53,242 bases of DNA from Escherichia phage CF2. Below the pieces are notes generated by a model. The model saw only the letters and a list, made by a program, of their open reading frames with translations. It was not told where the DNA came from and ran no database searches. Positions within the stretch are counted from its first letter, which is position 1; each line of letters opens with the position of its first letter. Made by a program: the position numbers and the translations under genes. The stretch lies in the sequence record KY608966. One strand, given 5' to 3'. Below, one piece after another: positions 1 to 53,242 of this stretch.

Positions 1-304
1 AAAAAAATTTACGCCGGCGAAAAATAATAAAAAACCGGATTGATAAATAAATCTGTAGACGTTTACACGACCTTTATATAGATGTTATAATAACTATCTA
101 AAGTCCAGCAAAGGTATTGTAATGAATATACAACAGGAAGTACAAGCTGAATTTGATTATGTTGATGGCATGTTGTATCGTAAACATAGCCACGGTAACG
201 TCAAGCAAGGCGATAAATTTGGTACCGTAGTACCAGCAGGATACATTGAAGGCTTTTTCAAAAATAAGAAGACGTCTTTGCACGTTCTTGTCTGGCAATG
301 GCAC
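1..304. repeat. Direct terminal redundancy, left copy (identical to 52939-53242)
   Basis: Exact match of window start to window end (offset 52938); carries a promoter and the first 183 nt of the HNH gene. Confidence 0.9.
62..91 (+). promoter_or_regulatory. sigma70-type promoter (TTTACA-N18-TATAAT) upstream of HNH endonuclease gene
   Basis: Near-consensus -35 and -10 hexamers about 30 nt upstream of the ATG at 122. Confidence 0.5.
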
Positions 305-622
305 AATGGTGAAATACCGGAAGGTTATGTAGTAGACCACAAGGACCGCAATAAACTCAATTGTAAAATTGATAACTTACGCCTTGCTACAGCTAGCCAG
401 AATCAAGCTAATCGTGGGGTTAATTATAATAGTACAACAGGCGTCAAAGGTTTGCAGGTAACAACACAGCGTGGTTATACTTATTATGCTGCTAAGATAA
501 CTGTCAACGGTAAAAGATTGAGAAAAACCTTTAAATATACGGAAGAAGGCAAAGAATTAGCTATTGCCTGGCTTCAAGAACAACGTCAAAAATTACACGG
601 AGAATTTGCTTGTGATAACTAG
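122..622 (+). CDS. HNH homing endonuclease with AP2-like DNA-binding region
   Basis: 166-aa ORF; motif DHKDRNKLNCKIDNLRLATASQNQAN typical of the HNH_3 family. Confidence 0.8.
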   Translation: MNIQQEVQAEFDYVDGMLYRKHSHGNVKQGDKFGTVVPAGYIEGFFKNKKTSLHVLVWQWHNGEIPEGYVVDHKDRNKLNCKIDNLRLATASQNQANRGVNYNSTTGVKGLQVTTQRGYTYYAAKITVNGKRLRKTFKYTEEGKELAIAWLQEQRQKLHGEFACDN

Positions 623-662
623 AGCGTCAATTAGAGCGAAAGGACAGAACTTTGAGCGCAAA

Positions 663-1052
663 ATGGCTAAGAAGTTCAATAGCTCGTTTGGATTAACTGT
701 TGAGCGCAATCTTCAACAGTCTATTAATGGCGGGGATGACTTGCTGGGTGTACCGTTTTTCAGTGTTGAACTGAAGAAGCACAATACTAAGTCTATCGGA
801 ACATGGTGGAGACAGTGTGCGGCATCGGCAAAGGCTCAGAACAAGATGCCAGTGCTTATATACGAACTACCAAGAAAACAGCCTACCGTGGTGATGAATA
901 AGGCTGATGTGATTGACTGTTTTCCAAGTGGCACGACTTTTAACGAGGCATCGAACCGCCTCTTTGTGGGTCTGGTAGAATTAACATGGGAACAATTTTG
1001 CCGGGTCTACAACTATTACGTTGCGCCCGGCACTCAATATCACGTCAATTAA
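663..1052 (+). CDS. Putative VRR-NUC-like PD-(D/E)xK nuclease
   Basis: ORF 564-1052 is called from a TTG; first ATG at 663; motif GGDDLLGVPFFSVELKK resembles the VRR-NUC PDL...fvEvK signature. Confidence 0.45.
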   Translation: MAKKFNSSFGLTVERNLQQSINGGDDLLGVPFFSVELKKHNTKSIGTWWRQCAASAKAQNKMPVLIYELPRKQPTVVMNKADVIDCFPSGTTFNEASNRLFVGLVELTWEQFCRVYNYYVAPGTQYHVN

Positions 1053-1234
1053 TCTTGTTTCAGCTCGTTACAAATAACACGCTGATTTTTGGCGGGGATA
1101 ATACCAAGATTCAGTAGGGTGTATGGACTATCAGCGACGCATTGTTCAACGGTAGTCCATTCAGGTTTGGATTCAACAATTTCGTAATTGCAGTCGTGAG
1201 TTGCTATACATGTTGCCAGGATTAAGCCAATCAC
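1049..1234 (-). CDS. Hypothetical small early protein (61 aa)
   Basis: ORF track; GTG start overlaps the stop of the upstream gene (GTGA). Confidence 0.5.
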   Translation of the reverse strand: MIGLILATCIATHDCNYEIVESKPEWTTVEQCVADSPYTLLNLGIIPAKNQRVICNELKQD

Positions 1235-1410
1235 AAGTAATCTCCATCAACCAGAAACTCAAACAATTGGTTGTAAACGTTGCAACCTTTAGCGAAAGAG
1301 CTTTCAGCAGGTTTACCGTCGCGGACAATCATCATATACTCACCGCCATGGATGTCCACCCAGTATTGCATGCCACCTTTGACCGGATTACGTTGCAGAA
1401 ATTTAAACAT
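1231..1410 (-). CDS. Hypothetical small early protein (59 aa, MFKFLQRNPVKGG...)
   Basis: Hand-translated; below the ORF-track length cutoff; ATG overlaps upstream stop as TAATG; SD-like GGAGTCAGGAG upstream. Confidence 0.45.
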   Translation of the reverse strand: MFKFLQRNPVKGGMQYWVDIHGGEYMMIVRDGKPAESSFAKGCNVYNQLFEFLVDGDYL

Positions 1411-1655
1411 TATTTACTCCTGACTCCAAGTTTATTCAATAGCCACACTGTCATGTCAACCCAGGTTAACGGTACAGTTTTCGGGGGTTGATAATCCCAG
1501 CAGCTTGCAGTTCTTTGTATTTCTGCTTGGCGCCGCTCCGCTTCGCGTAATACCGCATCGTCAGAAGTGCCGGCAGAAAAAAGATCGGTAACACCAGATA
1601 AATCGCGTTGATTAACACGTCGAGCAATGTCATATAAATCATCCTTAGAAAACAT
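1410..1655 (-). CDS. Hypothetical early protein (81 aa); an alternative embedded frame exists
   Basis: 81-codon ORF, stop coupled to next gene via TAATG; no obvious SD; overlapping frame 1466-1633 has a better SD. Confidence 0.4.
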   Translation of the reverse strand: MFSKDDLYDIARRVNQRDLSGVTDLFSAGTSDDAVLREAERRQAEIQRTASCWDYQPPKTVPLTWVDMTVWLLNKLGVRSK

Positions 1656-1770
1656 AAGCCAATACCATAAGAATTATCAGAAAGATCCCAACCAGCTTCC
1701 TCATAGCCCGACCTTCAGCATATGCAGGATTCACAACAGAATACTCAACAACATGTTTACAGCGGACCAT
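1645..1770 (-). CDS. Hypothetical small membrane protein (41 aa, MVRCKHVVEYS...LVGIFLIILMVLAYVF)
   Basis: Hand-translated; GGAGG 5 nt upstream of ATG; C-terminal hydrophobic helix. Confidence 0.35.
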   Translation of the reverse strand: MVRCKHVVEYSVVNPAYAEGRAMRKLVGIFLIILMVLAYVF

Positions 1771-1831
1771 AAGGCCTCCACTTGTGGGTTAATTCAATCA
1801 TGAGGACTTTTGGCAAATCCTCATTGTTGAA

Positions 1832-2032
1832 TCACTCAATCATTATCTGTACTACTATTATACACTCTTTATTGAAGCGGGTAAACACCTTTCCACCATT
1901 GGTGCGTTTAGCTCCGGACTTTAGAGCTGACTGGCACCAGACATGCCACTCCTCAACTGTCAAGAATTTTTGCTCAGCTTTGGGTGGTAGTCCATTGGCA
2001 AGGTCTACCGTAGTAAATTTGACTAGTGGCAT
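1832..2032 (-). CDS. Hypothetical early protein
   Basis: ORF track; ATG overlaps upstream stop (TGATG). Confidence 0.5.
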   Translation of the reverse strand: MPLVKFTTVDLANGLPPKAEQKFLTVEEWHVWCQSALKSGAKRTNGGKVFTRFNKECIIVVQIMIE

Positions 2033-2421
2033 CACTTGACCTCAAATTTTGACTCGTCATATTCCGGATCAGTCACGTCCCGGGTCGCACAATTTTTGAT
2101 TGCATCCCAGTAACGTTGGGCATCATCGCCATCGACATAAACTGTCCAGTGGCCGTAACCACCTTCAAATCTGTCCCAGGCTTGTTCCCAGACTTTGCCA
2201 TCTTCCAGCTTGTACCAAGTTGGACGACTGTCAAACTCGCGGATTGGATGGTACCCCATCAAAGGATTCATCAGGTCAATAATGTCTTCCCGACTAATCT
2301 CCTGGTTCTCCCACAACACCGTCATGAATTGCTCAAACTTGAAGGCGTTTGGCAGAATTTTGATGACTTCACCATCACAATATACGGTATAGGTGCCATC
2401 TTCGCATTTTGCACTGTACAT
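2032..2421 (-). CDS. Hypothetical early protein (129 aa from internal ATG)
   Basis: ORF track 2032-2454; internal ATG at 2421 is preceded by AGGAGAGAGAAAC; the upstream ATG lies inside the conserved leader element. Confidence 0.6.
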   Translation of the reverse strand: MYSAKCEDGTYTVYCDGEVIKILPNAFKFEQFMTVLWENQEISREDIIDLMNPLMGYHPIREFDSRPTWYKLEDGKVWEQAWDRFEGGYGHWTVYVDGDDAQRYWDAIKNCATRDVTDPEYDESKFEVK

Positions 2422-2440
2422 GTTTCTCTCTCCTATTGAT

Positions 2441-2492
2441 ATAATTTCAATCATGAACTATCACAACTTTGGATAGTTCATTGTTGAAACTA
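2441..2492 (-). promoter_or_regulatory. Conserved early-operon stem-loop/leader element, copy a
   Basis: 10-bp arms ATGAACTATC/GATAGTTCAT flanked by TTTCAA/TTGAAA, followed on the mRNA strand by GATTGAAATTAT and SD AGGAGAGA. Confidence 0.4.
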
Positions 2493-2663
2493 TACTAACT
2501 TTGTTGCGATCTGAATTGTCAGCCGGAAGTCTTCCATCAAGTTATCAAACTCTTTGGAACCGCCAACCGCATCAGATATTTGGTCTTTCACAATTTGGGC
2601 ATTTGATTCCAGTAATTCAATCAGGTGCGCCAATTCGTCTTCAGTCAATTTCAGATCTTTCAT
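2490..2663 (-). CDS. Hypothetical small acidic early protein (57 aa)
   Basis: ATG at 2663 with SD GGTGGA; overlaps upstream stop. Confidence 0.55.
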   Translation of the reverse strand: MKDLKLTEDELAHLIELLESNAQIVKDQISDAVGGSKEFDNLMEDFRLTIQIATKLV

Positions 2664-2917
2664 AATGCATCCACCCAAGCCATAACTTTTGCCAGTCTTA
2701 CAACGTCTTCATGGTCCCGCTCGCCATCAGAAAATTCGCTGGCGATGATACCCATAATTGACGCCAGATTCATGTTGATGATGTAGGCGTGTTGGCGCAC
2801 TTCATCAATTCCTGAATCTATCACCAGTTCCGCAAATTCTTGTGAACCTTCATCCCATTCAGCCCAATACTGCTCAGCATAAAAGTCCAGTTCTTTTTTC
2901 ATCTCAATATCAGTCAT
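2660..2917 (-). CDS. Hypothetical acidic early protein (85 aa)
   Basis: ORF track; SD GAGGAG upstream of ATG. Confidence 0.6.
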   Translation of the reverse strand: MTDIEMKKELDFYAEQYWAEWDEGSQEFAELVIDSGIDEVRQHAYIINMNLASIMGIIASEFSDGERDHEDVVRLAKVMAWVDAL

Positions 2918-2922
2918 TTTGA

Positions 2923-3078
2923 TTACTCCTCAGAACCTGAAAATTTGTCGTCAATGGCTTCAACAATATAATCAAGAGTTGAAGTGTGAGAACTATCAGA
3001 AAAAGTGCCCATCTTCTCTAACTCAATCATCATATCCCGCAAGGCCATCGCCTGGTCTTTGGTCAGTTTGATTTTAAG
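2923..3078 (-). CDS. Hypothetical small early protein (51 aa from internal ATG)
   Basis: ORF track 2923-3123 starts at GTG inside hairpin; ATG at 3078 follows AGGAGAGAAAC. Confidence 0.5.
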   Translation of the reverse strand, partial: LKIKLTKDQAMALRDMMIELEKMGTFSDSSHTSTLDYIVEAIDDKFSGSEE

Positions 3079-3102
3079 CATGTTTCTCTCCTGTTGATTG
3101 TG

Positions 3103-3150
3103 AATAATTTCAATTGATGGCACTACTTGAGTGCCATCTCAAAAATTACT
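3103..3150 (-). promoter_or_regulatory. Conserved early-operon stem-loop/leader element, copy b
   Basis: 9-bp arms GATGGCACT/AGTGCCATC; followed on the mRNA strand by AATTGAAATTATT and SD AGGAGAGA. Confidence 0.4.
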
Positions 3151-3718
3151 CTTCAGTAGTTTCTTGTTCTTCAATTTCAGGTTTTTCTTCAGCTTCAGGT
3201 TTTTTGCCTGTTACTGATTTGCCGTCAGTCACTTTACCAGATTTTACATCATTACGGTAGTATGACATATATGACTGGATAACACGTTTTGCTCTAATAT
3301 CATCCGCTTCCATTCCGCAAGCTTTCATCGCATCAGCGAGTGCCAATTTGGAATCTTCTTTATCCATCAAGTTGTAATCTTTGAACACCAGATAGCAAGT
3401 ATCTTTAGTTGATGGACCAGATGACGATTTGCGAGAGCCACCAGCAGATGCTCGTGTTGTCGCAACTTTGACTTCTTCAACTTCCAGTTGGTTCAGCTCG
3501 TCAAACAAAGCCTTCACCAGCACTTCTTTAGAGTCTTTGACACTTACAGAACTTTCATCATTAAGCGACTTAATCATCTTAATGATCTGGTTATTGGCAA
3601 AGTACTGAAGACTATCCATCTGCACTACAATAGTGCCAAGACTTTCAGTAGTCAGACCAGATTTCACAGACTCGACAGAAAAAGCGGAAGTCAGGTAAAC
3701 GTAGTTGATAGTTGTCAT
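3146..3718 (-). CDS. Hypothetical early protein (190 aa) with acidic Glu/Lys-rich C-terminus
   Basis: ORF track; SD GAGGA upstream of ATG. Confidence 0.65.
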   Translation of the reverse strand: MTTINYVYLTSAFSVESVKSGLTTESLGTIVVQMDSLQYFANNQIIKMIKSLNDESSVSVKDSKEVLVKALFDELNQLEVEEVKVATTRASAGGSRKSSSGPSTKDTCYLVFKDYNLMDKEDSKLALADAMKACGMEADDIRAKRVIQSYMSYYRNDVKSGKVTDGKSVTGKKPEAEEKPEIEEQETTEE

Positions 3719-3769
3719 TTGATGTATCCTCGTTGATAGAATTTTTGATAGGTGTCAATCCTTGACAAG

Positions 3770-3815
3770 TAATTCCAATCATGACAACTTTTATCAAGTT
3801 GTCATTGTTGGAAAT
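3770..3815 (-). promoter_or_regulatory. Conserved early-operon stem-loop/leader element, copy c
   Basis: 10-bp arms ATGACAACTT/AAGTTGTCAT flanked by TTTCCAACA and GATTGGAATTA. Confidence 0.4.
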
Positions 3816-4117
3816 TACTTCGCGCTTGCGTTTTCAACAGCTTGTACGACTTTCAACAAATGCCTGAAGTCATCATGATAAACTTCATTAAAGCCATCTG
3901 CCGCAAAGTTTTCGCCAATTAAGATCAGTCTTTCGCGGACCAAGTCAATCAAGAGTTTATTGTCAGTTATTTCAGCACCTGTAATAAGTTCAACAAATAA
4001 TTGCTGTACGTTATCATAACAGATGTTGCTTTCAATACACACTTGGCGCATGTCTTCAACTATTGACATGATTGTGACTTGCATTTCTACGTCAGAAGTG
4101 ATGTTATTCAGTTTCAT
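3815..4117 (-). CDS. Hypothetical acidic early protein (100 aa)
   Basis: ORF track; SD AAGG upstream; first gene of the leftward early operon. Confidence 0.65.
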   Translation of the reverse strand: MKLNNITSDVEMQVTIMSIVEDMRQVCIESNICYDNVQQLFVELITGAEITDNKLLIDLVRERLILIGENFAADGFNEVYHDDFRHLLKVVQAVENASAK

Positions 4118-4140
4118 AATAGTTACCTTTGTATTAGTTT

Positions 4141-4190
4141 CCAGGCGTGACTACTGATACCAATAGTCACTGGTTGAAACTATTACTAGT
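4141..4190 (-). promoter_or_regulatory. Early-operon 5' leader stem-loop, copy d
   Basis: Imperfect palindrome CCAGGCGTGACTACTGATACCAATAGTCACTGG, then TTGAAACTATTACT as in copy a. Confidence 0.35.
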
Positions 4191-4333
4191 GTTACTATCA
4201 ACAAGAAACATGTTACCAAATTGTTAAAGAGCGGTCTGGTACTATTCGACCAGGTAAAGTTATTATTTGCGCATCTTGACGACACGCGCCAGACAAGACG
4301 CTTGACACATTCATCATTCGTCTTGATGTAATA

Positions 4334-4362
4334 ATTATAGGCCAGTCAATCAATGTTGTACA
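4334..4362 (-). promoter_or_regulatory. Candidate leftward early promoter (TGTACA-N17-TATAAT)
   Basis: Reverse complement of ATTATA at 4334-4339 and TGTACA at 4357-4362; weak -35. Confidence 0.3.
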
Positions 4363-4459
4363 TAAAAGAATTGCAAGTTTATGCAAGTTTTTAGAAATGA
4401 TAATCACTTGCGATTGAGAGTGGTTCTCGTATGCAATTGATATAGTTTCACATGTAATT

Positions 4460-4534
4460 ACTCAATCCAAAATGGTCGGCAGGGGTTATAATCACATAGG
4501 GGTGCCACTTAAAGGAGCCGGCGAAATTATTTCT
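4460..4534. repeat. ~75-bp dispersed repeat, copy R1
   Basis: TCAATCCAAAATGGTCGGCAGGGG...AGGGGTGCCAC...AGGAGCCGGCGAAATT; shares many anchored blocks with R2. Confidence 0.6.
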
Positions 4535-4596
4535 AAAAATATAATTTCAATCTGAATTATAGACGCTTTGTGTTATAACGGCCGAAGTAGTTCATA

Positions 4597-4650
4597 CGGT
4601 AATTGTATCAATCGCAATAGTTACCAGGGTAATCGTTTCAATCGAAATAG
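4597..4650. repeat. Imperfect tandem repeat (2 x 24 bp)
   Basis: CGGTAATTGTATCAATCGCAATAG vs GGGTAATCGTTTCAATCGAAATAG, 20/24 identical, 6 bp apart. Confidence 0.6.
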
Positions 4651-4709
4651 GTGCGGCGGGGGGTAATTTCGCAGGGGTGCTACCTGCCAGGAGCCAGCGG
4701 AATTTTTTT
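4633..4709. repeat. ~75-bp dispersed repeat, copy R2
   Basis: TTCAATCGAAATAGGTGCGGCGGGGGG...AGGGGTGCTAC...AGGAGCCAGCGGAATTTTTTT. Confidence 0.6.
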
Positions 4710-4858
4710 ATTTTTTGGTATTTTCTCCTTATCAGGACCAATCATCATCAGAGTAACACGGCAGGAGCTAACCTTTTGCTTATCACAATAATAAGTGAAG
4801 CCCCTCTAAAATTTTTTTATATTTTTCGGAAATTGTGTAGACACTCACTAAAAAGTGG

Positions 4859-4887
4859 TGTACTTTCTCTCCTCCACGCGCTATCAT
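4859..4887 (+). promoter_or_regulatory. Candidate rightward promoter (TGTACT-N17-TATCAT)
   Basis: Hexamers at the expected spacing ~50 nt upstream of the first rightward gene. Confidence 0.3.
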
Positions 4888-4937
4888 TAATGTGAATCAT
4901 CAAACGGCCTCACGGTCTCCTACTTGTGGGTAACATT

Positions 4938-5423
4938 ATGAAAATTGTTCAATTAGAGCCATATCCGCCTCAATTGGCTATCGTTTGCAGCGAAAAAGAG
5001 CACGAAGAGCTCCAAAAACTGATGGATTTGCCTGATTTTGGCAACTGGAATGACCGGGAAACACGTAATGCATCTACCTTTACATTCTCTCGCGTTAACT
5101 ATCCGTACCTGTTAATCGTCGTCGAACTGTACCACCCGGACGACCTGAAGTACAACACCATTTCCCACGAAGGCATTCACGTAATGTCATCGCTGATGAA
5201 CTATGTAGGGCTTAAATACGACCCAGAAAACGATGAATGGTACGCATATCAGCATGATTTCATCGTAAATGCCATTTGTAAGGCCCATGACGAGTATATA
5301 GAGCGCCAAAAAACGCCAAAAACTAAGCCAAAAATCGAAACAGGTAACCATCCTGCTATACTGCCACAAGACGTAATGAACTCGCTTTTGACTGACACTA
5401 CTGGGGACTTTTTAGGTGATTAA
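4938..5423 (+). CDS. Hypothetical protein with HExxH motif (possible zincin-like metallopeptidase)
   Basis: ORF 4926-5423 starts at GTG; first ATG at 4938; motif ISHEGIHVM. Confidence 0.55.
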   Translation: MKIVQLEPYPPQLAIVCSEKEHEELQKLMDLPDFGNWNDRETRNASTFTFSRVNYPYLLIVVELYHPDDLKYNTISHEGIHVMSSLMNYVGLKYDPENDEWYAYQHDFIVNAICKAHDEYIERQKTPKTKPKIETGNHPAILPQDVMNSLLTDTTGDFLGD

Positions 5424-6090
5424 TATAATCTTCGCAATGGGCCAAAATGGGGAATTCGGGTTGTCCCCGGAGTTTATGAAGCATCAGGTTGACTCGTGTA
5501 AGACCATGGAAGAGGTCCGTGCGCTTCCTAAATCGGGTCTACCCTGGAAATGTCCGTCAGACATGCTCTTTTTCAGGACTATGACTAATTCAGTTGCGAC
5601 AGAACCAGGCTATAATGCATATCAGCAACTACGTGGACAGTTCCCAAATGACCAGTTGCGAAACATGATAGCAGATGTAACGGTAAAAATGGTAGGGCAT
5701 AGTGTATTGTTAGCCGGTCGTAACACGTATATGACTATGAGTCTGCCTATGTCAGCCCACAGAATACTGCTGCCGGTATCTCGCCAGATTATGGCTTCAG
5801 AAGGCTACAATAATTTGGGTGAGATGGCAGCAGACCTTGAATCCAGAGGTACTGACGTCTGGATTGTAGGTGGTGCCGAATTGATACTTTCGGCCCTTGA
5901 AGAGCATGCAAAAGACTTACTCCGTATCGACAACATGTTTATCAGTACAATCAAGCAATCAGGTCCAAGTGATATTTTAATGGATCGTAGCAAATTAATG
6001 ATGTACATTGATAGCGACTTCACATATAATGATGAATATGTTGATAACAAACAAGTTCTGATACAACGGTATAGGAGTTTACACAAATGA
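5416..6090 (+). CDS. Dihydrofolate reductase, divergent with insertions
   Basis: IIFAMGQNGEFG...GLPWKCPSDMLFF...VLLAGRNTY...DVWIVGGAELI align to DHFR blocks; GTG start overlaps upstream stop. Confidence 0.6.
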   Translation: MINIIFAMGQNGEFGLSPEFMKHQVDSCKTMEEVRALPKSGLPWKCPSDMLFFRTMTNSVATEPGYNAYQQLRGQFPNDQLRNMIADVTVKMVGHSVLLAGRNTYMTMSLPMSAHRILLPVSRQIMASEGYNNLGEMAADLESRGTDVWIVGGAELILSALEEHAKDLLRIDNMFISTIKQSGPSDILMDRSKLMMYIDSDFTYNDEYVDNKQVLIQRYRSLHK

Positions 6091-6593
6091 ACATCATAAT
6101 CGAGGGTCCCGATAATGCAGGAAAAAGTACACTTATTGAGTTCCTTAAATCTCGTACTGGCCGCAATGTTATTCATAATACTGTTGATAAGGACCCCGAA
6201 TCGGTCATGGCTAAACAGGCCAAAGAAAACGCGTTGGAAGGCGATTGCATTTATGATCGTAGCGCTGTTATATCTGAGTATATCTATTGCCTGGTTCTTC
6301 AACGTACGCCTGTCATCAATATTAATGTATCACATGTAGCAGATATGTGCGACAACGCCATCGTTATCTTTTGTATGCCGCCTGTTGAAAAGGTACTGGC
6401 AACTACAAAAGACGAAATGCCTGGTGTTGTGGAAAATCTTGAGGCGTTATACAATCAGTATGACAACCTCATTGACGAGCTGGTTATGATGAGTAAGCAG
6501 TTCTTCATCTATGACTGGACTGTTGAAGAAGACGGTCCTGAAGCAGTTCTAGAATACATCAACGAACGTATTAATAAGGAGTGGAACAAATGA
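6087..6593 (+). CDS. Thymidylate-kinase-like dNMP kinase
   Basis: P-loop IIEGPDNAGKST resembles the thymidylate kinase IEGxxGxGKST signature; SD AGGAG 9 nt upstream. Confidence 0.75.
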   Translation: MNIIIEGPDNAGKSTLIEFLKSRTGRNVIHNTVDKDPESVMAKQAKENALEGDCIYDRSAVISEYIYCLVLQRTPVININVSHVADMCDNAIVIFCMPPVEKVLATTKDEMPGVVENLEALYNQYDNLIDELVMMSKQFFIYDWTVEEDGPEAVLEYINERINKEWNK

Positions 6594-7309
6594 GCCCAGT
6601 ATACAATAGCACAATTACACTGTCAGCAACCGTAGGAGACGTCAACAAGACTGTTACTGTGGGTTCAACTAACCCGAACCTGTCAGGCGAAGACCTGCTG
6701 CGCCTGGCCAAACGTGCTCTTGAAGATAACGAAGTGACTGGTACTGAAGGCGTCAGCATCGAAATTAACGTCGAAGGATGTCCGCACAGCATCAGTATTG
6801 CTACCTCTTCATTGCCGGATGATGAAACTCGTGAACAGCTGGAGACAGACAAGTTCAACGACGAGCTGGAATATCGCACTGGTGAGATGTTCAGCAATGC
6901 GTTAAACTGGTATCTGTGCAAAGCTTCAGGCTACACCGGTGCTCCTATGTCAGACCGTATGTTAGCTGATATGTCAGCACGTGAAATTGCTAAAGGCTGG
7001 GCGCATGTACAGATGCTACAGGAGCGTATCTGCAAACTGGAAAGCTGCAATAAAGATGCGTCTGAGCTTATTACTGCCTATAAGCGACAGATTAACGACC
7101 TGCAGCAACTAATGGGCAAACGCGCTGAAGAATATGAGGCTGAGATTCGTAGCCTTAACGGTACAGCTGTTGCTAACAACCGTGCTTTCAGCGAAGAGCG
7201 TAAAGCGCTTATCGCCCAGCGTGACGCTGAAAAACGTCGTGCAGACGACCTGGCAGACCGTCTCAACTTTATCCGTAAGCATATGGATGCTATGGAAGGG
7301 GTAATCTGA
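6590..7309 (+). CDS. Hypothetical protein with coiled-coil C-terminus
   Basis: ATG at 6590 overlaps the upstream stop (ATGA); SD AAGGAG. Confidence 0.65.
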   Translation: MSPVYNSTITLSATVGDVNKTVTVGSTNPNLSGEDLLRLAKRALEDNEVTGTEGVSIEINVEGCPHSISIATSSLPDDETREQLETDKFNDELEYRTGEMFSNALNWYLCKASGYTGAPMSDRMLADMSAREIAKGWAHVQMLQERICKLESCNKDASELITAYKRQINDLQQLMGKRAEEYEAEIRSLNGTAVANNRAFSEERKALIAQRDAEKRRADDLADRLNFIRKHMDAMEGVI

Positions 7310-7599
7310 TGGACCTGTTCGATATGGTCGAACATCCTGAAGTAAACAGCTTGGCGGAAGCTAAGCCTTTTAGCTGGGATGAATTCGTAGCAGGCAAACC
7401 TGCTGTAACCCACAACGGGCAGATTGCATATTACGGAGGCCATAGCGAACATCCGATGTGCACTCACCTGTACAACGCTATCACAACCATATCCGACGAA
7501 AACGTTATTAAATACGGAAAAGATGTAATGCCTTTTCTTGTAGATGAGCGCGGTTACTTCGAAGGTAAATGGTTCCCGTTTCTGGTAGAAATGGCCTAA
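7309..7599 (+). CDS. Hypothetical protein (96 aa)
   Basis: ORF track; ATG overlaps upstream TGA; SD GGAAGGGG. Confidence 0.6.
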   Translation: MDLFDMVEHPEVNSLAEAKPFSWDEFVAGKPAVTHNGQIAYYGGHSEHPMCTHLYNAITTISDENVIKYGKDVMPFLVDERGYFEGKWFPFLVEMA

Positions 7600-7715
7600 A
7601 AACCGGATAAATATAAAGGCGTCTAAGCTAGTTCTTCATCTATATAAGCTACTTATTCGCCTTTCTACTGTAGACTTTCTCATCATCTCTCTAGACACTT
7701 CATTTTTATATTCTG

Positions 7716-7744
7716 TTTACTTACTTCGCGTAACTCGTTATAAT
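7716..7744 (+). promoter_or_regulatory. sigma70-type promoter (TTTACT-N17-TATAAT) for the packaging/head genes
   Basis: Hexamers at 7716-7721 and 7739-7744. Confidence 0.55.
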
Positions 7745-7776
7745 CCCGACTATCCGGATTAACGAGGACGATACCA

Positions 7777-8067
7777 ATGGCAAAACCGAAAAAAACCCGT
7801 GAGGCAACAGAAGAGCTGTTGGCCACTATGCGACGTATCCAACTGGACCCGTTGGAAGTTATGCAACGAGCTATCATCCTTGCTGAACGTGAAGACGACT
7901 ATAAAGCAATGATGGATGGTGCGCTTGGTGTTATGCCGTACATGTATCCTAAGCTGAAAGAGTCCGTTGTTAAAGCTGACATCGACCAGAACTTGTCTGG
8001 TAACGGCGTCAACCTGAATATTACAATCGGTGACCAGAAAGTGGTAGACGTTACTGAGGAAGAGTAA
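7777..8067 (+). CDS. Putative terminase small subunit
   Basis: 96-aa ORF immediately upstream of the large terminase; assignment is positional. Confidence 0.4.
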   Translation: MAKPKKTREATEELLATMRRIQLDPLEVMQRAIILAEREDDYKAMMDGALGVMPYMYPKLKESVVKADIDQNLSGNGVNLNITIGDQKVVDVTEEE

Positions 8068-8070
8068 TAA

Positions 8071-9519
8071 ATGAACCTTGACTTTCACCTGCATGACAGA
8101 CAAGGTGCCGCTCTGCAGTCTCAGGCAACTGAGATTCTGTACGGTGGCGCCGCTGGTGGTGGTAAGTCTCACCTTATGCGTGTAATGTCAATTATCATGT
8201 GCTGCATGATACCTGACTTGCAGATTTACCTTTTCCGCCGAAACTATAACGACCTTACGGCTAACCACATGGTTGGCCCCACAAGTTATCCTGCCTTGCT
8301 GGATGGTATGTGCAAAGCTGGCAAGTGCAAGATTAACTACTCGAGCAACACGATTAAATTCTGGAACGGTGCGAACATCAAACTCTGTCACCTCCAGTAC
8401 GAAAAAGATATTTATACCTACCAGGGTGCGGAGATTCACGTTCTGCTGATGGATGAGCTTACTCACTTCACAGAAACGATGTACCGCTTCTTGCGTAACC
8501 GTGTCCGACTCGGTGCTCTTAAAGTCCCTGAGAACTTTTTCCGGCCACTACCACTCATCTTTTGTGGGTCAAACCCCGGTGGTGTTGGTCACAACTGGGT
8601 TAAGCGTACTTTCGTAACTGCTGCTCCTCCGATGAAAATCGTTAAGCAGGATAAACGCGAAGGCGGTATGGCTCGTCAGTACATTCCGGCTAAGATGACT
8701 GATAACCCTACGCTGATGGAAAACGACCCTGACTACGGTGACCGTCTTGAAGGTCTTGGCGACCCGGCGCTTGTTGCGGCGATGAAAGAGGGTGACTGGG
8801 ATATTGTTGCAGGTGGTGCACTAGACGACGTATGGTCAACTAAGTGCATTCTGCCGCGTATGCGTATTCCTAAAGGCTGGACTATCGAACGTTCTCTTGA
8901 CTGGGGATCTACTCACCCGTTCTCTGTTGGTATCTGGGCTATTGCAAATGGTGCCTCGCTTACAGACGACGAAGGCAATGAGTACTTTATTCCGCGTGGT
9001 TCAATTATACGTATAGCTGAATGGTATGGGTGCTCTGAAAAAGAAGCTAACAGGGGTATTAAGCTATCTGCTGCCGAAGTCGCTCAAGGTGTTCTTCGCC
9101 TACAGGAAAATCTGCAGGCTGGTGGCTGGATTCAAAGCAACGTTAATCCTGGTCCGGCAGATAGTCAGATTTATGCGTGCAAAGAAAAAGACGTTGAGAC
9201 TATCGCGAAAAAAATGGAAGACGAAGGCGTAACCTGGGTCAAGGCCGACAAGTCGCAAGGTTCGAGAATAAATGGCTTAGAGCTATTCCGTCAGCTTCTG
9301 AAAAATGTTAAGATGGACGAAACGGAAAAGCCGGGCATTTATTTCATGGAAAACTGTCCAGCAGCCATAAACACGTTGCCGGTTCTGCCGCGTGACAAGA
9401 ACAACACGGAAGATGTCGACACGAACTCTGAAGACCACGTATACGATGATTGTCGTTACATGGTGTTGCGTGGCATCAACCGTTATACTACCAAGCTCAA
9501 AATAAATATGGGACGGTAA
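8071..9519 (+). CDS. terL: Terminase large subunit
   Basis: 482 aa; Walker A GGAAGGGKS near N-terminus; position before portal. Confidence 0.85.
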   Translation: MNLDFHLHDRQGAALQSQATEILYGGAAGGGKSHLMRVMSIIMCCMIPDLQIYLFRRNYNDLTANHMVGPTSYPALLDGMCKAGKCKINYSSNTIKFWNGANIKLCHLQYEKDIYTYQGAEIHVLLMDELTHFTETMYRFLRNRVRLGALKVPENFFRPLPLIFCGSNPGGVGHNWVKRTFVTAAPPMKIVKQDKREGGMARQYIPAKMTDNPTLMENDPDYGDRLEGLGDPALVAAMKEGDWDIVAGGALDDVWSTKCILPRMRIPKGWTIERSLDWGSTHPFSVGIWAIANGASLTDDEGNEYFIPRGSIIRIAEWYGCSEKEANRGIKLSAAEVAQGVLRLQENLQAGGWIQSNVNPGPADSQIYACKEKDVETIAKKMEDEGVTWVKADKSQGSRINGLELFRQLLKNVKMDETEKPGIYFMENCPAAINTLPVLPRDKNNTEDVDTNSEDHVYDDCRYMVLRGINRYTTKLKINMGR

Positions 9520-9520
9520 A

Positions 9521-11083
9521 ATGTCGATAACCCCAAGCAGCACGCCGAACGTCGGATACCAGCGTCCTGAGCTGACTAAGAACGCTGGTAAGTACCGAAT
9601 GATTAAGGACTGCATCGAGGGTCAGGAAGCTGTTAAAGCACGCGGTGATTTCTACTTGCCCCGTCCTGACCCTACGAACTGCACAGAAGAAAACATGATG
9701 CGGTACAATTCGTACTTGCGTCGCGCTGTGTTCTACAACGTACTACAGCGAACTCTTTCGGGTATGACTGGTCTGGTATTCCAGCAGCAGCCTGAGATGT
9801 TGATGCCTGACGATATGGAAGTGCTGAAAGTAAATATCGACGGCGCAGGCATTGGCGCTATTCAGCAAATGCGTAAGTGCTTCAAGTCTGTTCTGGCTTT
9901 TGGTCGCGCAGGTCTGCTGACTGACTTCCCTAAAGCACGTATCGGTGAGTTTGGCGAGTCCATTGGCTTTACCCGTAAAGAGCTGATGGACGGAGATGTA
10001 CAGCCGACTGTAACGCTGTATATGCCATGGCAGATTATAAACTGGCGGGAAGAGTATCGCAATGGTAAAGTGATGCTCACTCAAGTTGTCATTTGCGAAC
10101 AGATACCGGGGGTTACTGATGGCTTTCAGCAAGACTACACACCCGTGTGGCGTCACCTTTACCTGGATGAAGAAGGCAATTGCAACCAGTCTTTGTGGGT
10201 CAATAAGGGCGACAAGAATGCGCAGAACGTCTCCGGTGGTGCGTTGTATGTCACACAAGAAAATGTTGTCTTACGCGACTCCAATGGCTTACCGTTGAAG
10301 TTTATTCCGTTCCAGTTTATTGGTTCTGAAACAAACAGCGCTGAGATTGACCCTCCGCCGATGTACGACTTAGCTGTGCTTAATATTGCACACTACCGTA
10401 ACTCTGCTGACTACGAAGAGTCATGCTTCGTAACAGGTCAACCCACAGTATGGGCGTCTGGTCTTACTGAGGCATGGGTTGAAGATGTTCTGAAGGGTGA
10501 ACTGCGACTCGGTTCGTTTGGTGGTATTCCGCTGCCGGCTAACGCCGCTGTAGGTATTATTCAGACCAACCCTAACACCCAGCCGTTTGAAGCGATGAAG
10601 CAAAAAGAAGCGCAGATGATTGCAATCGGTGCTCGACTGATTCGTGAGAATGGTAAGGTAGAACGACGCGAAGTTGAGATTAAGAATGAAGCGGCGTCTG
10701 AAGCTTCGCTTATCGTAACTGTTGCGCAGAACGTTGAAGCTGCTTATCGTAAGGCAATCGAATGGTGTGGCCTGTTCTACGGACACCATAAAGAAGAAAT
10801 TACGATTAACCTCAGCTACAACTTTATCTATAGCCAGTTGACTTATCAAGAACGTCAGCAGCTGGTTAACGAATGGATTGCCGGTGCTATCACGTTTAGT
10901 GAGATGCGTAGCAATCTTAAACAGGCTGGCATTGCTAAGCTCACCGACGAAGAAGCCAAGAAGCTAATTGATGAAGAGCTGGCTGAACGCGATGCGCGTG
11001 AGGTAGCAAAAGAAGCAGAAAAGAACGCTCAAGCAGCTAAGAACAGCGATGGGCAGGAAAATAATCCAGAAAAAACTGAATAA
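9521..11083 (+). CDS. Portal protein
   Basis: 520 aa, directly after terL, acidic C-terminus; assignment by size and synteny. Confidence 0.75.
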   Translation: MSITPSSTPNVGYQRPELTKNAGKYRMIKDCIEGQEAVKARGDFYLPRPDPTNCTEENMMRYNSYLRRAVFYNVLQRTLSGMTGLVFQQQPEMLMPDDMEVLKVNIDGAGIGAIQQMRKCFKSVLAFGRAGLLTDFPKARIGEFGESIGFTRKELMDGDVQPTVTLYMPWQIINWREEYRNGKVMLTQVVICEQIPGVTDGFQQDYTPVWRHLYLDEEGNCNQSLWVNKGDKNAQNVSGGALYVTQENVVLRDSNGLPLKFIPFQFIGSETNSAEIDPPPMYDLAVLNIAHYRNSADYEESCFVTGQPTVWASGLTEAWVEDVLKGELRLGSFGGIPLPANAAVGIIQTNPNTQPFEAMKQKEAQMIAIGARLIRENGKVERREVEIKNEAASEASLIVTVAQNVEAAYRKAIEWCGLFYGHHKEEITINLSYNFIYSQLTYQERQQLVNEWIAGAITFSEMRSNLKQAGIAKLTDEEAKKLIDEELAERDAREVAKEAEKNAQAAKNSDGQENNPEKTE

Positions 11084-11088
11084 AGCTA

Positions 11089-11117
11089 TTTACTTTCGGT
11101 TTACCTGGCTATATAAT
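11089..11117 (+). promoter_or_regulatory. sigma70-type promoter (TTTACT-N17-TATAAT) before scaffold/capsid genes
   Basis: Hexamers at 11089-11094 and 11112-11117. Confidence 0.55.
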
Positions 11118-11260
11118 CCTTCATGTCAACCGCGCAACAGCCGGCCACGAGAGTCTGCAGGGCTCAGTGGATTTCGGATGGCTGGCTGCGCGGTTTGACC
11201 CAAACCTGTTCGGAGCCCACTTGAGTGGATTGAGCCCCTCTCATATAGGATTGTAAAATT

Positions 11261-11974
11261 ATGGCACTTAAAACAGTTGTAACTGACCTTAACGAAGTTG
11301 ATGAAGGCTTCCGTGGCCTGTATATCAAAGACGACGCGTCCGGTGCGTTTCGTTTGGATGTTGAACCAGACGAAAAAACGCTGAAAGAATTAGAAGACCT
11401 GCGCAAAGAAAAACAGCGTATGGAGCAGCACACCAAAAAACTTCTCGAAGAGAAGAAAAAAGAAGCTGAACGTGCTCGCCTCGCTGAAGAAGAACGCGCA
11501 CGTCGTGAGCGTGATGTTGAATCTCTTGAGCGTTCAATCAAAGAGAAGCATCAGGCTGAACTTGAACAGTATACCAGTCGTCAGGCACAGCTGCAAGCAC
11601 AGCTGGAAGCGCAGATGGTTGATAACATCGCGTTGAACCTGGCTAACCAACTCTCTGACACCCCGGCATTAATTATGCCACACATCAAGGCCCGACTGCG
11701 CGCTCAGGAAATTGATGGTAAGTGGCGTACTATCGTCGTGGATGTTATGGGTAACCCGACTGCTACAACGCCAGATGAGCTAGTGGAGCATATGCGCGCT
11801 GATAAGCAGTTTGCACCTCTTGTGCGTGGAACCAAGGCTGGCGGTGGCGGTGCCAACGGCGGCGGAGCTAATCCTGGTGGGAACGGCGGTGGCGAACAGC
11901 ACACTTTCGGGGGCGGGGATGACCGCATAGCACGTGCTCGTGCTAAAATCCAAAACACACAATGGGGCAAATAA
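11261..11974 (+). CDS. Putative scaffolding protein
   Basis: 237 aa, highly charged coiled-coil (EEKKKEAERARLAEEERARRER), Gly-rich tail; between portal and capsid. Confidence 0.55.
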   Translation: MALKTVVTDLNEVDEGFRGLYIKDDASGAFRLDVEPDEKTLKELEDLRKEKQRMEQHTKKLLEEKKKEAERARLAEEERARRERDVESLERSIKEKHQAELEQYTSRQAQLQAQLEAQMVDNIALNLANQLSDTPALIMPHIKARLRAQEIDGKWRTIVVDVMGNPTATTPDELVEHMRADKQFAPLVRGTKAGGGGANGGGANPGGNGGGEQHTFGGGDDRIARARAKIQNTQWGK

Positions 11975-11977
11975 GTT

Positions 11978-12955
11978 ATGTCACTGTATATTTTTAACGA
12001 ACAAGTACGTTCTACCGCCACCGAACTGGTCGACCAGGACGTACAGAAGTTCAACGAAGCTTCTGCAGGTACCCTTATCCTGGGTAACCAGTACGTAATT
12101 GGTGATTACGTTGAGCAGGCAATGTGGCAGCTGGTTGACGGCATCGCTACTCGCCGTAATGCTTACGCAGGCACCAACAAAGTTGATGCACAGACTCTGG
12201 GTCAGATTCTGGACCGCTCTGTTAAAATCGACGGCCGTGTTGGTCCTCTGAACATTACCGGTACCATGATGCGTCGCATCGGTGCAGGTGATACTGAACC
12301 AGCAGCTGTTGTTGCTGCACAGGCTTCTGCTGCAATGTTCCAGGATTACCTGAACACCACTGCTGCATGTCTGGTAGCTGCTATCGGTGCAAACGCTGAT
12401 GTTGTTCTGGACGTAACTTCAGGCTCCGGTGCTGCTGCAAACATCACCATGCAGAACCTGAACAAAGTCAACGCGAAGATGGGTGACCGTTCTCAGCAGA
12501 TTCGTGCGTACATCATGCACTCTACTGCGTTCCACTCCCTCATCGACCAGGCTATCAACAATACAGAACACCTGTTCCAGATTGGTGACCTGAACGTGTA
12601 CAAAGACTTCCTGGGTCGTCGTTATGTCGTTTCCGACATCCCAGCTCTGGTTGATGGCGCCGGTGCTTCCGCTAAGTACCGCACTCTGGGTCTGACCCCG
12701 TCTGCTGCAATCGTTCAGGTCGGCGGCCTGTACGATATGGTTACCTCCGAGCAAACCGGTGGTGAAAACATCCTGCGTCAGATGCAGGGTGAATACGACT
12801 TCAACGTGTCGCTGAAAGGCTACAGCTGGGTCGGTCACAAAGCTGGTCAGTCTCCGACTGATGAAGACCTGGCTGCTCAGGCGTCCTGGTCTAAAGTTGC
12901 GACTTCCAACAAAGACACCGCTGGTGTTATGCTGCTGGCTAAGTCTGCAATCTAA
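11978..12955 (+). CDS. Major capsid protein
   Basis: 325 aa, follows scaffold, followed by a strong terminator; synteny and composition only. Confidence 0.7.
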   Translation: MSLYIFNEQVRSTATELVDQDVQKFNEASAGTLILGNQYVIGDYVEQAMWQLVDGIATRRNAYAGTNKVDAQTLGQILDRSVKIDGRVGPLNITGTMMRRIGAGDTEPAAVVAAQASAAMFQDYLNTTAACLVAAIGANADVVLDVTSGSGAAANITMQNLNKVNAKMGDRSQQIRAYIMHSTAFHSLIDQAINNTEHLFQIGDLNVYKDFLGRRYVVSDIPALVDGAGASAKYRTLGLTPSAAIVQVGGLYDMVTSEQTGGENILRQMQGEYDFNVSLKGYSWVGHKAGQSPTDEDLAAQASWSKVATSNKDTAGVMLLAKSAI

Positions 12956-12975
12956 CCCACAAACGGGACTAACAA

Positions 12976-13008
12976 AAGGCGAGCTGACGAGCTCGCCTTT
13001 TTTTATTT
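12976..13008 (+). terminator. Rho-independent terminator after the capsid gene
   Basis: GGCGAGC/GCTCGCC stem followed by TTTTTTTTATTT. Confidence 0.7.
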
Positions 13009-13034
13009 ACACGTATAAAGTTCTGGTATATAAT
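13006..13034 (+). promoter_or_regulatory. Consensus sigma70 promoter (TTTACA-N17-TATAAT)
   Basis: Hexamers at 13006-13011 and 13029-13034, upstream of the gene at 13061. Confidence 0.6.
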
Positions 13035-13060
13035 CGGACTAAACTTGCTGGAGGCTTTCT

Positions 13061-13561
13061 ATGGCATACACACTTGTTGTGGAAGACGGTTCAATTGTTC
13101 CGGGTGCTAACTCGTATGTTAGCACTGCAGAAGTTGATGAGTTTATCACTAACGAAGGTATTCTCATTCAACCAGGAACTGACCCGTACTACCAAGCTGC
13201 CAAAGCAGCTATCCGACTTGATAACCAGTTTAACTGGCTAGGTCGTAAGGTCAGCAAAACACAGAGCATGGCTTGGCCCCGTACTGGCCTCGGTGCATGT
13301 AATGTTGACATCGCTGAGTCTGTAATTCCGCGAGAAGTTAAGCTGGCACAGCTTTATATGATGGCCAGTGTATTGAGCTACGACGGTGAAGAAGGTGTGC
13401 GTAGCGACCAGGCCTTGCGCCGTAAGAAAGTTGGTAACCTGGAGATTGAATACTTCGACTCCAAATCAGGCGTTACCGGTGCAACTGACCTTTGGACGTC
13501 AGACGTCAAGGCCATGCTCAAGCACCTTGTGGGTGCGTCCCTGAGAACGCGGAGAGTATAA
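13061..13561 (+). CDS. Putative head-tail adaptor / head completion protein
   Basis: 166 aa, first gene after capsid; positional. Confidence 0.4.
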   Translation: MAYTLVVEDGSIVPGANSYVSTAEVDEFITNEGILIQPGTDPYYQAAKAAIRLDNQFNWLGRKVSKTQSMAWPRTGLGACNVDIAESVIPREVKLAQLYMMASVLSYDGEEGVRSDQALRRKKVGNLEIEYFDSKSGVTGATDLWTSDVKAMLKHLVGASLRTRRV

Positions 13562-14049
13562 TGATTCGCATACGCCTTGAACGTCGCGACAAACAAAAGT
13601 TCGAGTTCACCTACCGTGCCTTTAAGTCGTTTGAAGGTCAAGGCGTATCAGTAGGTGTTCATCCAGAGCACAACATACGTATAAATCCCAGGGACCGTAT
13701 AACAAACGCCGAGCTAGCAATGGTGCATGAGTACGGTCTTAACGGTCTGCCAGAACGAAGCTTTCTTCGTAGTGCTGTTGGTGGCAGGGGTAAAGGCCGA
13801 CAGGCAATAAACAAAGCTTTCCGCGATAATGTACCTGCTGTTCTCAGAGGAAGCATGACTGCGCATGAGCTTAACGACAAAATAGGTCGTATGCTTGTTG
13901 ACGCTGTTCACGACAGAATGGACAGTGACGTGCCACCTCCTAACACCGAGCTGACAGAAGAACGCAAACGCGGGCCAGGTACGCTTAGAGAATCTATGCA
14001 GTTGTATGATTCGATAGGGTACAAAGTTGGCAGAAACTGGAGGCTATAA
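13560..14049 (+). CDS. Putative neck / head-tail joining protein
   Basis: ATG at 13560 overlaps upstream stop; ORF track 13492 start is upstream of that. Confidence 0.4.
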
Positions 14050-14426
14050 TGCTCAAGATAACTTCGCTAATGAAGGATAAAACCTTTGTAGCATTAACAG
14101 ATGTTCTTCTCCGAAATGATTCACGCTTACCAAACGGCGACTTCGAAGACGAATATACAGCTGCAAAGTATCTGTGTAACATTCAACCTGGTGCAGCTAC
14201 TAACCAGCCTAACCTGTTGACTAAAGACGATGGCGAGCATGAGTTCCCACGTATTGCGATATACTGTGGACAAGAACTAAAGCTCGGAGACTTCGTTATA
14301 TACGAAGACCAGCCATACCGTGTATTCCGTATCGACCCATGGAGTCGTCATGGCCACTACTACGTTACAGCAATTCTCCATAAAGGACCTCAGGGAGCTC
14401 GTTCAGAAGCTTTTAACATTACCTGA
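14049..14426 (+). CDS. Hypothetical virion protein (125 aa)
   Basis: ORF track; in the morphogenesis block. Confidence 0.5.
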   Translation: MLKITSLMKDKTFVALTDVLLRNDSRLPNGDFEDEYTAAKYLCNIQPGAATNQPNLLTKDDGEHEFPRIAIYCGQELKLGDFVIYEDQPYRVFRIDPWSRHGHYYVTAILHKGPQGARSEAFNIT

Positions 14427-14877
14427 CGGTGCATGCATTATTGGTGAAGAGTCTGGTACAGTTGATGGTACGCCGTATGTTTATCTGCGTCCTGGTGATG
14501 CTTATGACTTCGGACCTCCTAGAACCAGACAAGGCTCTGACGGCTTTGAGTACGTCAGCAAGCCAATGATGACAGCTGTACGTATTACAGCTGTCGGTAA
14601 GAATGCTGCTGAGCTAATGCGTAAGCTACACATAGCGCTGGGTAGTTCACCAGCTAAGCAGTTTAACCGTTTACGGCATTATGCAATAACCAAAATATCG
14701 AAGATTGATAATGTCGGTGGTGCTATTGGTGCAGGCTATGCTCAGAAGTCAATGCTGACTGTTGATATTAGCTATGTGCATAAAGTTAAAATTGAGCAAC
14801 CGTACATCTACAAGGTTGACATCACTTGTATGGATGACAACGGTAACAAAGCGACTGGTACAGTAGAGGAACCGTAA
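14350..14877 (+). CDS. Hypothetical virion protein (start uncertain: GTG 14320 or ATG 14350)
   Basis: ORF track 14320-14877; overlaps upstream gene by 76 nt if ATG 14350 is used. Confidence 0.45.
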   Translation: MATTTLQQFSIKDLRELVQKLLTLPDGACIIGEESGTVDGTPYVYLRPGDAYDFGPPRTRQGSDGFEYVSKPMMTAVRITAVGKNAAELMRKLHIALGSSPAKQFNRLRHYAITKISKIDNVGGAIGAGYAQKSMLTVDISYVHKVKIEQPYIYKVDITCMDDNGNKATGTVEEP

Positions 14878-15500
14878 TGGCAACTGAAGTAGACCCGGAA
14901 CTGCAAGCGCAGCTGGATAAGCTAACCACTGCTGTCCAGCTCATTCATGACTTCGGTATGTCAGGCGACCCAAACATCCCTAACCCGGAAGGCGGTGTCA
15001 TACGCACACTCGAAGGCATTAACGCTGCAATCAACGAAGCTATACCAAACTTTGAAAACGCTAACGAAGCTGCTATCCAGGCGCGTGCTGCTCGTGACGC
15101 GGCTATTGCAGCCAAAGAAGCTGCAGAAACGGCAGCTGAACAGGCCACAGTAGCTTCGACGTCAGCAATCTATGAGTACGGCAACGTTGCAAGTGCAGCT
15201 ACAGTGACTATACCAGCTGCGTCTAAAACAATTGTCAGCCTTACTCTTAACCAGCCAAACACCGTAATTAATATCGGTGGTGTATCTGACCCGTCTACTG
15301 TTGCGCGTCAGATTACTATTGCTATTAAGCAAGGCACTGGTTCTAACAAGGTGACTTCTTGGGATCCAAGAATAAAATGGGCCAACAACAGGAAGCCCGT
15401 TCTGTCATTCCTTGTGGGTTACACAGATGTTGTTACGTTGCTGACCTTTGACTCAGGCGCAACTTGGATGGGTTTCTTTAACGGTGGATGGATTAAATAA
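14877..15500 (+). CDS. Hypothetical structural protein with Ala-rich coiled-coil (207 aa)
   Basis: ORF track; SD AGAGGA upstream. Confidence 0.55.
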   Translation: MATEVDPELQAQLDKLTTAVQLIHDFGMSGDPNIPNPEGGVIRTLEGINAAINEAIPNFENANEAAIQARAARDAAIAAKEAAETAAEQATVASTSAIYEYGNVASAATVTIPAASKTIVSLTLNQPNTVINIGGVSDPSTVARQITIAIKQGTGSNKVTSWDPRIKWANNRKPVLSFLVGYTDVVTLLTFDSGATWMGFFNGGWIK

Positions 15501-18457
15501 TGCACACGATGTTGCTTAAAGACGGATCAGACCATCGAGCTAATGTCGAAAGCCTTATCGAAGGTCACCACCATTTTCTTGAGCGCAATACTGGCAGAAC
15601 TGACGACGCTACGCGTCAGCACTATATCTTCAATCCAGAAGGAGTAGTGTCGAACAACCGCCATTTTATTGCACACACCATGATGGAGTATCAACCTAAC
15701 GGTGATGCTCCGTCTGAAAGTCAGTCGCTGCTAATACTCGGCGAAATTCACGCGTACCTTGCTACTAAGGAACAGCGGTACCTTGACAAAGCAATTGAGT
15801 ACTTCAATGCTTACGTCAAGTACTATTACGAGGGGGACCCAATCCCTGATACTCCTCGTCGCTGGATCGCTAACTGGCTTTGTAATGGCAAAGAGCCTGT
15901 GCTAGCCAGCTTCCCAATCAACCCTGATTCACCAACACAAGGCGGCTATAAAAATGTGCCAGTTAAATTTGTTAACGGCAAAGCACAAATCCCTCATGGT
16001 TCTCCTTTCTGGGGCGAGTACCTGGATGTTGCTACTTGGGCCCACAGGGGACACATGGCTTGGCCTGCTATTAATGGTGGTGTCCGTGTTATTAAAAATA
16101 AAGTTGACTGGGACGATATTTACAACAATTATCGCATCACTACCATGCCAGCTGACCCGTGGAATCAGTTAGCCTGGATTGACTGGCCGAGGTATCTGGG
16201 TGAACCAAGCTACACTGTGGACTGGTCAGCAGCTGAACCTCCTGTACATCTCATCGAGTATATTGTTGCATGGACCAATAACAAGATTGGTGTTCTACCT
16301 GGCAAAAACGATGAGCTATGGGGAGGCGAGATTCTTGAGACTGGACTGCCTGACTCTCGCAGAGGTGAGATTCAGCTACGTGACCATACTATCAACGGTG
16401 TGTACCTGCTTAACTATGCTGTTAAGCTTCCTGTTGAACATGGTGGTTATTTGCTTAAGCGAAATGAAGTATGGCACAACAGACCGGTAAACGTTCCATT
16501 GTACGGCGAGCTTCAACGCGGTAATGCTGCTGATGCTGAGTTGTGGTTCTGTGACTGCTGCTATATGCTGTGGCGAATTACTAACGAGCAAAAGTATTAC
16601 AACGCTTGGCAAGCTGTCCTGTTTACACTGGAGGAGTATATTGACATCGATAAACAAGACCAGTTCTTCCGACAAGACACTCACGCGTCGTCTCCGTTTA
16701 CTGATGGCATCTCTTATGATTGGTCTTATCCTGAACTGGCACAAGCTATATATTCACGTGATGAAAATGGTTATATAGTTCTACGTCAGAACGAAAAAGC
16801 TCAATCATCTCTGGAGCAGCAGGCTGTATGGTTTAAGTGTAAGCCAACAGCTAAGATACGTACAGAAGTTGGTGGCAAAGATGATGCTGGTCAGAATATC
16901 AGTGTCAAGGTGGAAATGTACATGAACCGTGAAAAGGTTGACGTCGAGCAAAACATCTATCGTTTTGTCACACAGCTACCTGCTCTTGGTGCTTCACCTG
17001 CTAACTACGACATTCCATTAAGCGATTTTGTCGCAGGTACTAAGCCAGATGGTTCTGAGTATATCTTAGCTGATATTCGTTCATCCACTGACTATGGCAA
17101 TGCCACTACTGCAGTGTCTTACCGTACTGACATACTTGACAACAGACGTGGCAACACTGTCCGTATGACAATACCGGATAGTTCGTCAGGTGCCATTATA
17201 GGCTTTTGGCTACTGGAATCTTCCCAGGCACCTTTAAACTCGCTGACGTATACTTCTACAGGTCCGTTGTGCATCAAAGTAACTGACGCGCAAGGCTGGA
17301 GTTGGGTACGTGATTTACCTGCCGCACCAGGATGGGTAACTCAGCAGATTCGCACCTGGGAGTTCAGGCTGGCGTCATACCAGGAAAACACAGGTACACC
17401 ACCAGCTAGCCCACAATTCGGCGAGATTAAGCAGTTCTCGTTTGTACTGCCTGACGGCGTTAATACGTCGACAAGTATTAGCTGGTACTGTGTGAATGAT
17501 GTTCCGCCTCGCTATAACTGGCCAATTGGTTATACGATTAAGTATCGTCTTACTTTCTCGGCTGATAACCCGTACACAGCTAGGCTTGGCGACTGTACTG
17601 TGCTGGACTATGAGAATGATAACCTTGCTTACACGCCAGGTGTTATTCCGTTCTCCAACATTTATAACCCTGATTCTAAGCAGTTCGATGGTTGGCACGG
17701 TATACCTTACCCTGGCTATCAGTATCCGTTTGTCTTTACGCATGACGATACTGCAGCAGGTACAATCAGGCTGAACAACATGGTTAACTTTTTGTACGAT
17801 TCTCAGCAATGGTACTATAAGAAGTTCGGTCAGCTAGGTCCTGGTGCATCTGCTTTTATCTGGAACCGTTGGGATAACTTTAAATACGGTGTACCTGATA
17901 CGTTTACCATGTATCACTGGGGTAATGGTAGTGCATGGTCAGGTTACCAGCCTCGTGCTTACTTCTCCGCAGCACGTGGATGGTATGAGCTAGTAAACCG
18001 TGGTAAGCCGGTTCCGAGTAAGCTTATTGCTTATGTGGATAACTGGTCAAAATGGTTGCTTGACTTCATGGAAAGGTCAGGAGGTGTGTCGCCTTCTAAC
18101 TTCCCACAAGAAGGTGTTGCTCTGCCAGTCCCTTCAGACTTCACAGGTCACATGTGCGGGCTATGGCTTGCTGGTGCAGCTATGTCAGCCCTTTGTGGGT
18201 CAACAGTATCAGGACTGGATAAGCTGATGGACATGCTTGTCAATGAGCTGGAAGACCATTACGACATAACTGGTATTCCGGGGCATGTAATGGATGGTGG
18301 TTGGTCACCAGCGTTACGCCTTGAAACTGGTTCAGGACCTGAAAGCAACGCCATGTACTATGGTTTTTACTCTGGCGAAATATTACGAGGGTTGGGCTTA
18401 TACCTGCTGTACAAAAACAAAGGGGCTAAAGCAGATATTTATGATTTAGGCCCGTAA
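15500..18457 (+). CDS. Large virion-associated protein (985 aa), possibly with a carbohydrate-active domain
   Basis: Longest ORF; aromatic- and Trp-rich; domain guess is by eye only. Confidence 0.8.
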   Translation: MHTMLLKDGSDHRANVESLIEGHHHFLERNTGRTDDATRQHYIFNPEGVVSNNRHFIAHTMMEYQPNGDAPSESQSLLILGEIHAYLATKEQRYLDKAIEYFNAYVKYYYEGDPIPDTPRRWIANWLCNGKEPVLASFPINPDSPTQGGYKNVPVKFVNGKAQIPHGSPFWGEYLDVATWAHRGHMAWPAINGGVRVIKNKVDWDDIYNNYRITTMPADPWNQLAWIDWPRYLGEPSYTVDWSAAEPPVHLIEYIVAWTNNKIGVLPGKNDELWGGEILETGLPDSRRGEIQLRDHTINGVYLLNYAVKLPVEHGGYLLKRNEVWHNRPVNVPLYGELQRGNAADAELWFCDCCYMLWRITNEQKYYNAWQAVLFTLEEYIDIDKQDQFFRQDTHASSPFTDGISYDWSYPELAQAIYSRDENGYIVLRQNEKAQSSLEQQAVWFKCKPTAKIRTEVGGKDDAGQNISVKVEMYMNREKVDVEQNIYRFVTQLPALGASPANYDIPLSDFVAGTKPDGSEYILADIRSSTDYGNATTAVSYRTDILDNRRGNTVRMTIPDSSSGAIIGFWLLESSQAPLNSLTYTSTGPLCIKVTDAQGWSWVRDLPAAPGWVTQQIRTWEFRLASYQENTGTPPASPQFGEIKQFSFVLPDGVNTSTSISWYCVNDVPPRYNWPIGYTIKYRLTFSADNPYTARLGDCTVLDYENDNLAYTPGVIPFSNIYNPDSKQFDGWHGIPYPGYQYPFVFTHDDTAAGTIRLNNMVNFLYDSQQWYYKKFGQLGPGASAFIWNRWDNFKYGVPDTFTMYHWGNGSAWSGYQPRAYFSAARGWYELVNRGKPVPSKLIAYVDNWSKWLLDFMERSGGVSPSNFPQEGVALPVPSDFTGHMCGLWLAGAAMSALCGSTVSGLDKLMDMLVNELEDHYDITGIPGHVMDGGWSPALRLETGSGPESNAMYYGFYSGEILRGLGLYLLYKNKGAKADIYDLGP

Positions 18458-18463
18458 CCACTA

Positions 18464-18492
18464 TTTACTTAACCGAGGCGCCAGCCTATAAT
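18464..18492 (+). promoter_or_regulatory. sigma70-type promoter (TTTACT-N17-TATAAT) with the -10 inside a hairpin
   Basis: Hexamers at 18464-18469 and 18487-18492; inverted repeat GCGCCAGC/GCTGGCGC flanks the -10. Confidence 0.55.
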
Positions 18493-18524
18493 AAGCTGGC
18501 GCACCCAATAAGAGGATTCTCCAG

Positions 18525-19163
18525 ATGGCAAATCGTACTACAGCCAACCGTCCTGTTAAAGACGCAGACCTGCGTCAAGAGTCGGTTACTCAGTTCCCGT
18601 TATCCAAGCCAACCAAGCTTGACGAGAACGGAAAATTCATTCCAACCCCAGTTACCGGTGTAACTGCTACACCTAAGGCTAAGTCAATTGCTGTTGGTGA
18701 GTTTACAACTCTGTCAGCAGCAGTAGCCCCGGTAGACGCGGACGACGTTACTGTATTGTGGGAAAGCAATGCGCCTGACAAAGCCACTGTTGATGGTTCA
18801 GGTCGTGTTCAGGGTATTAAAGTTGGTTCAGCAACTATTACTGCTAAATCCAAGCTTGACCCTTCCAAAACCGATACTGTAGCAATTACGGTAACTGCTC
18901 CGCCTGTAGCCGTCACTGGTGTTACGTTAGCGCCTAAGTCGCCAAGTGTTGTAGTAGGCTCTACTGTACAGCTGACTGCAACTGTACTGCCTGCTGGCGC
19001 TACTAACAAAGCTGTTACCTACGAATCAAACGACCAGGCTAAAGCTACCGTTAGTGCAACTGGTCTGGTTACCGGTAAAGCAGCTGGTGTCGTCACCATC
19101 ACTGTCAAAACAGCTGATGGCAGCTTCACTGACACCGCGTCAGTAACTGTTACTGCTGAGTAA
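18525..19163 (+). CDS. Ig-like (BIG2) domain virion protein
   Basis: Repeats of the pattern VTYESN..KATV..TGLVTG..AG..TITVKT. Confidence 0.75.
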   Translation: MANRTTANRPVKDADLRQESVTQFPLSKPTKLDENGKFIPTPVTGVTATPKAKSIAVGEFTTLSAAVAPVDADDVTVLWESNAPDKATVDGSGRVQGIKVGSATITAKSKLDPSKTDTVAITVTAPPVAVTGVTLAPKSPSVVVGSTVQLTATVLPAGATNKAVTYESNDQAKATVSATGLVTGKAAGVVTITVKTADGSFTDTASVTVTAE

Positions 19164-19174
19164 GGAGCTGATTG

Positions 19175-21304
19175 ATGTCGCTTCCACTTAATGAGGTTGT
19201 CGACGTCCAGTTCAGTAAGAGCAACGGGGGTAAAGGTTTTACCCCCAATGTTCCGCTGGAAGGTATAATGCTTTCCAACTACGAGTACTCAATCGTCGCG
19301 GGTGATGACCCTGTTCAGCTAGTTGTGCGTTACATTCCAACCAACGCTACTGAGCGTGGTATGGCATGGAAATCTAGCGACCCGGACGTTATCACTGTTG
19401 ATGAGCTCGGATTTGTGAAGCCACTGGCGGAAGGTGTTGCATACGTGACTGGTACGTCTGTTGACGGCGGTTATACAGTACGGGCAAAGTTTAACATTGC
19501 TCGGGCACCTATCCTTGTTGAATCTGTTACAGTGTCTCCCACAAGTGTGACACTTGAAGAGGGCAAGACTCAACGCCTGACATACACCTATTTACCTGCT
19601 AACGCAGATAATCCTGATTTCTACTGGATTTCAGATGATGAGTCTGTTGCTGTCGTTAGCGACAACGGGCTTGTCACTGCCATTGGAGATGGCGAAACAA
19701 CTGTAAACGTACAGTACGGTGTTGACAGCTCTATATTCGATAGCTGTACAGTAACTGTTATTCCTCCTGTTGTGCACGTTACAGGAGTCGAGTTTCTTAC
19801 TCAGTCACCTCTTAACGTTAATATCGGAAGCACAGCTGGTACTAGTATTCGTATATCGCCAGAAGATGCCACTGACAAAACAGTGACATACGAAAGCAAT
19901 GCACCTACTATAGCAACTGTGGACACTGACGGAAATGTTACTGGTATTGTAGCTGGTAATGCCACTGTTACTGTTAAGACGAATGACGGTGATAAGACTG
20001 ACACTCTTGACATTATAGTCAGGGTGCCTGCTGTAAATGTTACCGGTGTAAGTATTGACGAAGGCGATACAGCTTCCATGGAAGTTGGTGACACTCTTCA
20101 GCTACATGCCACTGTGACTCCTGAAAATGCTACTGACCCATCTGTTGTATGGAGTGCTCCTGTATCAGAAGTTGCGTCTGTTACTGAAGCTGGTTTGGTA
20201 ACCGCTAACGCTGCAGGCTTAATTGATGTTACTGTTATCACTAATGACGGGAACTTTACAGATAGAATCGAGGTTAAAGTTACAGACCCTAGCATCGCAG
20301 TTACGGATGTTGCATGGGCTCCTGACTCTCCGACTAAAGTAAGCGCTGGCCATCAGGTGCAGACTAAAATTGTTATAACACCTGACAACGCAACCAATAA
20401 AAAAGTCAGTTACAATAGCTCAAATCCTGACGCTGTTACTGTTGACACTAACGGAGTTATATACGGTCAATCTCCTGGAACTTCGACTATTACAGTTACA
20501 ACAGACGACGGTGGACTTGAGGCTTCATTTGTAGCTACTTGCACGGAGGTGGCTGTTATTACACCAGATGGTCTTGGTGGTATCCCAATTGGTGGTACTC
20601 AGCAGCTCACTTATACTGTTAGTCCGTCTGACGCTGAGCTGACTAATATTCGTTATGAGTCTGCTGACCCAGCTATTGCAACTGTTGATTCGTCTGGCGT
20701 TGTAACTGGTGTTGCTAGCGGCGGATGTAACATCTGGATTTACGCAACTAGCAATGGCGCTGACATTAGTGCAGCCACTTGGGCACAAATCTCTGAGAAG
20801 GTACAGGTATATCCTCAGTACGCCGAATGGCTTGTGGGTAACACCAAACAGCTTGATGTTGAGATTTATCCGTCGGACTCTAAGAGCGTTACCGTTACTT
20901 ATGAATCGTCAAATGACGCTATCATTAGTATAGATGCAAATGGTTTGATGACTGCTAAGTCTGAAGGTTCAGCAACTATTACTGCTAACGTTGTGATGAA
21001 CGGTGTTGCTGCGTCTGGTACAACATCTCCTTACGTGTCTGAGCTTTCTGTTACTACTGATTCGCTGCCTGCACTTACTGTTGGCAACACGCAGCAGCTG
21101 GTTGTAACTGTTAGACCTGAATACGCTAAGACAGACCCAGGCTATAACATTCAGTATACAACTACAGACGATACTGTCGCTACTGTAAGTACTACCGGTG
21201 TTATTACTGGCGTTGGTAACGGTGGATGTCGTATTGGTGCCACAGTAACTGTGAGAAATGCTACAGCGTCGGACAGCTCTTATCAGTCCGTCGATGCAGC
21301 ATAA
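19175..21304 (+). CDS. Multi-BIG2-repeat virion surface protein (709 aa)
   Basis: At least 7 tandem Ig-like modules; ATG at 19175 with SD AAGGAG (track start 19172 is TTG). Confidence 0.75.
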   Translation: MSLPLNEVVDVQFSKSNGGKGFTPNVPLEGIMLSNYEYSIVAGDDPVQLVVRYIPTNATERGMAWKSSDPDVITVDELGFVKPLAEGVAYVTGTSVDGGYTVRAKFNIARAPILVESVTVSPTSVTLEEGKTQRLTYTYLPANADNPDFYWISDDESVAVVSDNGLVTAIGDGETTVNVQYGVDSSIFDSCTVTVIPPVVHVTGVEFLTQSPLNVNIGSTAGTSIRISPEDATDKTVTYESNAPTIATVDTDGNVTGIVAGNATVTVKTNDGDKTDTLDIIVRVPAVNVTGVSIDEGDTASMEVGDTLQLHATVTPENATDPSVVWSAPVSEVASVTEAGLVTANAAGLIDVTVITNDGNFTDRIEVKVTDPSIAVTDVAWAPDSPTKVSAGHQVQTKIVITPDNATNKKVSYNSSNPDAVTVDTNGVIYGQSPGTSTITVTTDDGGLEASFVATCTEVAVITPDGLGGIPIGGTQQLTYTVSPSDAELTNIRYESADPAIATVDSSGVVTGVASGGCNIWIYATSNGADISAATWAQISEKVQVYPQYAEWLVGNTKQLDVEIYPSDSKSVTVTYESSNDAIISIDANGLMTAKSEGSATITANVVMNGVAASGTTSPYVSELSVTTDSLPALTVGNTQQLVVTVRPEYAKTDPGYNIQYTTTDDTVATVSTTGVITGVGNGGCRIGATVTVRNATASDSSYQSVDAA

Positions 21305-21329
21305 AAATTAATTAACTTTGCACTGGCCA

Positions 21330-21358
21330 TTTACTTGGTTAAACTTACTGAGTATAAT
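21330..21358 (+). promoter_or_regulatory. sigma70-type promoter (TTTACT-N17-TATAAT) for the tail genes
   Basis: Hexamers at 21330-21335 and 21353-21358, enclosed by inverted repeat GGCCAT/ATGGCC. Confidence 0.55.
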
Positions 21359-21390
21359 GGCCGGAAAGTCCACCCAAGAGGTAAACAAAA

Positions 21391-22530
21391 ATGCCGTTGA
21401 ATGTAAACCAGATTGTAAACGTTCAACTGAACAACACTCCAACTGGTATCAGCAAAGGTGACTTCGGTAAGCTGGCTCTTTTAACTCAGGACCCTGGCAC
21501 TGCTTTTCCTGACAGCGACAACGGACACTATGTTGAAATCGGCAGCTACTCTGAAGCCGAGTCTTATTGGGGTACTGGTTCAGTTGTACTTGGCGCGCTG
21601 AAGATTTTCTTTGCACAATCTCCGCGTCCTCGTTCAGTAGTTATCGCCTCATGGAGCAACACCTCTACTCTGGATGCGGCTATTAAAGCATTCAACGATG
21701 TGTATCCTGACTGGTATGTTCTGCGTCCGCTTCCGCCTACTGGCGAGCTGTCTGACGATGACATCAGTTTGCTGGCGTCAACTGTTGCTGCTTACGATAA
21801 AAAACGTTGCAGCTACACTACCACTAAAGCAACTCATATTGAAAACAGCGACTCCAACCCGATTAAAGTTCTGGCTGGTAAAGGCTACAACAATATGTGG
21901 CTTCAGTACGATAAGAACAACCAACACTATGCAGACATTTCTGCTATGGCGCGTGCTCTGTCTGTTAACTTCTCTGGTAACCGCACTACGATTACCATGA
22001 AGTTCAAACAAGAGCCTGGTATTACACCGAACAACACTTTAACGCTCACTGAAGCTAACAAGTGTAAAGCGCTGGGTATTAACTGGTACACCTACTACAG
22101 CACCTTTGCTATGCTTGCAGAAGGTACTGTCCTCGGTACGTCCAAGCCGCCGCGCTTCTGGGATGAAGTACATGGTCTCGACTGGTTCTGTAACGCTGTC
22201 CAGACTTATGTCTTCAACTCAATCGCTACGTCACCCACGAAGGTGCCGCAGACGAACAAAGGTCACGAGCGCCTTACCGGTGCTGCAGCTGTTGCTTGTC
22301 AGCAGGCTGTCGACAACGGCTTGGTTGCACCTGGTATCTGGTACGGTGATGAGTTTGGTACACTGTCTTATGGTGACCGACTCGAAACAGGTTTCTACAT
22401 CTACATCCCTGACGTAGATGACCAGCCTCTGGATGAGCGTGAAGCTCGTCAGGCCGTTGTAATGCAAATCGCGATTAAGCTGGCTGGTGCAATCCACTCC
22501 AGCGACATCCTGATTAACTTCACTCGCTAA
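21391..22530 (+). CDS. Putative tail sheath protein
   Basis: 379 aa, first gene of tail block, followed by tube-sized and chaperone-sized ORFs and tape measure. Confidence 0.55.
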   Translation: MPLNVNQIVNVQLNNTPTGISKGDFGKLALLTQDPGTAFPDSDNGHYVEIGSYSEAESYWGTGSVVLGALKIFFAQSPRPRSVVIASWSNTSTLDAAIKAFNDVYPDWYVLRPLPPTGELSDDDISLLASTVAAYDKKRCSYTTTKATHIENSDSNPIKVLAGKGYNNMWLQYDKNNQHYADISAMARALSVNFSGNRTTITMKFKQEPGITPNNTLTLTEANKCKALGINWYTYYSTFAMLAEGTVLGTSKPPRFWDEVHGLDWFCNAVQTYVFNSIATSPTKVPQTNKGHERLTGAAAVACQQAVDNGLVAPGIWYGDEFGTLSYGDRLETGFYIYIPDVDDQPLDEREARQAVVMQIAIKLAGAIHSSDILINFTR

Positions 22531-22541
22531 GGAGCAGATCA

Positions 22542-22973
22542 ATGATCATCGATTCTTCTGAATGCGTGTTGAGCCTGAATGGTGTTCAGCTGTCCGACTG
22601 GGCAGACGGTGCCGATGTCATTGACGTGCAATGGGTGGACCCGGCTTCCACCTATCTTGCAGGTGCAGATGGCAATGGCATTCAGATTATGAACCCGTCC
22701 AAAGCCATTAAGCTAACTATCAAGGTTAAGCAAAATGGTCCGGATGCCAAATGGCTTAACGACCAGTACAACCTGCAGCGTAACAACATTCGTGGATTCG
22801 TCCCGTTTGTGCTGCAAGCCAAAGACCTGCTAAACCAGGATTTGGCATGGGGTAAAAAAGGTTACTTTACCGATGGTTCCCCGTGGACTCGCGGTAACGG
22901 CCATAACCCGACTACCTTCGCTATTGTGTTCCACCAAGGTGGTATGCAGTTGACTGAAGGCTTTGACCAGTAA
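22542..22973 (+). CDS. Putative tail tube protein
   Basis: 143 aa between sheath and chaperone. Confidence 0.5.
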   Translation: MIIDSSECVLSLNGVQLSDWADGADVIDVQWVDPASTYLAGADGNGIQIMNPSKAIKLTIKVKQNGPDAKWLNDQYNLQRNNIRGFVPFVLQAKDLLNQDLAWGKKGYFTDGSPWTRGNGHNPTTFAIVFHQGGMQLTEGFDQ

Positions 22974-22991
22974 CAATAGAGGAAAGCACAA

Positions 22992-23420
22992 ATGACTGAG
23001 CCCAAATCATTTGACATCGACGACGTAACGTACAACATGACACTCGCAAACGCGCTACAAGCCTGGACAGTTCTGAAAAAAGCAGGTAAGCTGTTCAAAG
23101 GCATTGGCAACGCGGACATTGTGGGTAAAGACGGCAAAGTGGACGGTAAGAAAGCAATGCTGGTCCTGTTGGACGCTGTTCTGGAGAACGCAGGTTCTGA
23201 CGAGATGACAGCTATTGAGGAACTAATCTTCCGCAATACTGTTGTTGTAGTTGATGGCAAACCGCGTAAGCTGTCTGACTGTAAAGACCAACACTTCAAC
23301 GCACATCGTAGCCATATCTTCGGTGTGCTCAAGGAGGGATTGGTGTATCAGTTCGCGGATTTTTTCAAAGGGAATGGCCTGTCAGGTCTAGCGGGTCTAG
23401 CCACGCCCTTGACGAAATAA
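22992..23420 (+). CDS. Tail assembly chaperone (short form)
   Basis: 142 aa immediately upstream of tape measure. Confidence 0.5.
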   Translation: MTEPKSFDIDDVTYNMTLANALQAWTVLKKAGKLFKGIGNADIVGKDGKVDGKKAMLVLLDAVLENAGSDEMTAIEELIFRNTVVVVDGKPRKLSDCKDQHFNAHRSHIFGVLKEGLVYQFADFFKGNGLSGLAGLATPLTK

Positions 23421-23602
23421 AACGCAAGCAACAGTCAGGGACGCAAGAAACTGACTGGTTCGTTTGGCTTCCTATTCTCAAGGGTCATGTGACCCTTGCA
23501 GAATTAAAGTCGTCATACAGCTTGTGTGATTTGTGCGACCTGCATATTGCTATTCTGGACTATGCCGAGTTAGAGGAAATCCATGGCGACCATAATCGAT
23601 AG
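22992..23602 (+). CDS. Tail assembly chaperone, predicted -1 frameshift long form
   Basis: Heptamer T_TTT_TTC at 23360-23366; -1 frame open 79 codons to TAG at 23600-23602. Confidence 0.4.
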
Positions 23603-25265
23603 CTTTCTGGTAACGCTTGAGAGTAAAGCTGATAGTTCTGGCTTTGACCTCTTCGACCAGCTGTCCCGCCGTTTTGTGATTACCCTCGGCGATGTGATCA
23701 ATCTTGCTGAGCGTGCCGCTGGTGCGCTTGGTAAGATGTTTGCGCCTGCGTTAGAGGCTGACGTACTCGCCGCCAAGATTAAAGGCTTCGGCTACGACGT
23801 TGAGTCGACGTGGAAAACGCTGATGGATATGTCTCTGCAAATGGGTACACCATTCCAGGAGGCACTAGACGGCTTTACTAAACTTAAATCGTATGGCGTT
23901 GACCCGTTAAACGGTTCGCTACAAATGCTCAAAACAATCACTGCTGCAACAGGCGGTGATTTGGCACGTACCATTGTTGCGTATGGCCAGGCGTCTGCGA
24001 TGGGTTCATTGCAGGGCCAGGAAAAGAACCAGTTCATTAACGCCGGTGTTGACATCTGGGGCGCATTGTCCCGCTACACTGGTAAGAAGCTTGGCGAGCT
24101 TCAGGATATGATGCGGCAGAAGCAAATCACTGCCGACATACTGACTAGCGCGCTCAAACAAGAAGCCGAGCGTTTAAAACCAATTGCCCACGAAGTGTCT
24201 CAGACACTCAAAGCGCAGTTAACTAACCTGAGCACAATTTGGTATGCTGCTCGTTCTAAGATTGCCCAGACCAGAGTATGGGATGAGGTAACTAAAGGTG
24301 CGATAGGTATGGTTAAGTCACTCACAGCAGTGCTTAACGATACCACACTTACTGCGGCATTTAAAAAGTTCGACGAAGTTGTATTCAATACAATTGAAAA
24401 CGTAAAACGACTTATCTACGTTATCGGGGATAACTTCCCGTTAATGGTTGCGATAACCTCATACGCACTGCTGTCACTTATTCCCGTGCTGGCGGCGCTT
24501 ATTCCCTGGCTAGCTAAGGTCGGCAACGCCTTTGTGGGTTTAGCTACCAAAATGCTTATGAATCCGCTCACGTGGTTCGCACTGGCTATCGGCACAGTTG
24601 TTGCTGTACTCACTGACCTCGATGACGCTCTGGCAGGACGTGAGACAGTTGTTAAGTGGTCAAAAGATGTTGTAGCCGCATGGGGAATTGTCAAGCAGTA
24701 TATCGTAGTTATTGCAGACTTTATTCTGTCAATATTTGACGGTCGCTTATGGAACAAACTCGGTAACTGGTGGCAAGGTTTCCTTGTTGAAGTTAAGCAA
24801 GGCATAGAGCAGATAAAGCTTTGGTTGTCTGAAGCACTTTACCAGCTGCCTGGTGGTAAGTTCCTGATGGCGTTGTTTGGTAAGCTCGATTCTACACTGG
24901 GCTTTGCTGGCAACAAACTTGTGGCAGGCGCTGAAGCTACTGCTAATGCTGTATCACCTACAACTGAACGGGGCGGAAGCTTCTGGCGTAGGGCACTCAA
25001 CTGGTCTATGCGTAACTTCAACCCTATTACAGGGGAGATGACAGCTGGAGGCCAGGCTATGCAGTCAGCTATAAATACAGCTAAGCAAAACCAACAACAG
25101 AACGCAACTGTTATCCATCAGGACAATAGCGTTAAAGTTGATGCTACTATTACCGGTGTACAAAACCCACAAGAAGTAGGTCGTGAGGTCAACGACCAGG
25201 TCAAACAGGCGCAGAAAGAGAATGCTACTGTAAGGGCTAACAACAAAACGGCGGTAACACAATGA
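23583..25265 (+). CDS. Tail tape measure protein
   Basis: 560 aa; hydrophobic central segments; Q-rich C-terminus; position after chaperone. Confidence 0.8.
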   Translation: MATIIDSFLVTLESKADSSGFDLFDQLSRRFVITLGDVINLAERAAGALGKMFAPALEADVLAAKIKGFGYDVESTWKTLMDMSLQMGTPFQEALDGFTKLKSYGVDPLNGSLQMLKTITAATGGDLARTIVAYGQASAMGSLQGQEKNQFINAGVDIWGALSRYTGKKLGELQDMMRQKQITADILTSALKQEAERLKPIAHEVSQTLKAQLTNLSTIWYAARSKIAQTRVWDEVTKGAIGMVKSLTAVLNDTTLTAAFKKFDEVVFNTIENVKRLIYVIGDNFPLMVAITSYALLSLIPVLAALIPWLAKVGNAFVGLATKMLMNPLTWFALAIGTVVAVLTDLDDALAGRETVVKWSKDVVAAWGIVKQYIVVIADFILSIFDGRLWNKLGNWWQGFLVEVKQGIEQIKLWLSEALYQLPGGKFLMALFGKLDSTLGFAGNKLVAGAEATANAVSPTTERGGSFWRRALNWSMRNFNPITGEMTAGGQAMQSAINTAKQNQQQNATVIHQDNSVKVDATITGVQNPQEVGREVNDQVKQAQKENATVRANNKTAVTQ

Positions 25266-26158
25266 GTGACATCTTTGCTGGAATTACTGATGCTGCCAAC
25301 GACTTGTACCAAGATGCCCGTGACAGACTCATGGGCGACGGTACAACCACCTTACGCTTCCGCAACTGCGGAGGCATTAAGATGGATGCTGTCACTAACG
25401 AAGAACATCAGTCTGACCTTGACATCGCTGACAACGAACTTGAGTCCGGGGCTAAGGCTTCGGACCATGCCGCTGTACAACCGAAAGTTATTACAGTCAC
25501 TGGCGTGGTAGTTGGTTATATCGACGAGTCAATTCAAGAGTCAACAATTAAGGATGTAACCGGTCTACGGTCTATGGATTTCTTGGATGATATTCAGCTT
25601 CCACAGGTAGTGTCTACTGTCCTCGAAGGAACAAGGGACTTTGCTGTTAACAAGCTAGTCTCATTCATAGACTGGGGCGGTTTAGACGCCACCATTTCAC
25701 GCTCTTTAGTTCCATGGCTTCCTGACTTTAGTATAGCTGAACAACTTAAGTCTTCGGACAACATGAGGATTGAACAGGTATACCGTACACTGCTGGATTT
25801 ACAGAAAAACGTTATTTACTGTGACGTTGATACTGGTATCTTCAAGTATACGAATATGCTTTTGAAGTCTGTTCGTGTTGTGCAGGAGAAAGATGGTTCA
25901 GCTACGTTTACCCTTACGTTCCGTGAAGTCATTGAAGTACCGATTGTAGTTACAAACGCTGTAGCCGCTAAGTCGACAGGTCGCCCTGCTAATAACGGCA
26001 CTAAGAAAAGCGGACGTGCACAAGGTCAGGGTGATGCCACCAGTAAGAAGGACATAAACACAACTACACCGATTAGCGAGAAACGTGTAAACGATAACCG
26101 CGGTTTTGGTGTAACGCTCGGTGACATGTTTGGTTTTAACTTACGAGGCATATTCTGA
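25262..26158 (+). CDS. Tail/baseplate protein (298 aa)
   Basis: ORF track; start overlaps tape-measure stop. Confidence 0.5.
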   Translation: MSDIFAGITDAANDLYQDARDRLMGDGTTTLRFRNCGGIKMDAVTNEEHQSDLDIADNELESGAKASDHAAVQPKVITVTGVVVGYIDESIQESTIKDVTGLRSMDFLDDIQLPQVVSTVLEGTRDFAVNKLVSFIDWGGLDATISRSLVPWLPDFSIAEQLKSSDNMRIEQVYRTLLDLQKNVIYCDVDTGIFKYTNMLLKSVRVVQEKDGSATFTLTFREVIEVPIVVTNAVAAKSTGRPANNGTKKSGRAQGQGDATSKKDINTTTPISEKRVNDNRGFGVTLGDMFGFNLRGIF

Positions 26159-26550
26159 TGATATTTACCACAACTGCTTTCCTTGACATTATAGGTAATG
26201 ATGGTTCTGGTATTTACGACTTGGAACCTACCTCCGAAGGTAAGCAATCAATATCAATTTCTATCGCTGGATATACGTATAACATTGAGTTGTACTATAA
26301 CACGGTAGGTCAGCTCTGGCAGGCTACAGTGACTGACATATCAAGTAATGCTGTACTTTGTTCCAGTTATGCTTTACAATATGGGCGTATTGCTTTTGGT
26401 AACTGGGACACGCGTATAGCGTTGCTGGTAAGTGACAAATCCTCCAGCCGCATCGGTCCTATGACTACAGATGACATGGGAGGACGTTGCAGTGTCTACA
26501 TCGTCGACAAAACAGCCTACCCGTCAGTTTGGCCGCGCGTTAAAGCTTGA
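26158..26550 (+). CDS. Tail/baseplate protein (130 aa)
   Basis: ORF track; ATGA overlap with upstream stop. Confidence 0.45.
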   Translation: MIFTTTAFLDIIGNDGSGIYDLEPTSEGKQSISISIAGYTYNIELYYNTVGQLWQATVTDISSNAVLCSSYALQYGRIAFGNWDTRIALLVSDKSSSRIGPMTTDDMGGRCSVYIVDKTAYPSVWPRVKA

Positions 26551-27451
26551 GGTCAGCAACGGTAAAGATGAAGGCATAATCATCTCAAATCTTCGTGTTA
26601 CCTTTGACATTCAAAAGGGTAACACGAAGCATCCAAATAAAGCGACAATCACAGTGTTCAACTTGACTGAATCCAACCGTTATAAGTTGGCGTCAGGTAC
26701 CTGGGATTACGTCCGCCTCTCTGTGGGTTACGGTCTTGACAACATAGTTTATCGCTTGATATTCGAAGGCGATATTACTCGCGCTAATGACCAACGAAAC
26801 GGCCTTGATATTCAGACTGTTCTCGAATGTGGCGATGCCCGTAAGTCTTACAACGATGGCTTTGTTAATACGACGCTGGCCGCTGGCTCTACGTATGACA
26901 GTGTTGTTGACGTTTGCCTGGCTAGTATACCAAACGTTGAAGAAGGGTACGTCTGCCTTGACAGCAACAAACCAGCTTTCCTGAGAGCACGTACTCTGTT
27001 CGGACAAACGCACAGCATACTCGACCAGGTTGCTGCTGCCAACAAGGCTACCTGGTCTATACAAGACAATAAACTCAATATCATTCCTAACGACTCTGTT
27101 ACTGACTACGACGTTGTTGTGCTGTCAGAATCGTCTGGTATGATTGGTGCTCCTCGCGGCACAGACAAAGGTCTTGAGGTTACTTGCAACCTGAATCCTT
27201 CTCTGGCCATCGGTGGTCTTGTACAAGTAAATTCTATGTTTACACAGTACAACGGACAGTATAAAATCGACACTATAAGATTTCGGGGTGACAATAAACC
27301 GAAAGGACCGTGGCGTGCTGACTTGACGGTTCTCGGTGGACAGTTTGCTAAGAAAGTTCGTCGACTCAAGAAGCCACGCAAACTGTCGAAGATTGAGTAC
27401 GACTATGTTACTGAACCCGGTGTTGACCATACAGTAGGCGGAGGTAGCTGA
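26471..27451 (+). CDS. Putative baseplate hub protein (start uncertain, ATG 26471 or GTG 26492)
   Basis: 326 aa, precedes the spike-like gene. Confidence 0.45.
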   Translation: MTWEDVAVSTSSTKQPTRQFGRALKLEVSNGKDEGIIISNLRVTFDIQKGNTKHPNKATITVFNLTESNRYKLASGTWDYVRLSVGYGLDNIVYRLIFEGDITRANDQRNGLDIQTVLECGDARKSYNDGFVNTTLAAGSTYDSVVDVCLASIPNVEEGYVCLDSNKPAFLRARTLFGQTHSILDQVAAANKATWSIQDNKLNIIPNDSVTDYDVVVLSESSGMIGAPRGTDKGLEVTCNLNPSLAIGGLVQVNSMFTQYNGQYKIDTIRFRGDNKPKGPWRADLTVLGGQFAKKVRRLKKPRKLSKIEYDYVTEPGVDHTVGGGS

Positions 27452-28098
27452 TGTCAGCTATTGACTATAATACAGCAACACTTGATGAGGCAATTGAGGC
27501 TGCACTGTTTGCTGCAATGATTGGTAAGCGCCACTGTTTACCTGGCCGCATAGTATCGTTTAACAGCAACCTACAGACTGTTGTTGTTGAACCTATGGTC
27601 AGTGCTGAAAACGAAGATGGTTCAATGAGACCGCTACCACCAGCAGCTGATGTTCCTTTGTTCCAGCTAGGCGGTGGTGATTTTGTTATAACGCTTGAAC
27701 CAAAGAAAGGCGACCCGTGCTTACTTCTTGTTGCTGACAGATGTATTGACGTATGGTATGAGCTGGCTGAAAACGCTATACCAGGTGACTTCCGACAGAA
27801 CGACCTGTCAGACTGCTTCTGTCTTGTGGGCTTCAGACCTAAGCCTCTGAAGATAACAAACTGGATGGAAGGTGTAACTATCCGTAAGGTTGACGGAAGT
27901 CACTATATCAATATTAATAATGCTGGCAAGGTATCGATAAAGGCTACAGCAGTGGACTTGCTTGATACACCAACACTTAATGCACCAAACACAGAAGCCA
28001 AGTTTAAAGAAGTTGACATTGGCGGCGTTAAGATGTCCAAACACAGACACCAAGAAAACGGTGACGGTGGCGGTATTACTAATGGCCCGCAAAACTAG
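27451..28098 (+). CDS. Putative baseplate spike protein (gpV-like)
   Basis: 215 aa; LPGRIVSF...LGGGDFVITLEPKKGD resembles gpV-type spikes. Confidence 0.5.
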   Translation: MSAIDYNTATLDEAIEAALFAAMIGKRHCLPGRIVSFNSNLQTVVVEPMVSAENEDGSMRPLPPAADVPLFQLGGGDFVITLEPKKGDPCLLLVADRCIDVWYELAENAIPGDFRQNDLSDCFCLVGFRPKPLKITNWMEGVTIRKVDGSHYININNAGKVSIKATAVDLLDTPTLNAPNTEAKFKEVDIGGVKMSKHRHQENGDGGGITNGPQN

Positions 28099-28108
28099 GT
28101 AACCCACA

Positions 28109-28480
28109 ATGCGAACTAGACGACTCGATTCAAACTGGGACTGGAATTTTGGGCGTGGCAGACTTGACTACGCCGATACGTCTGAGTCCATTGAACAACG
28201 CATCGTGCAGATACTCCGCTGTTATACTATGGACTGGGTACATGACCTGGACTATGGCATTGACTGGTTCGGACTAATGGAGAAGCCTGTTCGATGGGCT
28301 GACCTGGAGGCTGCAATCAAGACAGCAATACTTGCGGAGTATGGAGTTAGTTCTATCGAGAGCTTTACCCTAAGCTTCGACCCTGACTCACGTCACGCTG
28401 TTTATTCGGTTGAGGTTAATGATATTTACCACAACACAACCTCTATTAACAGAAGTATTAATTTAACCGGAGAAAACTGA
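28109..28480 (+). CDS. Putative baseplate wedge protein (gpW/gp25-like)
   Basis: 123 aa, between spike-like and J-like genes. Confidence 0.4.
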   Translation: MRTRRLDSNWDWNFGRGRLDYADTSESIEQRIVQILRCYTMDWVHDLDYGIDWFGLMEKPVRWADLEAAIKTAILAEYGVSSIESFTLSFDPDSRHAVYSVEVNDIYHNTTSINRSINLTGEN

Positions 28481-29652
28481 TGGGCTCTGTAACTAGCACA
28501 GGCTATGTTCCCGTCAAGCTCGACGACTGGATCAGCAGATTCGAAACGCTTTTCCGTCGGGTGTATGGCGCGGATATTGATTTGTCAGCTAAGTCTGCTG
28601 ACGGACAAATGGTTGGTATTCTGGCGCAGATGTTTGCAGACCAGGACGAGCAAGTTGCAATTCTGTTTTCTATGCTTGACCCTAACCAGGCATCTGGTGT
28701 ATACGTAGACCAGTTCCTTGCCTACGTAGCGCTTCAGCGTAAAGGCGAGATGTCAACGCTGTTGACCAGGGTTAAGATTGAAGGTGACCGTAACACTATT
28801 ATACGTACTCCTTACTATGTAACTGACAGCTCGAATAACGTGTACCAGCTTAACTCCACTGTTGCGCTGGATGATAACGGTGTAGTCGAAACAAGCTTCA
28901 GTTCTGTTAAGACTGGCCGCTTTGTCGTACTTGCAAACGATGAGCTTAAACCACAGACCATCGTTTCTGGTGTGCGTAAAGTTACCAACATGCAAGTGTC
29001 GTCTGGCGGTGCGTCCACTGAGCTTGACTCTGAGGCTATAGACCGTGCGTATAACTCTTACGGCAAACCTGGCACGAACAGCTTAGACGGTATTGTTGCT
29101 GAGATTCGTCAGATGACTGATGTTATCGCTTGTAACGGTTACGAGAACGAAGAAGATACTCGGGACCCGTTAACTGGCTTACCTCCTCACAGTATGCAGA
29201 TTGTTGTGGATGGTGGTTCGCCTGCTGCTATTGCTGACTGTATCTTCCGTCGTAAGACTAATGGCTGTAAGCAGATTGGCACTGTGTCTTATCAGATTAC
29301 GGATAAGTCAGGTACACAGCGCACAATGAAATGGAGTCAGCCTACTTATGTTGAGGCTTATGCTTCACTTGTTGTAGCCCGTAAGGAACTGTTTACCGAC
29401 GTTTCCGAGGAACTTATTAAGAATGCTATTCTGTCCAAGGTATACAATATCGGTGAAGAGGTATCAACCTATGAACTTGGCCAGCTGATTCAAGAAGCGA
29501 ATGGCGTAAGCCCCAACTTCTACATCAAAACTTTCTTTGTGGGTAAATCAGCTAATCCGTCGACAGATACGATTCTGCGTATCACTGCTCTTGAGCGTGC
29601 AATATTCACTGCAGACCGTATCACTATTGCAGTGGTGAATGCTGATGGCTGA
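28480..29652 (+). CDS. Putative baseplate J-like protein
   Basis: 390 aa; position. Confidence 0.5.
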   Translation: MGSVTSTGYVPVKLDDWISRFETLFRRVYGADIDLSAKSADGQMVGILAQMFADQDEQVAILFSMLDPNQASGVYVDQFLAYVALQRKGEMSTLLTRVKIEGDRNTIIRTPYYVTDSSNNVYQLNSTVALDDNGVVETSFSSVKTGRFVVLANDELKPQTIVSGVRKVTNMQVSSGGASTELDSEAIDRAYNSYGKPGTNSLDGIVAEIRQMTDVIACNGYENEEDTRDPLTGLPPHSMQIVVDGGSPAAIADCIFRRKTNGCKQIGTVSYQITDKSGTQRTMKWSQPTYVEAYASLVVARKELFTDVSEELIKNAILSKVYNIGEEVSTYELGQLIQEANGVSPNFYIKTFFVGKSANPSTDTILRITALERAIFTADRITIAVVNADG

Positions 29653-30298
29653 ATATCATAAACTACTTATTCAACAGTACGCTGATAAGCCAAAAGCTGT
29701 TGCAACTATTAAGGGCTTCGATGATGCAATTCAGGGTATCTGGGACGGCGCCCAACAAGTTGTTGATAGCCTTAATATCGATAAAGCTTTCGGTAAAGGT
29801 CTTGATAATGTTGCAGCCCGCGTCGGCGCATCTCGTGTTCTCAAGAAAGGCGTAGACCGTAAGTTCTTCGGCTTTACCAACAAAGTACCAGATGTGCTTG
29901 GCTTCGGTGGTTCGTCTGGTAATAAAGGTGGCCCGTTCTATCGCTACGGTGCATCAGTATGGGACCCGGTAATTCTTGACGACATTGACCTGCGTACTTA
30001 CATCAAGATGAAAATCTGGAAGAACATGCAAGACGGTACTATGCCGTATCTAATTGACTTCCTGATTGAATTCTTCGGAATGAATAACTTCGTTATAACT
30101 GACAACGAAGATATGACAATGACTCTGGAGATATACAGTACTCTGACACCACTTAAGCAAGTGCTGATTCAGAACTACGATATACTTCCGCGCCCCACAG
30201 GGGTAAAGATTGAACTTAACACGAGCGTTGACGTTACGGATAGTCTGTACCGTTACGCTACTGTAAACTTACCAGCACAGGTGAATGTATATGGCTGA
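29639..30298 (+). CDS. Putative baseplate / tail-fibre attachment protein
   Basis: 219 aa between J-like gene and tail fibre. Confidence 0.4.
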   Translation: MLMAEYHKLLIQQYADKPKAVATIKGFDDAIQGIWDGAQQVVDSLNIDKAFGKGLDNVAARVGASRVLKKGVDRKFFGFTNKVPDVLGFGGSSGNKGGPFYRYGASVWDPVILDDIDLRTYIKMKIWKNMQDGTMPYLIDFLIEFFGMNNFVITDNEDMTMTLEIYSTLTPLKQVLIQNYDILPRPTGVKIELNTSVDVTDSLYRYATVNLPAQVNVYG

Positions 30299-31625
30299 TG
30301 TACAAACAAGACCCGACAACGACATCTTCGCCAGCTCCGCGGGTACTGGTGAACTGCTGCCGTTCGGTGACCTTGCTCGTGGCTGGGGTGCAACCCTTGG
30401 CTACTCGGAAGGTATTCCTCCGATGGAGTGGTTTAACTTTATCGGTAACCGTACTGACAAAGGTATCCACTACATCCTTCAGCAGGGTGTTGATATATGG
30501 GTAGAAACTGAGACCTACCCGGTTGGTGCACTGGTTAAAGTTAACGCCGACAATATGCTGTACCGTTGTCTGGTGCAGAACATTAATATGCCACCGTCTG
30601 CTAACCCTACTCAGTGGCGCCCTGTTCTCGACCTGACTGCGGCAACTGCTGCAGCACGACAGGTTGGTAAAGCCTCTGGTAACGTAATCCAGGTCGGTGC
30701 ATTTGGGCTAGGTGGCAACGCTGAGGTAGTTACTAATGCTAACAGCATTGTAAACGACGGTATCTACCAGCTTCCAGCGTCAGGTACTGGCGGACCTACT
30801 AACGGCGTTGAGACTGAGATTCTGCATATCAACTGGGATGCGAAAAACGCTTCACAGTGGGGACGCACCAAGGGTAAGCGCGTAATAGCCATGCGCGAGA
30901 AGGTTAATAATACCTGGGGCGGATGGTCATACTCTTACGGGCCTGATAATAAACCTACGGCATCTGAGCTGGGCATTAACCAGGACTTCATCCCTATGGA
31001 TGGTTCTGACTCAATCCGCGGCAACTTAGGTACTGTAGGCTGGTTACATATTGCACGTACTACTTCCGACTTGCTACGTGCTGCTAACTCCGCCGGTGTA
31101 GGTACTGTTGAGTATTCTGGTAACATCGCAGGCGGTACTGCTGTTCAGGAGTTGCTGACTTCAGTTTCTGTAGCGGCTAACAGTAATGTTGTCACTGCTG
31201 CTCGCTGGGGATCTGTGCCTATGTCGCACATCCAGCACATCCTTGTGGCTGGCGGTGCTACACAGATTAACATGGCAGTATGTCGCCCTGGTGGTATTGC
31301 CGACCGCCGTACAGTAGCTTTGCAGGTGGATGGCCTTAACAGCCGAGTAACTACCACAAATAGCTTTATTTTATGTGAGAATGGTGTTAGAGTATATTCA
31401 CCTAACAACCCGCAGCCTATCGATACTTCAGCCGGTAACGTTCGGGGTATTCGACTTGGCGCTCGTATTGCTGCTGGTGTATCCGAGTCAACGTTCTACC
31501 CTGGGCATGTAATGACTGGCTGGCGCTTCGGCAATAAGAAAGAGCTGCGCGGTGGTACATACTGGTCAGCGCCGTTACAGTATTATATCAACGGCACTTG
31601 GATTAACGTAAGCAACGTATCGTAA
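30285..31625 (+). CDS. Tail fibre protein
   Basis: 446 aa, Gly/Thr/Ala-rich, followed by two assembly-chaperone-like genes. Confidence 0.55.
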   Translation: MYMADVQTRPDNDIFASSAGTGELLPFGDLARGWGATLGYSEGIPPMEWFNFIGNRTDKGIHYILQQGVDIWVETETYPVGALVKVNADNMLYRCLVQNINMPPSANPTQWRPVLDLTAATAAARQVGKASGNVIQVGAFGLGGNAEVVTNANSIVNDGIYQLPASGTGGPTNGVETEILHINWDAKNASQWGRTKGKRVIAMREKVNNTWGGWSYSYGPDNKPTASELGINQDFIPMDGSDSIRGNLGTVGWLHIARTTSDLLRAANSAGVGTVEYSGNIAGGTAVQELLTSVSVAANSNVVTAARWGSVPMSHIQHILVAGGATQINMAVCRPGGIADRRTVALQVDGLNSRVTTTNSFILCENGVRVYSPNNPQPIDTSAGNVRGIRLGARIAAGVSESTFYPGHVMTGWRFGNKKELRGGTYWSAPLQYYINGTWINVSNVS

Positions 31626-31634
31626 AGGTTTATT

Positions 31635-32177
31635 ATGACTAAGCATAAGGTGTTCCGTAACTTTACCATGTACCATCCTGAGGTAACAGAAGAGAACGAG
31701 AACATTGTAAATGCTGGTGCAATCTTCCTCAAGGACGAGGAAGGTCGCGACTGGTACAATCTCGCAAAAGAGTTCGCTATCAAATACGAAGGCGCAACGT
31801 TCTTGCAGGTAGATAAGAACGGAGTTGTAATTGCCGCACATACCGACCCGACTATGTTCCATCCTGTGGGCTGCGATATGGTAGTAACATACGACCCGCC
31901 TTTCAACATCTTCGAGACTGTTGGCGAATGGCTGTTCGACGGTAAAGAGTTTACGCTTAACGCACCAATGATGAAGGAGATTGCTCGTGAGCGTAAAGAA
32001 CAAGCTCTGTCCATCGCTTCGTCCAAAGTCAGTGTTTTACGCGACACAGTTGATAGTGGCAATGCTACCGATGAAGAAAAAGAGCTATTTGCTAAATGGC
32101 GTGATTACAGGATTGCTGTCAATCGTCTTGACATTAACCTTGGTTCCGCTATGGTTGTTCCACCTATGCCGGAGTAA
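31635..32177 (+). CDS. Putative tail fibre assembly protein, paralogue 1
   Basis: 180 aa; shares F.NFT.Y.P...DW..LAKE...DPT..FPV.CD with the next ORF. Confidence 0.5.
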   Translation: MTKHKVFRNFTMYHPEVTEENENIVNAGAIFLKDEEGRDWYNLAKEFAIKYEGATFLQVDKNGVVIAAHTDPTMFHPVGCDMVVTYDPPFNIFETVGEWLFDGKEFTLNAPMMKEIARERKEQALSIASSKVSVLRDTVDSGNATDEEKELFAKWRDYRIAVNRLDINLGSAMVVPPMPE

Positions 32178-32180
32178 ACC

Positions 32181-32684
32181 ATGCAACTGTCATTTTTCAA
32201 CTTTACAGAATACAACCCACAAAGGACGGCGGAGACACTTCCGCTGATTAAGCAAGGCGTTGTATTCATCAAGGATAACAACGGTAATGACTGGCGCAAG
32301 CTGGCTAAAGAGCTGGCTAAGAATAAAGAGCTGGTTCATTACATTGTTGTGGACAAGTACAATGCTGTTGCCGCGTATGCTAACGATCCTACGCTACTGT
32401 TTCCTGTTAATTGCGATTTGCATATTGTTGAGTCTGTCCCTGTTGCTAAGTTTGCGGATTGCTATTACGAATGGTCGTACGTTAATGGCAAGTTTGTTAA
32501 GCACTCTGAACTGCAGAAGGTGATTGCAGAAGAACGCCTGCAGGAAGAACAGGCTTGGGTTGAAGGACAACTCGACACTGAAGAAGATGAGGAACGTATT
32601 ATCGCTCTCCATAAATTCCGTGCCGATTTGTTGCTGCTTGTTATGTCAGATGCGCCGCATATCGACTGGCCTGTACGACCGTAA
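32181..32684 (+). CDS. Putative tail fibre assembly protein, paralogue 2
   Basis: 167 aa; paralogue of 31635-32177. Confidence 0.5.
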   Translation: MQLSFFNFTEYNPQRTAETLPLIKQGVVFIKDNNGNDWRKLAKELAKNKELVHYIVVDKYNAVAAYANDPTLLFPVNCDLHIVESVPVAKFADCYYEWSYVNGKFVKHSELQKVIAEERLQEEQAWVEGQLDTEEDEERIIALHKFRADLLLLVMSDAPHIDWPVRP

Positions 32685-32723
32685 CTAATTGCTACCAGCA
32701 AGCTTGTGCAGTTGCTGGTAGTG

Positions 32724-32752
32724 TTTCTTTTACGCTTGAGTCGTGCTATAAT
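32724..32752 (+). promoter_or_regulatory. Candidate promoter (TTTCTT-N17-TATAAT) for the lysis cassette
   Basis: Consensus -10 at 32747-32752; weak -35. Confidence 0.35.
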
Positions 32753-32786
32753 CCACTCTGGGTATACAATAAACCGGAGATATGGG

Positions 32787-33047
32787 ATGTTTGACTACAA
32801 CGACAAGTCTTCCCTTATTGGCCAGTTTGTGGCTTGGGTAACAATAACAGTAAGTACTTTATCACTAAGTGATTGGGGTACTCTTATCGGTATACTCAGT
32901 TCCTTGGTGATGCTGATTGTTGTTACGTATAACCAAACACGGCGAACCAAAATTATGTCGGATTATTACAATCGTAAGAAGCCGATAGAGGATGAAGTCG
33001 CATCTAAAGAAGAGGTGTTGCGTGAGTCTGAAATCAGCAGCGACTAA
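32787..33047 (+). CDS. Holin (two-TM, pinholin-like)
   Basis: ATG at 32787 with SD GGAGA; two hydrophobic helices then charged C-terminus; immediately upstream of endolysin. Confidence 0.6.
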   Translation: MFDYNDKSSLIGQFVAWVTITVSTLSLSDWGTLIGILSSLVMLIVVTYNQTRRTKIMSDYYNRKKPIEDEVASKEEVLRESEISSD

Positions 33048-33060
33048 AGGAGGTTGCAGC

Positions 33061-33567
33061 GTGCTCGCTATCATCGGGCTTGTTCTGTCGATGACAAGTA
33101 CGCATGTACGTACTAATAAAGAAGGCCTTGAAATAATCGGTAATGCAGAAGGTTGTATGCGCAACCCGTATGTATGCCCTACTGGCTATTTAACAGTTGG
33201 CATTGGTAGCCGCATCTACAGCGATGAGCCCGCTGTACGGCGCGAAGGCTTGACAGACCAGGAGATTGCTGACCGCTGGGTCAAGAATATTCAAGAGGCC
33301 GAAAAATGTGTTAATGACTGGTTCCACGGTAAAGATATGAACACGAACCAGTTCAGTGCCATGACCTCTATGGTATTTAACCATGGTTGCACTAGACTCC
33401 GTAAGAACAAGGATGGTTCACCTACCAAAATATATACTGCTGCTCGTAAACAAAACTGGACTGAAATGTGTAACCGCATAACGGACTGGGATATGGGTGG
33501 TAAGTACAGGGGCTTGACAATACGTAAGCAAAAGGAAAAAGCGCTATGTCTAAAACCGGTGCAATAA
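33061..33567 (+). CDS. SAR endolysin (lysozyme-like muramidase)
   Basis: GTG at 33061 after SD AGGAGG; N-terminal weakly hydrophobic LAIIGLVLSMTS; lysozyme-like EGLEIIGNAEG...YLTVGIG. Confidence 0.65.
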   Translation: MLAIIGLVLSMTSTHVRTNKEGLEIIGNAEGCMRNPYVCPTGYLTVGIGSRIYSDEPAVRREGLTDQEIADRWVKNIQEAEKCVNDWFHGKDMNTNQFSAMTSMVFNHGCTRLRKNKDGSPTKIYTAARKQNWTEMCNRITDWDMGGKYRGLTIRKQKEKALCLKPVQ

Positions 33568-33875
33568 TTGCAGTTATTCTCGGCCTCGCCATTGTGTTCC
33601 TGTCTTTGTGGGTACGTGAGCTGAAAGGCGATATTACCGACCGCGACGGTATAATCAAACAGCTTAACAAGACTAATGGCGAGTTGTCTGCTGCTAATCA
33701 AACGCTGATTAATTCTGTAAAGGATGAACGTGAGGCCTCAGCCAAACGCGCCAGTAAGATAGCTGAACTTGAACAACAACTGCGTGATAAGAAGGGTAAA
33801 TATGACGAAGCGACAAAATATGATTCGTGCGCTAATACCGTTGCTCCTTCTGCCGTTCTTGAACTCATGCGCTGA
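33546..33875 (+). CDS. i-spanin (Rz-like)
   Basis: N-terminal TM helix then coiled-coil periplasmic domain. Confidence 0.6.
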   Translation: MSKTGAIIAVILGLAIVFLSLWVRELKGDITDRDGIIKQLNKTNGELSAANQTLINSVKDEREASAKRASKIAELEQQLRDKKGKYDEATKYDSCANTVAPSAVLELMR

Positions 33876-34077
33876 TAAGCCTGAAGTTGTTTATGTTGAC
33901 AGGGTAGTCAAGGTTTATCCGCCTGGTGCGTACCTGGTTAAATGCCATAAGCCTGAATTAACAGGTAACACCTGGAAGGCAATAGGTCAGTTAGCTATTG
34001 AACGTGGAACAGCTCTTGATGATTGTGCAGACAAGATGGACAGCATAATTAACTGGAGTAACAAAGGGGCCGAGTGA
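33802..34077 (+). CDS. o-spanin (Rz1-like lipoprotein), partly embedded in the i-spanin gene
   Basis: Signal peptide with lipobox-like LPFLNSC; start inside the Rz-like gene in another frame. Confidence 0.55.
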   Translation: MTKRQNMIRALIPLLLLPFLNSCADKPEVVYVDRVVKVYPPGAYLVKCHKPELTGNTWKAIGQLAIERGTALDDCADKMDSIINWSNKGAE

Positions 34078-34094
34078 TGGCCCCTTTATTTATT
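34064..34094. terminator. Bidirectional rho-independent terminator at the strand switch
   Basis: GGGGCC/GGCCCC hairpin flanked by a T-run on each strand. Confidence 0.6.
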
Positions 34095-34317
34095 AGCGTT
34101 TTCCTTTCAGCTCGTTATACTGCGCACATGCAGCACACAGCACTGTACCGGGTAAAAGCTGACGTCGTTTTTCTTCAATGTCTTCCCCACACTGGTAGCA
34201 CGTCAGCGGGCTTACTCCGGTGTATCTTACTCTGTTCGATAGTGCTGCGTCCCGGGCAACTTGTTCAGCTTCAGAAGCCATATCAGTAATGTCCGATGTG
34301 CGCATAGTCTCAATCAT
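34093..34317 (-). CDS. TraR/DksA-family C4 zinc-finger protein
   Basis: 74 aa; CYQC...(17)...CAAC spacing typical of TraR/DksA C-terminal zinc fingers. Confidence 0.6.
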   Translation of the reverse strand: MIETMRTSDITDMASEAEQVARDAALSNRVRYTGVSPLTCYQCGEDIEEKRRQLLPGTVLCAACAQYNELKGKR

Positions 34318-34592
34318 TATTTTCCCTCTTCTTCACAATACAGGGTTTCTAATTCATCGCATAGCTGTTGCGTCCAGTAATCATCCTCGCCACGTATCTG
34401 GAAGCACAGCACAGGAATATCCTGTCGTAAAATATCGCTCTTGTAAATCTTTTTGGCAACAGCTTCTGGTTCTTCCTGGAATATCTTCATAAACCAGTCC
34501 AGTCCTGACGTACAGCCTGAGGCGTCTAGTATCTCCTTCGCCCTTAACTTAAGCGTTTCATCTGCCTCATACTCTAAACCTATCTTAGACAT
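34317..34592 (-). CDS. Hypothetical protein (91 aa)
   Basis: ORF track; SD AAAGG upstream. Confidence 0.55.
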   Translation of the reverse strand: MSKIGLEYEADETLKLRAKEILDASGCTSGLDWFMKIFQEEPEAVAKKIYKSDILRQDIPVLCFQIRGEDDYWTQQLCDELETLYCEEEGK

Positions 34593-34607
34593 ATTATAGA
34601 CCTTTAA

Positions 34608-36575
34608 TTAGTGTGCCTCTGCCCAGTTACTTTCTATCTTAGCATCAGTAAGAACAGGCACACGAAGCGGTAACACAGTTTCCATGACCCGTACGAAATC
34701 ATAGAATCCATCTTCTGCTTGCTTACCAGACGGTAGAGAGAAGTTAAGCTCATCGTGTACAGTCAGGCGAGGTACGCCAATAACGTCAAAGTAACCGTCT
34801 TCATACCCTTTCAGCATTGCAGACTTCATCTGGTCTGCTGACGACCCTTGCAGCACTCGGTTGATTGCCTTGTGGGTGTCTGCCAGTTTAATGTTCGGAC
34901 CGTACTCCTGACGTGCTTCTTCAAATGGCAAAGGCATCTTACCGAATCCACCACGCTTTGGAACCCATTTGTTGAACCATGTCTTCCGGCCCATAAAGGT
35001 TTCTACGTACCCCTGGCTATAACATAAATCTTCATAATGCTTCATGGTAGCACCAATGAATGGTGCACCCTGATGATACGCTTTCAGAACAGGTTCCGCT
35101 TCTTCAGGCGTCATTGCTAACTTACGGGCAAGAGCATTAAGCATCATGCCATACAACAAACCAAAGTTAATGGTCTTAGCCGGTTTACGCTCTATAACGT
35201 GACCTGAGGCTTCCTTGATAATATCGACCATAACATTGTGGTAATCTGCTTCCGGGTTAGCCGCGAAAATTGCTCGTAACTCATCAGCGCCCGGGCCGAC
35301 TGCAAAATGCGCCATGAATCGATATTCAATTTGGGCGTAGTCTGCTGATCCCCATCGGTGTCCGACATCCGGTACGAAACAAGCACGAAGGAGTGGTCCC
35401 AGTATTTTGTGTCGAGACGGTATATTCTGCAGATTAGGGTCAGATGAGCTAAACCGACCACTAACGGTTCCACCGTCATCACCGCGCATTTGATGGAATT
35501 GACCGTGAAGGAAGCCATTTGTATTCATCCCCAATATATAGCCACGAATAAACGTGGACTGGATTTTCTCATAAGACTTAATCTCAGACACCAGTTCCGC
35601 GAACGGATGGTGCAAGCCTGCTAAGAAGTCTGCCGTAAACGACGGATTGCCCGCCGCTGTTCTGAAGTACTCCAGACCTAAATGGTCAAATGCAAGAGCT
35701 AAGTCCGGACCTGAGTTAACGTTAATGTTAAAGCCAATCTGGTCTTTAATCTGCTGGTGCATTTTCCTTATTTCAGCGCTAAGCGTATCATCCGCTTCTT
35801 TTGCCTTGTCAAGGTCAACACGCACACCCGCAAAACGCATCTTAAGCATTAATGGAATGAGCTTGCACTCCATATAGAATACGTCTGTTAAACACCAGCG
35901 ACTTAACAAAGGCCACTGGGCTTTGATAATGTGTATTGGTAAGTCGGCGTCAGATTCAGCATAGTAACCCACAAGACGAGGAGGTGTTTTGTAGATGTAC
36001 TTTCTGGCTTCACCTGTTGGCTTACAGCCATAAGCATCTGAAATCCATTGGTACATCTCGGCTGAGTCTTTACCTTCGCCTACATACTTTCGTCCAAGTC
36101 CTTCAAGTGCAACACGCGCGCCTGGGTCAAGTAATGCTTCCGCGAATTGTACATCCATGCACAATCCTTTAACTTCCACGCCTTCTGCTGCAAGCCAGCC
36201 CAAGTCATATGTGATGTTAGCACCGACTTTAACTTGGTTAGGTCGCGAGAGTTCGAGCCGAAGCCAACCAAGTACTTCCTCAGCTGGAAGGTTATCCTCT
36301 TCGCCGAGCTCGTGTCTGATTGGGTAGTAAGCTTTGAAGCCGTTGTCCGTAGCGATACTAACTCCAACGATATGACCCTCCCTCCTGGCCCAACCACTAC
36401 CATTTGTATCCATCCCTGGGTCGTATGTTTCACAATCAAGACCGATAATCTTTGCAGAAGACAAGTCCGGGTAATGCGCGCGCGGCCGCCATCCAGTATC
36501 CCTGACGTACGGTATAGGACGGTTGATAGGTTTAACATTCTTTGCACCTTCGAAGCTATCGAATAAAAAGCTCAT
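34608..36575 (-). CDS. DNA polymerase I (family A) with 3'-5' exonuclease domain
   Basis: SSSDPNLQNIP, YAQIEYRFMAHFA, KTINFGLLYGM and VHDE match Pol A motifs; LDCET matches exo I. Confidence 0.9.
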   Translation of the reverse strand: MSFLFDSFEGAKNVKPINRPIPYVRDTGWRPRAHYPDLSSAKIIGLDCETYDPGMDTNGSGWARREGHIVGVSIATDNGFKAYYPIRHELGEEDNLPAEEVLGWLRLELSRPNQVKVGANITYDLGWLAAEGVEVKGLCMDVQFAEALLDPGARVALEGLGRKYVGEGKDSAEMYQWISDAYGCKPTGEARKYIYKTPPRLVGYYAESDADLPIHIIKAQWPLLSRWCLTDVFYMECKLIPLMLKMRFAGVRVDLDKAKEADDTLSAEIRKMHQQIKDQIGFNINVNSGPDLALAFDHLGLEYFRTAAGNPSFTADFLAGLHHPFAELVSEIKSYEKIQSTFIRGYILGMNTNGFLHGQFHQMRGDDGGTVSGRFSSSDPNLQNIPSRHKILGPLLRACFVPDVGHRWGSADYAQIEYRFMAHFAVGPGADELRAIFAANPEADYHNVMVDIIKEASGHVIERKPAKTINFGLLYGMMLNALARKLAMTPEEAEPVLKAYHQGAPFIGATMKHYEDLCYSQGYVETFMGRKTWFNKWVPKRGGFGKMPLPFEEARQEYGPNIKLADTHKAINRVLQGSSADQMKSAMLKGYEDGYFDVIGVPRLTVHDELNFSLPSGKQAEDGFYDFVRVMETVLPLRVPVLTDAKIESNWAEAH

Positions 36576-37570
36576 CAGTCCCCTCTCACATACGCAATTA
36601 CAACTGTACGAGTTGAGTTTTCCATTTTGAGCGCCTGACTACCCAGTCCTATTCTTTCCATGCCTTTAGCCAGTTTACTCATCTGACTAATAACACAGTT
36701 GAACGGTTTACTAAACTTAGTCGACTGGAACTTAATGTCGACGGACATCTTTGGAATAATCTTATCTGGTAAGTCTGCCTTTGCAGTTGACTCGCCTGTT
36801 ATCTCCAGAATAGCCTGACCTTCGTCGTACCCAGTAAGCTGGTCCATGACTTCCAGGAACTCAGGAGTGATGGCCTGCATATCCATTTCCATATTGAAGA
36901 ACTTCGATACGTCTGGCCATTTGGCTGCTAGTACCGGAGCATCCATCTGTACACCATCCGCAAAGCCGAAGAACATCTGGCCGCGGGCGTAACCTACACT
37001 TGTGGGTTCCATCTTCAGCTTAACCAGAGCCTCAAGCATTGGTTTGGCTATGGCACATTCAAATTCAAAATCTACATTCAACTTCTCGCGTATCATATAC
37101 TTACCGTTAGTTGCGTAAGCATAACCATCGCGCAGAAGTAAAGATGTTGCCCATATCTGCGGTGCTTCGTTAGGTACCCACTTGGCTAAGGCGGTTAATA
37201 CCGGGAGTAATTCGCCATGTGCTGAATACCAGTTGTTAACTGTAGCAAGCGGCGGTAATGGTTCATTAAGCGCTTGCATTCTTGTTTTAAGTACGCCTGC
37301 TGTGACTGTGAGGTTTCCAGCGGCTGTAATGTTAAAAGTAATCTGTTCAGTTCTTGCCGCATTAACGGCCTTACGAAATGATTCAGCATCCACTTGCAGG
37401 TCTGGGAATCCTTTACATGGCGCTCGTAGTAATACGTTCTTGTAGTATGAATGGATTGTTTCGTTTGCAATCCATATTTTACCCATAAGACCGCTATCAG
37501 TATACTTGATGGGACGAGCTTGTTGAACGGCAGTCTGTATTTGTTTGGTGTCATAGTTAAACTTGCTCAT
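36575..37570 (-). CDS. Hypothetical replication-module protein (331 aa)
   Basis: ORF track; ATGA overlap with polymerase start. Confidence 0.7.
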   Translation of the reverse strand: MSKFNYDTKQIQTAVQQARPIKYTDSGLMGKIWIANETIHSYYKNVLLRAPCKGFPDLQVDAESFRKAVNAARTEQITFNITAAGNLTVTAGVLKTRMQALNEPLPPLATVNNWYSAHGELLPVLTALAKWVPNEAPQIWATSLLLRDGYAYATNGKYMIREKLNVDFEFECAIAKPMLEALVKLKMEPTSVGYARGQMFFGFADGVQMDAPVLAAKWPDVSKFFNMEMDMQAITPEFLEVMDQLTGYDEGQAILEITGESTAKADLPDKIIPKMSVDIKFQSTKFSKPFNCVISQMSKLAKGMERIGLGSQALKMENSTRTVVIAYVRGD

Positions 37571-37594
37571 AATATAACGGGGCCGAAGCCCCGC
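37571..37594 (-). terminator. Intergenic GC hairpin with UUCG tetraloop (terminator/attenuator)
   Basis: CGGGGC-TTCG-GCCCCG followed by TTATATT on the minus strand. Confidence 0.4.
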
Positions 37595-37600
37595 TCCATC

Positions 37601-38485
37601 TTATACGGCCATTTGGAGTTTGATGTTCGGCATTGGTTTGTACTTCTCAACCATTGGCGCAACATCGGCAGGAGTGAAGTCAAATACTGACACGTCGTAA
37701 ATCGCGTTAATGTCAGGACGGCCTTCAAAGTTAGTGTCCAGGGTAGAATCAGAATTGCTTACGATACGTTGCAGGAAAATCTTTGCCGCGTCGATATGAT
37801 TCTGATAGATGTGATAATCACCCAGCGTAACAGTCATGTCGCCAACACCAGTGCCCAGCTCAGCAGCAATGGTAATCTGCAACATCTGATGAAGCAGGAT
37901 GTCATGTGGCAGACCAAGGATAACGTCCGCACTACGCATATGGAACATCAGCTCTAATTCATTACGGTTGTTAATGAACAGCTGAAAACCATGGTAACAA
38001 GGCGGAAGGGCCATGGCGTCCATCTCTTGTGGGTTCCATGCCGTAATGTATGCCCGGCGGTCAGTAGGCTTAACCTTCAACGTTTCAATAACGTCTTTAA
38101 GCTGGTTAGTAAGAACACCATTCTTATAGAAAGGCTTAACCCATTGTACGCCGTATACAGGACCTAAGTCACGGTTGTCTGGTGTACCCCAACGTTTGTT
38201 TGCGTCTTGCAGGTTACCTTCCCACCAGTTGCAGCCAAAGCCTTTGAGCGTGTCGACGTTTGAAATGCCGTTTATAAAGCAATAGAGCTCAGCAGCAACA
38301 GCTTTGATGTTAACAGGTTTAAACACAGGCACCATCAGTTTGTTGTCGTTGAAAGCCAGCTTAAATGCTGTACCAAAACAACGGCGGGTACCAACACCTG
38401 TACGGTCTACAACATCCTCACCTTTACGCAGGATAAAAGAAATGATGTCGCTGTAAAGAGAATCGATAGTGCTGTATGTTTTCAT
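37601..38485 (-). CDS. Thymidylate-synthase-family pyrimidine C5 transferase with Asp at the substrate-specifying position
   Basis: DRTGVGT, DLGPVYGVQW, ALPPCYHGFQ and RSADVILGLPHD align to ThyA; LPFN of ThyA is LPHD here. Confidence 0.8.
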   Translation of the reverse strand: MKTYSTIDSLYSDIISFILRKGEDVVDRTGVGTRRCFGTAFKLAFNDNKLMVPVFKPVNIKAVAAELYCFINGISNVDTLKGFGCNWWEGNLQDANKRWGTPDNRDLGPVYGVQWVKPFYKNGVLTNQLKDVIETLKVKPTDRRAYITAWNPQEMDAMALPPCYHGFQLFINNRNELELMFHMRSADVILGLPHDILLHQMLQITIAAELGTGVGDMTVTLGDYHIYQNHIDAAKIFLQRIVSNSDSTLDTNFEGRPDINAIYDVSVFDFTPADVAPMVEKYKPMPNIKLQMAV

Positions 38486-39078
38486 TAAAACAGTTCCTTT
38501 TGAGCCGGGTTAACGTGTGCGTCGATGATTGCCTGGATGTCAGGTGCTTTCCATCCCTCAGGCTTAACAATATCCTGACCGGACTTATGCTTGCTGTTGC
38601 TTGCATCAGGCTTAGCGCGTTCTTTCGCCATGTTAGCAGCCTGTACCGCATCCCATGCTGCGTCAAGTGGCCAGTTGTTGTTTGCACACCAGGTAATCAG
38701 GTGGATAATTAACTGGGCCAGACGGTCGCAATGAGTGTCTTCAGTATCCTTAACGTATACAATAAGGCCATCAGCATCGAAACGGTCCATAAATCCGCAT
38801 GGCGTAGTTAACAGAATCGGATACTCAAATTCGTTGGTGAACCATGCGGTCTGGTCATACAGGTATAACGTACCTGCAGCAATGTAAATTAAATCTACAA
38901 TACCGTCTAAGAAGCCAGCTTTGTCGCCGTCCTTCTTAGCTTGTTTAATTTCTTCCATCTCCTCAATAAGACGGTCGTAACGAAGCTTGAACTCAGGTTT
39001 ACCGCCTTGACTAACAGGCTTGAGGTCAAACTTCTCATGAAAAGCGGTAACGCCTGCAGCAATTTTACTGAATCGCAT
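38485..39078 (-). CDS. MazG-like all-alpha NTP pyrophosphohydrolase (candidate dCTPase/dUTPase)
   Basis: LRYDRLIEEMEEI...DGIVDLIY resembles the MazG/HisE E..E..E...D motif; stop overlaps the downstream ATG. Confidence 0.6.
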   Translation of the reverse strand: MRFSKIAAGVTAFHEKFDLKPVSQGGKPEFKLRYDRLIEEMEEIKQAKKDGDKAGFLDGIVDLIYIAAGTLYLYDQTAWFTNEFEYPILLTTPCGFMDRFDADGLIVYVKDTEDTHCDRLAQLIIHLITWCANNNWPLDAAWDAVQAANMAKERAKPDASNSKHKSGQDIVKPEGWKAPDIQAIIDAHVNPAQKELF

Positions 39079-39463
39079 TTCGTAACTCCTTACAAACAGT
39101 TTCGATAAACTTACGTTTAATTTCTGTAGACCAGATAATATGACGAGCCTGTTCTAAAGTGTCCCAACGTTCTTTACCCACAGGAAAGGGAACAATGAAA
39201 AGGCCGGTACGGGATATGCGCTTGATAAACGGGAATTTACAGCGCATGGTTGTTTCAAACTTGATAAAGTTTGTTTGCACATCGCGTGTAAACTTGACCT
39301 TATCAAATTCATGTTCAAGAGTTTGAGCAATGTTGCATACTTCCTGGAAAGAAGATGCAGGCAAGTAATCTTCGCGGCCGACGGTGTTCACGTAGTCGAT
39401 TTGGCCTTCTAGCCGAAGTATCCAAATCCTGTAATAAGCTTCAGCAACACGTTGTAGGTTCAT
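39065..39463 (-). CDS. Hypothetical protein (132 aa)
   Basis: ORF track; SD AGAGGAGAGA upstream. Confidence 0.6.
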   Translation of the reverse strand: MNLQRVAEAYYRIWILRLEGQIDYVNTVGREDYLPASSFQEVCNIAQTLEHEFDKVKFTRDVQTNFIKFETTMRCKFPFIKRISRTGLFIVPFPVGKERWDTLEQARHIIWSTEIKRKFIETVCKELRNAIQ

Positions 39464-39489
39464 TGTATCTCTCCTCTAAAAGATAACTT

Positions 39490-39518
39490 ATTATACCACA
39501 TCACTCTCTAGTGGTAAA
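39490..39518 (-). promoter_or_regulatory. sigma70-type promoter (TTTACC-N17-TATAAT), leftward
   Basis: Reverse complements at 39513-39518 and 39490-39495. Confidence 0.55.
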
Positions 39519-39534
39519 GCACTTTTTACGCTTC

Positions 39535-39575
39535 TGGTAAAAATAAAAAGGACCAGCGTTAACTGGTCCTTTTGG
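39535..39575 (-). terminator. Strong rho-independent terminator (functional mainly on minus strand)
   Basis: AGGACCAG-CGTTAA-CTGGTCCT hairpin with TTTTTATTTTT after it on the minus strand. Confidence 0.7.
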
Positions 39576-39579
39576 CAGG

Positions 39580-40140
39580 GTGGCGTAAGGAGATACAAGG
39601 CATCGTAACTATGCAACCAGGCAGCGCATATGAGATTGGCCAAAAGATTTACCATTTTAATCCCCGCGACGAGACGAAAAGGAGGTGTCATCTAGTAGCC
39701 AATCACATATGCGTTACTTGCTGTGTGCTCTCACCGCGGAAAGTATAGAGCGTTGCACTTATCACACCGATGGAGTGGCAAAAGCACACAGCAAGTACAA
39801 CCTTAGTTGTGGTGTCTTAGCACCTGAGTTATTGTGGATAACCTGCACCCGACGGGTGTCAAAAAGATACGCCAAAACACCACAACTAAAATTGTGACCG
39901 CCGTCTACACCAGGCGCCTGGGGTCAAGGTAGCGAGCCAATACCCTTTTCAGCGTCGGAGGAATCGAACCTCACACATCACGGCTTTTACCAAATCTCGG
40001 TCAGCGAGCAGAATTGAACTGCATTCACTGGACACCCTCACTGTTTCAACACACCAGGCTTAATTGATTGTTGATAAGAAGAGAGATGTAAGGATGTCCA
40101 TTGAATGCACCTCCGTAGAGGTGCGTTCAGATCAGCGCTA
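39580..40140 (-). other. ~560-nt structured non-coding region (candidate ncRNA, 3' UTR element or origin)
   Basis: No credible ORF; 15-bp inverted repeat 39715-39729/39783-39797; 13-bp inverted repeat 39803-39815/39877-39889; palindrome CCAGGCGCCTGG at 39910-39921. Confidence 0.3.
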
Positions 40141-40608
40141 TTATTCAGCAACTTCTTCGTTGTCGCCTTCGATCGCGCCAGCCAGTTTAGCAGCTTCAGC
40201 TTTAGCAGCTTCTGCTTTCTGGCGAGCTTTTTCAGCTTTCTCTTCAGCTTTGCGAATCTGCTCAGCAGCTTTCGCTTCGGCTTTTTCAGCTTTGATGCGA
40301 GCACGCTCTTCAGCTTTACGCTGTTTTTCAGCGGCTTTAGCAGCATCGCGTTCTGCTTTAGCGGTATCAACACGCTTAGCCAGAACTTTACCAGTGGCTT
40401 TACGCCAGTAGGTCAGCTGGGAAGAAACAGTACCACGGGACATTTCGGTAGTGGCAACAACTTCGTCCATAACGTCAGAGCTGGACTTGCCTTCTTCATG
40501 GGCTTTATCAGCCAGGTCCCATACGTAACGTGCGCCAGTACCAGCTGCCGGATACAGTACGCCGTTAACTTCTTCTTTACCAGTTACAAAAGTCAGTTTC
40601 TCACTCAT
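40141..40608 (-). CDS. Protein with Ala/Glu/Lys-repeat C-terminal tail (possible nucleic-acid-binding protein)
   Basis: ATG at 40608 with SD GAGGAA; C-terminus is KAEKAEAKAAE-type repeats; own promoter upstream. Confidence 0.7.
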   Translation of the reverse strand: MSEKLTFVTGKEEVNGVLYPAAGTGARYVWDLADKAHEEGKSSSDVMDEVVATTEMSRGTVSSQLTYWRKATGKVLAKRVDTAKAERDAAKAAEKQRKAEERARIKAEKAEAKAAEQIRKAEEKAEKARQKAEAAKAEAAKLAGAIEGDNEEVAE

Positions 40609-40656
40609 AATTTTTTCCTCGTCTACAGGGCTTAATGTTTGTTCGTTACGTGAGTT

Positions 40657-40685
40657 AATATACGTCATTTAAAAGAGTGTGTAAA
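40657..40685 (-). promoter_or_regulatory. sigma70-type promoter (TTTACA-N17-TATATT), leftward
   Basis: Reverse complements at 40680-40685 and 40657-40662. Confidence 0.5.
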
Positions 40686-40714
40686 CACCTTTTTTAAACT
40701 TTTTTCATTAGTGT

Positions 40715-40936
40715 CTAGAAAGGCACATCATAGTCAAAAAGTTTACATCCGGAAGACAGGACTGCCGGCGGTGGTGTTTTGCCTCCGGATAACAGGCAAC
40801 CTCCTGCCTGAAAACTACGGCAGTTTGCACAGCTCATATCCTGCAAGTATATAATAAGCTGTCGGCGAACATGCCGTGGTAAAGCTTTAGCCTGGGTTGC
40901 TACCCGTTCAAATAGTTCTCTGTCATCGAGCGCCAT
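40715..40936 (-). CDS. Hypothetical Cys-rich protein (73 aa)
   Basis: ORF track; overlaps helicase stop by 14 nt. Confidence 0.5.
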   Translation of the reverse strand: MALDDRELFERVATQAKALPRHVRRQLIIYLQDMSCANCRSFQAGGCLLSGGKTPPPAVLSSGCKLFDYDVPF

Positions 40937-42593
40937 AGCCGTTTCCCCAGTCGTAGTTCATGATTTGTGGGTAGGGTCGTTTAATCCATACCTTGATGCG
41001 CTTAGGAATAGCCAGCTCACCCTTACGGCGGATAAACTCATCGCATGTTTCAGGCGGTTCTGTTCCTGCAGCATTACGCCACCAGGCGTCTGCCATTTGC
41101 TTAGCATTACCATGGGCCTCTATATTTACCCATGTTGTATACACTTCCAGGTTTGAGTAGTACACAACCTTTATACTGTCAGGTCGTCCCTGCTTCTGGA
41201 ATAAAGAATAGTTTACCAGCGTAACATCTTTATCCACAACACGAAGCTGACCGTTAGTCATTACCTCTTCTTCTGATGAAGTGAAGGCAATAGCAGGTCC
41301 GTTAACTGTAAACTCAAACTCATGCCCGCACATCGGATATACACCATTCTCGTCTGGCGTACTTCCTTTAGCCGGATGCTTACACGTACGAGCAGCATAG
41401 CCACTTACCTGGTGACAGATAGGACACTCTTTACCGCCAGGTGTTTTCTCTGACCGTTTCTTTTTCTTCTTACCAAGACGTGGCGGAACAGCCGGGTCGT
41501 CAATAGGTCCAAGGTCAATGGTGTTAGACGTGAAGTCCATAACAAGACAGTCATGCTTGCCAGGCGCTGTACGTAATCCTCGACCGAGTATCTGCACCCA
41601 CAAAGCAACAGACGTGGACGGGCGCAAGATGCCGAGCATATCAATTTCAGGATAGTCAAATCCTGTCGTCAATACGCTTACGTTTACACAGACCCGTGCT
41701 CGTCCGCTTGTAAACTCTTCCAGTGCGGCTTCACGTTCTTTCTTTGTAAGACCGCCATGCACAACTACAGTCTGCCAACCTCGCAGATTAAACTCGTCTG
41801 CTATGTTGTGGGCGTGCTCAACACTTGTGGCAAATACAAGAACGTGGTTCCTGTCTTTACCGTAGTGCATCATCTCACGAATAGCCGCGACTGTTATACT
41901 ATGTTGGTTGGCTACCTTCTCAAGCTCTGACGGTATGTAGTCACCCATCCTTTCACCAACATTACTGGTGTCAATCTTGGTTAACACTTTCTTGTTGACC
42001 AGGCGTGACAGGAAGCCTTCATTTACCAACCTGGTGAATGCGTCAGGTGTTGTAAGGTCATAGCATATGTCGGTAAATATACCACAGTCCAGCAAGTGAC
42101 CACCTGCAAGGCGATATGGAGTTGCTGTGAGTCCTGTTACCTTTACCTTAGGATTAAGCTCTTTGAAGTGAGCAATAACCTTACGGTATGTTGTTTCAGA
42201 CTTCTCAGGAACAAGATGGGCTTCGTCAATGAATATAAGATTAAACTTACCTGCTTCTTCCAGGTTCTTAATAATTGACTGTACCGATGCTACAACGATA
42301 CGGCCTGAAAAGTCTTTATGTCCTGCACCTGAAGAGTAGATTGATACTGGTGCTTGTGGCCAGTGACGAACAATTGCTTTGGCGTCTTGTTCAACCAGCT
42401 CCTTGACGTGAGTCAGTATAAGAATACGCTGACGGGGATAGCTGGTAAGAATATCCTTCATCAGCATACCAAGCACAGGTGATTTGCCTGAACCTGTTGG
42501 CATGACAATAAGTGGGTTACCACTATAAGAATTGAAGTACGACCACCAAGCTGTGACCGCTTCTTGTTGATACCAGCGAGCTTCAAAAGCCAT
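40923..42593 (-). CDS. SF2 DEAH-box DNA helicase with C-terminal zinc-finger region
   Basis: Walker A PTGSGKS, Walker B FIDEAH, C-terminal CPICH...C..H. Confidence 0.85.
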   Translation of the reverse strand: MAFEARWYQQEAVTAWWSYFNSYSGNPLIVMPTGSGKSPVLGMLMKDILTSYPRQRILILTHVKELVEQDAKAIVRHWPQAPVSIYSSGAGHKDFSGRIVVASVQSIIKNLEEAGKFNLIFIDEAHLVPEKSETTYRKVIAHFKELNPKVKVTGLTATPYRLAGGHLLDCGIFTDICYDLTTPDAFTRLVNEGFLSRLVNKKVLTKIDTSNVGERMGDYIPSELEKVANQHSITVAAIREMMHYGKDRNHVLVFATSVEHAHNIADEFNLRGWQTVVVHGGLTKKEREAALEEFTSGRARVCVNVSVLTTGFDYPEIDMLGILRPSTSVALWVQILGRGLRTAPGKHDCLVMDFTSNTIDLGPIDDPAVPPRLGKKKKKRSEKTPGGKECPICHQVSGYAARTCKHPAKGSTPDENGVYPMCGHEFEFTVNGPAIAFTSSEEEVMTNGQLRVVDKDVTLVNYSLFQKQGRPDSIKVVYYSNLEVYTTWVNIEAHGNAKQMADAWWRNAAGTEPPETCDEFIRRKGELAIPKRIKVWIKRPYPQIMNYDWGNGYGAR

Positions 42594-42619
42594 TTAACGT
42601 CTCCTCATTAACTTCATAT

Positions 42620-42648
42620 ATTATACCACTTCCTTGTGGTGATGTATA
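42620..42648 (-). promoter_or_regulatory. Candidate promoter (TATACA-N17-TATAAT), leftward
   Basis: Reverse complements at 42643-42648 and 42620-42625. Confidence 0.4.
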
Positions 42649-42651
42649 CTT

Positions 42652-43530
42652 TTATTTTAAGGAAAGTTTAACGGGCTCCTCATCCTGTGGGAAGACATCA
42701 GCAGGGCGATACTCATCGCAAGCCGCTAATTGCTCTTCGATTGTTTCGAGCTCTTTCTGGTGCTTGTTGCAATACCACACTTTGCCCTGAAGCGGTTTAC
42801 TGTAATGGCAGGTTCTGCAGTTCCTGTCGGGCATTGCTCCTTTGTGGCACAAGTGGTGGTACTCACACATTCCTGGCTTGCACTCCCACCAGATAGGCGA
42901 TTCAGAAATCTTCGGCATATCCAAACCAGATTCCGCATATACAACAGCCTCCGCTTTACTCAGTTGTATGTCGCTTTCCAGTAAGTCAATCTCGACCACT
43001 TCAAAATACATCTCGTCGGTGTTCTTGTTGATTGCAATATACACAGCTTGGTTCAGCTTAAGCTTCCGCATGTATACCTGCATCTGGGCGTAGTGTACCG
43101 GCTTACTTGCTTTAACAGACTTGAGCTTGACTAACTCTTTAAACGACTTATCGCCATGCGTCTTGAATTCAGCAAGTGCCCATACGCCTTTGTATTTGAT
43201 CACACAGTCACAAGACCCAGAGAAAATGCCATTGAATTCATGTATGCGCCATTGCTTACCAGTCTTAGGATTGACGTCCAGCACTTCGTCACATACGGAA
43301 CGAAGCCATTTTATAATTCTGCTTTCTTCAAGGTTACCGCGTTCAAACAGACGAAGTTGCTTAGCTGTAAACTTCTCCTTGAACGACCAATGCAGAACGT
43401 GCCAAAGATAGCGATAGCAGTTGTGTCCTATCTGCGATGCTCCAAGATGCCCGCGTCGTTCTTCTCTTTCGTGGGCTTCGACTATCTTGATGTCAATACG
43501 TTTCTGCAGGTCGTCAAACGGACTGGACAT
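42652..43530 (-). CDS. PD-(D/E)xK exonuclease (RecB/Cas4-like) with C-terminal Cys cluster
   Basis: ATG at 43530 with SD GAGGAG; HLGASQIGHNCYRYLW and AEFKT nuclease-like motifs. Confidence 0.6.
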   Translation of the reverse strand: MSSPFDDLQKRIDIKIVEAHEREERRGHLGASQIGHNCYRYLWHVLHWSFKEKFTAKQLRLFERGNLEESRIIKWLRSVCDEVLDVNPKTGKQWRIHEFNGIFSGSCDCVIKYKGVWALAEFKTHGDKSFKELVKLKSVKASKPVHYAQMQVYMRKLKLNQAVYIAINKNTDEMYFEVVEIDLLESDIQLSKAEAVVYAESGLDMPKISESPIWWECKPGMCEYHHLCHKGAMPDRNCRTCHYSKPLQGKVWYCNKHQKELETIEEQLAACDEYRPADVFPQDEEPVKLSLK

Positions 43531-43999
43531 TGTTAAACTCCTCAACACTGAATTCATCGTACACAATATTATGTGCCCACAAATGAGCGACGGCATTTGC
43601 CATGCTATCCTTCCATTTGGATTGTGAAGCTGTATGTGCCAATGCAACTACACGTACCAGGTTAAGGTTGGCTATCAGCATGTCAGCACAATGTTCGCAC
43701 GGCGGGTAGGTTATGTAGATGGTAACAGGGCCTAAAGAAGGAGTGTCTAACTCACTCCTTATGTTAGCTAAGGTGTTTATCTCGCTATGAATAGTTAGAG
43801 CGTTCTTGAGGCTATTAGGCACTATTCTTATAGAGTCTAACTGCGTAGGCAGACCGTTATATCCAGTGGAAATAATACGCTTGTTCTGGTCCACAAGAAC
43901 GCTACCGACTTGACGTTTCGGGTCCTTCGACCAGCTTGCAACTTCACAAGCTATGCGCATAAACCGCCTGTCCCACTTGTCCATCTTCTTCTTTTGCAT
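43514..43999 (-). CDS. dCMP deaminase
   Basis: Zinc-binding HSE and PCEHCA motifs; 161 aa; N-terminus typical of ComEB-like deaminases. Confidence 0.8.
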   Translation of the reverse strand: MQKKKMDKWDRRFMRIACEVASWSKDPKRQVGSVLVDQNKRIISTGYNGLPTQLDSIRIVPNSLKNALTIHSEINTLANIRSELDTPSLGPVTIYITYPPCEHCADMLIANLNLVRVVALAHTASQSKWKDSMANAVAHLWAHNIVYDEFSVEEFNNVQSV

Positions 44000-44014
44000 G
44001 GTAGTCTCCGTATA

Positions 44015-44040
44015 CGAAAATAGGGGCCGAAGCCCCTATT
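44015..44040 (-). terminator. Intergenic GC hairpin with UUCG tetraloop (terminator/attenuator)
   Basis: AGGGGC-TTCG-GCCCCT followed by ATTTT on the minus strand. Confidence 0.4.
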
Positions 44041-44060
44041 GAATATCTACTCGGCAGGGA

Positions 44061-44606
44061 TTATTCTTCCCAAGGAGCTGCTGCACCGTCATCAGCACCA
44101 GGTGCCGTTGCAGTAGCACTCGCCTTCGTTGAAGTACCCGCACCTGCACCTACTTTCTTCGTCGTCGATGCAGTTGCTTGAGAATGACCACCTACTGCAG
44201 TAGTTGCTTCAGTTGACGCTTTGTATTCGCGAATATCGTTCTGCGGGTCATACTCACCAGTCTTGTCAACACGAACACCGACTTTACCAGCTACGATACG
44301 GTTTTCCAGCAGATCAGTAGAAGTCAGTTCGACAATACCCAGTGCACGACACAGCGCAGACAGTTTGCGATGACCGATTTCAACAGCTTGTGCATTAGGG
44401 TTGGAGTAGGTAATCATGTCAAATACAACACGGTTAGCGAACTCACCTTCCTGCACTTTCAGACGCAGGGACAGGTAAGAACCAGTGCCTGCTTTAGTCG
44501 GCTTCAGCTCAACCTCTTCAATCATGAAGTTGTACCAGCCTTTCGGGATCGGGTCAAAAGACTGTTGCGGTTCGACGGTAGAGCTGTTGAAGTTTAATTC
44601 AGCCAT
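44061..44606 (-). CDS. Putative ssDNA-binding protein
   Basis: 181 aa; Gly/Ala/Thr-rich linker and acidic C-terminal tail (...DDGAAAPWEE); adjacent to Sak4-like ATPase. Confidence 0.45.
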   Translation of the reverse strand: MAELNFNSSTVEPQQSFDPIPKGWYNFMIEEVELKPTKAGTGSYLSLRLKVQEGEFANRVVFDMITYSNPNAQAVEIGHRKLSALCRALGIVELTSTDLLENRIVAGKVGVRVDKTGEYDPQNDIREYKASTEATTAVGGHSQATASTTKKVGAGAGTSTKASATATAPGADDGAAAPWEE

Positions 44607-44678
44607 TGTTTGGTATCCTGTTTAAGTTTAATTTAATTTCGTTTAACGCTTTACCGGCAGCGTTCGGCCGTGATGCTT

Positions 44679-44708
44679 ATTATACGCCACTTTTTATCAT
44701 GGCGTAAA
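44679..44708 (-). promoter_or_regulatory. sigma70-type promoter (TTTACG-N18-TATAAT), leftward
   Basis: Reverse complements at 44703-44708 and 44679-44684. Confidence 0.5.
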
Positions 44709-44713
44709 CACTT

Positions 44714-45598
44714 TTATTCGCTGGTTCCTTTCTCAGCTTGAGCGGCTTTCTTCGCCATCCAAGCTTGGTGCTTCTCTTTCGATTCGTCTGAACCGATTTT
44801 AGTAAGCTGCACGTTCGGGTCTTCGTTCTGCATCTGTTCTGCAGCTCGACCTGTCAGAAGCAGGTAACTGTCTGACTCCGGATGGTAGTACCACAGCTGG
44901 TAAGGATGATAGCCTTGTAGCTTATCATAAATCCAACCAAGATCTGCAGGTTCACGTGCATCCAGCTCACGACCTGGTGCGTTACGGCACTTAGCTTCCC
45001 ATTGGTAGTCAGGCTGGGTCTGGATGTAGCGCTCGCTGTTACCGTTGGCGTCAGGCGCAGTCATACGTAAAGCAAGCACCGCATCCATCAGGTACGGCAA
45101 CTGCTTAGGTAGCTGTTGGCCAGGCATAAGAGGTGAGTACAGCATTGCACCAGTAACCTCGTCCTTGTTCTTCTCAAGCTTGCACAAGTATGCAACGCTG
45201 AAAGGCAGGTCACGGAACTGACGCATGATGTACATCATCTTGTCGTTGGTGTTACCATACGCCTGTCGTTTGTCATTAACCTGCGACTTCTCATAGTCCA
45301 GACAAACTTCAGCCACATCTGACAGCGAATCGAAAATCAGATGTTCATACTTCTGCGCATCCTTACTTTCGGTAAGCCATTTGTACAACGCCAGAATGTC
45401 GTTGAACGTATTGATTGGTGTAGAGTCGATGTCAGCATCTGCAATCGACATCAAACCGCCTTCAGCGTTAATAACAAGAACCTTATCGTGAGGCAAGGTC
45501 TTAGCCAGGCTGGTTTTACCAACACCTGATGCGCCGTAAATAGCGACCTTAGGTCGCTTATTTTCTACGGCTTGTTTAGTAGATACAATCTGAACCAT
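44714..45598 (-). CDS. Sak4-like RecA-type ATPase
   Basis: P-loop VAIYGASGVGKTS then VLVINAEGG. Confidence 0.7.
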   Translation of the reverse strand: MVQIVSTKQAVENKRPKVAIYGASGVGKTSLAKTLPHDKVLVINAEGGLMSIADADIDSTPINTFNDILALYKWLTESKDAQKYEHLIFDSLSDVAEVCLDYEKSQVNDKRQAYGNTNDKMMYIMRQFRDLPFSVAYLCKLEKNKDEVTGAMLYSPLMPGQQLPKQLPYLMDAVLALRMTAPDANGNSERYIQTQPDYQWEAKCRNAPGRELDAREPADLGWIYDKLQGYHPYQLWYYHPESDSYLLLTGRAAEQMQNEDPNVQLTKIGSDESKEKHQAWMAKKAAQAEKGTSE

Positions 45599-45828
45599 TA
45601 GTGATAGTCCTCATAAAGTGATTCTTCATCGCAGTACATACGATAAAGAGCTTCTTCGGCTTCTTCCAGGGTGTCAAACTCCTCGCCACAGACGGAGTAT
45701 TTTGTGGGTTCATCGAATGACTCGACGATGTGCCAGTCATGATGAATACCGTATGTCCACAAGTCGCAGTCGTCTTTTGCAACAAGCTTACGTGTGGAAC
45801 GAAATTGTGCTAGAGTATTGATGCTCAT
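45598..45828 (-). CDS. Hypothetical acidic protein (76 aa)
   Basis: ATG at 45828 follows AGGAGAGAGAAT; ORF track calls upstream 45867. Confidence 0.5.
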   Translation of the reverse strand: MSINTLAQFRSTRKLVAKDDCDLWTYGIHHDWHIVESFDEPTKYSVCGEEFDTLEEAEEALYRMYCDEESLYEDYH

Positions 45829-45888
45829 ATTCTCTCTCCTCATGTGTATAGATGTATTATACACCACTTACATGGGGTAAGTACACTA

Positions 45889-46335
45889 CTATTTTACACT
45901 AACAGCTTGACACGATAGCCGCGACAAACCGAGGTTGGCTATGACGCCATCGAGCAATACTCCTGCATGTTCTTCGTTGTATGCTTCTACCCACAAAGGG
46001 ATGGTGACGCCCTTCAGATGGTCGCTATACACGTTGAACCTATATACCTGTTTGTGTGCTTTGTCAACACGTACAACAGTAAGGTTACCATCTTCGTAAG
46101 GAGGAAGCTCAACGCCTTTCTTACTCCAGAAGTTACGGAACTCAGCACTATTAACAATGCCGTGTACAACACGTTCTGTAAGCTCTGTTTTGAGGTCAGC
46201 ACGTGCCTTTGTACTGATAAAGAAACGACAAGAGAAGAAAGCATTGACGTTTAACACATCAACCGCGTACACAACGTTATGCTCTTCAGCAGTTGGTGCT
46301 TTATAAACAATATATTTAGTTTTGAACAGGTCCAT
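45889..46335 (-). CDS. Hypothetical protein (148 aa)
   Basis: ORF track 45889-46371 starts at GTG; ATG at 46335. Confidence 0.55.
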   Translation of the reverse strand: MDLFKTKYIVYKAPTAEEHNVVYAVDVLNVNAFFSCRFFISTKARADLKTELTERVVHGIVNSAEFRNFWSKKGVELPPYEDGNLTVVRVDKAHKQVYRFNVYSDHLKGVTIPLWVEAYNEEHAGVLLDGVIANLGLSRLSCQAVSVK

Positions 46336-46383
46336 AGTACTCTCCAGGGAGGAAGACTGGCGGGCTTGCACCCGCCTAAGTTA

Positions 46384-47289
46384 TTACAGCAGTTCTGCTT
46401 TCAGGGCAGCGATACCATCAAGCAATGCTTTGATGTCCGGATTAGACGCTGCCAGGTCTGCAACAACAGACTGGCGACGACGTTCCAGCTCTTTCTCAAC
46501 TTCCAGGTCGAGGCGTGCTGACGCTTCACGCAGTAAGTCTTCAACCTGCTGACGACGCTGATACTTGTTAAAGTCAGGCACATCAACCAGCCATTTGAGA
46601 GTTGCAGTGTTGTAGCCAGAAGTATTGGCTGCACTTACAGACACAACATCAACAAGCTTGGTACCGTTAAGCTCCGGATAATTAACATTGCGAACGTCAA
46701 CAACAGCTTTGTCACCTACACTTACTTTGCCGATGTACTTGTAAGTGTACACACGACCATTCGGTTCAAACTTAACACCTACAAACTTCAGTTTGTCGTC
46801 AGCAATAACTTCTTCCTCAACTTTGAAGCTGATTGCAGTGTTCTTGACAGGTGCAGCCGCTTTGAGCTTAGCAACCATGTACTGTTCGGAATGAGACGGA
46901 CGGCACAGACGGAAGACGTCTTCATTGTAGGTCAGCCAGTTACCGGTCTCATCCACGCATGCAATCTGATTAGTGCCATCCAGTGAACGAACACCAGGGC
47001 GATTCTTCTCAACACGATACAGCTTACCTTCTTTCAGGTTAGCGTAAGAACGGCGAGCGATACCCCAGTTGTGTTTTTCAGATTCGTACTTAGCGAAACG
47101 ATCAACGCTGAAGTTCTGCTTCAGACCACGGTCGTCAATTACCCATAAGTTATCGTAAGCACCGCCGAAAGAACCCAGGTTGGCATACACTTTGCCCTGC
47201 GTCAACAGGGAAGTGTTTCCCTCGTCAACACAGATAACAAAACCCAGAGCTTCGTGTGCTTTACCGCTGCGGTCAAATACTGTAGTCAT
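46384..47289 (-). CDS. Hypothetical protein (301 aa)
   Basis: ORF track; SD AAGGAA upstream. Confidence 0.7.
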   Translation of the reverse strand: MTTVFDRSGKAHEALGFVICVDEGNTSLLTQGKVYANLGSFGGAYDNLWVIDDRGLKQNFSVDRFAKYESEKHNWGIARRSYANLKEGKLYRVEKNRPGVRSLDGTNQIACVDETGNWLTYNEDVFRLCRPSHSEQYMVAKLKAAAPVKNTAISFKVEEEVIADDKLKFVGVKFEPNGRVYTYKYIGKVSVGDKAVVDVRNVNYPELNGTKLVDVVSVSAANTSGYNTATLKWLVDVPDFNKYQRRQQVEDLLREASARLDLEVEKELERRRQSVVADLAASNPDIKALLDGIAALKAELL

Positions 47290-47403
47290 TTCTTGTTTCC
47301 TTGTATACCAGTTTGATTGTATGCCAGAGTTATTCCCTGCGCATGTGCTTTATTGCTTAACCGTTAAAGACATTATATCATTAGTGAGTGGTGACGTACA
47401 CAC

Positions 47404-47694
47404 TTATTTTAAGGCAGAAGTGCAAATAGCATCACACAAACAATAATGAGCACGGTCGTAGTCTTCAAACAAGAACACTTCGCCATTGGCGACAACTTCA
47501 TTACTGTTGACCTGCAGGCTAATACCTGAATGCAGAAGCACATCCATAGCCTGGTCCTTATTCTTGTACGGGTCCCAAATAAGCTGGAAGCCTGACCCAC
47601 AAAGGAGACATCCCTTGAGCTCCGGAAGAGTTGACTCCTTCACAGTCACATTACAAATCTTAGCCAGTTTAGCACGAGAATCGAGAGTACTCAT
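47404..47694 (-). CDS. Hypothetical Cys-containing protein (96 aa)
   Basis: ORF track; ATGA overlap with upstream gene. Confidence 0.55.
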   Translation of the reverse strand: MSTLDSRAKLAKICNVTVKESTLPELKGCLLCGSGFQLIWDPYKNKDQAMDVLLHSGISLQVNSNEVVANGEVFLFEDYDRAHYCLCDAICTSALK

Positions 47695-47981
47695 TTACGT
47701 TTACCTTTACGTTTGTGTAGCGGAGTATATGTTTTCTTTGACACGCCAAACATGGCCGCATATGTACCGACTTCTTTCTTTGTTGGCTTATCCACAATCT
47801 CGTCAATCACGATTAAGTCATGGTTGATATTGCGAAAGACTTCAGCCGCTCTTTTCTCAACAGGAGTAAAGTCAATAACCAGCTCTTTGCCTATCAGGCT
47901 TTCTTTGAACTTGTCAAACAGCCATTTGTCTCGCGGACCAGGATTGCCCATAAACATAACACGCATCTGCTTATTGTCCAT
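47691..47981 (-). CDS. Hypothetical basic protein (96 aa)
   Basis: ORF track. Confidence 0.55.
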   Translation of the reverse strand: MDNKQMRVMFMGNPGPRDKWLFDKFKESLIGKELVIDFTPVEKRAAEVFRNINHDLIVIDEIVDKPTKKEVGTYAAMFGVSKKTYTPLHKRKGKRK

Positions 47982-48049
47982 GGATGATATACCCCGTTAT
48001 TTGTGTTGCCAGGTACAAGCCGTATACCACACACCCAACGAGTATGGCA

Positions 48050-48388
48050 TCAAGAATCAGATGAGCTATCTTCACGTTTGACCTCCGGAAGTAATGAGTT
48101 ATCAACCTTGATCAGTACGTTACGGCTGTTAACCACTTCCAGGCTGGTGCCATCCTTTTTGTGGGTTACACGAATAAATGCAACACCCTCAGCCTGTGCC
48201 TGCTCGATAGCTTTATCCAGCACAACATTATCCTGTACCATATGGCGTACGCGAGGAAGGATATTGCAAAGAGGTTCCATCTCATCCATTCCTGCAGTAC
48301 GCATGACTGACTTGAGAATGCCAAGATGATGCTTATAACGGTCTTCAAGATTATACTTCTTGCTGTTATGCTTTAGTTCTGATGCCAT
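48050..48388 (-). CDS. Hypothetical protein (112 aa)
   Basis: ATG at 48388 with SD GGAGA; ORF track start is 48400. Confidence 0.55.
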   Translation of the reverse strand: MASELKHNSKKYNLEDRYKHHLGILKSVMRTAGMDEMEPLCNILPRVRHMVQDNVVLDKAIEQAQAEGVAFIRVTHKKDGTSLEVVNSRNVLIKVDNSLLPEVKREDSSSDS

Positions 48389-48432
48389 GTAAGTCTCCAA
48401 AAGTTAAGGGGCTTGAGCTAAGCCCCGTTTAA

Positions 48433-48882
48433 TTACTCGGCTTCTTCCGTAGCTGCCGGGGTGAATGTTACAGTCGGAATACCAGGCGAGGTCTTCACAA
48501 CAGGGTCGACGATAGCCAGTTGTTCTGGTGTCAGGTTACGGTATGCAGTAACTGACATTTCATATTTGGTTTTAAACAGCTTGGCAACAACAGTCTTCGG
48601 TAACTTCTTCATTACGTCAGGCACAAGCTTCTGGTCTAGTGAGCGGTTAACCTTCTGCTCAACCTTGAGTTTACCAGGTACGCCATGCAGGCTAAACTCA
48701 ACCGTTTGTGTACCTTCTTTACCACGATTGATAATCATGTCACGTTCAAGACGTGCTTTAATGGTCCGGCGCAACGTCTCCTGGTCAGCTTTCGCTTGTG
48801 CCATCCAGCGGTTCAGATTCGCCAGCTTGTCGTACAGCTGTTCCGTGTCCATCGATTCCAGTTCTTGTGGGTTCAATGCCAT
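48433..48882 (-). CDS. Hypothetical protein (149 aa)
   Basis: ATG at 48882 with SD GAGGAA; ORF track start is 48921. Confidence 0.55.
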   Translation of the reverse strand: MALNPQELESMDTEQLYDKLANLNRWMAQAKADQETLRRTIKARLERDMIINRGKEGTQTVEFSLHGVPGKLKVEQKVNRSLDQKLVPDVMKKLPKTVVAKLFKTKYEMSVTAYRNLTPEQLAIVDPVVKTSPGIPTVTFTPAATEEAE

Positions 48883-49153
48883 CAGTTGTTTCCTCAGGTT
48901 GCATGTGCATAGTTGCACCAATTAGTAGACAATAGTTATTGAACATTGTACGTAGTGCCTGGCCCGCAACAATATCCGTTATGTCTATTATACCACTTTT
49001 AGTGGTGACGCGTAAAGCTTTTTCTTTCTTTGTTTTTTCCACGAATGCAATGCTGATGATTTCTTCCGCATGAATTACGTGGATAGTACCTGCAAACTCA
49101 CCAGTCTTAGCTGGTGCCTGGTACACTAACGACATAGACGGTTGGTTACTCAC
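48785..49153 (-). CDS. Hypothetical protein; 3' boundary uncertain
   Basis: GTG start after SD AGGAG; 3' end overlaps the next gene in another frame. Confidence 0.35.
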   Translation of the reverse strand: MSNQPSMSLVYQAPAKTGEFAGTIHVIHAEEIISIAFVEKTKKEKALRVTTKSGIIDITDIVAGQALRTMFNNYCLLIGATMHMQPEETTDGIEPTRTGIDGHGTAVRQAGESEPLDGTSES

Positions 49154-49163
49154 TTAATTACTC

Positions 49164-49601
49164 CTATTTATATAAGTCCATCCAGTTACGATACTCATCA
49201 TAGAACCGGTCAAACTCGTTTTTGGTGAGTGCAATAGCAACACCATTTACCAGATGCATGGTTCTTGTTTTGATGTTGACATACATGACGTTGCTGTACG
49301 GGAACAAGCTACCGTCATTGTCAGTGAAGTAAGTCGGTGTAATATGAAGCGCATCGCGCAATGCAACCAGCGCTTCAACAGCTTCTGCATGACCGTCACG
49401 GCGGAATGTCATACAAGGCGGTGCACCGTCTTCGTCCTGGGTACCGCGCAAAGTAAGGTACACAGTTTCAGCAACATCATTGTGTACGACTACGCTGATG
49501 TCAACGATGTCACTGGTACGGAAAGTAACAAAGTGCTGTACAATTACCTGTTCGTCGGTATTAGGACTGACGCCCTGAAAGGTCTTGAGTGTGTGAAACA
49601 T
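49164..49601 (-). CDS. Hypothetical protein (145 aa), first gene of leftward replication operon
   Basis: ATG at 49601 with SD AAGGAGA; ORF track start 49685 lies in the promoter. Confidence 0.55.
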   Translation of the reverse strand: MFHTLKTFQGVSPNTDEQVIVQHFVTFRTSDIVDISVVVHNDVAETVYLTLRGTQDEDGAPPCMTFRRDGHAEAVEALVALRDALHITPTYFTDNDGSLFPYSNVMYVNIKTRTMHLVNGVAIALTKNEFDRFYDEYRNWMDLYK

Positions 49602-49632
49602 TGGTTGTATCTCCTTAACAGAATGTAAGTCT

Positions 49633-49661
49633 ATTATGTATATAAAGGAGGGGAAAGTAAA
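49633..49661 (-). promoter_or_regulatory. sigma70-type promoter (TTTACT-N17-CATAAT) driving the leftward replication operon
   Basis: Reverse complements at 49656-49661 and 49633-49638; divergent from promoter at 49695. Confidence 0.5.
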
Positions 49662-49694
49662 TAGATATAAATGTATAAAATACATAAAAGTCTA

Positions 49695-49724
49695 TTTACT
49701 CTGGTTTAATAACGTGTATATAAT
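49695..49724 (+). promoter_or_regulatory. sigma70-type promoter (TTTACT-N18-TATAAT), rightward
   Basis: Hexamers at 49695-49700 and 49719-49724. Confidence 0.55.
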
Positions 49725-49754
49725 GAGAGCCTCACAAACAAGAGGAGAGACTCA

Positions 49755-50087
49755 ATGATAAAGCCAAAACTGTTGCGGCATATTCGCAACGGTATTAAGC
49801 TACTCGCCGAAGGCAATGAATATGCCTGCAAGCAACGCGGTATTACAAAAGTCGGCCTGTTCAATAAAGAGTTACCGACTCGCTACTTTACCAAATCACC
49901 ATTAACACTCGTACCTGCAGCGGAGTATTATAAAGACCCCGAAGCAGCTCGGGCTAAAATCAAGGAAGGTCTTGACCGACTTGTAGAGGAAGGCTATTTG
50001 ACAGTACGTCAACACACTGAATCATCTTATTACTACAAGCCAACTTCTAAGGTAACCAGCAATGACAATGACGAGTCAGCCGAGTGA
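49755..50087 (+). CDS. Hypothetical protein (110 aa)
   Basis: ORF track; SD AGAGGAGAGA upstream. Confidence 0.55.
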   Translation: MIKPKLLRHIRNGIKLLAEGNEYACKQRGITKVGLFNKELPTRYFTKSPLTLVPAAEYYKDPEAARAKIKEGLDRLVEEGYLTVRQHTESSYYYKPTSKVTSNDNDESAE

Positions 50088-52596
50088 TATTCTCGGTCTG
50101 AAATACTTTAAGCCAGAAGGGATTCCACAAGTCTTCAAAGATATGAAGCGCTGGGCTATTTTTGAGCTGACGTACGAAGACGAGACTCTCGAAGTTCAAT
50201 CCAAACCTAAGAAACCTGCAAGAGCGCCATCAGGCCGTTCCTTCAGCACAACAGTGCCTGAAGAGTGGATGACTTTCGACGACGCCCTGACACGTTGTAT
50301 CCGCAATCGTGAAATGAAGATTAAAGCTGTACAGGGTAACATCACCTTTGTGCCGGCTTTGATTGTTCCTCGCCAGTGGTACTTTGTTGACCTGGACAAC
50401 CATGAAGATAATCCAGACATTGAAGCTACCCACAAAGCGATAATTGAGGGTACCCGTGGTGCTTATGCAGAGACGTCAATCTCTGGCAAAGGTCAACACA
50501 TCGCAATCCCTTTACCCTGGACCGCAGCAACATCTAAAGAGAAAGACGACCAGCTGGACATCAAAATCCAGAAGGCTGAGATGTTCCTGGTAATGACAGG
50601 CAATGTGTTGAGTGAGTTCAATGCTAATCCTGTTTCAGCCCGTGAATGGCATGCAGCAATTGAGAAGTTCTTTCTTGAATCAAGCGCACCTGATATTGAT
50701 GTTGAGTTTGAGCAAGACGAAGACCGTGGCGAAGAGTATGACAAAGAGCTGTACGAACAGTTAGCCGACAATACTCGCTGGGCCTTAGAACACTATCTGA
50801 ATGAACATGCACCAGACGGTGTTGGTGTGAGTAATGACGGTTCCGAACGTTTAAGCCGCATACTCAAAGACTTGCTTCGTGTAACCCGTAACTATGAAGT
50901 TACACAACGCATCTTCATGGCCAGCAAAGCTGCAGCATACGAAGGTCGCAGACCAAGCCGACACAACTTGTCTGTTGACAAGTACCACCAGTGGTTCAGC
51001 CGTGTTGGTAAGACTGTGCTGAAAGAGATGCAACGTGACGGCTTATTCGTTAAGACCAAGTTTGCTCTTGACATCAACAAAGAGTTAGCCAAGAATTCAG
51101 GTGTCTCCCTGGCTGAGAACGTTGAGTTCAAGGTCAACGACGACATTCTGCCTTCTGATGTATTCGTCAGGACGGCTCCGTCCGGGTTTAAACGGCTTAT
51201 TGCTGAGATACAGGATAACATATCTCCGGCTAACAGGGTTAACGACTATGCAATCGGCACAGCTCTTAACATACTGAGCAACTGCGCCGGTCGCAAGTAT
51301 GTTTGTCCAGTAGGCGGTCATGCTAACTTCCTGGTAACCAACATCATTCTTGTGGGTGGTTCATCAATCGGTAAATCCCTGTATACCGAAATGTTCCCAC
51401 AAATCCAGGCAAGTGTGCCAGACACATCGCCTATCAGCCTTAACCGTATCCCAAGGGAACAGACTTTTGCAACCAGGACGTTTGCTGAACTGATGTCCAA
51501 CCCGTCATACCATTCAGTCCAGTTGTTCTACCCTGAATTTGGTCTGGCTTTAGGTTCAGGCTTACGCATGAATCCTAACAACCCGGACAACTTTCAGAAA
51601 GCTCTGATGGACGCTTCAACCAAGCGTAAGGTTGGCGGTATACTGACAGGTATCAAACGTGCTAATGCTGACAATGATGTCAAGACAGTAAGCGAACCGT
51701 GTTACTCTATCCTGGGTGACTCCACTCAAGAGCTTATCCTTGACAACACCCGGAAGCAAGACTTCTCAAGTGGCTTTTTGCCCCGCTTCCTGTTCATCCC
51801 GAACTACGAACGAGCGGAGTTTGCCAAACCTGAGAAGGTAGGACGTCGCCAGCAGATTCGCCGTACGTCCTTTTCAAAGGAGCTGATTGAGAAGCTGGAA
51901 GCAATCGCTTATGTGAATGCTATCCCGCCTAACGGTAAACTAAGGCACGACCCGATTCCTATTTACGATGAGTCGGACGATGATGACTTCCTGTACGAGT
52001 ACCAGTGCAATATTAATGACATGCGCCAGTATTACAGGGACAACGAAGTAGCATCTGCCTTTGTGGGCCGAATGGGTGAGTATGTATTCAATATAGCAGC
52101 ACTGATTGGCTTACTCGACAACTGGGATGCTCCTGTAATGACCAGGGACAACATCGAATGGGCTTACAAATACGTTCTTCGTTGTATAACCGCCTGGGTC
52201 AATAACACAAGCAGAATAGTCGCACCTCCGACTACCAACGCTGAAGTAGTTGACGGCTTCCTCAAAGTCTACAGGGACATTTTGGCCCTTTACGCCAAAA
52301 GCGGATGGAACGGTATTGTTAAGCATTATCCTGAGGGTGTTGTGAGAAGTATTCGAGAAGAACACCTCCAGATGAATGGTTTAAGCATATATGCTATTCG
52401 TCAATCTTTAAGCTGGTTTAAATCAAATTATGGTTTTAATATCACGGCTAATAATAAAGTCATTGACGGAATGCTACAGGACATGATTGACCAGGACTAT
52501 TTAGCGGTTCAAATATATAAGCCCACAAGAGGCCGAACTGCTAACATTTACTGCCTGACAGAGCGAGGATATGACACTGCTAAGAAACTAAAATAA
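50062..52596 (+). CDS. Primase-helicase (PrimPol-like N-terminal domain fused to a P-loop NTPase/helicase)
   Basis: 844 aa; N-terminal RWAIFEL...WMTFDDA...YFVDLDNH resembles the prim-pol fold; Walker A VGGSSIGKS. Confidence 0.75.
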   Translation: MTMTSQPSDILGLKYFKPEGIPQVFKDMKRWAIFELTYEDETLEVQSKPKKPARAPSGRSFSTTVPEEWMTFDDALTRCIRNREMKIKAVQGNITFVPALIVPRQWYFVDLDNHEDNPDIEATHKAIIEGTRGAYAETSISGKGQHIAIPLPWTAATSKEKDDQLDIKIQKAEMFLVMTGNVLSEFNANPVSAREWHAAIEKFFLESSAPDIDVEFEQDEDRGEEYDKELYEQLADNTRWALEHYLNEHAPDGVGVSNDGSERLSRILKDLLRVTRNYEVTQRIFMASKAAAYEGRRPSRHNLSVDKYHQWFSRVGKTVLKEMQRDGLFVKTKFALDINKELAKNSGVSLAENVEFKVNDDILPSDVFVRTAPSGFKRLIAEIQDNISPANRVNDYAIGTALNILSNCAGRKYVCPVGGHANFLVTNIILVGGSSIGKSLYTEMFPQIQASVPDTSPISLNRIPREQTFATRTFAELMSNPSYHSVQLFYPEFGLALGSGLRMNPNNPDNFQKALMDASTKRKVGGILTGIKRANADNDVKTVSEPCYSILGDSTQELILDNTRKQDFSSGFLPRFLFIPNYERAEFAKPEKVGRRQQIRRTSFSKELIEKLEAIAYVNAIPPNGKLRHDPIPIYDESDDDDFLYEYQCNINDMRQYYRDNEVASAFVGRMGEYVFNIAALIGLLDNWDAPVMTRDNIEWAYKYVLRCITAWVNNTSRIVAPPTTNAEVVDGFLKVYRDILALYAKSGWNGIVKHYPEGVVRSIREEHLQMNGLSIYAIRQSLSWFKSNYGFNITANNKVIDGMLQDMIDQDYLAVQIYKPTRGRTANIYCLTERGYDTAKKLK

Positions 52597-52606
52597 GTAA
52601 GTAAAT

Positions 52607-52650
52607 CAAGGGCTTGGGTAATTGTAAAAATCCTAAGCCCTTATTTTTTA
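52607..52650 (+). terminator. Rho-independent terminator after the primase-helicase gene
   Basis: 11-bp stem AAGGGCTTGGG/CCTAAGCCCTT with one G-U pair, 13-nt loop, then ATTTTTT. Confidence 0.7.
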
Positions 52651-52813
52651 AGCTTATTTTACAAACTGATTAATATTTAAACTATAATTAAATATATGGG
52701 CTATAAGAGTATGATTTTATTACTCTTTTACTAACCATAATATATGGGCTCCTTATAAAAGATTAAGGGGGTAAAAAAGGGGGATACAAGACCCGGATAA
52801 AAGGGGGTATATA

Positions 52814-52856
52814 TTTATTTATTATTATTATTATTATTATATATTATTAATTATAT
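52814..52856. repeat. AT-rich tract with (ATT)n microsatellite
   Basis: TTTATTTATTATTATTATTATTATTAT within a ~290-bp AT-rich non-coding stretch next to the terminal repeat. Confidence 0.7.
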
Positions 52857-52938
52857 TAGAAGTAATAAAAACAGCTACTTAGAGGCGTCTATATGTATGA
52901 TCCGGTTTATCTCTTTATTAATATCAGAACCGGATGAA

Positions 52939-53242
52939 AAAAAAATTTACGCCGGCGAAAAATAATAAAAAACCGGATTGATAAATAAATCTGTAGACGT
53001 TTACACGACCTTTATATAGATGTTATAATAACTATCTAAAGTCCAGCAAAGGTATTGTAATGAATATACAACAGGAAGTACAAGCTGAATTTGATTATGT
53101 TGATGGCATGTTGTATCGTAAACATAGCCACGGTAACGTCAAGCAAGGCGATAAATTTGGTACCGTAGTACCAGCAGGATACATTGAAGGCTTTTTCAAA
53201 AATAAGAAGACGTCTTTGCACGTTCTTGTCTGGCAATGGCAC
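52939..53242. repeat. Direct terminal redundancy, right copy (identical to 1-304)
   Basis: Exact duplicate of the window start; cut by the window end. Confidence 0.9.
53060..53242 (+). CDS. Second copy of the 5' end of the HNH endonuclease gene within the terminal repeat (truncated by window end)
   Basis: Identical to 122-304. Confidence 0.5.
   Translation, partial: MNIQQEVQAEFDYVDGMLYRKHSHGNVKQGDKFGTVVPAGYIEGFFKNKKTSLHVLVWQWH

What the first reader, a model, noticed from the sequence alone, without database searches (positions are those of the whole stretch)
23360..23602. Predicted programmed -1 ribosomal frameshift in the tail assembly chaperone
The heptamer T_TTT_TTC (23360-23366) lies near the 3' end of the chaperone gene, and the -1 frame stays open for 79 codons through the 160-nt gap to the tape-measure start, ending at TAG 23600-23602. 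This matches the conserved two-isoform chaperone arrangement known from lambda G/GT and widespread in tailed phages. The extension is missed by ORF calling because it has no start codon.
Basis: partly seen in the sequence, partly recalled or inferred. Interest (0 to 1): 0.45.

Follow-up and report, generated by a model that had tools for sequence, protein, structure and literature searches.

The report
Tail chaperone -1 frameshift (G/GT type)
The phage's tail assembly chaperone gene carries a conserved slippery T_TTT_TTC site that should let a few ribosomes slip back one base and make a longer second protein; this is the well-known lambda G/GT trick, real here but left out of the public annotations of this phage group.

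Summary
T_TTT_TTC (23360-23366) sits in the correct X_XXY_YYZ phase of the chaperone gene (22992-23420, Pfam Phage_TAC_9). The -1 frame then runs 78 sense codons to TAG 23600-23602, overlapping the tape-measure ATG (23583).

It is not chance. I found 87 related loci (59 distinct sequences, down to 35% chaperone identity). All keep an in-phase T_TTT_TT[C/T] at the same FADFF motif, followed by a 55-91 codon -1 ORF with a conserved motif (DWF..P....TL.EL..Y.L.DL..H).

In the "gap", substitutions fall at codon positions 1/2/3 as 151/67/361. In 48 of 59 sequences no start codon precedes the conserved motif. In 24 of 59 a -1-frame stop lies directly 5' of the heptamer.

The predicted 203-aa fusion aligns across the junction with the joined CDS ORF54-54' annotated in RefSeq for phage Aaphi23 (39% identity, E 2e-46). 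None of the Rosemountvirus or Loughboroughvirus records I inspected annotates the fusion; some call a 37-aa fragment.

Verdict: an ordinary, unannotated member of the conserved tail-chaperone frameshift. No expression data exist. Transcriptional slippage on the T-run would give the same protein and is not excluded. No significant RNA stimulator was found.

The parts
22992..23420 (+). Tail assembly chaperone gene ('G'), 142 aa, zero frame
   Evidence: Pfam Phage_TAC_9 E 4.5e-33 and Phage_TAC_15 E 1.2e-16. It lies between the tube gene (22542-22973) and the tape-measure gene.
23360..23366 (+). Slippery heptamer T_TTT_TTC in X_XXY_YYZ phase (codons GAT TTT TTC = D-F-F)
   Evidence: It is conserved in phase in 59 of 59 distinct related sequences; the preceding codon is always NNT and the first Phe is always TTT. 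U_UU.U_UU.C is shift-prone in E. coli (PMC4066793).
23366..23602 (+). -1 frame extension ('T' domain): 78 codons plus TAG. The frame is open from 23312.
   Evidence: The protein motif is conserved across relatives. Substitutions fall at codon positions 1/2/3 as 151/67/361 in the part 3' of the G stop. The other two frames are full of stops in relatives.
22992..23602 (+). Predicted frameshift product GT, join(22992..23366,23366..23602), 203 aa
   Evidence: It aligns end to end with Aaphi23 ORF54-54' (39% identity over 196 aa, E 2e-46) with no gap at the junction.
23368..23410 (+). Weak imperfect stem-loop starting 1-3 nt 3' of the heptamer (GGG..UGGC / GCCA..CCC). A stimulator role is unproven.
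   Evidence: MFE -15.4 kcal/mol, z -0.43. The stem is conserved in 8 relatives but shows no compensatory changes.
23489..23602 (+). 37-aa GTG-started fragment of the T frame, annotated as a hypothetical protein in some relatives. It is probably not a separate gene.
   Evidence: The start is not conserved (GTA in L008), and the conserved DWF motif lies 5' of it.
23583..25265 (+). Tape measure protein gene. Its ATG lies 20 nt inside the end of the T ORF, and a GAGG sequence sits at 23573-23576.
   Evidence: Pfam TMP_3 E 3.3e-20 and phrog_29251. Sequence.
22542..22973 (+). Tail tube gene (context; the presumed partner of the T domain)
   Evidence: phrog_280 and weak Pfam KPP10_Orf10. It is annotated as a putative tube protein in S144.
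21391..22530 (+). Tail sheath gene (context)
   Evidence: DUF3383/E217_gp31 E 4.5e-72; phrog_205 tail sheath.

Best explanation
This is a programmed -1 ribosomal frameshift of the lambda G/GT (P2 E/E+E') type. Most ribosomes translate the chaperone gene to its stop at 23420 and make the 142-aa G protein. A small fraction slip back one base, with tRNA-Phe on UUU and UUC re-pairing to UUU and UUU at U_UUU_UUC (23360-23366). Those ribosomes continue in the -1 frame to TAG 23602 and make a 203-aa GT protein: 125 G residues plus a 78-residue T domain. By analogy with lambda, the G part coats the tape-measure protein, and the T domain recruits the tube protein so that the tube polymerises around the tape measure. 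Neither protein is expected to be a stoichiometric virion component. Shown here: the signal, its phase, and the conservation, coding selection and start-less nature of the T ORF. Inferred: that slippage actually occurs, its efficiency (probably a few percent or less), and the binding partners.
For: The heptamer phase and the -1 ORF are verified. The gene is a tail assembly chaperone by Pfam and sits between the tube and tape-measure genes. The in-phase T_TTT_TT[C/T] plus a 55-91 codon -1 ORF occur in 87 loci (59 distinct sequences), spanning Rosemountvirus, Loughboroughvirus, fHy-Eco03-like phages, metagenomic contigs and Aaphi23-like Pasteurellaceae prophages. Proteus phage ZX7 uses T_TTT_TTG, and a more distant TAC_15 relative uses A_AAA_AAG with a homologous T domain. 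Synonymous sites that build the T-run are fixed: NNT and TTT in 59 of 59 sequences, against background frequencies of GAT 55%, GGT 31% and TTT 52%. There is a coding signature in the 'intergenic' part of T, with position 1/2/3 differences of 151/67/361 and 266 synonymous against 180 nonsynonymous codon changes. In 48 of 59 sequences no canonical start precedes the conserved DWF motif, and in 24 of 59 a -1-frame stop lies immediately 5' of the heptamer. RefSeq annotates the joined CDS ORF54-54' in Aaphi23, and the window's fusion aligns with it across the junction at E 2e-46. No promoter, terminator or Rfam family lies in the gap. U_UU.U_UU.C/U give more than 0.1% frameshifting without stimulators in E. 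coli, and H_HH.U_UU.Y motifs are among the efficient ones (PMC4066793). The lambda mechanism and the 30:1 ratio are from PMC5009743.
Against: There are no expression data. The fusion protein is absent from the protein databases searched, and no paper in the searchable corpus links these genera to a frameshift. No statistically supported downstream RNA stimulator was found (z -0.91 and -0.43, no covariation), and the candidate stem starts only about 3 nt after the heptamer. There is no significant sequence similarity to lambda G or T (BLASTP E 0.54 or worse; hhalign probability 0.7%). A run of 6-7 T would also allow RNA-polymerase slippage, which would give an identical protein.
Confidence: 0.82

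Rival explanations
1. The same GT fusion is made mainly by transcriptional slippage. RNA polymerase adds one extra U in the U6 run, so a subset of mRNAs carries G and T in one frame and is then translated normally.
For: The conserved element is a homopolymer: T6 here, T7 in 28 of 59 distinct relatives. UUUUUUU is noted as prone to transcriptional slippage (PMC4066793). A degraded prophage remnant with T8 carries G and T fused in frame, showing that one extra T gives the same product (L096). The protein would be identical, so the comparative data cannot discriminate.
Against: The run is always in the exact X_XXY_YYZ phase, which slippage by the polymerase does not require. Relatives use T_TTT_TTG and the classic ribosomal heptamer A_AAA_AAG. 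From general knowledge, six-base runs are short for efficient slippage by bacterial RNA polymerase. In lambda and P2 the event is ribosomal (PMC5009743).
Confidence: 0.08
2. The -1 ORF is a separate small gene, started at GTG 23489 (37 aa) as annotated in BP63 and KE24, with no recoding.
For: GenBank records annotate it. An AAGGG sequence lies a few bases upstream of the GTG.
Against: The conserved DWF.W.PI motif lies 5' of this GTG and is under purifying selection. The start is absent in relatives, and in many the first in-frame start is codon 65 of 73. The phase-locked heptamer would be left unexplained.
Confidence: 0.03
3. The heptamer and the open frame are a coincidence, and the gap is non-coding spacer.
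For: About 1.3% of shuffles of the segment stay open.
Against: Conservation holds across relatives down to 35% chaperone identity, the third-position substitution bias is strong, and there is homology to an annotated frameshift product.
Confidence: 0.01

Closest known systems
Aaphi23 ORF54 / ORF54-54' (RefSeq NC_004827, Aaphi23p41 and the joined CDS Aaphi23p40a, YP_003960.1)
   Same: It is a homologous protein family: G is 44% identical, and the whole fusion is 39% identical over 196 aa (E 2e-46). The slip is at the same ADFF motif, the gene order is the same (sheath, tube, chaperone, tape measure), and the T motif is the same.
   Different: Aaphi23 has T_TTT_TTT (a run of 7) and a 73-aa T domain, and is a temperate phage of Pasteurellaceae. 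The window has T_TTT_TTC and belongs to a Rosemountvirus-like phage group isolated on Salmonella and E. coli. I know of no experimental proof for either.
Phage lambda G / GT (-1 frameshift at G_GGA_AAG)
   Same: The architecture matches. A chaperone of about 140 aa lies directly 5' of the tape-measure gene. An in-phase heptamer sits near its 3' end. The -1 ORF has no start of its own, and its end overlaps the tape-measure start. The mechanism and the roles of G and T are as reviewed in PMC5009743.
   Different: There is no significant sequence similarity. The heptamer differs. Lambda's slip site is 24 nt from the end of G and its T is 144 codons; here the site is 60 nt from the end and T is 78 codons. 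Lambda is a siphovirus, whereas this phage has a contractile tail.
Phage P2 E / E+E' (contractile-tail counterpart)
   Same: It is the same two-isoform chaperone arrangement, lying between the tail tube and tape-measure genes of a contractile-tailed phage. This comes from established knowledge and from PMC5009743.
   Different: I did not compare the sequences here. My P2 fetch covered the region 3' of E. PMC5009743 reports an efficiency 2- to 3-fold higher in P2 than in lambda.

Membership tests
Conserved tail-assembly-chaperone -1 frameshift (lambda G/GT type; Xu, Hendrix & Duda 2004) | Two overlapping ORFs lie between the major tail/tube gene and the tape-measure gene | tested here: met
   Tube 22542-22973, G 22992-23420, T frame 23312-23602, tape measure 23583-25265.
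Conserved tail-assembly-chaperone -1 frameshift (lambda G/GT type; Xu, Hendrix & Duda 2004) | [quoted passage not shown] | tested here: met
   T_TTT_TTC at 23360-23366, 18 codons before the G stop. The motif is shift-prone in E. coli.
Conserved tail-assembly-chaperone -1 frameshift (lambda G/GT type; Xu, Hendrix & Duda 2004) | The second ORF lacks its own translation start and is conserved as protein | tested here: met
   No ATG/GTG/TTG lies 5' of the conserved motif in the window or in 48 of 59 relatives. A stop directly 5' of the heptamer occurs in 24 of 59. Position 1/2/3 differences are 151/67/361.
Conserved tail-assembly-chaperone -1 frameshift (lambda G/GT type; Xu, Hendrix & Duda 2004) | The arrangement is conserved in relatives despite sequence divergence | tested here: met
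   87 loci, 59 distinct sequences, with chaperone identity down to 35%. Other heptamers are used in ZX7 and L097.
Conserved tail-assembly-chaperone -1 frameshift (lambda G/GT type; Xu, Hendrix & Duda 2004) | Two proteins, G and GT, are made at a fixed low ratio, and both are needed for tail assembly | not testable with these tools
   This needs proteomics, reporter assays and genetics. The fHy-Eco03 virion MS detected the G homologue, but no peptide sequences are held.
Pfam Phage_TAC_9 (PF10876) / Phage_TAC_15 (PF21822) tail assembly chaperones | The sequence matches the family HMM above the gathering threshold | tested here: met
   114.7 bits against a cutoff of 25, and 61.8 bits against a cutoff of 22.
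Lambda gpG / gpT sequence families | Detectable sequence homology to lambda G or T | tested here: not met
   Best BLASTP E value 0.54. hhalign of the T-domain alignment against lambda T gives probability 0.7%, with only a 14-residue motif aligned. No Pfam hit for T.
Stimulated -1 PRF signals (dnaX/IS type: heptamer plus 3' hairpin or pseudoknot and/or 5' SD-like element) | A significant, conserved 3' RNA structure 5-9 nt after the heptamer, or an SD-like element 6-17 nt before it | tested here: inconclusive
   The stem starts about 3 nt after the heptamer, has z -0.43, and is conserved but shows no covariation in a dual-coding stretch. AAGGAGGG lies 21 nt upstream and is not conserved.

The most novel reading that the evidence does not exclude
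The recoding might not be classical ribosomal slippage. The phase-locked U-run, together with a stem placed unusually close to it (about 3 nt; a strong perfect hairpin occupies the same place in the L057 clade), could act at the level of RNA polymerase. Alternatively it could be an atypically spaced stimulator. Either way, this chaperone family would then make GT by a route different from lambda.
Probability: 0.08. Interest if true: 0.4.

Novelty: new member of a known kind. Interest (0 to 1): 0.2.

Why it matters
The main value is better annotation. None of the records I inspected from the roughly 60 related Rosemountvirus, Loughboroughvirus and allied genomes annotates the 203-aa GT product, and some list a spurious 37-aa 'hypothetical protein' instead. 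Several of these phages are described as candidates for phage therapy or biocontrol, so a complete and correct list of structural and assembly genes is useful. The comparative set also defines a compact T-domain motif and shows that T_TTT_TTN is the preferred slip site across a whole Phage_TAC_9 lineage. It does not change what is known about the mechanism.

Tried and rejected
1. AlphaFold2 of the fusion without an alignment gave mean pLDDT 39. The model is unusable, so I ran no fold search.
2. Sequence search of the PDB found nothing relevant, and NCBIfam found nothing.
3. Pfam and PHROGs gave only faint hits for the T domain.
4. The T domain searched against 5.8 billion and 1.84 billion protein sets returned only short mis-called fragments (37-45 aa), a few longer called ORFs or remnants that carry the T domain (P0015, 121 aa; P0017, 84 aa), and spurious repeat proteins.
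5. The fusion query returned only G-length proteins covering 62-66% of the query.
6. Rfam gave no family, and there is no promoter or terminator in the gap.
7. Literature searches linking Rosemountvirus or Loughboroughvirus with 'frameshift' or with 'tail assembly chaperone' found no paper that discusses a frameshift.
8. The fHy-Eco03 proteomics supplement lists Gp34 but no peptide sequences, so GT could not be checked.
9. A first version of the survey script had a phase bug. I discarded it and reran it correctly.
10. Remote homology of T to lambda gpT was tested and is not significant.
11. My P2 fetch missed the E/E' genes, and I did not repeat it.

Full report
**What is in the sequence**

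The window is a nearly complete genome of a Rosemountvirus-like contractile-tailed phage. It is 99% identical over this region to Salmonella phages vB_SalM_Sz, KE24, LSE7621 and BP63.

The tail module reads as follows:
- Sheath, 21391-22530 (DUF3383/E217_gp31).
- Tube, 22542-22973.
- A 142-aa ORF, 22992-23420, matching Pfam Phage_TAC_9 (E 4.5e-33) and Phage_TAC_15.
- A 162-nt gap.
- The tape-measure gene, 23583-25265.

In the chaperone frame the sequence is GAT TTT TTC AAA. TTTTTTC at 23360-23366 is therefore in the X_XXY_YYZ phase needed for tandem -1 slippage. The -1 frame is open from 23312 to 23602. After a slip it encodes 78 residues and stops at TAG 23600-23602, 20 nt inside the tape-measure gene. 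The predicted fusion is 203 aa.

The one inaccuracy concerns the start codon. A GTG at 23489 lets gene callers annotate a 37-aa fragment, as in BP63_35 and KE24 CDS0018.

**Is it more than chance?**

Within the window, open runs in the -1 frame of long ORFs have a median of 6 codons and a 99th percentile of 43. Only 0.6% of positions reach 78 codons, and 1.3% of shuffles of the segment stay open. Among 22 in-phase heptamers in ORFs of at least 100 aa, only this one, in a real gene, is followed by a -1 ORF running far past the gene's own stop.

The decisive evidence is comparative. I collected relatives from three sources:
- GenBank phages.
- Contigs encoding homologous chaperones.
- 80 viral contigs.

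In 87 loci, representing 59 distinct T sequences and reaching down to 35% chaperone identity, an in-phase T_TTT_TT[C/T] sits at the same conserved (F)ADFF motif. It is followed by a -1 ORF of 55-91 codons that ends at or just inside the tape-measure start. The single exception, L023, has a 1-nt deletion in a nearby G-run.

The T ORFs share a clear motif, DWF.[WF].P[IV]....[CV]TL.EL[KR]..Y.L.DL..[FL]H. Proteus phage ZX7 keeps the T6 run as T_TTT_TTG, even though the zero-frame residue changes from Phe to Leu. A more distant TAC_15-type relative has a homologous T domain behind the classic heptamer A_AAA_AAG.

**Evidence that T is translated, and not from its own start**

- In the part of the T frame 3' of the G stop, the apparent intergenic gap, 21 pairwise comparisons give 151/67/361 differences at codon positions 1/2/3. 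Codon changes are 266 synonymous against 180 nonsynonymous.
- The other two frames of the gap are full of stops in relatives.
- In 48 of 59 distinct sequences no ATG/GTG/TTG occurs anywhere in the open -1 frame 5' of the conserved DWF motif. In 24 of 59 a -1-frame stop (TGA, from NNT GAT) lies immediately 5' of the heptamer. In many, the first in-frame start is codon 65 of 73.
- The synonymous positions that build the T-run are fixed. The preceding codon is GAT (54) or GGT (5), and the first Phe is always TTT. Background usage in the same genes is GAT 55%, GGT 31% and TTT 52%.
- The gap has no promoter-like or terminator-like site and no Rfam match.

**Link to a known case**

RefSeq NC_004827 (phage Aaphi23) annotates a two-piece joined CDS, 'ORF54-54'' (YP_003960.1), alongside ORF54. 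Its length fits a -1 join at the T_TTT_TTT I located. The window's predicted fusion aligns with that product from end to end and straight across the junction: 39% identity over 196 aa, E 2e-46. The window therefore carries a homologue of a frameshift product that is already annotated.

In contrast, none of the Rosemountvirus, Loughboroughvirus or fHy-Eco03-like records I inspected annotates it. The fused protein and the T domain are absent from the large protein sets apart from mis-called fragments. I found no paper discussing it for these genera.

**Mechanism**

The best-supported reading is a lambda G/GT-type programmed -1 ribosomal frameshift.

As reviewed in PMC5009743, lambda makes G and GT at about 30:1. 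G, and the G part of GT, bind the tape-measure protein. The T domain binds the major tail protein and starts its polymerisation. Neither protein is in the virion. The arrangement is conserved among long-tailed phages, with a 2- to 3-fold higher efficiency in P2.

U_UU.U_UU.C and U_UU.U_UU.U are among the heptamers giving more than 0.1% frameshifting in E. coli without stimulators. H_HH.U_UU.Y motifs are among the efficient ones, and U_UU.U_UU.C is used by IS elements (PMC4066793). A modest heptamer fits the need for a low GT:G ratio.

I found no convincing stimulator:
- Folding 101 nt or 60 nt downstream gives z-scores of -0.91 and -0.43.
- An imperfect stem (23368-23410) is conserved in eight relatives but shows no compensatory changes. 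It lies in a dual-coding stretch and begins only about 3 nt after the heptamer.
- One clade (L057) has a strong perfect hairpin at the same position (z -3.2), so a structural contribution cannot be dismissed.
- An AAGGAGGG sequence 21 nt upstream is too far away and is not conserved.

**Rivals**

- Transcriptional slippage on the U-run would yield an identical protein, and sequence alone cannot exclude it. A decayed prophage remnant with T8 carries G and T fused in frame. Against this reading stand the strict phase of the run, the use of T_TTT_TTG and A_AAA_AAG in relatives, and the ribosomal precedent.
- An independent 37-aa gene starting at GTG 23489 is contradicted by conserved coding sequence 5' of it and by loss of that start in relatives.
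- Pure coincidence is excluded by the conservation.

**Comparison with lambda**

The architecture is the same. In lambda, G is 140 aa, G_GGA_AAG lies 24 nt from the end of G, T is 144 codons, and T overlaps the start of H. There is no significant sequence similarity, with BLASTP E values of 0.54 or worse. A profile of 19 T domains aligns only a 14-residue motif to lambda T, at probability 0.7%. The element works like lambda G/GT, and by homology it belongs to the Phage_TAC_9 / Aaphi23 ORF54-54' lineage, not to the lambda G or T sequence families.

**Limits**

No expression data exist. The AlphaFold model without an alignment was unusable (pLDDT 39). The efficiency, any stimulator and the binding partners are all inferred.

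**Verdict**

This is an ordinary, unannotated member of a well-known recoding class. It is useful for correcting annotation and is of low surprise value.

Noticed in passing
window 23331-23338: A perfect SD-like AAGGAGGG lies inside the chaperone gene, 21 nt 5' of the heptamer. That is too far for the known 6-17 nt stimulatory window, and it is not conserved in L008 or L011.
   Followed up: partly
L057:1098-1133 (also the L058, L060-L064, L071, L076 and L082 clade): A strong perfect 13-bp hairpin (-23.7 kcal/mol, z -3.2) starts 3 nt after T_TTT_TTC, at the same position as the window's weak stem.
   Followed up: partly
L096:2001-2366 (protein P0015): A truncated chaperone gene lies in a degraded prophage remnant beside a transposase. 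It has a T8 run (GAT TTT TTT TCT) and carries the G C-terminus and the T domain in one frame. This is either a natural one-base insertion that mimics the frameshift product or an assembly error.
   Followed up: partly
L023:1854-1881: This is the only relative where the arrangement is broken. A 1-nt deletion in the G-run just 3' of the heptamer (GGTGGGGCGG instead of GGTGGGGGCGG) truncates G and moves T into another frame. It is either a sequencing error or a pseudogene.
   Followed up: partly
L097:1645-2255: A more distant TAC_15-family chaperone uses A_AAA_AAG at 2028, followed by a 73-codon -1 ORF with a homologous T domain. An extra 193-aa gene sits between the tube and chaperone genes.
   Followed up: partly
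L006:1436-1894 (fHy-Eco03 gp34): The chaperone homologue is annotated as virion-associated from LC-MS/MS of purified particles (3 unique peptides, 24% coverage). However, 48 of 81 proteins were scored that way. Lambda G and GT are not virion components.
   Followed up: partly
PP583539.1 (hit H13): A record named 'Listeria phage 220426122051', with host Listeria monocytogenes, is 98.9% identical to Salmonella and E. coli Rosemountviruses over this region. The host label looks doubtful.
   Followed up: no
window 19172-21304: A 710-aa ORF with a TTG start lies just 5' of the sheath gene. The homologue in L008 carries repeated Big_2 Ig-like domains, and the gene is labelled 'major tail protein' in KE24.
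   Followed up: no
L098:816-1250 (lambda T) versus alignment A3: Lambda T contains THYFHDVLLDMHFS, which hhalign pairs with the conserved tvYtL.DL.DfH.a motif of this T family. The match is not significant (probability 0.7%) and may be only a hint of remote T-domain homology.
   Followed up: partly
window 23489-23602; L001:2448-2561; L007:1936-2073; L095:1300-1428: Several GenBank records annotate short 'hypothetical proteins' of 37-45 aa that are 3' fragments of the T frame. Their start positions differ between genera.
   Followed up: yes

What the first reader, a model, noticed from the sequence alone, without database searches (positions are those of the whole stretch)
37601..39078. The thymidylate-synthase homologue carries Asp at the dUMP-specifying position and overlaps a MazG-like pyrophosphohydrolase: predicted cytosine modification of the phage DNA
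The 294-aa protein aligns to thymidylate synthase across the main blocks, but where E. coli ThyA has LGLPFNIASY (Asn177) it has LGLPHDILLH. Established knowledge: that Asn specifies dUMP, T4 dCMP hydroxymethylase has Asp there, and Asn-to-Asp ThyA mutants methylate dCMP. The gene overlaps (TAATG) a MazG-like gene; T4 dCTPase gp56 is of that family. The genome also encodes dCMP deaminase (43514-43999), a thymidylate-kinase-like kinase (6087-6593) and DHFR (5416-6090), but no second thymidylate synthase. A coherent pathway is dCMP to 5-methyl-dCMP (DHFR recycling the folate), with MazG removing canonical dCTP; 5-hydroxymethyl-dC is the alternative. Either would give restriction evasion.
Basis: partly seen in the sequence, partly recalled or inferred. 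Interest (0 to 1): 0.8.

Follow-up and report, generated by a model that had tools for sequence, protein, structure and literature searches.

The report
Phage enzyme predicted to methylate cytosine
This Salmonella/E. coli phage's only "thymidylate synthase" carries the active-site change that redirects such enzymes from dUMP to dCMP. With its neighbouring genes it very probably makes 5-methylcytosine DNA, as Xanthomonas phage Xp12 does, which would explain why DNA of a sister phage resists restriction enzymes.

Summary
The window is a complete Rosemountvirus-type genome. The 294-aa ThyA homologue (37601-38485, minus strand) has Asp195 where all 89 canonical ThyA hits have Asn177, and its ATG overlaps the stop of a MazG/PRA-PH pyrophosphohydrolase gene (TAATG).

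- The protein keeps Leu160, Trp99, Val110-Tyr111 and the full TS C-terminal tail, so it has none of the published hydroxymethylase signatures.
- It keeps Asp187, so it is not a 5-hydroxy-dCMP synthase.
- A DHFR gene is present.
- The same gene set (PRA-PH, Asp-type TS, dCMP-deaminase homologue, DHFR) occurs in the 5mC phages Xp12 and PaMx74.
- The window's MazG-like and deaminase proteins are homologous to the Xp12 ones.
- There is no second ThyA or ThyX, so dTMP probably comes from deaminating 5-methyl-dC nucleotides or from the host.

Published data show that DNA of sister phage S144 (same Asp, 73.5% identical TS) is cut only by enzymes with AT-only sites, whichever host it was grown on. No gene was assigned.

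The TS clade sits nearer canonical ThyA than the Xp12 enzyme, so the Asn-to-Asp change is probably independent. This is a new member of a known kind. No chemistry was tested here.

The parts
37601..38485 (-). ThyA-family gene (294 aa), predicted deoxycytidylate 5-methyltransferase (5mdCMP synthase). Key residues in E. coli numbering: Cys163 (C146), Asp195 (N177), Leu160 (L143), Asp187 (D169), Tyr164 (H147), His194 (F176), Trp99 (W83), and the C-terminal tail ...I288-K-L-Q-M-A-V294.
   Evidence: PF00303 at 1.7e-62. Residue mapping from alignments. AlphaFold model pLDDT 91; best PDB matches are human and mouse TS, TM about 0.8.
37901..37903 (-). Codon GAC for Asp195, at the position of the dUMP-specifying Asn177 of E. 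coli ThyA. It is one base away from AAC (Asn).
   Evidence: Sequence read directly. Column content: 89 of 89 canonical hits have Asn; 31 of 33 rows of the phage clade (including the window and S144) have Asp.
37997..38008 (-). Leu160-Pro-Pro-Cys163. This is the catalytic cysteine with the hydrophobic residue three positions upstream, where hydroxymethylases have Asp or Glu.
   Evidence: Codons CTT at 38006-38008 and TGT at 37997-37999, read. Signature rule from PMC6400193 and PMC13326640. The T4 gp42 and RB69 gp48 controls behave as published in the same alignment.
38485..39078 (-). MazG/PRA-PH-type all-alpha NTP pyrophosphohydrolase (197 aa) with an intact acidic motif (IEEMEEI ... LDGIVDL). 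Proposed dCTP pyrophosphatase that feeds dCMP to the methylase and depletes dCTP.
   Evidence: PF01503 at 31.8 bits against a cut-off of 21.3. phrog_671 nucleotide pyrophosphohydrolase, 9.7e-25. Homologous to the PRA-PH proteins next to the TS genes of PaMx74 (BLASTP 2e-8) and Xp12 (E 3.3e-6 in a 5.8-billion-sequence search; tblastn 1.4e-8). Substrate is inferred.
38483..38487 (-). TAATG stop/start overlap that couples the MazG-like and TS genes.
   Evidence: The same TAATG junction is kept in a relative whose proteins are only 41% (MazG-like) and 55% (TS) identical. PaMx74 has a 4-nt overlap at the equivalent junction.
39065..39463 (-). 132-aa ORF of unknown function. It overlaps the start of the MazG-like gene by 14 nt and is the first gene of the same transcription unit.
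   Evidence: phrog_36727, unknown function. Conserved in S144 at 77% identity.
43514..43999 (-). dCMP-deaminase-family protein (161 aa). Proposed either to make dTMP/dTTP from 5-methyl-dC nucleotides or to make dUMP for the host ThyA.
   Evidence: PF00383 at 3.3e-21 plus MafB19-deam. 33-34% identical over its full length to the deaminases of Xp12 and PaMx74. Best PDB match is 7FH4, the PBCV-1 dCMP/dCTP deaminase. Role inferred from preprint 10.1101/2024.12.05.627091.
5416..6090 (+). Divergent dihydrofolate reductase (224 aa). It is needed only if the TS homologue releases dihydrofolate, that is, if it carries out reductive methylation.
   Evidence: PF00186 at 30.6 bits against a cut-off of 25. 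phrog_316, 1.9e-26. Weak similarity to the Xp12 DHFR (2e-5). The DHF-versus-THF logic is from PMC6400193.
6087..6593 (+). P-loop dNMP/thymidylate-kinase-like kinase (168 aa) that overlaps the DHFR gene by 4 nt. Proposed to phosphorylate 5mdCMP and dTMP.
   Evidence: phrog_761 thymidylate kinase, 1.7e-26. Pfam dNK and Thymidylate_kin hits are below cut-off. GPDNAGKST P-loop read from the sequence.
34608..37570 (-). Sliding-clamp-like processivity factor (36575-37570) and family-A DNA polymerase (34608-36575), immediately downstream of the TS gene on the same strand. This polymerase would have to accept 5mdCTP.
   Evidence: phrog_947. BP63 annotation. DNA_pol_A is among the domains most often co-localised with deaminases on C-modified metagenomic contigs.

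Best explanation
The gene at 37601-38485 encodes a ThyA-derived deoxycytidylate 5-methyltransferase. It uses methylene-tetrahydrofolate to convert dCMP to 5-methyl-dCMP and releases dihydrofolate.

Proposed pathway, with the status of each step:
1. The translationally coupled MazG/PRA-PH enzyme hydrolyses dCTP to dCMP. This supplies substrate and removes the competing canonical triphosphate. (Inferred.)
2. The Asp195 enzyme methylates dCMP. (Inferred from sequence signatures and tested homologues.)
3. The phage kinase and host NDP kinase raise 5mdCMP to 5mdCTP. (Inferred.)
4. The phage PolA incorporates it, so that virion DNA carries 5-methylcytosine in place of most or all cytosine. (Inferred; supported indirectly by the restriction resistance of S144 DNA.)
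5. The phage DHFR regenerates tetrahydrofolate. (Inferred.)
6. The dCMP-deaminase homologue supplies thymidylate, either by deaminating 5-methyl-dC nucleotides as proposed for Xp12, or by making dUMP for the host ThyA. The phage has no dUMP-specific synthase of its own. (Absence shown; route inferred.)

The outcome would be protection from most type II restriction enzymes.
For: Substrate switch.
- Asp195 aligns with Asn177 in three alignments.
- 89 of 89 canonical hits have Asn.
- Position 147 is also changed (His to Tyr). Positions 177 and 147 were the two positions most associated with C-modified metagenomic contigs (PMC8670742).
- Mutagenesis in the literature (N177D in E. coli, N229D in L. 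casei, as cited) turns TS into a dCMP methylase.

Methyl rather than hydroxymethyl or hydroxy product.
- Leu160, Trp99, Val110-Tyr111 and the complete C-terminal tail are kept, and Asp187 is kept.
- The published hydroxymethylase signature is Asp/Glu three residues before the catalytic Cys, a Ser/Thr near the catalytic Tyr, and no C-terminal tail (PMC6400193). None of these is present.
- The 5-hydroxy-dCMP synthase signature D169N (PMC13326640) is absent.
- T4 gp42 and RB69 gp48 show their published residues in the same alignment.
- The structural model's best PDB matches are full-length human and mouse TS.
- A DHFR gene is present, although the only TS homologue is the Asp type.

Same module as proven 5mC phages.
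- Xp12 carries PRA-PH, TS, deaminase and DHFR. PaMx74 carries PRA-PH, TS (overlapping), cd and frd.
- The MazG-like and deaminase proteins are homologous between the window and these phages.
- The Xp12 TS and five of seven metagenomic Asp-type TS made 5mdC in vivo.

Conservation.
- 31 of 33 clade rows keep Asp.
- The deaminase ... MazG-TAATG-TS-clamp-PolA order persists at 50-55% TS identity.

Phenotype in a sister genus.
- S144 has a TS 73.5% identical with the same Asp and the same synteny.
- Its DNA resists XhoI, EheI, Bsp120I, Cfr42I and SspDI, and is cut by SspI and PacI, after growth on three different hosts.
- Xp12 5mC DNA resists 196 of 218 enzymes, including ApaI (GGGCCC, the same site as Bsp120I).
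Against: - No measurement exists for this phage or genus. No paper in the searchable library reports 5mC in Rosemountvirus.
- The S144 digests would also fit a guanine modification or another C5 modification.
- The product rules (L143, C-terminal tail) rest on few characterised enzymes. Xp12 itself aligns Gln, not Leu, at position 143 in a gapped loop.
- Two of seven Asp-type TS tested in the preprint gave no 5mdC.
- The window enzyme is only 28-29% identical to the Xp12 and PaMx74 TS. It also has unusual His194 and Tyr164, whose effects are unknown.
- MazG substrate specificity cannot be read from sequence.
- 5mC DNA should be a target of McrBC/Mrr-type enzymes, which are common in E. coli. 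No counter-measure was identified.
Confidence: 0.62

Rival explanations
1. The enzyme is a dCMP hydroxymethylase, as in T4. Virion DNA would carry 5-hydroxymethylcytosine, perhaps further decorated.
For: Asp at the specificity position is shared with T4 gp42. T-even phages of the same hosts use this route. The S144 restriction pattern does not separate 5mC from 5hmC.
Against: - None of the hydroxymethylase signatures is present: Leu160 instead of Asp/Glu, no Ser/Thr next to the catalytic Tyr, Trp99 kept, full C-terminal tail.
- Only 22% identity to gp42, against 33-38% to canonical ThyA.
- A DHFR would be unnecessary for this route.
- No glycosyl-, carbamoyl- or other transferase, and no TET-like domain, was found in the ORFs scanned or in the BP63 annotation.
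Confidence: 0.1
2. The pathway exists only to make thymidylate (dCMP to 5mdCMP, then deamination to dTMP). Little or no 5mC would end up in virion DNA.
For: The phage has no dUMP-specific TS. Its deaminase belongs to the family in which 5mC-selective deaminases were found. Xp12 is reported to derive thymidylate this way.
Against: In Xp12 and PaMx74 the same module goes with complete replacement of C. A conserved, translationally coupled NTP pyrophosphohydrolase makes most sense as a means of excluding dCTP. S144 DNA is modified at or next to G:C pairs. The host ThyA already provides dTMP.
Confidence: 0.1
3. It is still an ordinary (or dual-specificity) thymidylate synthase. Together with the dCMP deaminase, DHFR and thymidylate kinase it would form the classical phage dTMP pathway, as every GenBank record annotates it.
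For: All other catalytic and folate-binding residues are canonical. It passes the NCBIfam TIGR03284 cut-off (172 against 108 bits). The cd-td-frd-tmk set is classical. Two clade members (P0013, P0020) carry Asn on the same scaffold.
Against: Asn177 is invariant in 89 of 89 canonical hits. Published N177D/N229D mutants switch to dCMP (cited). Asp is conserved in 31 of 33 clade rows across about 50% sequence divergence. Other NCBIfam equivalog cut-offs are missed by a wide margin. This reading would leave the S144 modification without any candidate gene.
Confidence: 0.08
4. The restriction resistance seen in the sister phage has another cause (a guanine or other modification, or an as yet unrecognised C5 product), and the Asp-type enzyme is unrelated to it.
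For: All enzymes that failed on S144 have G+C-rich sites, so G modification is not formally excluded. TS homologues have recently shown unexpected chemistry, such as flavin-dependent 5-hydroxylation.
Against: No 7-deazaguanine genes (DpdA/QueC-E-type) or other modification genes appear in the annotations or scans. The D169N marker of 5-hydroxylases is absent.
Confidence: 0.05

Closest known systems
Xanthomonas phage Xp12 / Pseudomonas phage PaMx74 5mdCMP synthase module (deoxycytidylate 5-methyltransferase, EC 2.1.1.54; Mesyanzhinovviridae, Bradleyvirinae)
   Same: ThyA-family enzyme with Asp at the Asn177 position, Asp169 kept and a C-terminal tail present. An adjacent PRA-PH/MazG-type pyrophosphohydrolase gene overlaps or abuts the TS gene. 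A dCMP-deaminase homologue (33-34% identical) and a DHFR are present. There is no separate dUMP-specific TS.
   Different: - The TS is only 28-29% identical and does not group with the Xp12 clade. It is nearer canonical ThyA (33-38%), which suggests an independent Asn-to-Asp change.
- Different second-shell residues: Tyr164/His194 here against Pro/Tyr in Xp12.
- In the window the genes are dispersed (DHFR and kinase about 31 kb from the TS gene, deaminase 5 kb away), not in one cassette.
- The virion is a myovirus of Enterobacteriaceae rather than a siphovirus of Xanthomonas or Pseudomonas.
- The window has its own kinase, for which no Xp12 homologue was found.
Canonical thymidylate synthase ThyA (EC 2.1.1.45)
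   Same: Fold, dimer-type scaffold, catalytic Cys, Arg21/126/127/166, Glu58, Tyr94, Trp80/83, Leu143, Asp169, His207/Tyr209 and the C-terminal tail. Reductive methyl transfer is expected.
   Different: Asn177 to Asp, His147 to Tyr, Phe176 to His. There is also a roughly 8-residue insertion after Trp80 and a longer small domain.
T4 gp42 dCMP hydroxymethylase with gp56 dCTPase
   Same: Logic of the pathway: an NTP pyrophosphatase removes dCTP and yields dCMP, a TS homologue with Asp modifies C5 before replication, and a phage kinase follows.
   Different: Hydroxymethylase signature residues are absent and the C-terminal tail is present. Identity to gp42 is 22%. The MazG-like protein has no detectable similarity to gp56. 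No glucosyltransferases were found.
RB69 gp48 / DLP3 gp80 5-hydroxy-dCMP synthases
   Same: TS homologue with Asp at position 177, acting on dCMP.
   Different: These have D169N and L143E. The window protein keeps Asp187 and Leu160. No sugar-nucleotide or glycosyltransferase genes are present.

Membership tests
Thymidylate synthase / dCMP hydroxymethylase superfamily (Pfam PF00303) | Full-length match to the family profile above the curated cut-off | tested here: met
   211.4 bits against a cut-off of 24.3, covering profile positions 3-266 of 266. phrog_160, 4e-80.
Thymidylate synthase / dCMP hydroxymethylase superfamily (Pfam PF00303) | TS fold with catalytic Cys and the phosphate-binding arginines | tested here: met
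   AlphaFold pLDDT 91, pTM 0.90. Foldseek against human and mouse TS gives TM about 0.8, E about 1e-23. Cys163, Arg28, Arg143/144 and Arg184 align with C146, R21, R126/127 and R166.
Canonical ThyA (dUMP to dTMP) | Asn at E. coli position 177 (hydrogen bonds to O4/N3-H of uracil) | tested here: not met
   Asp195. 89 of 89 canonical hits have Asn.
Canonical ThyA (dUMP to dTMP) | His147 and Phe176 in the active-site shell | tested here: not met
   Tyr164 and His194. Canonical hits have His in 89 of 89 and Phe in 89 of 89.
Canonical ThyA (dUMP to dTMP) | Passes the NCBIfam equivalog cut-offs | tested here: inconclusive
   TIGR03284: 172 against 108 bits (passes). NF002497: 187 against 327, and five others are far below cut-off.
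dCMP 5-methyltransferase (Xp12 type) | Asp at position 177 | tested here: met
   Asp195. Xp12 and PaMx74 also have Asp in the same alignment.
dCMP 5-methyltransferase (Xp12 type) | Machinery for hydride transfer kept: hydrophobic residue at 143, Asp169, Trp83, C-terminal tail | tested here: met
   Leu160, Asp187, Trp99, tail I288...M292-A293-V294. Rules from PMC6400193 and PMC13326640.
dCMP 5-methyltransferase (Xp12 type) | Genomic association with a PRA-PH/MazG pyrophosphohydrolase, a dCMP-deaminase homologue and DHFR | tested here: met
   Window. Xp12 and PaMx74. Homology of the partner proteins.
dCMP 5-methyltransferase (Xp12 type) | Common descent with the Xp12/PaMx74 enzyme clade | tested here: not met
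   28-29% identity. The neighbour-joining tree places the window clade beside canonical ThyA, apart from Xp12/PaMx74. A distance tree only, with no support values.
dCMP 5-methyltransferase (Xp12 type) | Enzyme forms 5-methyl-dCMP and DHF from dCMP and methylene-THF; virion DNA contains 5mC | not testable with these tools
   Only indirect evidence: the published restriction resistance of S144 DNA.
dCMP hydroxymethylase (T4 gp42 type) | [quoted passage not shown] | tested here: not met
   Leu160. T4 has Asp and RB69 has Glu in the same column.
dCMP hydroxymethylase (T4 gp42 type) | Ser/Thr near the catalytic Tyr; Val in place of Trp83; no C-terminal tail | tested here: not met
   Pro109-Val110-Tyr111, Trp99, full tail.
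5-hydroxy-dCMP synthase (RB69 gp48 type) | Asn at position 169 (D169N) | tested here: not met
   Asp187. RB69 gp48 shows Asn in the same alignment.
MazG / PRA-PH all-alpha NTP pyrophosphohydrolase | Profile match above cut-off and the acidic metal-binding motif | tested here: met
   PF01503: 31.8 bits against a cut-off of 21.3. 'IEEMEEI' and 'LDGIVDL' read from the translation. Weak PDB hits to the MazG-like DR2231 and to 3nl9.
MazG / PRA-PH all-alpha NTP pyrophosphohydrolase | dCTP as preferred substrate (dCTPase role) | not testable with these tools
   Inferred only from the conserved coupling to the Asp-type TS.

The most novel reading that the evidence does not exclude
Rosemountvirus, Loughboroughvirus and their relatives would be the first phages of Enterobacteriaceae with cytosine wholly replaced by 5-methylcytosine. 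On this reading the dCMP methylase arose from a canonical ThyA independently of the Xp12 lineage, with its own second-shell changes (His147 to Tyr, Phe176 to His). Both pyrimidines of the phage DNA would pass through this one enzyme, with thymidylate made by deaminating 5-methyl-dC nucleotides, so the phage would not depend on dUMP methylation. The phages would also need an unidentified way to escape McrBC/Mrr-type restriction.
Probability: 0.3. Interest if true: 0.6.

Novelty: new member of a known kind. Interest (0 to 1): 0.5.

Why it matters
- These roughly 53-kb myophages are isolated again and again, and several are studied for Salmonella and E. coli biocontrol. Their records annotate the gene as plain thymidylate synthase.
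- The S144 study found modified DNA but could not name a gene.
- Assigning the modification to a 5mdCMP pathway would explain resistance to type II restriction.
- It predicts sensitivity to 5mC-dependent nucleases such as McrBC, Mrr and MspJI-like enzymes, which would be a host-range determinant.
- It warns of artefacts in nanopore base-calling, restriction cloning and bisulfite-type assays.
- It offers a second, ThyA-proximal lineage for studying how one Asn-to-Asp change plus a few shell residues re-targets a central metabolic enzyme.
- The two natural Asn variants on the same scaffold are a ready-made comparison.

Tried and rejected
- Palindrome and restriction-site avoidance as an indirect sign of C modification. 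AT-only and G+C-containing palindromes are equally near expectation (O/E 0.92 against 0.89), so the test is uninformative. Only GATC and GATATC stand out.
- Direct similarity of the MazG-like protein to T4 gp56. None was found, and gp56 hits a different Pfam family.
- Similarity of the window PolA to the Xp12 PolA as a sign of a shared polymerase adapted to 5mC. Only 26% identity over 259 residues, too weak to argue from.
- Literature on Rosemountvirus isolates (swi3, vB_SenM-1, PA13076, LPSEYT, ZCSE2, AV127, SPLA phages). None reports restriction digests or base composition.
- PDB sequence search for the MazG-like protein. Only marginal hits (E 0.03-0.3).
- Search for a second TS. tblastn with E. 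coli ThyA and a recalled ThyX sequence, plus a ThyX-motif scan in six frames, found nothing.
- Search for downstream hypermodification enzymes among ten further ORFs of the early and replication regions. No glycosyltransferase, TET/JBP or carbamoyltransferase domains.
It was repeated with the clade alignment.
Full report
**What the window is.** The 53,242-bp window is 96-97% identical in nucleotides over the region of interest to some 45 deposited phage genomes of about 52-54 kb. They are all Rosemountvirus-type myophages of Salmonella and E. coli, such as BP63, LPSEYT, swi3 and yarpen. The window therefore amounts to a whole phage genome. In those records the gene in question is annotated as 'thymidylate synthase', and its neighbour as hypothetical, 'Cof hydrolase' or 'nucleotide pyrophosphohydrolase'.

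**Check of the observation.** Both genes lie on the minus strand: the 294-aa ORF at 37601-38485 and the 197-aa ORF at 38485-39078. Read on that strand, the junction is AAG GAA CTG TTT TAATG AAA ACA. The TAA stop and the ATG start share one base, and an AAGGA sits at Shine-Dalgarno distance.
- The 294-aa protein matches Pfam Thymidylat_synt end to end (1.7e-62) and PHROG 160 (4e-80).
- phmmer against PDB sequences aligns 'rsadvilglphdillh' with 'rsadlflgvpfniasy' of M. tuberculosis ThyA without gaps.
- MAFFT alignments of 25 and of 127 sequences give the same register.
- Asp195 (codon GAC, 37901-37903) therefore stands where E. coli has Asn177.
- Among the 89 canonical ThyA proteins returned by the homology search, that column is Asn in every one. 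Positions 143, 147, 169 and 176 are also invariant there: Leu, His, Asp and Phe.

- dCMP deaminase at 43514-43999 (PF00383, 3.3e-21).
- A divergent DHFR at 5416-6090 (PF00186, 30.6 bits against a cut-off of 25; PHROG 316, 1.9e-26).
- A P-loop thymidylate-kinase-like protein at 6087-6593 (PHROG 761, 1.7e-26; Pfam hits below cut-off).
- No second ThyA and no ThyX motif exist in any frame.

**What the enzyme most likely does.** Three recent papers give residue rules for this family.
- Asp at position 177 marks dCMP as substrate. N177D and N229D mutants of bacterial TS methylate dCMP (cited in PMC13326640, and PMC8670742).
- A metagenomic association study found positions 177 and 147 to be the two TS positions most associated with C-modified contigs. 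The window protein is changed at both (Asp195, Tyr164).
- The T4 hydroxymethylase ternary-complex study defines hydroxymethylases by three features: an Asp or Glu three residues before the catalytic Cys (D145N is inactive), a Ser/Thr beside the catalytic Tyr, and loss of the C-terminal tail that seals the TS active site for hydride transfer. Val also replaces Trp83 (PMC6400193).
- The 2026 study of 5-hydroxycytosine adds D169N as the mark of flavin-dependent 5-hydroxy-dCMP synthases.

In my alignment the controls behave as published.
- T4 gp42 has Asp at 143 and Asp at 177.
- RB69 gp48 has Glu at 143, Asn at 169 and Asp at 177.
- Xp12 and PaMx74 have Asp at 169 and Asp at 177.

The window protein has Leu160, Asp187, Trp99, Pro109-Val110-Tyr111 and a complete tail ending Ile288-Lys-Leu-Gln-Met-Ala-Val294. 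An AlphaFold model built on the clade alignment is confident (pLDDT 91). Its best structural matches in the PDB are full-length human and mouse TS (TM about 0.8). So the protein looks like a thymidylate synthase in every respect needed for reductive methyl transfer, but with the base-specificity residue switched. The predicted reaction is dCMP plus methylene-THF giving 5-methyl-dCMP plus DHF. A phage DHFR in a genome whose only TS homologue is the Asp type fits this, since hydroxymethylases release THF and need no DHFR.

**The partner genes.** The 197-aa protein passes the Pfam PRA-PH cut-off (31.8 against 21.3 bits). It has the acidic helix motifs of MazG-type enzymes (IEEMEEI, LDGIVDL).

Xanthomonas phage Xp12 is the classical phage with complete 5mC substitution. 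Its gene order is PRA-PH, TS, dCMP deaminase, DHFR. The first of these is annotated 'HAD hydrolase' but matches PRA-PH at 6.6e-15. PaMx74, which the NEB preprint states also replaces C by 5mC, has PRA-PH, TS (4-nt overlap), cd and frd.

The window's partner proteins are homologous to these.
- The MazG-like protein aligns with the PaMx74 PRA-PH protein (2e-8).
- It retrieves the Xp12 protein in a 5.8-billion-sequence search (3.3e-6).
- The deaminase is 33-34% identical over its full length to those of Xp12 and PaMx74.
- The deaminase's best PDB relative is the PBCV-1 dCMP/dCTP deaminase 7FH4. The preprint names the same structure as nearest to its 5mC-selective deaminase.

That preprint also reports several relevant results.
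- Thymidylate synthase, MafB19-deam, PRA-PH and DNA_pol_A are the domains most often found beside deaminases on C-modified contigs.
- The Xp12 TS and five of seven linked Asp-type TS made 5mdC in vivo.
- Such deaminases probably make dTTP from 5mdCTP, which removes the need for a dUMP-specific synthase.

The window fits that description gene for gene. The roles of the MazG-like protein (dCTPase), the kinase and the deaminase remain inferences.

**Conservation.** The homology search shows a sharp break: 31 proteins at 48-98% identity, nearly all on 45-54-kb contigs, then ordinary bacterial ThyA at about 37%.
- In the 50%-identity library the whole clade collapses to one representative (521 bits). 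The next hit scores 245 bits.
- Within the clade, Asp is present in 31 of 33 rows counting the window and S144, and Tyr164 and His194 in all.
- Two short-contig members (P0013, P0020) have Asn together with Arg127 to Lys.
- Two relatives at 50-55% TS identity keep the order deaminase, exonuclease, helicase, ORF, MazG-like, TS, clamp, PolA. One of them, which was read, has the identical TAATG junction.
- A distance tree puts the clade beside canonical ThyA (33-38% identity) and apart from Xp12/PaMx74 (28-29% to the window, 25-29% across the clade). This suggests an independent Asn-to-Asp change, but the tree has no support values.
- Among the next 149 representatives, 21 also have Asp177 with Leu143, Asp169 and a TS-like tail. 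Nine of the twelve best-scoring are of this type. The clade is therefore part of a wider, mostly uncharacterised radiation of predicted dCMP methylases.

**Experimental evidence from a sister genus.** Phage S144 (Loughboroughvirus) has a TS 73.5% identical with the same Asp and the same synteny.
- Its DNA, grown on three different hosts, was not cut by XhoI, EheI, Bsp120I, Cfr42I or SspDI despite 2-5 sites each. It was cut by SspI and PacI, whose sites contain only A and T.
- The authors concluded that cytosine may be modified. They found no responsible gene and treated the TS as part of a dTTP pathway.
- Xp12 5mC DNA resists 196 of 218 type II enzymes, including ApaI at the Bsp120I site, so the pattern is what full 5mC would give.
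- The pattern does not by itself exclude 5hmC or a guanine modification.
- No paper in the searchable library reports base composition or digests for Rosemountvirus itself.

**Verdict.** The evidence narrows it to 5-methyl rather than 5-hydroxymethyl. Rivals retained are a hydroxymethylase (about 0.10), a pathway serving only thymidylate supply (about 0.10), an ordinary or dual TS (about 0.08), and an unrelated cause of the S144 phenotype (about 0.05).

The kind of system is known from Xp12, PaMx74 and metagenomic contigs, and the Asn177Asp rule dates from 1992. This is therefore a new member of a known kind, not a new mechanism. Its value lies in four points:
- it assigns a gene basis to an unexplained published phenotype;
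- it corrects the annotation of a widely isolated group of biocontrol phages;
- it predicts sensitivity to 5mC-dependent restriction;
- it points to a probably independent ThyA-proximal origin, with natural Asn variants for comparison.

All chemistry remains to be measured.

Noticed in passing
whole window (1-53242): GATC is strongly avoided: 29 sites against about 158 expected (O/E 0.18, z about -10). GATATC is absent against about 11.5 expected. Other G+C-containing 4-mer palindromes are near expectation. The cause is unknown. Dam/MutH or m6A-dependent nucleases are possibilities.
   Followed up: partly
proteins P0013 and P0020 (contigs of 1.0-1.6 kb), relatives of window 37601-38485: Two members nested inside the Asp-type clade carry Asn at position 177 together with Arg127 to Lys, while keeping the clade-specific Tyr147 and His176. 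They may be natural reversions, or ancestral-like forms, on the same scaffold.
   Followed up: partly
L003:46207-46980 (Xp12, QNN97215): The Xp12 gene next to its TS is annotated 'hydrolase (HAD superfamily)' but matches Pfam PRA-PH (MazG-like) at 6.6e-15. The 'Cof hydrolase' labels on the Rosemountvirus homologues are the same mis-annotation.
   Followed up: yes
window 6581-7309 (+): A 242-aa ORF directly follows and overlaps the DHFR-kinase pair. It is conserved (phrog_37540) but has no Pfam match. It may be another pathway component.
   Followed up: no
window 38485-39078 (-), residues about 72-117: The MazG-like protein has an insertion of about 45 residues between its two conserved helical segments, relative to the PaMx74 and Xp12 PRA-PH proteins.
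   Followed up: no
GenBank PP583539.1, matching window 37601-39078: The best nucleotide match (97.3%) is deposited as a 'Listeria phage' with host Listeria monocytogenes, although it is a typical Rosemountvirus of enterobacteria. The host assignment is probably an error or a contaminant.
   Followed up: no
representatives P0158-P0293: Among 21 further Asp177-type TS homologues, the neighbouring Phe176 is often replaced (Ala, Ser, Asn, Cys, His or Gln in 11 of 21). Across all 149 representatives, which are mostly Asn-type, Phe or Tyr account for 133. This hints at a coupled change at positions 176 and 177.
   Followed up: partly
window 39065-39463 (-): A 132-aa ORF of unknown function (phrog_36727) overlaps the start of the MazG-like gene by 14 nt. 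It heads the ORF132, MazG-like, TS, clamp, PolA gene string and is conserved in S144 at 77% identity.
   Followed up: no

What the first reader, a model, noticed from the sequence alone, without database searches (positions are those of the whole stretch)
39580..40140. A ~560-nt structured non-coding locus between a strongly promoted A/E/K-repeat gene and a strong terminator
Behind the gene at 40141-40608 the minus strand has no credible ORF for ~560 nt, until the terminator at 39535-39575. The region holds a hairpin right after the stop codon (GCACCTC-TACG-GAGGTGC, 40101-40118), a perfect 15-bp inverted repeat (39715-39729 / 39783-39797), a perfect 13-bp inverted repeat (39803-39815 / 39877-39889) enclosing a CACCC/GGGTG hairpin, the palindrome CCAGGCGCCTGG and a T-arm-like GGTTCGATTCC. 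It is the only long non-coding stretch inside the replication operon. It could be a structured ncRNA, a regulatory 3' UTR or the replication origin.
Basis: seen in the sequence. Interest (0 to 1): 0.6.

Follow-up and report, generated by a model that had tools for sequence, protein, structure and literature searches.

The report
New tRNA-like phage RNA family
The 560-nt gap is a highly folded non-coding RNA on the minus strand, and its centre belongs to a previously unannotated RNA family with tRNA-like hairpins that recurs in about 40 unrelated phage genomes, usually right behind tRNA genes.

Summary
Every hairpin, inverted repeat and motif is present; only the first hairpin is offset by 6 nt. 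The window is a Rosemountvirus (Salmonella phage BP63 type). The stretch has no conserved ORF. It folds far better than shuffles (z = -11.5 minus strand, -6.9 plus strand). Its 5' 425 nt are more conserved across genera than most flanking genes. In 63 modelled pairs, 99.8% of cells pair and 7 pairs show compensatory changes. All one-sided changes are G-U-compatible on the minus strand only.

It is one copy of a core found in about 40 uncultured viral contigs and in Cellulophaga and Rhizobium phages. The core is a T-arm-like hairpin, the invariant UCGCUGACCGAG, a D-loop-like GG bulge, usually a second T-arm, and a closing helix. It typically lies 2-12 nt after a tRNA gene. A covariance model built without any Rosemountvirus sequence hits the window once (69 bits, E = 9e-20). 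Rfam 15 has no match.

The replication-origin reading is not supported. Function is untested. The best inference is a tRNA-elbow mimic at the 3' end of phage transcripts.

The parts
39536..40140 (-). Whole structured non-coding RNA segment, from the stop codon of the A/E/K-rich gene to the end of the terminator T-run.
   Evidence: Minimum free energy -242.8 kcal/mol, z = -11.45. No conserved ORF. Conserved in three phage clades.
40107..40124 (-). H1: 7-bp hairpin with a UNCG tetraloop, c(UACG)g here and c(UUCG)g in relatives.
   Evidence: 99.1% of cells paired in 16 sequences. The loop varies only within the UNCG class.
40023..40106 (-). H2: 19-bp stem (40088-40106 / 40023-40041) with one A-G mismatch and a pyrimidine-rich variable apex.
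   Evidence: 100% of cells paired. Two pairs have compensatory changes (GC to AU, AU to GC).
39894..40025 (-). Conserved core shared with about 40 other phage contigs: AAU, T1, UCGCUGACCGAG, D-like bulge, P2, T2, and so on to Pc.
   Evidence: Model R1, built only from non-Rosemountvirus members, hits 39976-40026 at 69.1 bits, E = 8.7e-20. It is the only significant hit in the window. Family found.
40008..40022 (-). T1: T-arm-like hairpin GCAG-UUCAAUU-CUGC, with loop UUCRANU.
   Evidence: In family alignment A5, 100% of cells pair and 3 of 4 pairs show double changes; 0 of 500 shuffles reach the score. The 5-bp subgroup has 13 distinct stems in 18 sequences.
39996..40007 (-). Invariant UCGCUGACCGAG. 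Its UGACC (39999-40003) is the 5' strand of the closing helix Pc.
   Evidence: Invariant in all the members aligned in A4 and A5, though the scans that found most members required this motif. Cellulophaga phage phi13:2 has the compensated version UUAUUG/CAAUA.
39985..39996 (-). D-loop-like bulge or mini-hairpin GAUUUGGUAAAA, with conserved GG.
   Evidence: One G of the GG is invariant across family alignments A4 and A5 and the other nearly so. The flanking 2-4 bp vary (UU/AA, UC/GA, CUC/GAG, CGC/GCG), read by eye from the sequences.
39980..39984 (-). P2 5' strand, GCCGU. It pairs with ACGGC at 39900-39904.
   Evidence: One pair is G-C in Rosemountvirus, A-U in Loughboroughvirus and C-G in the fHy-Eco03 clade. 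About 12 different P2 sequences occur at the same offset in other members.
39958..39972 (-).
   Evidence: The stem is fully replaced in relatives: CUGGG/CCCAG in Loughboroughvirus and GCCUG/CAGGC in the fHy clade. The loop keeps UUNGANU. A second T-arm is found in 14 of 18 members of the 5-bp subgroup.
39895..39904 (-). P2 3' strand (ACGGC, 39900-39904) and Pc 3' strand (GGUCA, 39895-39899).
   Evidence: In the short family members GGUCA is followed directly by a U-run.
39798..39894 (-). H5: 20-bp stem (39871-39890 / 39802-39821) around two small hairpins, H5a (39846-39858) and H5b (39828-39842). H5b carries TTATCCACA.
   Evidence: 100% of cells paired and 5 pairs with compensatory changes. 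H5a is CACCC/GGGUG here and CAUCCU/GGGAUG in relatives. In the fHy-Eco03 clade this module sits between H2 and T1.
39715..39797 (-). The stem extends to about 17-18 bp.
   Evidence: The upper stem covaries: GCUUUUGCC/GGUGAGAGC here and GCUCUUCUC/GAGGAGAGC in S144.
39625..39713 (-). H7: 31-nt-arm imperfect hairpin. It is specific to Rosemountvirus and absent from Loughboroughvirus.
   Evidence: I1. Absent in S144, SE4 and ZCSE2. No cross-genus similarity.
39535..39573 (-). Intrinsic terminator: 12-bp stem, 4-nt loop and a U-run.
   Evidence: Conserved in all clades.
40141..40608 (-). Upstream A/E/K-rich 155-aa gene (BP63_59), probably co-transcribed with the RNA from the promoter at 40685-40657.
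   Evidence: No promoter-like site was found between the gene and the RNA. No Pfam match; PHROG 28664, function unknown.

Best explanation
The minus strand of 39536-40140 encodes a roughly 600-nt highly structured non-coding RNA. It is probably made as the 3' part of the transcript that starts at the strong promoter of the A/E/K-rich gene and ends at the terminator at 39546-39573.

Its centre (39894-40025) is one copy of a conserved RNA core that recurs in many unrelated phages. The core consists of:
- a T-arm-like hairpin (T1);
- the invariant UCGCUGACCGAG;
- a D-loop-like GG bulge;
- helix P2;
- usually a second T-arm (T2);
- the closing helix Pc (UGACC/GGUCA).

Rosemountvirus and its relatives have decorated this core with long hairpins H1 and H2 on the 5' side and H5, H6 and H7 on the 3' side.

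Shown here: it is selected as an RNA of this strand, it has no conserved ORF, and it belongs to this family.

Inferred: the T-loops and GG motifs form tRNA-like 'elbows'. The RNA would then work by being recognised by a conserved factor that reads tRNA shape. Candidates are a tRNA processing or modifying enzyme such as RNase P, RNase Z or TruB, or a tRNA-targeting defence or toxin. The RNA would serve either as a processing and stability handle at the 3' end of phage tRNA or mRNA transcripts, or as a decoy.

The function is accessory rather than essential, because natural deletion variants exist.
For: Selected as an RNA of this strand:
- Fold z = -11.45 for the minus strand against -6.9 for the plus strand.
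- In 63 modelled pairs across 16 sequences, 99.8% of cells pair, against 38-52% when partners are slid. Seven pairs (22 cells) carry compensatory double changes.
- Every one-sided change is compatible with G-U on the minus strand, for example UA to UG, CG to UG and AU to GU. On the other strand these would be A-C mismatches.
- The tetraloop switches between UACG and UUCG, both of the UNCG class.

Conserved and without a conserved ORF:
- The 5' 425 nt are 82.6% identical to S144. The flanking genes are 75.7-78.1%, and the A/E/K gene is 86.1%.
- ORFs differ in frame and length between clades, and annotators disagree about them.

Belongs to a wider family:
- Exact-pattern scans of IMG/VR gave 15, 21 and 51 stretches. 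After removing clear coding false positives, about 40 distinct members remain.
- Cellulophaga and Rhizobium phage isolates also carry it.
- T1 covaries: 100% of cells pair, and 0 of 500 shuffles reach the score.
- P2 and Pc covary.
- Model R1, built without Rosemountvirus sequences, hits the window once, with E = 8.7e-20.

Linked to tRNA:
- At least 14 members lie 12 nt or less downstream of a tRNA gene, and several are followed by another tRNA.
- Loop sequences match the T-loop consensus UUCRANU closed by a G-C pair.
- Rfam's tRNA-Sec and mascRNA models give weak sub-threshold alignments to a GC-rich member, and ARAGORN calls that member a tRNA-Ser.

Accessory:
- Phage rivia lacks 145 nt of the core.
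- SPHG1 carries mosaic deletions.
Against: - No expression data were available, so the transcript ends, processing and stability are inferred from the promoter and terminator consensus only.
- No partner protein or enzyme has been identified. No protein family is shared next to the core across contigs.
- The core is not a canonical cloverleaf. ARAGORN and the Rfam tRNA model do not call it in the window.
- An acceptor-like pairing upstream of T1 is not a general family feature: 24 members have 6 or more pairs, against 26.5 expected from shuffles.
- The elbow (T-loop to GG) contacts are proposed by analogy and were not tested by covariation.
- Compensatory events within the Rosemountvirus group come from only three clades, so the number of independent events is small.
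- The deletions in rivia and SPHG1 could be assembly errors.
Confidence: 0.55

Rival explanations
1. Passive 3'-end module. The folded RNA is an elaborate 3' UTR and terminator that protects the upstream mRNA (or tRNA operon) from 3' exonucleases. It has no specific partner.
For: - It lies between a stop codon and a terminator, with no promoter-like site of its own.
- In short family members the closing helix is followed directly by a U-run.
- In L027, L036 and L042 the core starts about 15 nt after the stop codon of an exonuclease gene.
Against: - A 12-nt invariant sequence and conserved GG and T-loop motifs appear in phages of Bacteroidota, Alphaproteobacteria and Enterobacteria. That is far more constraint than a roadblock needs.
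- The window already has a separate strong terminator 320 nt downstream of the core.
Confidence: 0.2
2. Y-RNA-like adaptor. The core is a distant relative of bacterial YrlA, a circularly permuted tRNA mimic. It would tether a host protein such as Rsr/Ro60 to an exoribonuclease.
For: - The order T-arm, then short spacer, then D-like element resembles the YrlA order T stem-loop, acceptor-like hairpin, D stem-loop (PMC4201824; bioRxiv 10.1101/312249).
- Salmonella hosts encode Rsr (from my own knowledge).
- YrlA-like RNAs are reported in phages.
Against: - No TROVE/Ro60 gene appears in the annotated first 50 kb of the S144 genome.
- The GNCGAAN0-1G motif is not conserved upstream of T1.
- The acceptor-like hairpin would have only 3 bp, and it competes with Pc, which covaries.
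- The hosts include E. coli, which usually lacks Rsr (my own knowledge), and marine Bacteroidota.
- The family sits next to tRNA genes, not next to rsr.
Confidence: 0.08
3. Replication origin or primer RNA. The inverted repeats and the DnaA box act at the DNA level, or the transcript primes replication in the manner of ColE1 RNA II.
For: - It lies within the replication and nucleotide-metabolism gene block.
- A perfect TTATCCACA at 39833-39841 is invariant in all clades.
- There are many inverted repeats.
Against: - The window has four perfect DnaA boxes, and the count at up to one mismatch is not enriched: 19 against 13.4 +/- 3.2.
- The box in this region forms the stem and loop of the conserved RNA hairpin H5b.
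- There are no iterons, only short two-copy direct repeats.
- GC content here is about 46%, so there is no AT-rich block, and cumulative GC skew shows no inflection.
- The transcript ends at a strong terminator, not at an RNA-DNA switch point.
- The same core sits in tRNA clusters in other phages.
- A more origin-like region exists at 4118-4925: AT-rich (34-38% GC) and ORF-free for 808 nt.
- rivia lacks 145 nt of the region.
Confidence: 0.05
4. Decayed tRNA genes or small protein-coding ORFs with no RNA-level function.
For: - T-arm-like hairpins could be tRNA remnants.
- Several GenBank records annotate small ORFs here.
- SE4 annotates a 107-aa antisense ORF.
Against: - Conservation is above that of most neighbouring genes.
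- Stems are maintained by compensatory changes.
- Indels are not multiples of three, and ORFs differ between clades.
- No tRNA is detected.
Confidence: 0.03

Closest known systems
YrlA, the bacterial Y RNA tRNA-like domain (Chen et al. 2014, PMC4201824; Wang et al. 2018, bioRxiv 10.1101/312249)
   Same: - Non-coding tRNA mimic without an anticodon loop or a CCA end.
- A T stem-loop with loop UUCGA.. is followed, after a short element, by a D-like element with two conserved G.
- Also reported in phages.
   Different: - Not next to an rsr/Ro60 gene.
- The Rsr-binding motif is not conserved.
- The spacer is the invariant UCGCUGACCGAG, which pairs at long range (Pc) instead of forming a 6-7-bp acceptor-like hairpin.
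- There is usually a second T-arm.
- It lies behind tRNA genes.
tRNA (T-arm and D-loop elbow)
   Same: - T1 and T2 have a 4-5-bp stem closed by G-C and a 7-nt loop UUCRANU.
- GG motifs resemble G18-G19.
- Members lie inside phage tRNA clusters.
   Different: - No cloverleaf, no anticodon arm and no CCA.
- ARAGORN and the Rfam tRNA model do not call it in the window.
- T1 precedes the closing helix rather than following an anticodon arm.
mascRNA (from MALAT1) and the 3' tRNA-like structures of plant RNA viruses
   Same: - A tRNA-like fold at the 3' end of a longer transcript.
- There is a weak sub-threshold Rfam alignment of a GC-rich member to mascRNA-menRNA (18.2 bits against a gathering score of 42.5).
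   Different: - No evidence of RNase P cleavage or aminoacylation here.
- Different topology.
- It occurs in DNA phages.
ROOL and GOLLD, the large ornate RNAs of phages and prophages (Weinberg 2017, PMC5737381; Kretsch 2025, PMC12286853)
   Same: - Several hundred nt long, highly structured, of unknown function, phage-borne, and often near tRNA genes (those papers and my own knowledge).
- The Rosemountvirus version (about 540-600 nt) is of ROOL size.
   Different: - No Rfam match to either, even at E up to 10.
- The conserved part is only about 100-135 nt.
- Oligomerisation was not tested.
ColE1 RNA II primer and phage origins
   Same: A roughly 550-nt structured transcript inside a replication module.
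   Different: - It ends at an intrinsic terminator.
- It has no origin hallmarks.
- The family occurs in tRNA clusters.

Membership tests
Unnamed phage 'T-loop core' RNA family (defined here) | T-arm-like hairpin T1 (4-5 bp, loop UUCRANU) directly followed by the invariant UCGCUGACCGAG and a GG-containing D-like element. | tested here: met
   Covariance model R1, built from 17 members that exclude all Rosemountvirus-group sequences, hits window 39976-40026 (-) at 69.1 bits, E = 8.7e-20. The next hit has E = 0.16.
Unnamed phage 'T-loop core' RNA family (defined here) | Closing helix Pc (UGACC/GGUCA), extended by P2 across the D-like bulge. | tested here: met
   Pc pairs in 100% of cells. P2 shows G-C, A-U and C-G at one pair across the three clades. 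About 12 different P2 sequences occur at the same offset in other members. Pc is compensated in Cellulophaga phi13:2.
Unnamed phage 'T-loop core' RNA family (defined here) | Position immediately downstream of a tRNA gene. | tested here: not met
   The window has no tRNA. Here the core follows hairpins H1 and H2 behind a protein gene. L027, L036 and L042 also lack a tRNA. This is therefore a frequent but not universal feature.
tRNA | Cloverleaf with anticodon arm, detectable by ARAGORN or Rfam RF00005. | tested here: not met
   No tRNA in the window. No Rfam tRNA hit, even at E up to 10.
tmRNA | tRNA-like domain plus a tag reading frame. | tested here: not met
   ARAGORN finds no tmRNA. Rfam gives no hit.
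YrlA / bacterial Y RNA | Encoded next to rsr (Ro60/TROVE). | tested here: not met
   No such gene appears in the annotated first 50 kb of the related S144 genome or among the neighbours of the window locus. No HMM search of all window proteins was run.
YrlA / bacterial Y RNA | 5' GNCGAAN0-1G Rsr-binding motif and the order T stem-loop, 6-7-bp acceptor-like hairpin, UA, D stem-loop. | tested here: inconclusive
   The order T then D is similar. The spacer could form only 3 bp, and it is used by Pc instead. The upstream motif is not conserved.
ROOL / GOLLD / OLE / other Rfam families | Match to the curated covariance model. | tested here: not met
   No match at gathering score in the window or in 7 family loci. 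Only chance-level hits at E up to 10.
Bacterial-type replication origin | Cluster of DnaA boxes or iterons plus an AT-rich unwinding element. | tested here: not met
   One perfect box plus one box with a single mismatch, and no enrichment in the window. No iterons. GC content about 46% and no skew inflection.
Intrinsic (Rho-independent) terminator | GC-containing hairpin followed by a U-run. | tested here: met
   39546-39573: 12 pairs, a 4-nt loop, tail TATTTTTACC. Conserved across clades.
Protein-coding gene | ORF conserved in frame and extent across relatives. | tested here: not met
   The longest ORFs differ in strand, frame and length between clades. There are 9-14 stops per sense frame.

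The most novel reading that the evidence does not exclude
The core is a previously undescribed, widespread class of phage-encoded tRNA-elbow mimics. These would be made at the end of tRNA or early-gene transcripts. They would hijack or titrate a universally conserved tRNA-recognising factor, such as RNase P, a tRNA modification enzyme, or a tRNA-directed defence nuclease or toxin. In Rosemountvirus and its relatives the core has grown into an ornate RNA of about 540-600 nt that may form higher-order assemblies, in a phage-host pair (E. coli and Salmonella) where this can be tested directly.
Probability: 0.4. Interest if true: 0.85.

Novelty: new variant of a known kind. Interest (0 to 1): 0.75.

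Why it matters
- Large or strongly conserved structured RNAs of unknown function are rare, and phage examples such as ROOL and GOLLD still lack a known role.
- Here a 12-nt invariant sequence and tRNA-like hairpins are shared by phages of Enterobacteria, Alphaproteobacteria and Bacteroidota, and by many uncultured viruses. That points to a conserved partner and a general phage strategy linked to tRNA biology.
- tRNA biology is also a main battleground of anti-phage defence, through tRNA-cleaving nucleases and phage-borne replacement tRNAs.
- The Rosemountvirus group infects E. coli and Salmonella and is already used in biocontrol work. Natural deletion variants exist. The function can therefore be tested at once by genetics, RNA-seq, probing and pull-downs.
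- The result also corrects the annotation. The small 'hypothetical proteins' placed in this stretch in several GenBank records are probably spurious.

Tried and rejected
- tRNA or tmRNA gene: ARAGORN found none.
- Any Rfam 15 family, including ROOL, GOLLD, group I/II introns, 6S, RNase P and Y RNA: nothing at gathering score, and only chance-level hits at E up to 10.
- Host-derived sequence: the E. coli genome and plasmid collections hold only copies of the phage itself.
- More distant relatives through the flanking 132-aa protein: only the same phage group was found.
- Metagenome pattern scan with an H2 motif: two chance matches, in coding DNA.
- Conserved neighbour protein across family loci: none found. 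Pfam on neighbours gave only a PDDEXK exonuclease, DUF3127 and a terminase.
- General acceptor-stem partner for UCGCUGAC upstream of T1: not enriched over shuffles. The 5-bp 'Acc' pairing I first drew in the window (40136-40140 with 40002-40006) is therefore only tentative. It seems real only in some GC-rich members (L053, L054, L071).
- DnaA-box or origin reading: rejected, as set out under the rival explanations.
- Internal sigma-70 promoter at UUGACA in H5: the spacing to the -10-like hexamer differs between clades (16 against 19 nt), and the scan did not call it.
- Small ORF behind the SD-like GGAGGU in H1: its frame and length are not conserved.
- Sequence match of the A/E/K-rich protein to solved structures: none meaningful.
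- Literature: no paper on Rosemountvirus or Loughboroughvirus mentions this RNA. The 2023 catalogue of 10,006 viral candidate RNAs (PMC10690425) may list it without a name, but its tables are not held.
Full report
**What the window is.** The 1.35 kb around the finding is 99.6% identical to Escherichia phage BEC1-17 and 99.4% to Salmonella phage BP63, genus Rosemountvirus, myoviruses of about 52 kb. The finding is the minus-strand gap between two genes. Upstream is the 155-aa A/E/K-rich gene (40141-40608, BP63_59), with its promoter at 40685-40657. Downstream is a 132-aa gene (39065-39463), with its own promoter at 39518-39490. The gap ends in a 12-bp terminator at 39546-39573.

**Check of the observation.**
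- The only correction concerns the first hairpin, GCACCUC-UACG-GAGGUGC. It lies at 40107-40124, not 40101-40118.
- The minus-strand RNA 39536-40140 folds at -242.8 kcal/mol. Shuffles give -175.6 +/- 5.9, so z = -11.45. The plus strand gives z = -6.9.
- No ORF of 75 aa or more exists on either strand in 39464-40037.

**It has no conserved ORF and is under selection.**
- The same intergenic region exists in three clades of one phage group:
  - Rosemountvirus, at 94-100% identity;
  - Loughboroughvirus (S144, SE4, ZCSE2), at about 80-84%;
  - an unclassified clade (fHy-Eco03, KE25, SE1_KM), at about 77% and with a rearrangement.
- Against S144, the 5' 425 nt are 82.6% identical. The 132-aa gene is 75.7%, the MazG-like gene 78.1%, the 3' end of the helicase gene 76.6% and the A/E/K gene 86.1%.
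- The last roughly 140 nt before the terminator (hairpin H7) is not conserved between genera.
- ORFs in the stretch differ in strand, frame and length between clades. Indels are not multiples of three. GenBank annotators place different small 'hypothetical proteins' here.

**It is selected as RNA of the minus strand.** I modelled the helices H1, H2, T1, Pc, H5 and H5b, plus a tentative 5' pairing, on an alignment of 16 distinct sequences. For the fHy clade the H5 module was moved to the Rosemountvirus position for this alignment only.
- 99.8% of 1008 cells form standard pairs. The figure is 38-52% when the 3' partners are slid by 1-3 columns.
- Seven pairs (22 cells) carry changes on both sides.
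- All one-sided changes keep a G-U pair on this strand. On the other strand they would be A-C mismatches.
- H1 carries c(UACG)g or c(UUCG)g, both from the RNA-specific UNCG tetraloop class (the class is named from my own knowledge).
All surround a loop UUNGANU.
- H5a and the upper part of H6 also covary.
- The compensatory events come from only three clades, so the number of independent events is modest.

**The main new result is a wider family.** A scan of IMG/VR for the 18-mer TCTGCTCGCTGACCGAGA, taken from the most invariant block, unexpectedly returned metagenomic viral contigs unrelated to Rosemountvirus. Two further patterns raised this to 21 and then 51 stretches.
- After removing obvious coding false positives (L028, L029, L032, L040, L046, L057, L060, L063, L072, L074, L078), about 40 distinct members remain. 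They sit on contigs from 5 kb to 412 kb.
- Among 50,697 cultured-phage records, the core occurs only in the Rosemountvirus group (about 58 records), Cellulophaga phages (4 records, including phi13:2 and phi19:3) and Rhizobium N4-like phages (4 records: RHph_N38 and RHph_I1_6).

**Architecture of the shared core.** In 5' to 3' order it reads:
- (A/U)AU;
- T1, with a 4-5-bp stem and loop UUCRANU;
- UCG, then CUGACCGAG;
- a GG-containing mini-hairpin or bulge, such as AUU-UGGU-AAA or CUC-AGGU-GAG;
- the P2 5' strand;
- a variable apex, which usually holds a second T-arm and a GGUNNAA motif;
- the P2 3' strand;
- GGUCA;
- in the short versions, a U-run directly afterwards.

Evidence for each helix:
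- T1 covaries strongly. In A5, 100% of cells pair, 3 of 4 pairs show double changes, and 0 of 500 shuffles reach the score. The 5-bp subgroup has 13 different stems in 18 sequences.
- Pc is compensated in Cellulophaga phi13:2, as UUAUUG/CAAUA.
- P2 shows G-C, A-U and C-G at one position across the three Rosemountvirus-group clades. About a dozen different complementary sequences occur at the same offset in other members.

**Membership test.** I built a covariance model from 17 members, with all Rosemountvirus-group sequences left out. It finds exactly one significant hit in the 53-kb window: 39976-40026 on the minus strand, at 69.1 bits and E = 8.7e-20. The next hit has E = 0.16.

**Genomic context of the family.**
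- At least 14 members start 2-12 nt after a tRNA gene: L037, L039, L043, L045, L047, L048, L049, L062, L064, L073, L075, L081, L082 and L083. Several more follow tRNA-like T-arms.
- Some members are followed directly by another tRNA.
- Others (L027, L036, L042) lie between a PDDEXK exonuclease gene and a DUF3127 gene, starting about 15 nt after a stop codon.
- No protein family is shared next to the core across contigs.
- In the window, the place of the upstream tRNA is taken by hairpins H1 and H2 behind the A/E/K-rich gene. The core is followed by H5, H6 and H7 and a separate terminator.
- In the fHy-Eco03 clade the H5 module sits between H2 and T1 instead. The decorations are therefore modular.

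**What it is not.**
- Rfam 15 gives no match at gathering score for the window or for seven family loci. At E up to 10 it gives only chance-level hits. The best for a GC-rich member are tRNA-Sec (19.8 bits against 47) and mascRNA (18.2 against 42.5).
- ARAGORN finds no tRNA or tmRNA in the window. It does call one GC-rich member (L053) a 96-nt 'tRNA-Ser', using T1 as the anticodon arm. That is unlikely to be right, because the position equivalent to nucleotide 37 is often a pyrimidine across the family.
- An acceptor-like partner for UCGCUGAC upstream of T1 is not enriched over shuffles. The 5-bp pairing 40136-40140 with 40002-40006 is therefore tentative.
- The origin reading fails on several counts:
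  - the region has one perfect DnaA box (39833-39841), and it forms hairpin H5b;
  - the window has four perfect boxes and no enrichment at up to one mismatch;
  - there are no iterons;
  - there is no AT-rich block and no GC-skew inflection;
  - the AT-rich, ORF-free 808 nt at 4118-4925 look more like a control or origin region.

**Dispensability.** Phage rivia lacks 145 nt, running from the D-like element to the middle of H5. SPHG1 has a mosaic of deletions. If these assemblies are correct, the core is accessory for growth on laboratory hosts.

**Mechanism.**
- Shown: this is a strand-specific, selected RNA structure that belongs to a widespread family.
- Inferred from established tRNA knowledge: hairpins with a G-C closing pair and loop UUCRANU are T-loops, and GG motifs like G18-G19 dock on them to form the tRNA elbow. 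Many enzymes read that elbow.
- The closest described analogue is YrlA, the permuted tRNA mimic of bacterial Y RNAs. Its defining features are not met here: there is no neighbouring rsr gene, the Rsr-binding motif is not conserved, and there is no 6-7-bp acceptor-like hairpin.
- My best reading is therefore a tRNA-elbow mimic placed at the 3' end of phage tRNA or early transcripts. It would be recognised by a conserved tRNA-reading factor, either to define or protect RNA ends or as a decoy. Confidence in this mechanistic step is only moderate.
- The rival I rank second is a purely passive stabiliser. I give the Y-RNA-like adaptor and origin or primer readings low probability.

**Novelty.**
- No paper on these phages mentions the RNA.
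- A 2023 catalogue of 10,006 viral candidate RNAs may contain it without a name, but this could not be checked.
- It is a new family within the known kind 'tRNA-mimicking non-coding RNA'. The version in this window is an unusually large, decorated form of it.

Noticed in passing
window 4118-4925: 808-nt stretch with no ORF of 75 aa or more on either strand. It is AT-rich (34-38% GC against about 46% for the genome) and has a local GC-skew swing. It is probably the divergent early-promoter or control region, and a better origin candidate than the finding.
   Followed up: partly
L012 (Salmonella phage rivia, MT074438.1) and L011 (SPHG1, MW413353.1): rivia lacks 145 nt of the RNA (equivalent to window 39847-39991). 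SPHG1 keeps only three joined pieces of it. These are either natural deletion mutants or assembly errors at hairpins.
   Followed up: partly
window 40141-40608 (-): The A/E/K-rich 155-aa gene is the most conserved gene in the neighbourhood (85-88% nucleotide identity across genera). It has no Pfam match and falls in PHROG 28664 (function unknown). Its fHy-Eco03 homologue is annotated as detected in virions by LC-MS/MS. It could be a partner of the RNA, but this was not tested.
   Followed up: partly
window 40101-40113 and 40062-40103 (-): The 3' arm of H1 is a perfect Shine-Dalgarno-like GGAGGU, 7 nt upstream of an AUG that opens a 13-codon ORF (MDILTSLFLSTIN). The motif and the AUG are invariant, but the ORF's length and frame differ between clades.
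   Followed up: partly
L031, L051, L053-L055, L058, L059, L071, L077, L079: GC-rich family members share an extra 3' hairpin after Pc, GCCGG-GAAAGA-CCGGC (consensus CUGRCAGCCGGGAAAGACCGGCA). L053, L054 and L071 also have a 7-8-bp acceptor-like partner for UCGCUGAC about 30-40 nt upstream of T1. ARAGORN calls the L053 copy a tRNA-Ser.
   Followed up: partly
NZ_CP067310.1, NZ_JBVNBN010000003.1, L038 (JAEWER010000021.1), PP583539.1: Whole genomes of this phage group appear as 'plasmids' in two complete E. coli assemblies, as a 34-kb contig of a 'Bacillota' MAG, and as a 'Listeria phage' record that is 99.5% identical to the window. These are probably carry-over, contamination or host mislabelling.
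   Followed up: no
window 18034, 39833, 41230, 47788: Four perfect DnaA-box 9-mers (TTATCCACA) in 53 kb. The count at up to one mismatch is not enriched. The weak second hit of model R1 (47779-47815, E = 0.16) overlaps the box at 47788.
   Followed up: partly
L004 1508-1831 (SE4) and L003 (S144): Loughboroughvirus genomes carry a 100-107-aa ORF antisense to the RNA, annotated as a CDS in SE4. It is interrupted by stops in Rosemountvirus, so it is probably not a gene.
   Followed up: yes
window 39460-39477 and 40077-40094: The pyrimidine-rich apex of H2 is 78% complementary over 18 nt to the ribosome-binding site and start codon of the downstream 132-aa gene. In the other clades only a short CUCC-type match remains.
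   Followed up: partly

What the first reader, a model, noticed from the sequence alone, without database searches (positions are those of the whole stretch)
40141..40685. Independently promoted gene for a protein with an Ala/Glu/Lys-repeat tail
The ORF (start MSEKLTFVTG...) has a ~75-aa N-terminal domain followed by ~80 residues of KAEKAEAKAAE-type repeats ending in an acidic tip. A TTTACA-N17-TATATT promoter sits directly upstream. Such tails resemble histone-H1-like or KfrA/TolA-like extended domains, and the coding DNA is itself a GCAGCTTCAGCTTT-type repeat. It may be an abundant nucleic-acid-binding or nucleoid-remodelling protein; its position next to the structured non-coding locus suggests a functional pairing.
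Basis: partly seen in the sequence, partly recalled or inferred. Interest (0 to 1): 0.5.

Follow-up and report, generated by a model that had tools for sequence, protein, structure and literature searches.

The report
Abundant phage winged-helix protein, charged tail
This is a real gene of a Salmonella/E. coli phage, predicted to be very highly expressed; it belongs to a large, unnamed, phage-only protein family (a small DNA-binding-like domain plus a long Ala/Glu/Lys helix) whose function nobody has tested.

Summary
The window is a Rosemountvirus (Salmonella phage BP63-like) genome. The finding is real. It is a 155-aa minus-strand gene (40141-40608, = BP63 gp59) with a GAGGA ribosome site and a TTTACA-17-TATATT promoter. 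That promoter and an A-tract upstream of it are conserved in related genera.

The protein has net charge 0, so it is not histone-H1-like. Its resemblance to KfrA and TolA is compositional only. Its codon adaptation is the highest in the window, above the major head protein, and a homologue was detected by mass spectrometry, so "abundant" is supported.

The domain defines about 2,000 clusters and was found only in phages. It always lies after the replication helicase. In most lineages it sits directly upstream of the 7-deazaguanine DNA-modification operon.

The neighbouring structured non-coding region occupies a slot that holds tRNA genes in a relative. The suggested functional pairing is not supported.

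Best guess (about 40%): an abundant, non-sequence-specific DNA-associated accessory protein of the replication module.

The parts
40690..40708 (-). A-tract (UP-element-like) sequence ATGAAAAAAGTTTAAAAAA just upstream of the -35 hexamer
   Evidence: Read from sequence. Nearly invariant across window, ZCSE2, SE4, fHy-Eco03 and SOI901. The UP-element function is inferred.
40657..40685 (-). Sigma-70-type promoter TTTACA-N17-TATATT (-35 at 40685-40680, -10 at 40662-40657)
   Evidence: 10/12 matches. Annotated in the BP63 record. Conserved in relatives.
40616..40620 (-). Shine-Dalgarno GAGGA, 7 nt before the ATG
   Evidence: Sequence. The same spacing is seen in ZCSE2 and SE4.
40141..40608 (-). CDS, 155 aa plus stop (= BP63 gp59, PHROG 28664)
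   Evidence: CAI 0.75, the top of the window.
40369..40587 (-). N-terminal domain (residues 8-80): beta-hairpin plus three helices, winged-helix-like. Conserved residues P20, W30, D31, D34, Q64, W68, R69, G73.
   Evidence: AF2 pLDDT 92.6, pTM 0.80. Alignments A2 and A3. Family of 1,990 clusters.
40171..40365 (-). Long Ala/Glu/Lys(Arg) alpha-helix (residues 82-146), charge-balanced, with an Ala-rich heptad stripe
   Evidence: AF2 gives a single helix H82-146. Composition and charge. Salt-bridge and apolar-moment statistics. Composition is conserved but not sequence.
40144..40170 (-). Acidic C-terminal tip EGDNEEVAE (residues 147-155), predicted disordered
   Evidence: Acidic tips in most of the Rosemount-type subfamily, but not all.
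40107..40124 (-). Perfect 7-bp hairpin (GCACCTC-loop-GAGGTGC) 17 nt after the stop codon, with no T-run
   Evidence: Sequence. Stem conserved in ZCSE2, SE4 and fHy-Eco03. Not called as a terminator.
39574..40106 (-). Highly structured non-coding stretch, probably transcribed as the gene's 3' extension. Contains T-arm-like motifs. Occupies the slot that holds tRNA genes in SOI901.
   Evidence: RNA fold z=-8.3. No Rfam or ARAGORN hit. SOI901 tRNA-Pro and tRNA-Gln in the same slot. Alignment A6. No minus-strand promoter inside it.
39546..39573 (-). Intrinsic terminator (12-bp stem plus T-run) that ends the transcription unit
   Evidence: Conserved in all five relatives aligned.

Best explanation
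The gene encodes an abundant, early or middle-expressed accessory protein of the phage DNA-replication module. It is transcribed from its own strong sigma-70 promoter as a short unit that ends at the terminator at 39573-39546. The small N-terminal winged-helix-like domain (beta-hairpin plus three helices) is the functional head. I infer that it contacts DNA without sequence specificity, through the conserved helix 3 (SSQLTYWRKATGK) and, in most family members, a basic hairpin. The 65-residue charge-balanced Ala/Glu/Lys helix acts as a rigid spacer or weak self-association arm. The acidic tip may contact another replisome or host protein. The protein would then be used stoichiometrically on replicating phage DNA, comparable in role to phi29 p6, T4 MotB or SPO1 TF1.

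Shown here: gene, promoter and terminator; the fold prediction; high codon adaptation; expression of a homologue; family size; phage-only distribution; conserved position after the helicase.

Inferred: DNA binding, lack of sequence specificity, and the roles of the tail and tip.
For: 1. Expression signals. Promoter 10/12 with a conserved A-tract, a GAGGA SD, and CAI 0.75, the highest of 46 window ORFs. It ranks above the major head protein (0.70), the DUF669/SSB (0.58) and the tail sheath (0.49). Both the N-domain (0.73) and the tail (0.77) are adapted. The homologue Seurat44 in an unrelated E. coli phage lineage also ranks first of 34 genes.

2. Protein detected. fHy-Eco03 Gp60 gave 6 peptides, 8 PSMs and 45% coverage, at the level of the SSB, helicase and polymerase in the same preparation (PMC8145870).

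4. Charge. Across 164 distant members the domain has a mean net charge of +3.3, concentrated in the hairpin and helix 3.

5. Conservation pattern. Helix 3 is the best conserved segment across phages of very different hosts, which argues against diverse sequence-specific operators.

6. Context. The gene follows the SF2 helicase in the module AAA_24 - DUF669 - Cas4 exonuclease - helicase - X - nucleotide/modification cassette - clamp - PolA. This holds in every lineage examined, with a helicase upstream in 79 of 80 IMG/VR loci.

7. Domain architecture. The domain occurs one to three times per protein, also inside MuF/ADP-ribosyltransferase polyvalent proteins.

8. Tail association. An AEK-rich flank accompanies the domain on either side in about a third of members each.
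Against: No direct evidence of DNA binding exists.

In the Rosemountvirus subfamily the basic hairpin residues are lost. The domain is slightly acidic overall: the first 48 columns sum to -6 and the rest to +4.

The whole protein has net charge 0, unlike classical nucleoid proteins.

Conserved synteny can reflect common descent of the module rather than function.

The resulting ranking does place known abundant proteins at the top, which supports their use.
Confidence: 0.4

Rival explanations
1. It is a transcription factor: an activator or a sigma/RNAP-appropriating factor that switches host RNA polymerase to middle or late phage promoters. The wHTH would bind promoter DNA or RNAP, and the tail would make protein contacts.
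Against: The labels have no traceable experimental basis. No Pfam or NCBIfam model matches. The recognition helix is the most conserved part across phages with unrelated genomes, which is atypical of promoter-specific factors. Top-of-genome codon adaptation fits a stoichiometric protein better than a regulator. No recurring motif linked to its own promoter was found in the window.
Confidence: 0.2
2. It is a protein-binding adaptor or inhibitor. The hairpin-plus-three-helix domain would bind a peptide or protein, either a host factor or a phage replisome partner, by beta-augmentation as RRE/PqqD domains do. The helix would be a spacer.
Confidence: 0.15
3. It is functionally tied to DNA hypermodification. 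It could be an accessory that helps install base modifications on phage DNA, or one that coats and handles modified DNA: 7-deazaguanine in most lineages, an unidentified modification in Rosemount and Loughborough viruses.
For: In all 80 IMG/VR loci with enough downstream sequence, QueE starts about 0.3-1.0 kb after the domain start, followed by QueC/QueD/FolE/DpdA. In most isolates examined from Pseudomonas, Vibrio, Enterobacter, Acinetobacter, Rhizobium, Aminobacter and Microcystis phages, QueE is the next gene. In RHEph06, HD01 and Erebus several small ORFs intervene. fHy-Eco03 and S144 DNA resist most restriction enzymes (PMC8145870; PMC7432712).
Against: The window has no Que or DpdA genes yet keeps the protein, so it cannot be specific to 7-deazaguanine chemistry. 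The adjacency is explained equally well by modification cassettes inserting at an operon boundary: a terminator follows the gene in the window, L003 and Seurat. The papers on phage 7-deazaguanine pathways that I searched do not implicate such a protein.
Confidence: 0.12
4. It is a virion (internal head) protein packaged with the DNA.
For: fHy-Eco03 Gp60 was found in purified particles and is annotated 'putative structural protein'. The domain occurs in MuF-type head proteins.
Against: The same preparation contained helicase, polymerase, thymidylate synthase, DHFR and SSB, so detection is not specific. Gp60 gave 8 PSMs against 53 for the capsid protein. The gene lies in the replication module under a sigma-70 promoter on the early strand, far from the structural genes.
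Confidence: 0.05

Closest known systems
KfrA (IncP/IncU plasmid protein; Pfam KfrA_N PF11740 plus a long alpha-helical tail)
   Same: Both have a small N-terminal winged-helix-type head followed by a long Ala-rich alpha-helix, and both are encoded next to replication or maintenance genes.
   Different: There is no sequence match to KfrA_N for this protein. Only 1 of 48 family domains hits it, at E=0.037. The tail is about 65 aa rather than over 200. No homologues were found in 72,556 plasmids. This protein is found only in virulent phages.
Abundant phage-encoded DNA-architectural proteins: phi29 p6, T4 MotB, SPO1 TF1 (roles recalled from the literature; PMC4974454 and PMC7827196 were seen only as listed abstracts)
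   Same: They are small, highly expressed early proteins that act stoichiometrically on phage or host DNA during replication and transcription. TF1 serves a phage with modified DNA.
   Different: The folds are unrelated (TF1 is HU-like; p6 and MotB differ). DNA binding by the present protein has not been shown.
TolA domain II and other Ala/Glu/Lys helices (ER/K-type single alpha-helices)
   Same: Same composition and a predicted long solvent-exposed helix. Opposite-charge pairs at i+3 and i+4 are enriched: 22 against 14.6 expected, p=0.01.
   Different: The similarity is compositional only (TolA model 11 bits against cut-off 213). There is no membrane anchor and no TolA domain III. At 34% Ala with a heptad Ala stripe, a weak coiled coil is equally possible.
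Homing-endonuclease-associated repeat (Pfam PF18780 HNH_repeat)
   Same: It is the only Pfam family hit recurrently by family members: 7 of 48 domains, best E 0.0012, and P0059 at 27.1 bits against cut-off 26. It is of similar size and likewise occurs as tandem copies.
   Different: The window protein itself does not hit it. The relationship is a lead, not established.
PqqD/RRE peptide-binding winged-helix domains
   Different: The scores are not significant. There is no RiPP context. Most family members are basic.

Membership tests
PHROG 28664 (phage protein family, function unknown) | Full-length match to the family profile | tested here: met
   E=6.5e-99, residues 2-156 against profile positions 1-155 of 155.
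Histone H1-like / HC2 / AlgP-type bacterial nucleoproteins | Strongly basic Lys/Ala/Pro-rich tail | tested here: not met
   Tail net charge 0, whole protein 0. The tail is E 22.5% and K+R 25%, with no Pro. No HC2 hit for this protein.
KfrA | N-terminal KfrA_N (PF11740) DNA-binding domain | tested here: not met
   No hit at E<=1. Only 1 of 48 family domains hits it, at E=0.037.
KfrA | Long alpha-helical Ala-rich tail | tested here: met
   AF2 gives a single helix at 82-146 with block pLDDT of about 76-93. The tail is 34% Ala.
KfrA | Plasmid maintenance or partition context | tested here: not met
   No homologue in 72,556 plasmids. The gene sits in a virulent-phage replication module.
TolA | Match to the TolA model, membrane anchor and C-terminal domain III | tested here: not met
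   NF007065 at E=0.15, 11 bits against cut-off 213, covering the tail only.
Winged-helix / HTH DNA-binding fold (superfamily level) | Three-helix bundle with a beta hairpin, superposable on known wHTH domains | tested here: inconclusive
Winged-helix / HTH DNA-binding fold (superfamily level) | Demonstrated DNA binding | not testable with these tools
   Only indirect support: basic charge of distant members.
Pfam PF18780 HNH_repeat | Score above the gathering threshold | tested here: not met
   No hit for the window protein. Distant member P0059 reaches 27.1 bits against cut-off 26. 7 of 48 domains hit it weakly.
ER/K single alpha-helix (SAH) | Dense i/i+4 opposite-charge pattern and absence of a hydrophobic seam | tested here: inconclusive
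   Attractive i+3 and i+4 pairs are enriched (p=0.01), but an Ala/Ile/Leu heptad stripe is also significant (p 0.004-0.007).
Phage SSB-type proteins with an acidic C-terminal tip | OB-fold ssDNA-binding core | tested here: not met
   The fold is hairpin plus three helices. The window's SSB candidate is the DUF669 protein at 44061-44606.

The most novel reading that the evidence does not exclude
The gene represents a large, unnamed protein family found only in phages: a ~70-aa hairpin-plus-three-helix domain joined to an Ala/Glu/Lys helix. It is the most codon-adapted gene of a widespread replication module. In almost all other lineages it sits immediately upstream of the 7-deazaguanine DNA-hypermodification operon, and Rosemount and Loughborough viruses also have modified DNA. 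It could therefore be a dedicated 'chromatin' or handling protein for hypermodified phage DNA, a functional analogue of SPO1 TF1. That would make it a previously unrecognised core component of how such phages replicate, transcribe or protect their DNA.
Probability: 0.15. Interest if true: 0.75.

Novelty: new variant of a known kind. Interest (0 to 1): 0.5.

Why it matters
If the protein is an abundant DNA-associated factor, it would be a core and so far ignored component of a replication module. That module is shared by Rosemountvirus, Loughboroughvirus, Queuovirinae, Iggyvirus, Kleczkowskavirus and many uncultured phages, several of which are used or proposed for biocontrol and therapy.

The family has about 2,000 clusters at 50% identity and no Pfam model, and all its PHROGs are of unknown function. 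Naming and testing it would therefore remove a sizeable block of phage 'dark matter'.

Its fixed position next to DNA-modification cassettes makes a link between DNA hypermodification and a dedicated binding protein directly testable.

Tried and rejected
1. Sequence-profile searches of the full protein against Pfam, NCBIfam and PDB gave only low-complexity tail matches: ATP-synt_B, adenylate kinase tail, PspA, TolA, FliF. I rejected these as compositional.

2. Profile searches of the N-domain against PDB (alignments A3 and A5) gave nothing below E=0.8.

3. Foldseek against AFDB50 was unavailable. Foldseek against PDB was not significant.

4. The second word-indexed homologue search, with the broad profile, returned only 12 unnamed proteins.

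5. The genome-contig scan found no cellular homologue, but only one exact pattern (TQYARWRK) was used, so this is a weak negative. The first viral scan with A5 failed for lack of a conserved stretch.

6. H1-like reading: rejected on charge.

7. MotA-box-like or shared promoter motif with the next operon: the pattern search gave 2 hits against 0.8 expected, which is not significant.

8. tRNA or known RNA in the downstream region: ARAGORN and Rfam were negative. Only poor tRNA-like calls appeared at a 75% threshold.

9. Literature searches for FtrA or 'transcriptional activator' in these phages and for 7-deazaguanine cluster neighbours found no characterisation of the family.

Full report
**Where we are.** The window is an almost complete Rosemountvirus genome. 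The 1.6 kb around the finding is 99% identical to Escherichia phage BEC1-17, Salmonella phage BP63 and about 40 other records. In BP63 the gene is gp59, 'hypothetical protein'. It lies on the leftward strand between the DEAD/DEAH helicase (plus a 73-aa ORF) and a block of MazG-like pyrophosphohydrolase, thymidylate synthase, clamp and DNA polymerase.

**The observation.**
The ATG is at 40608 and the TAA at 40141-40143, giving 155 aa that begin MSEKLTFVTG.
- GAGGA lies 7 nt upstream of the ATG.
- The mechanical ORF list gives a 175-aa version from 40668, and some records use it (P0001). That start lies inside the promoter and is not matched by homologues.
- The TTTACA-17-TATATT promoter is at 40685..40657.
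- It is preceded by the A-tract ATGAAAAAAGTTTAAAAAAGGTG. This whole block is nearly invariant in Loughboroughvirus (ZCSE2, SE4), fHy-Eco03 and Erwinia phage SOI901, while flanking non-coding bases drift. That is phylogenetic-footprint support for a working promoter.
- On the minus strand no other promoter-like site was found before the strong terminator at 39573..39546. The transcript therefore probably carries about 570 nt of non-coding RNA after the gene.
- The 'repeat' is compositional rather than periodic. TRF finds 2.2 copies of a 15-mer, and only short imperfect direct repeats exist.

**The protein.**
- The last 71 residues are 34% Ala, 22.5% Glu, 17% Lys and 8.5% Arg. The net charge of the tail, of the N-terminal part and of the whole protein is 0. 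That removes the histone-H1-like reading.
- AlphaFold2 with 33 homologues gives pLDDT 85. It predicts a beta-hairpin (12-19), three helices (25-39, 43-53, 58-72), then one uninterrupted helix at 82-146 and a disordered acidic tip.
- The N-domain modelled alone reaches pLDDT 92.6 and pTM 0.80.
- The tail has more i+3 and i+4 opposite-charge pairs than shuffles (22 against 14.6, p=0.01). It also has a significant heptad stripe of Ala/Ile/Leu (p 0.004-0.007). A single alpha-helix and a weak Ala-zipper coiled coil both remain possible.
- Among homologues of 50-70% identity, the N-domain keeps 64-71% identity. The tail keeps only 25-37% identity, but it keeps its length (66-93 aa), its A+E+K+R content (59-80%) and its mostly near-neutral charge.

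**What the N-domain is.**
- No Pfam, NCBIfam or PDB sequence match exists beyond low-complexity tail noise.
- Foldseek against PDB is not significant; the top hit is the RRE protein TbiB1 at E=0.32.
- BFVD returns only uncharacterised phage proteins.
- The fold class is therefore 'winged-helix-like', but no family can be assigned.
- The only Pfam model hit recurrently by relatives is PF18780, the homing-endonuclease-associated repeat: 7 of 48 domains, best E 0.0012, and P0059 at 27.1 bits against cut-off 26. This is a lead, not a membership.

**The family.**
- A profile of the N-domain searched against 1.84 billion representatives finds 1,990 proteins at E<=1e-3 and 627 at E<=1e-10.
- The consensus of distant members is EQNGV+RP+.GT..G+VW-IAD..S....PA.+.EV......G.N..T..TQYARWRKFHG..GR.
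- None of 102 members has a Pfam domain covering this region.
- All PHROGs involved (28664, 18634, 11298, 21588, 17772) are of unknown function.
- The domain occurs one to three times per protein.
- In 68 of 185 proteins it has an N-flank of at least 30 aa with at least 50% A+E+K. In 69 of 185 it has such a C-flank. The pairing of domain and AEK helix is therefore conserved irrespective of order.
- The domain is also embedded in MuF/ADP-ribosyltransferase polyvalent proteins (P0047, P0106).
- It is fused to a second unknown domain (phrog_7864, Seurat45-like) in P0071 and P0154.
- Distant domains are basic, +3.3 +/- 2.1, with the charge in the hairpin and helix 3. The Rosemount subfamily has lost the hairpin basics and is slightly acidic overall, keeping only the basic helix 3.
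- No relative was confirmed in 185,579 species genomes, although only one exact pattern was scanned. None was found in 72,556 plasmids.
- The only hits in 5,426 complete E. coli genomes are two 53-kb 'plasmids' that are evidently Rosemountvirus genomes. The family was thus found only in phages.

**Expression level.**
With these the gene has CAI 0.75, the highest of 46 window ORFs.
- It is followed by the major head protein (0.70), the DUF669/SSB (0.58), an unknown 301-aa protein (0.545) and the tail sheath (0.49). The median is about 0.35.
- Both halves of the gene are adapted (0.73 and 0.77), so the result is not an artefact of the Ala/Glu/Lys codons.
- In the unrelated E. coli phage Seurat, the family member Seurat44 is likewise first of 34 genes. 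It sits in a terminator-bounded unit.
- In the Rosemountvirus fHy-Eco03, the homologue Gp60 was detected by LC-MS/MS with 6 peptides, 8 PSMs and 45% coverage. HHpred gave no hit for it (PMC8145870 Tables S2 and S6).
- That preparation also contained helicase, polymerase, thymidylate synthase, DHFR and SSB. The result proves expression, not virion membership.

**Genomic context.**
- In every lineage examined the gene follows the SF2 helicase of a conserved module: AAA_24 - DUF669 - Cas4-type exonuclease - helicase - (small ORFs) - this gene - nucleotide/modification cassette - clamp - PolA.
- The Iggy helicase is 39% identical to the window's, so the modules are orthologous.
- In 80 IMG/VR loci a helicase lies upstream in 79. 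Wherever there is enough downstream sequence, QueE starts about 0.3-1.0 kb after the domain start, followed by QueC/QueD/FolE/DpdA.
- In most isolates QueE is the next gene. In RHEph06, HD01 and Erebus several small ORFs intervene.
- In the Rosemount, Loughborough and L003 subfamily that cassette is replaced by MazG plus thymidylate synthase. The window has no Que or DpdA genes.
- The DNA of fHy-Eco03 and S144 nevertheless resists most restriction enzymes, which indicates an unidentified modification (PMC8145870; PMC7432712).
- The adjacency may mean a functional link with modified DNA. It may equally mean that cassettes insert at the operon boundary after this gene: a terminator follows it in the window, L003 and Seurat.

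**The neighbouring structured locus.**
- The 606 nt from the end of the gene through the terminator fold with z=-8.3 as RNA. They contain 15-25-bp inverted repeats.
- Rfam and ARAGORN find nothing.
- In Erwinia phage SOI901 the same slot carries tRNA-Pro and tRNA-Gln. In EC151 a tRNA-Ser follows the gene.
- The window and its relatives carry T-arm-like motifs there (GAGGTTCGATTCCTC, GCAGTTCAATTCTGC). Only very poor tRNA-like calls appear at a relaxed threshold.
- More distant phages that keep the gene have no such locus.
- The two features are probably co-transcribed, but nothing supports a specific protein-RNA partnership.

**Interpretation.**
- The best-supported reading is an abundant, early or middle-expressed, probably DNA-associated accessory protein of the replication module. 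It has a winged-helix-like head and a rigid charged helix (confidence about 0.4).
- The rivals are a transcription factor (0.2), a protein-binding adaptor (0.15), a factor tied to DNA hypermodification (0.12) and a virion protein (0.05).
- Architecturally the closest known protein is KfrA. Functionally the closest analogues are phi29 p6, T4 MotB and SPO1 TF1. The protein is a member of none of these.

**Verdict.**
- Its interpretation is right about independent, high expression. It is plausible but unproven about nucleic-acid binding. It is wrong about H1-likeness. It is unsupported about pairing with the non-coding locus.
- The gene itself is already in databases as a hypothetical protein.
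- What is new here is the size, phage-only distribution, top codon adaptation and fixed genomic position of its family.

Noticed in passing
window 39574-40140 (minus strand): Very strongly structured non-coding RNA (z=-8.3), with long hairpins and T-arm-like motifs (GAGGTTCGATTCCTC, GCAGTTCAATTCTGC). The same slot holds tRNA-Pro and tRNA-Gln in Erwinia phage SOI901. It may be a decayed or tRNA-derived element carried in the 3' extension of the gene's mRNA. There is no Rfam or ARAGORN match.
   Followed up: partly
window 37601-39463 and the whole window: Published work shows that Rosemountvirus and Loughboroughvirus DNA resists most restriction enzymes (PMC8145870, PMC7432712). The window nevertheless has no Que or DpdA genes. 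The cassette at the position of the 7-deazaguanine operon is a 132-aa unknown ORF, a MazG-like pyrophosphohydrolase and a thymidylate-synthase homologue. These are candidates for the unknown modification pathway.
   Followed up: partly
window 40715-40936 (minus strand): A 73-aa Cys-containing ORF (CANC...C...C) between the helicase and the gene, overlapping the helicase stop. It matches PHROG 23504 (unknown function) and has no Pfam hit. Other lineages carry different small ORFs at this position.
   Followed up: partly
window 46384-47289 (minus strand): A 301-aa protein of unknown function (PHROG 33391) with the fourth-highest CAI (0.545). By position, a candidate counterpart is fHy-Eco03 Gp70, which gave 35 PSMs in the virion preparation; the homology was not checked. 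This looks like another abundant uncharacterised protein.
   Followed up: no
L012 18811-19305 (Seurat45); P0071, P0154: The unknown protein encoded just upstream of the family member in Seurat (phrog_7864) is fused to the family domain in some metagenomic proteins. This is a Rosetta-stone hint that the two act together.
   Followed up: partly
P0047 (1363 aa), P0106 (932 aa): Two copies of the family domain lie inside MuF-type head proteins that are fused to ADP-ribosyltransferase and HExxH peptidase-like modules (polyvalent effector proteins). In P0047 the second copy is again followed by an Ala/Glu/Lys helix.
   Followed up: partly
RefSeq records NZ_CP067310.1 and NZ_JBVNBN010000003.1; GenBank PP583539.1: Two 53-kb 'plasmids' of complete E. 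coli assemblies are 99% identical to this phage gene and have the size of a phage genome, so they are probably co-assembled Rosemountvirus DNA. A record named 'Listeria phage 220426122051' is 99% identical to these enterobacterial phages, so its host label is doubtful.
   Followed up: no
window 39490-39573 (minus strand): A terminator (12-bp stem plus T-run) is immediately followed by an extended -10 promoter (TTTACC-17-TG-TATAAT). Both are almost invariant across Rosemountvirus, Loughboroughvirus, fHy-Eco03 and SOI901, marking a conserved operon boundary.
   Followed up: partly
window 40038-40635, both strands: Three long overlapping ORFs (111, 115 and 176 aa) inside the gene are by-products of the GCT/GAA/AAA low-complexity coding. 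Some related records also annotate small ORFs inside the non-coding region (e.g. ZCSE2 gp35, fHy-Eco03 g58 and g59) that have no homologues.
   Followed up: no
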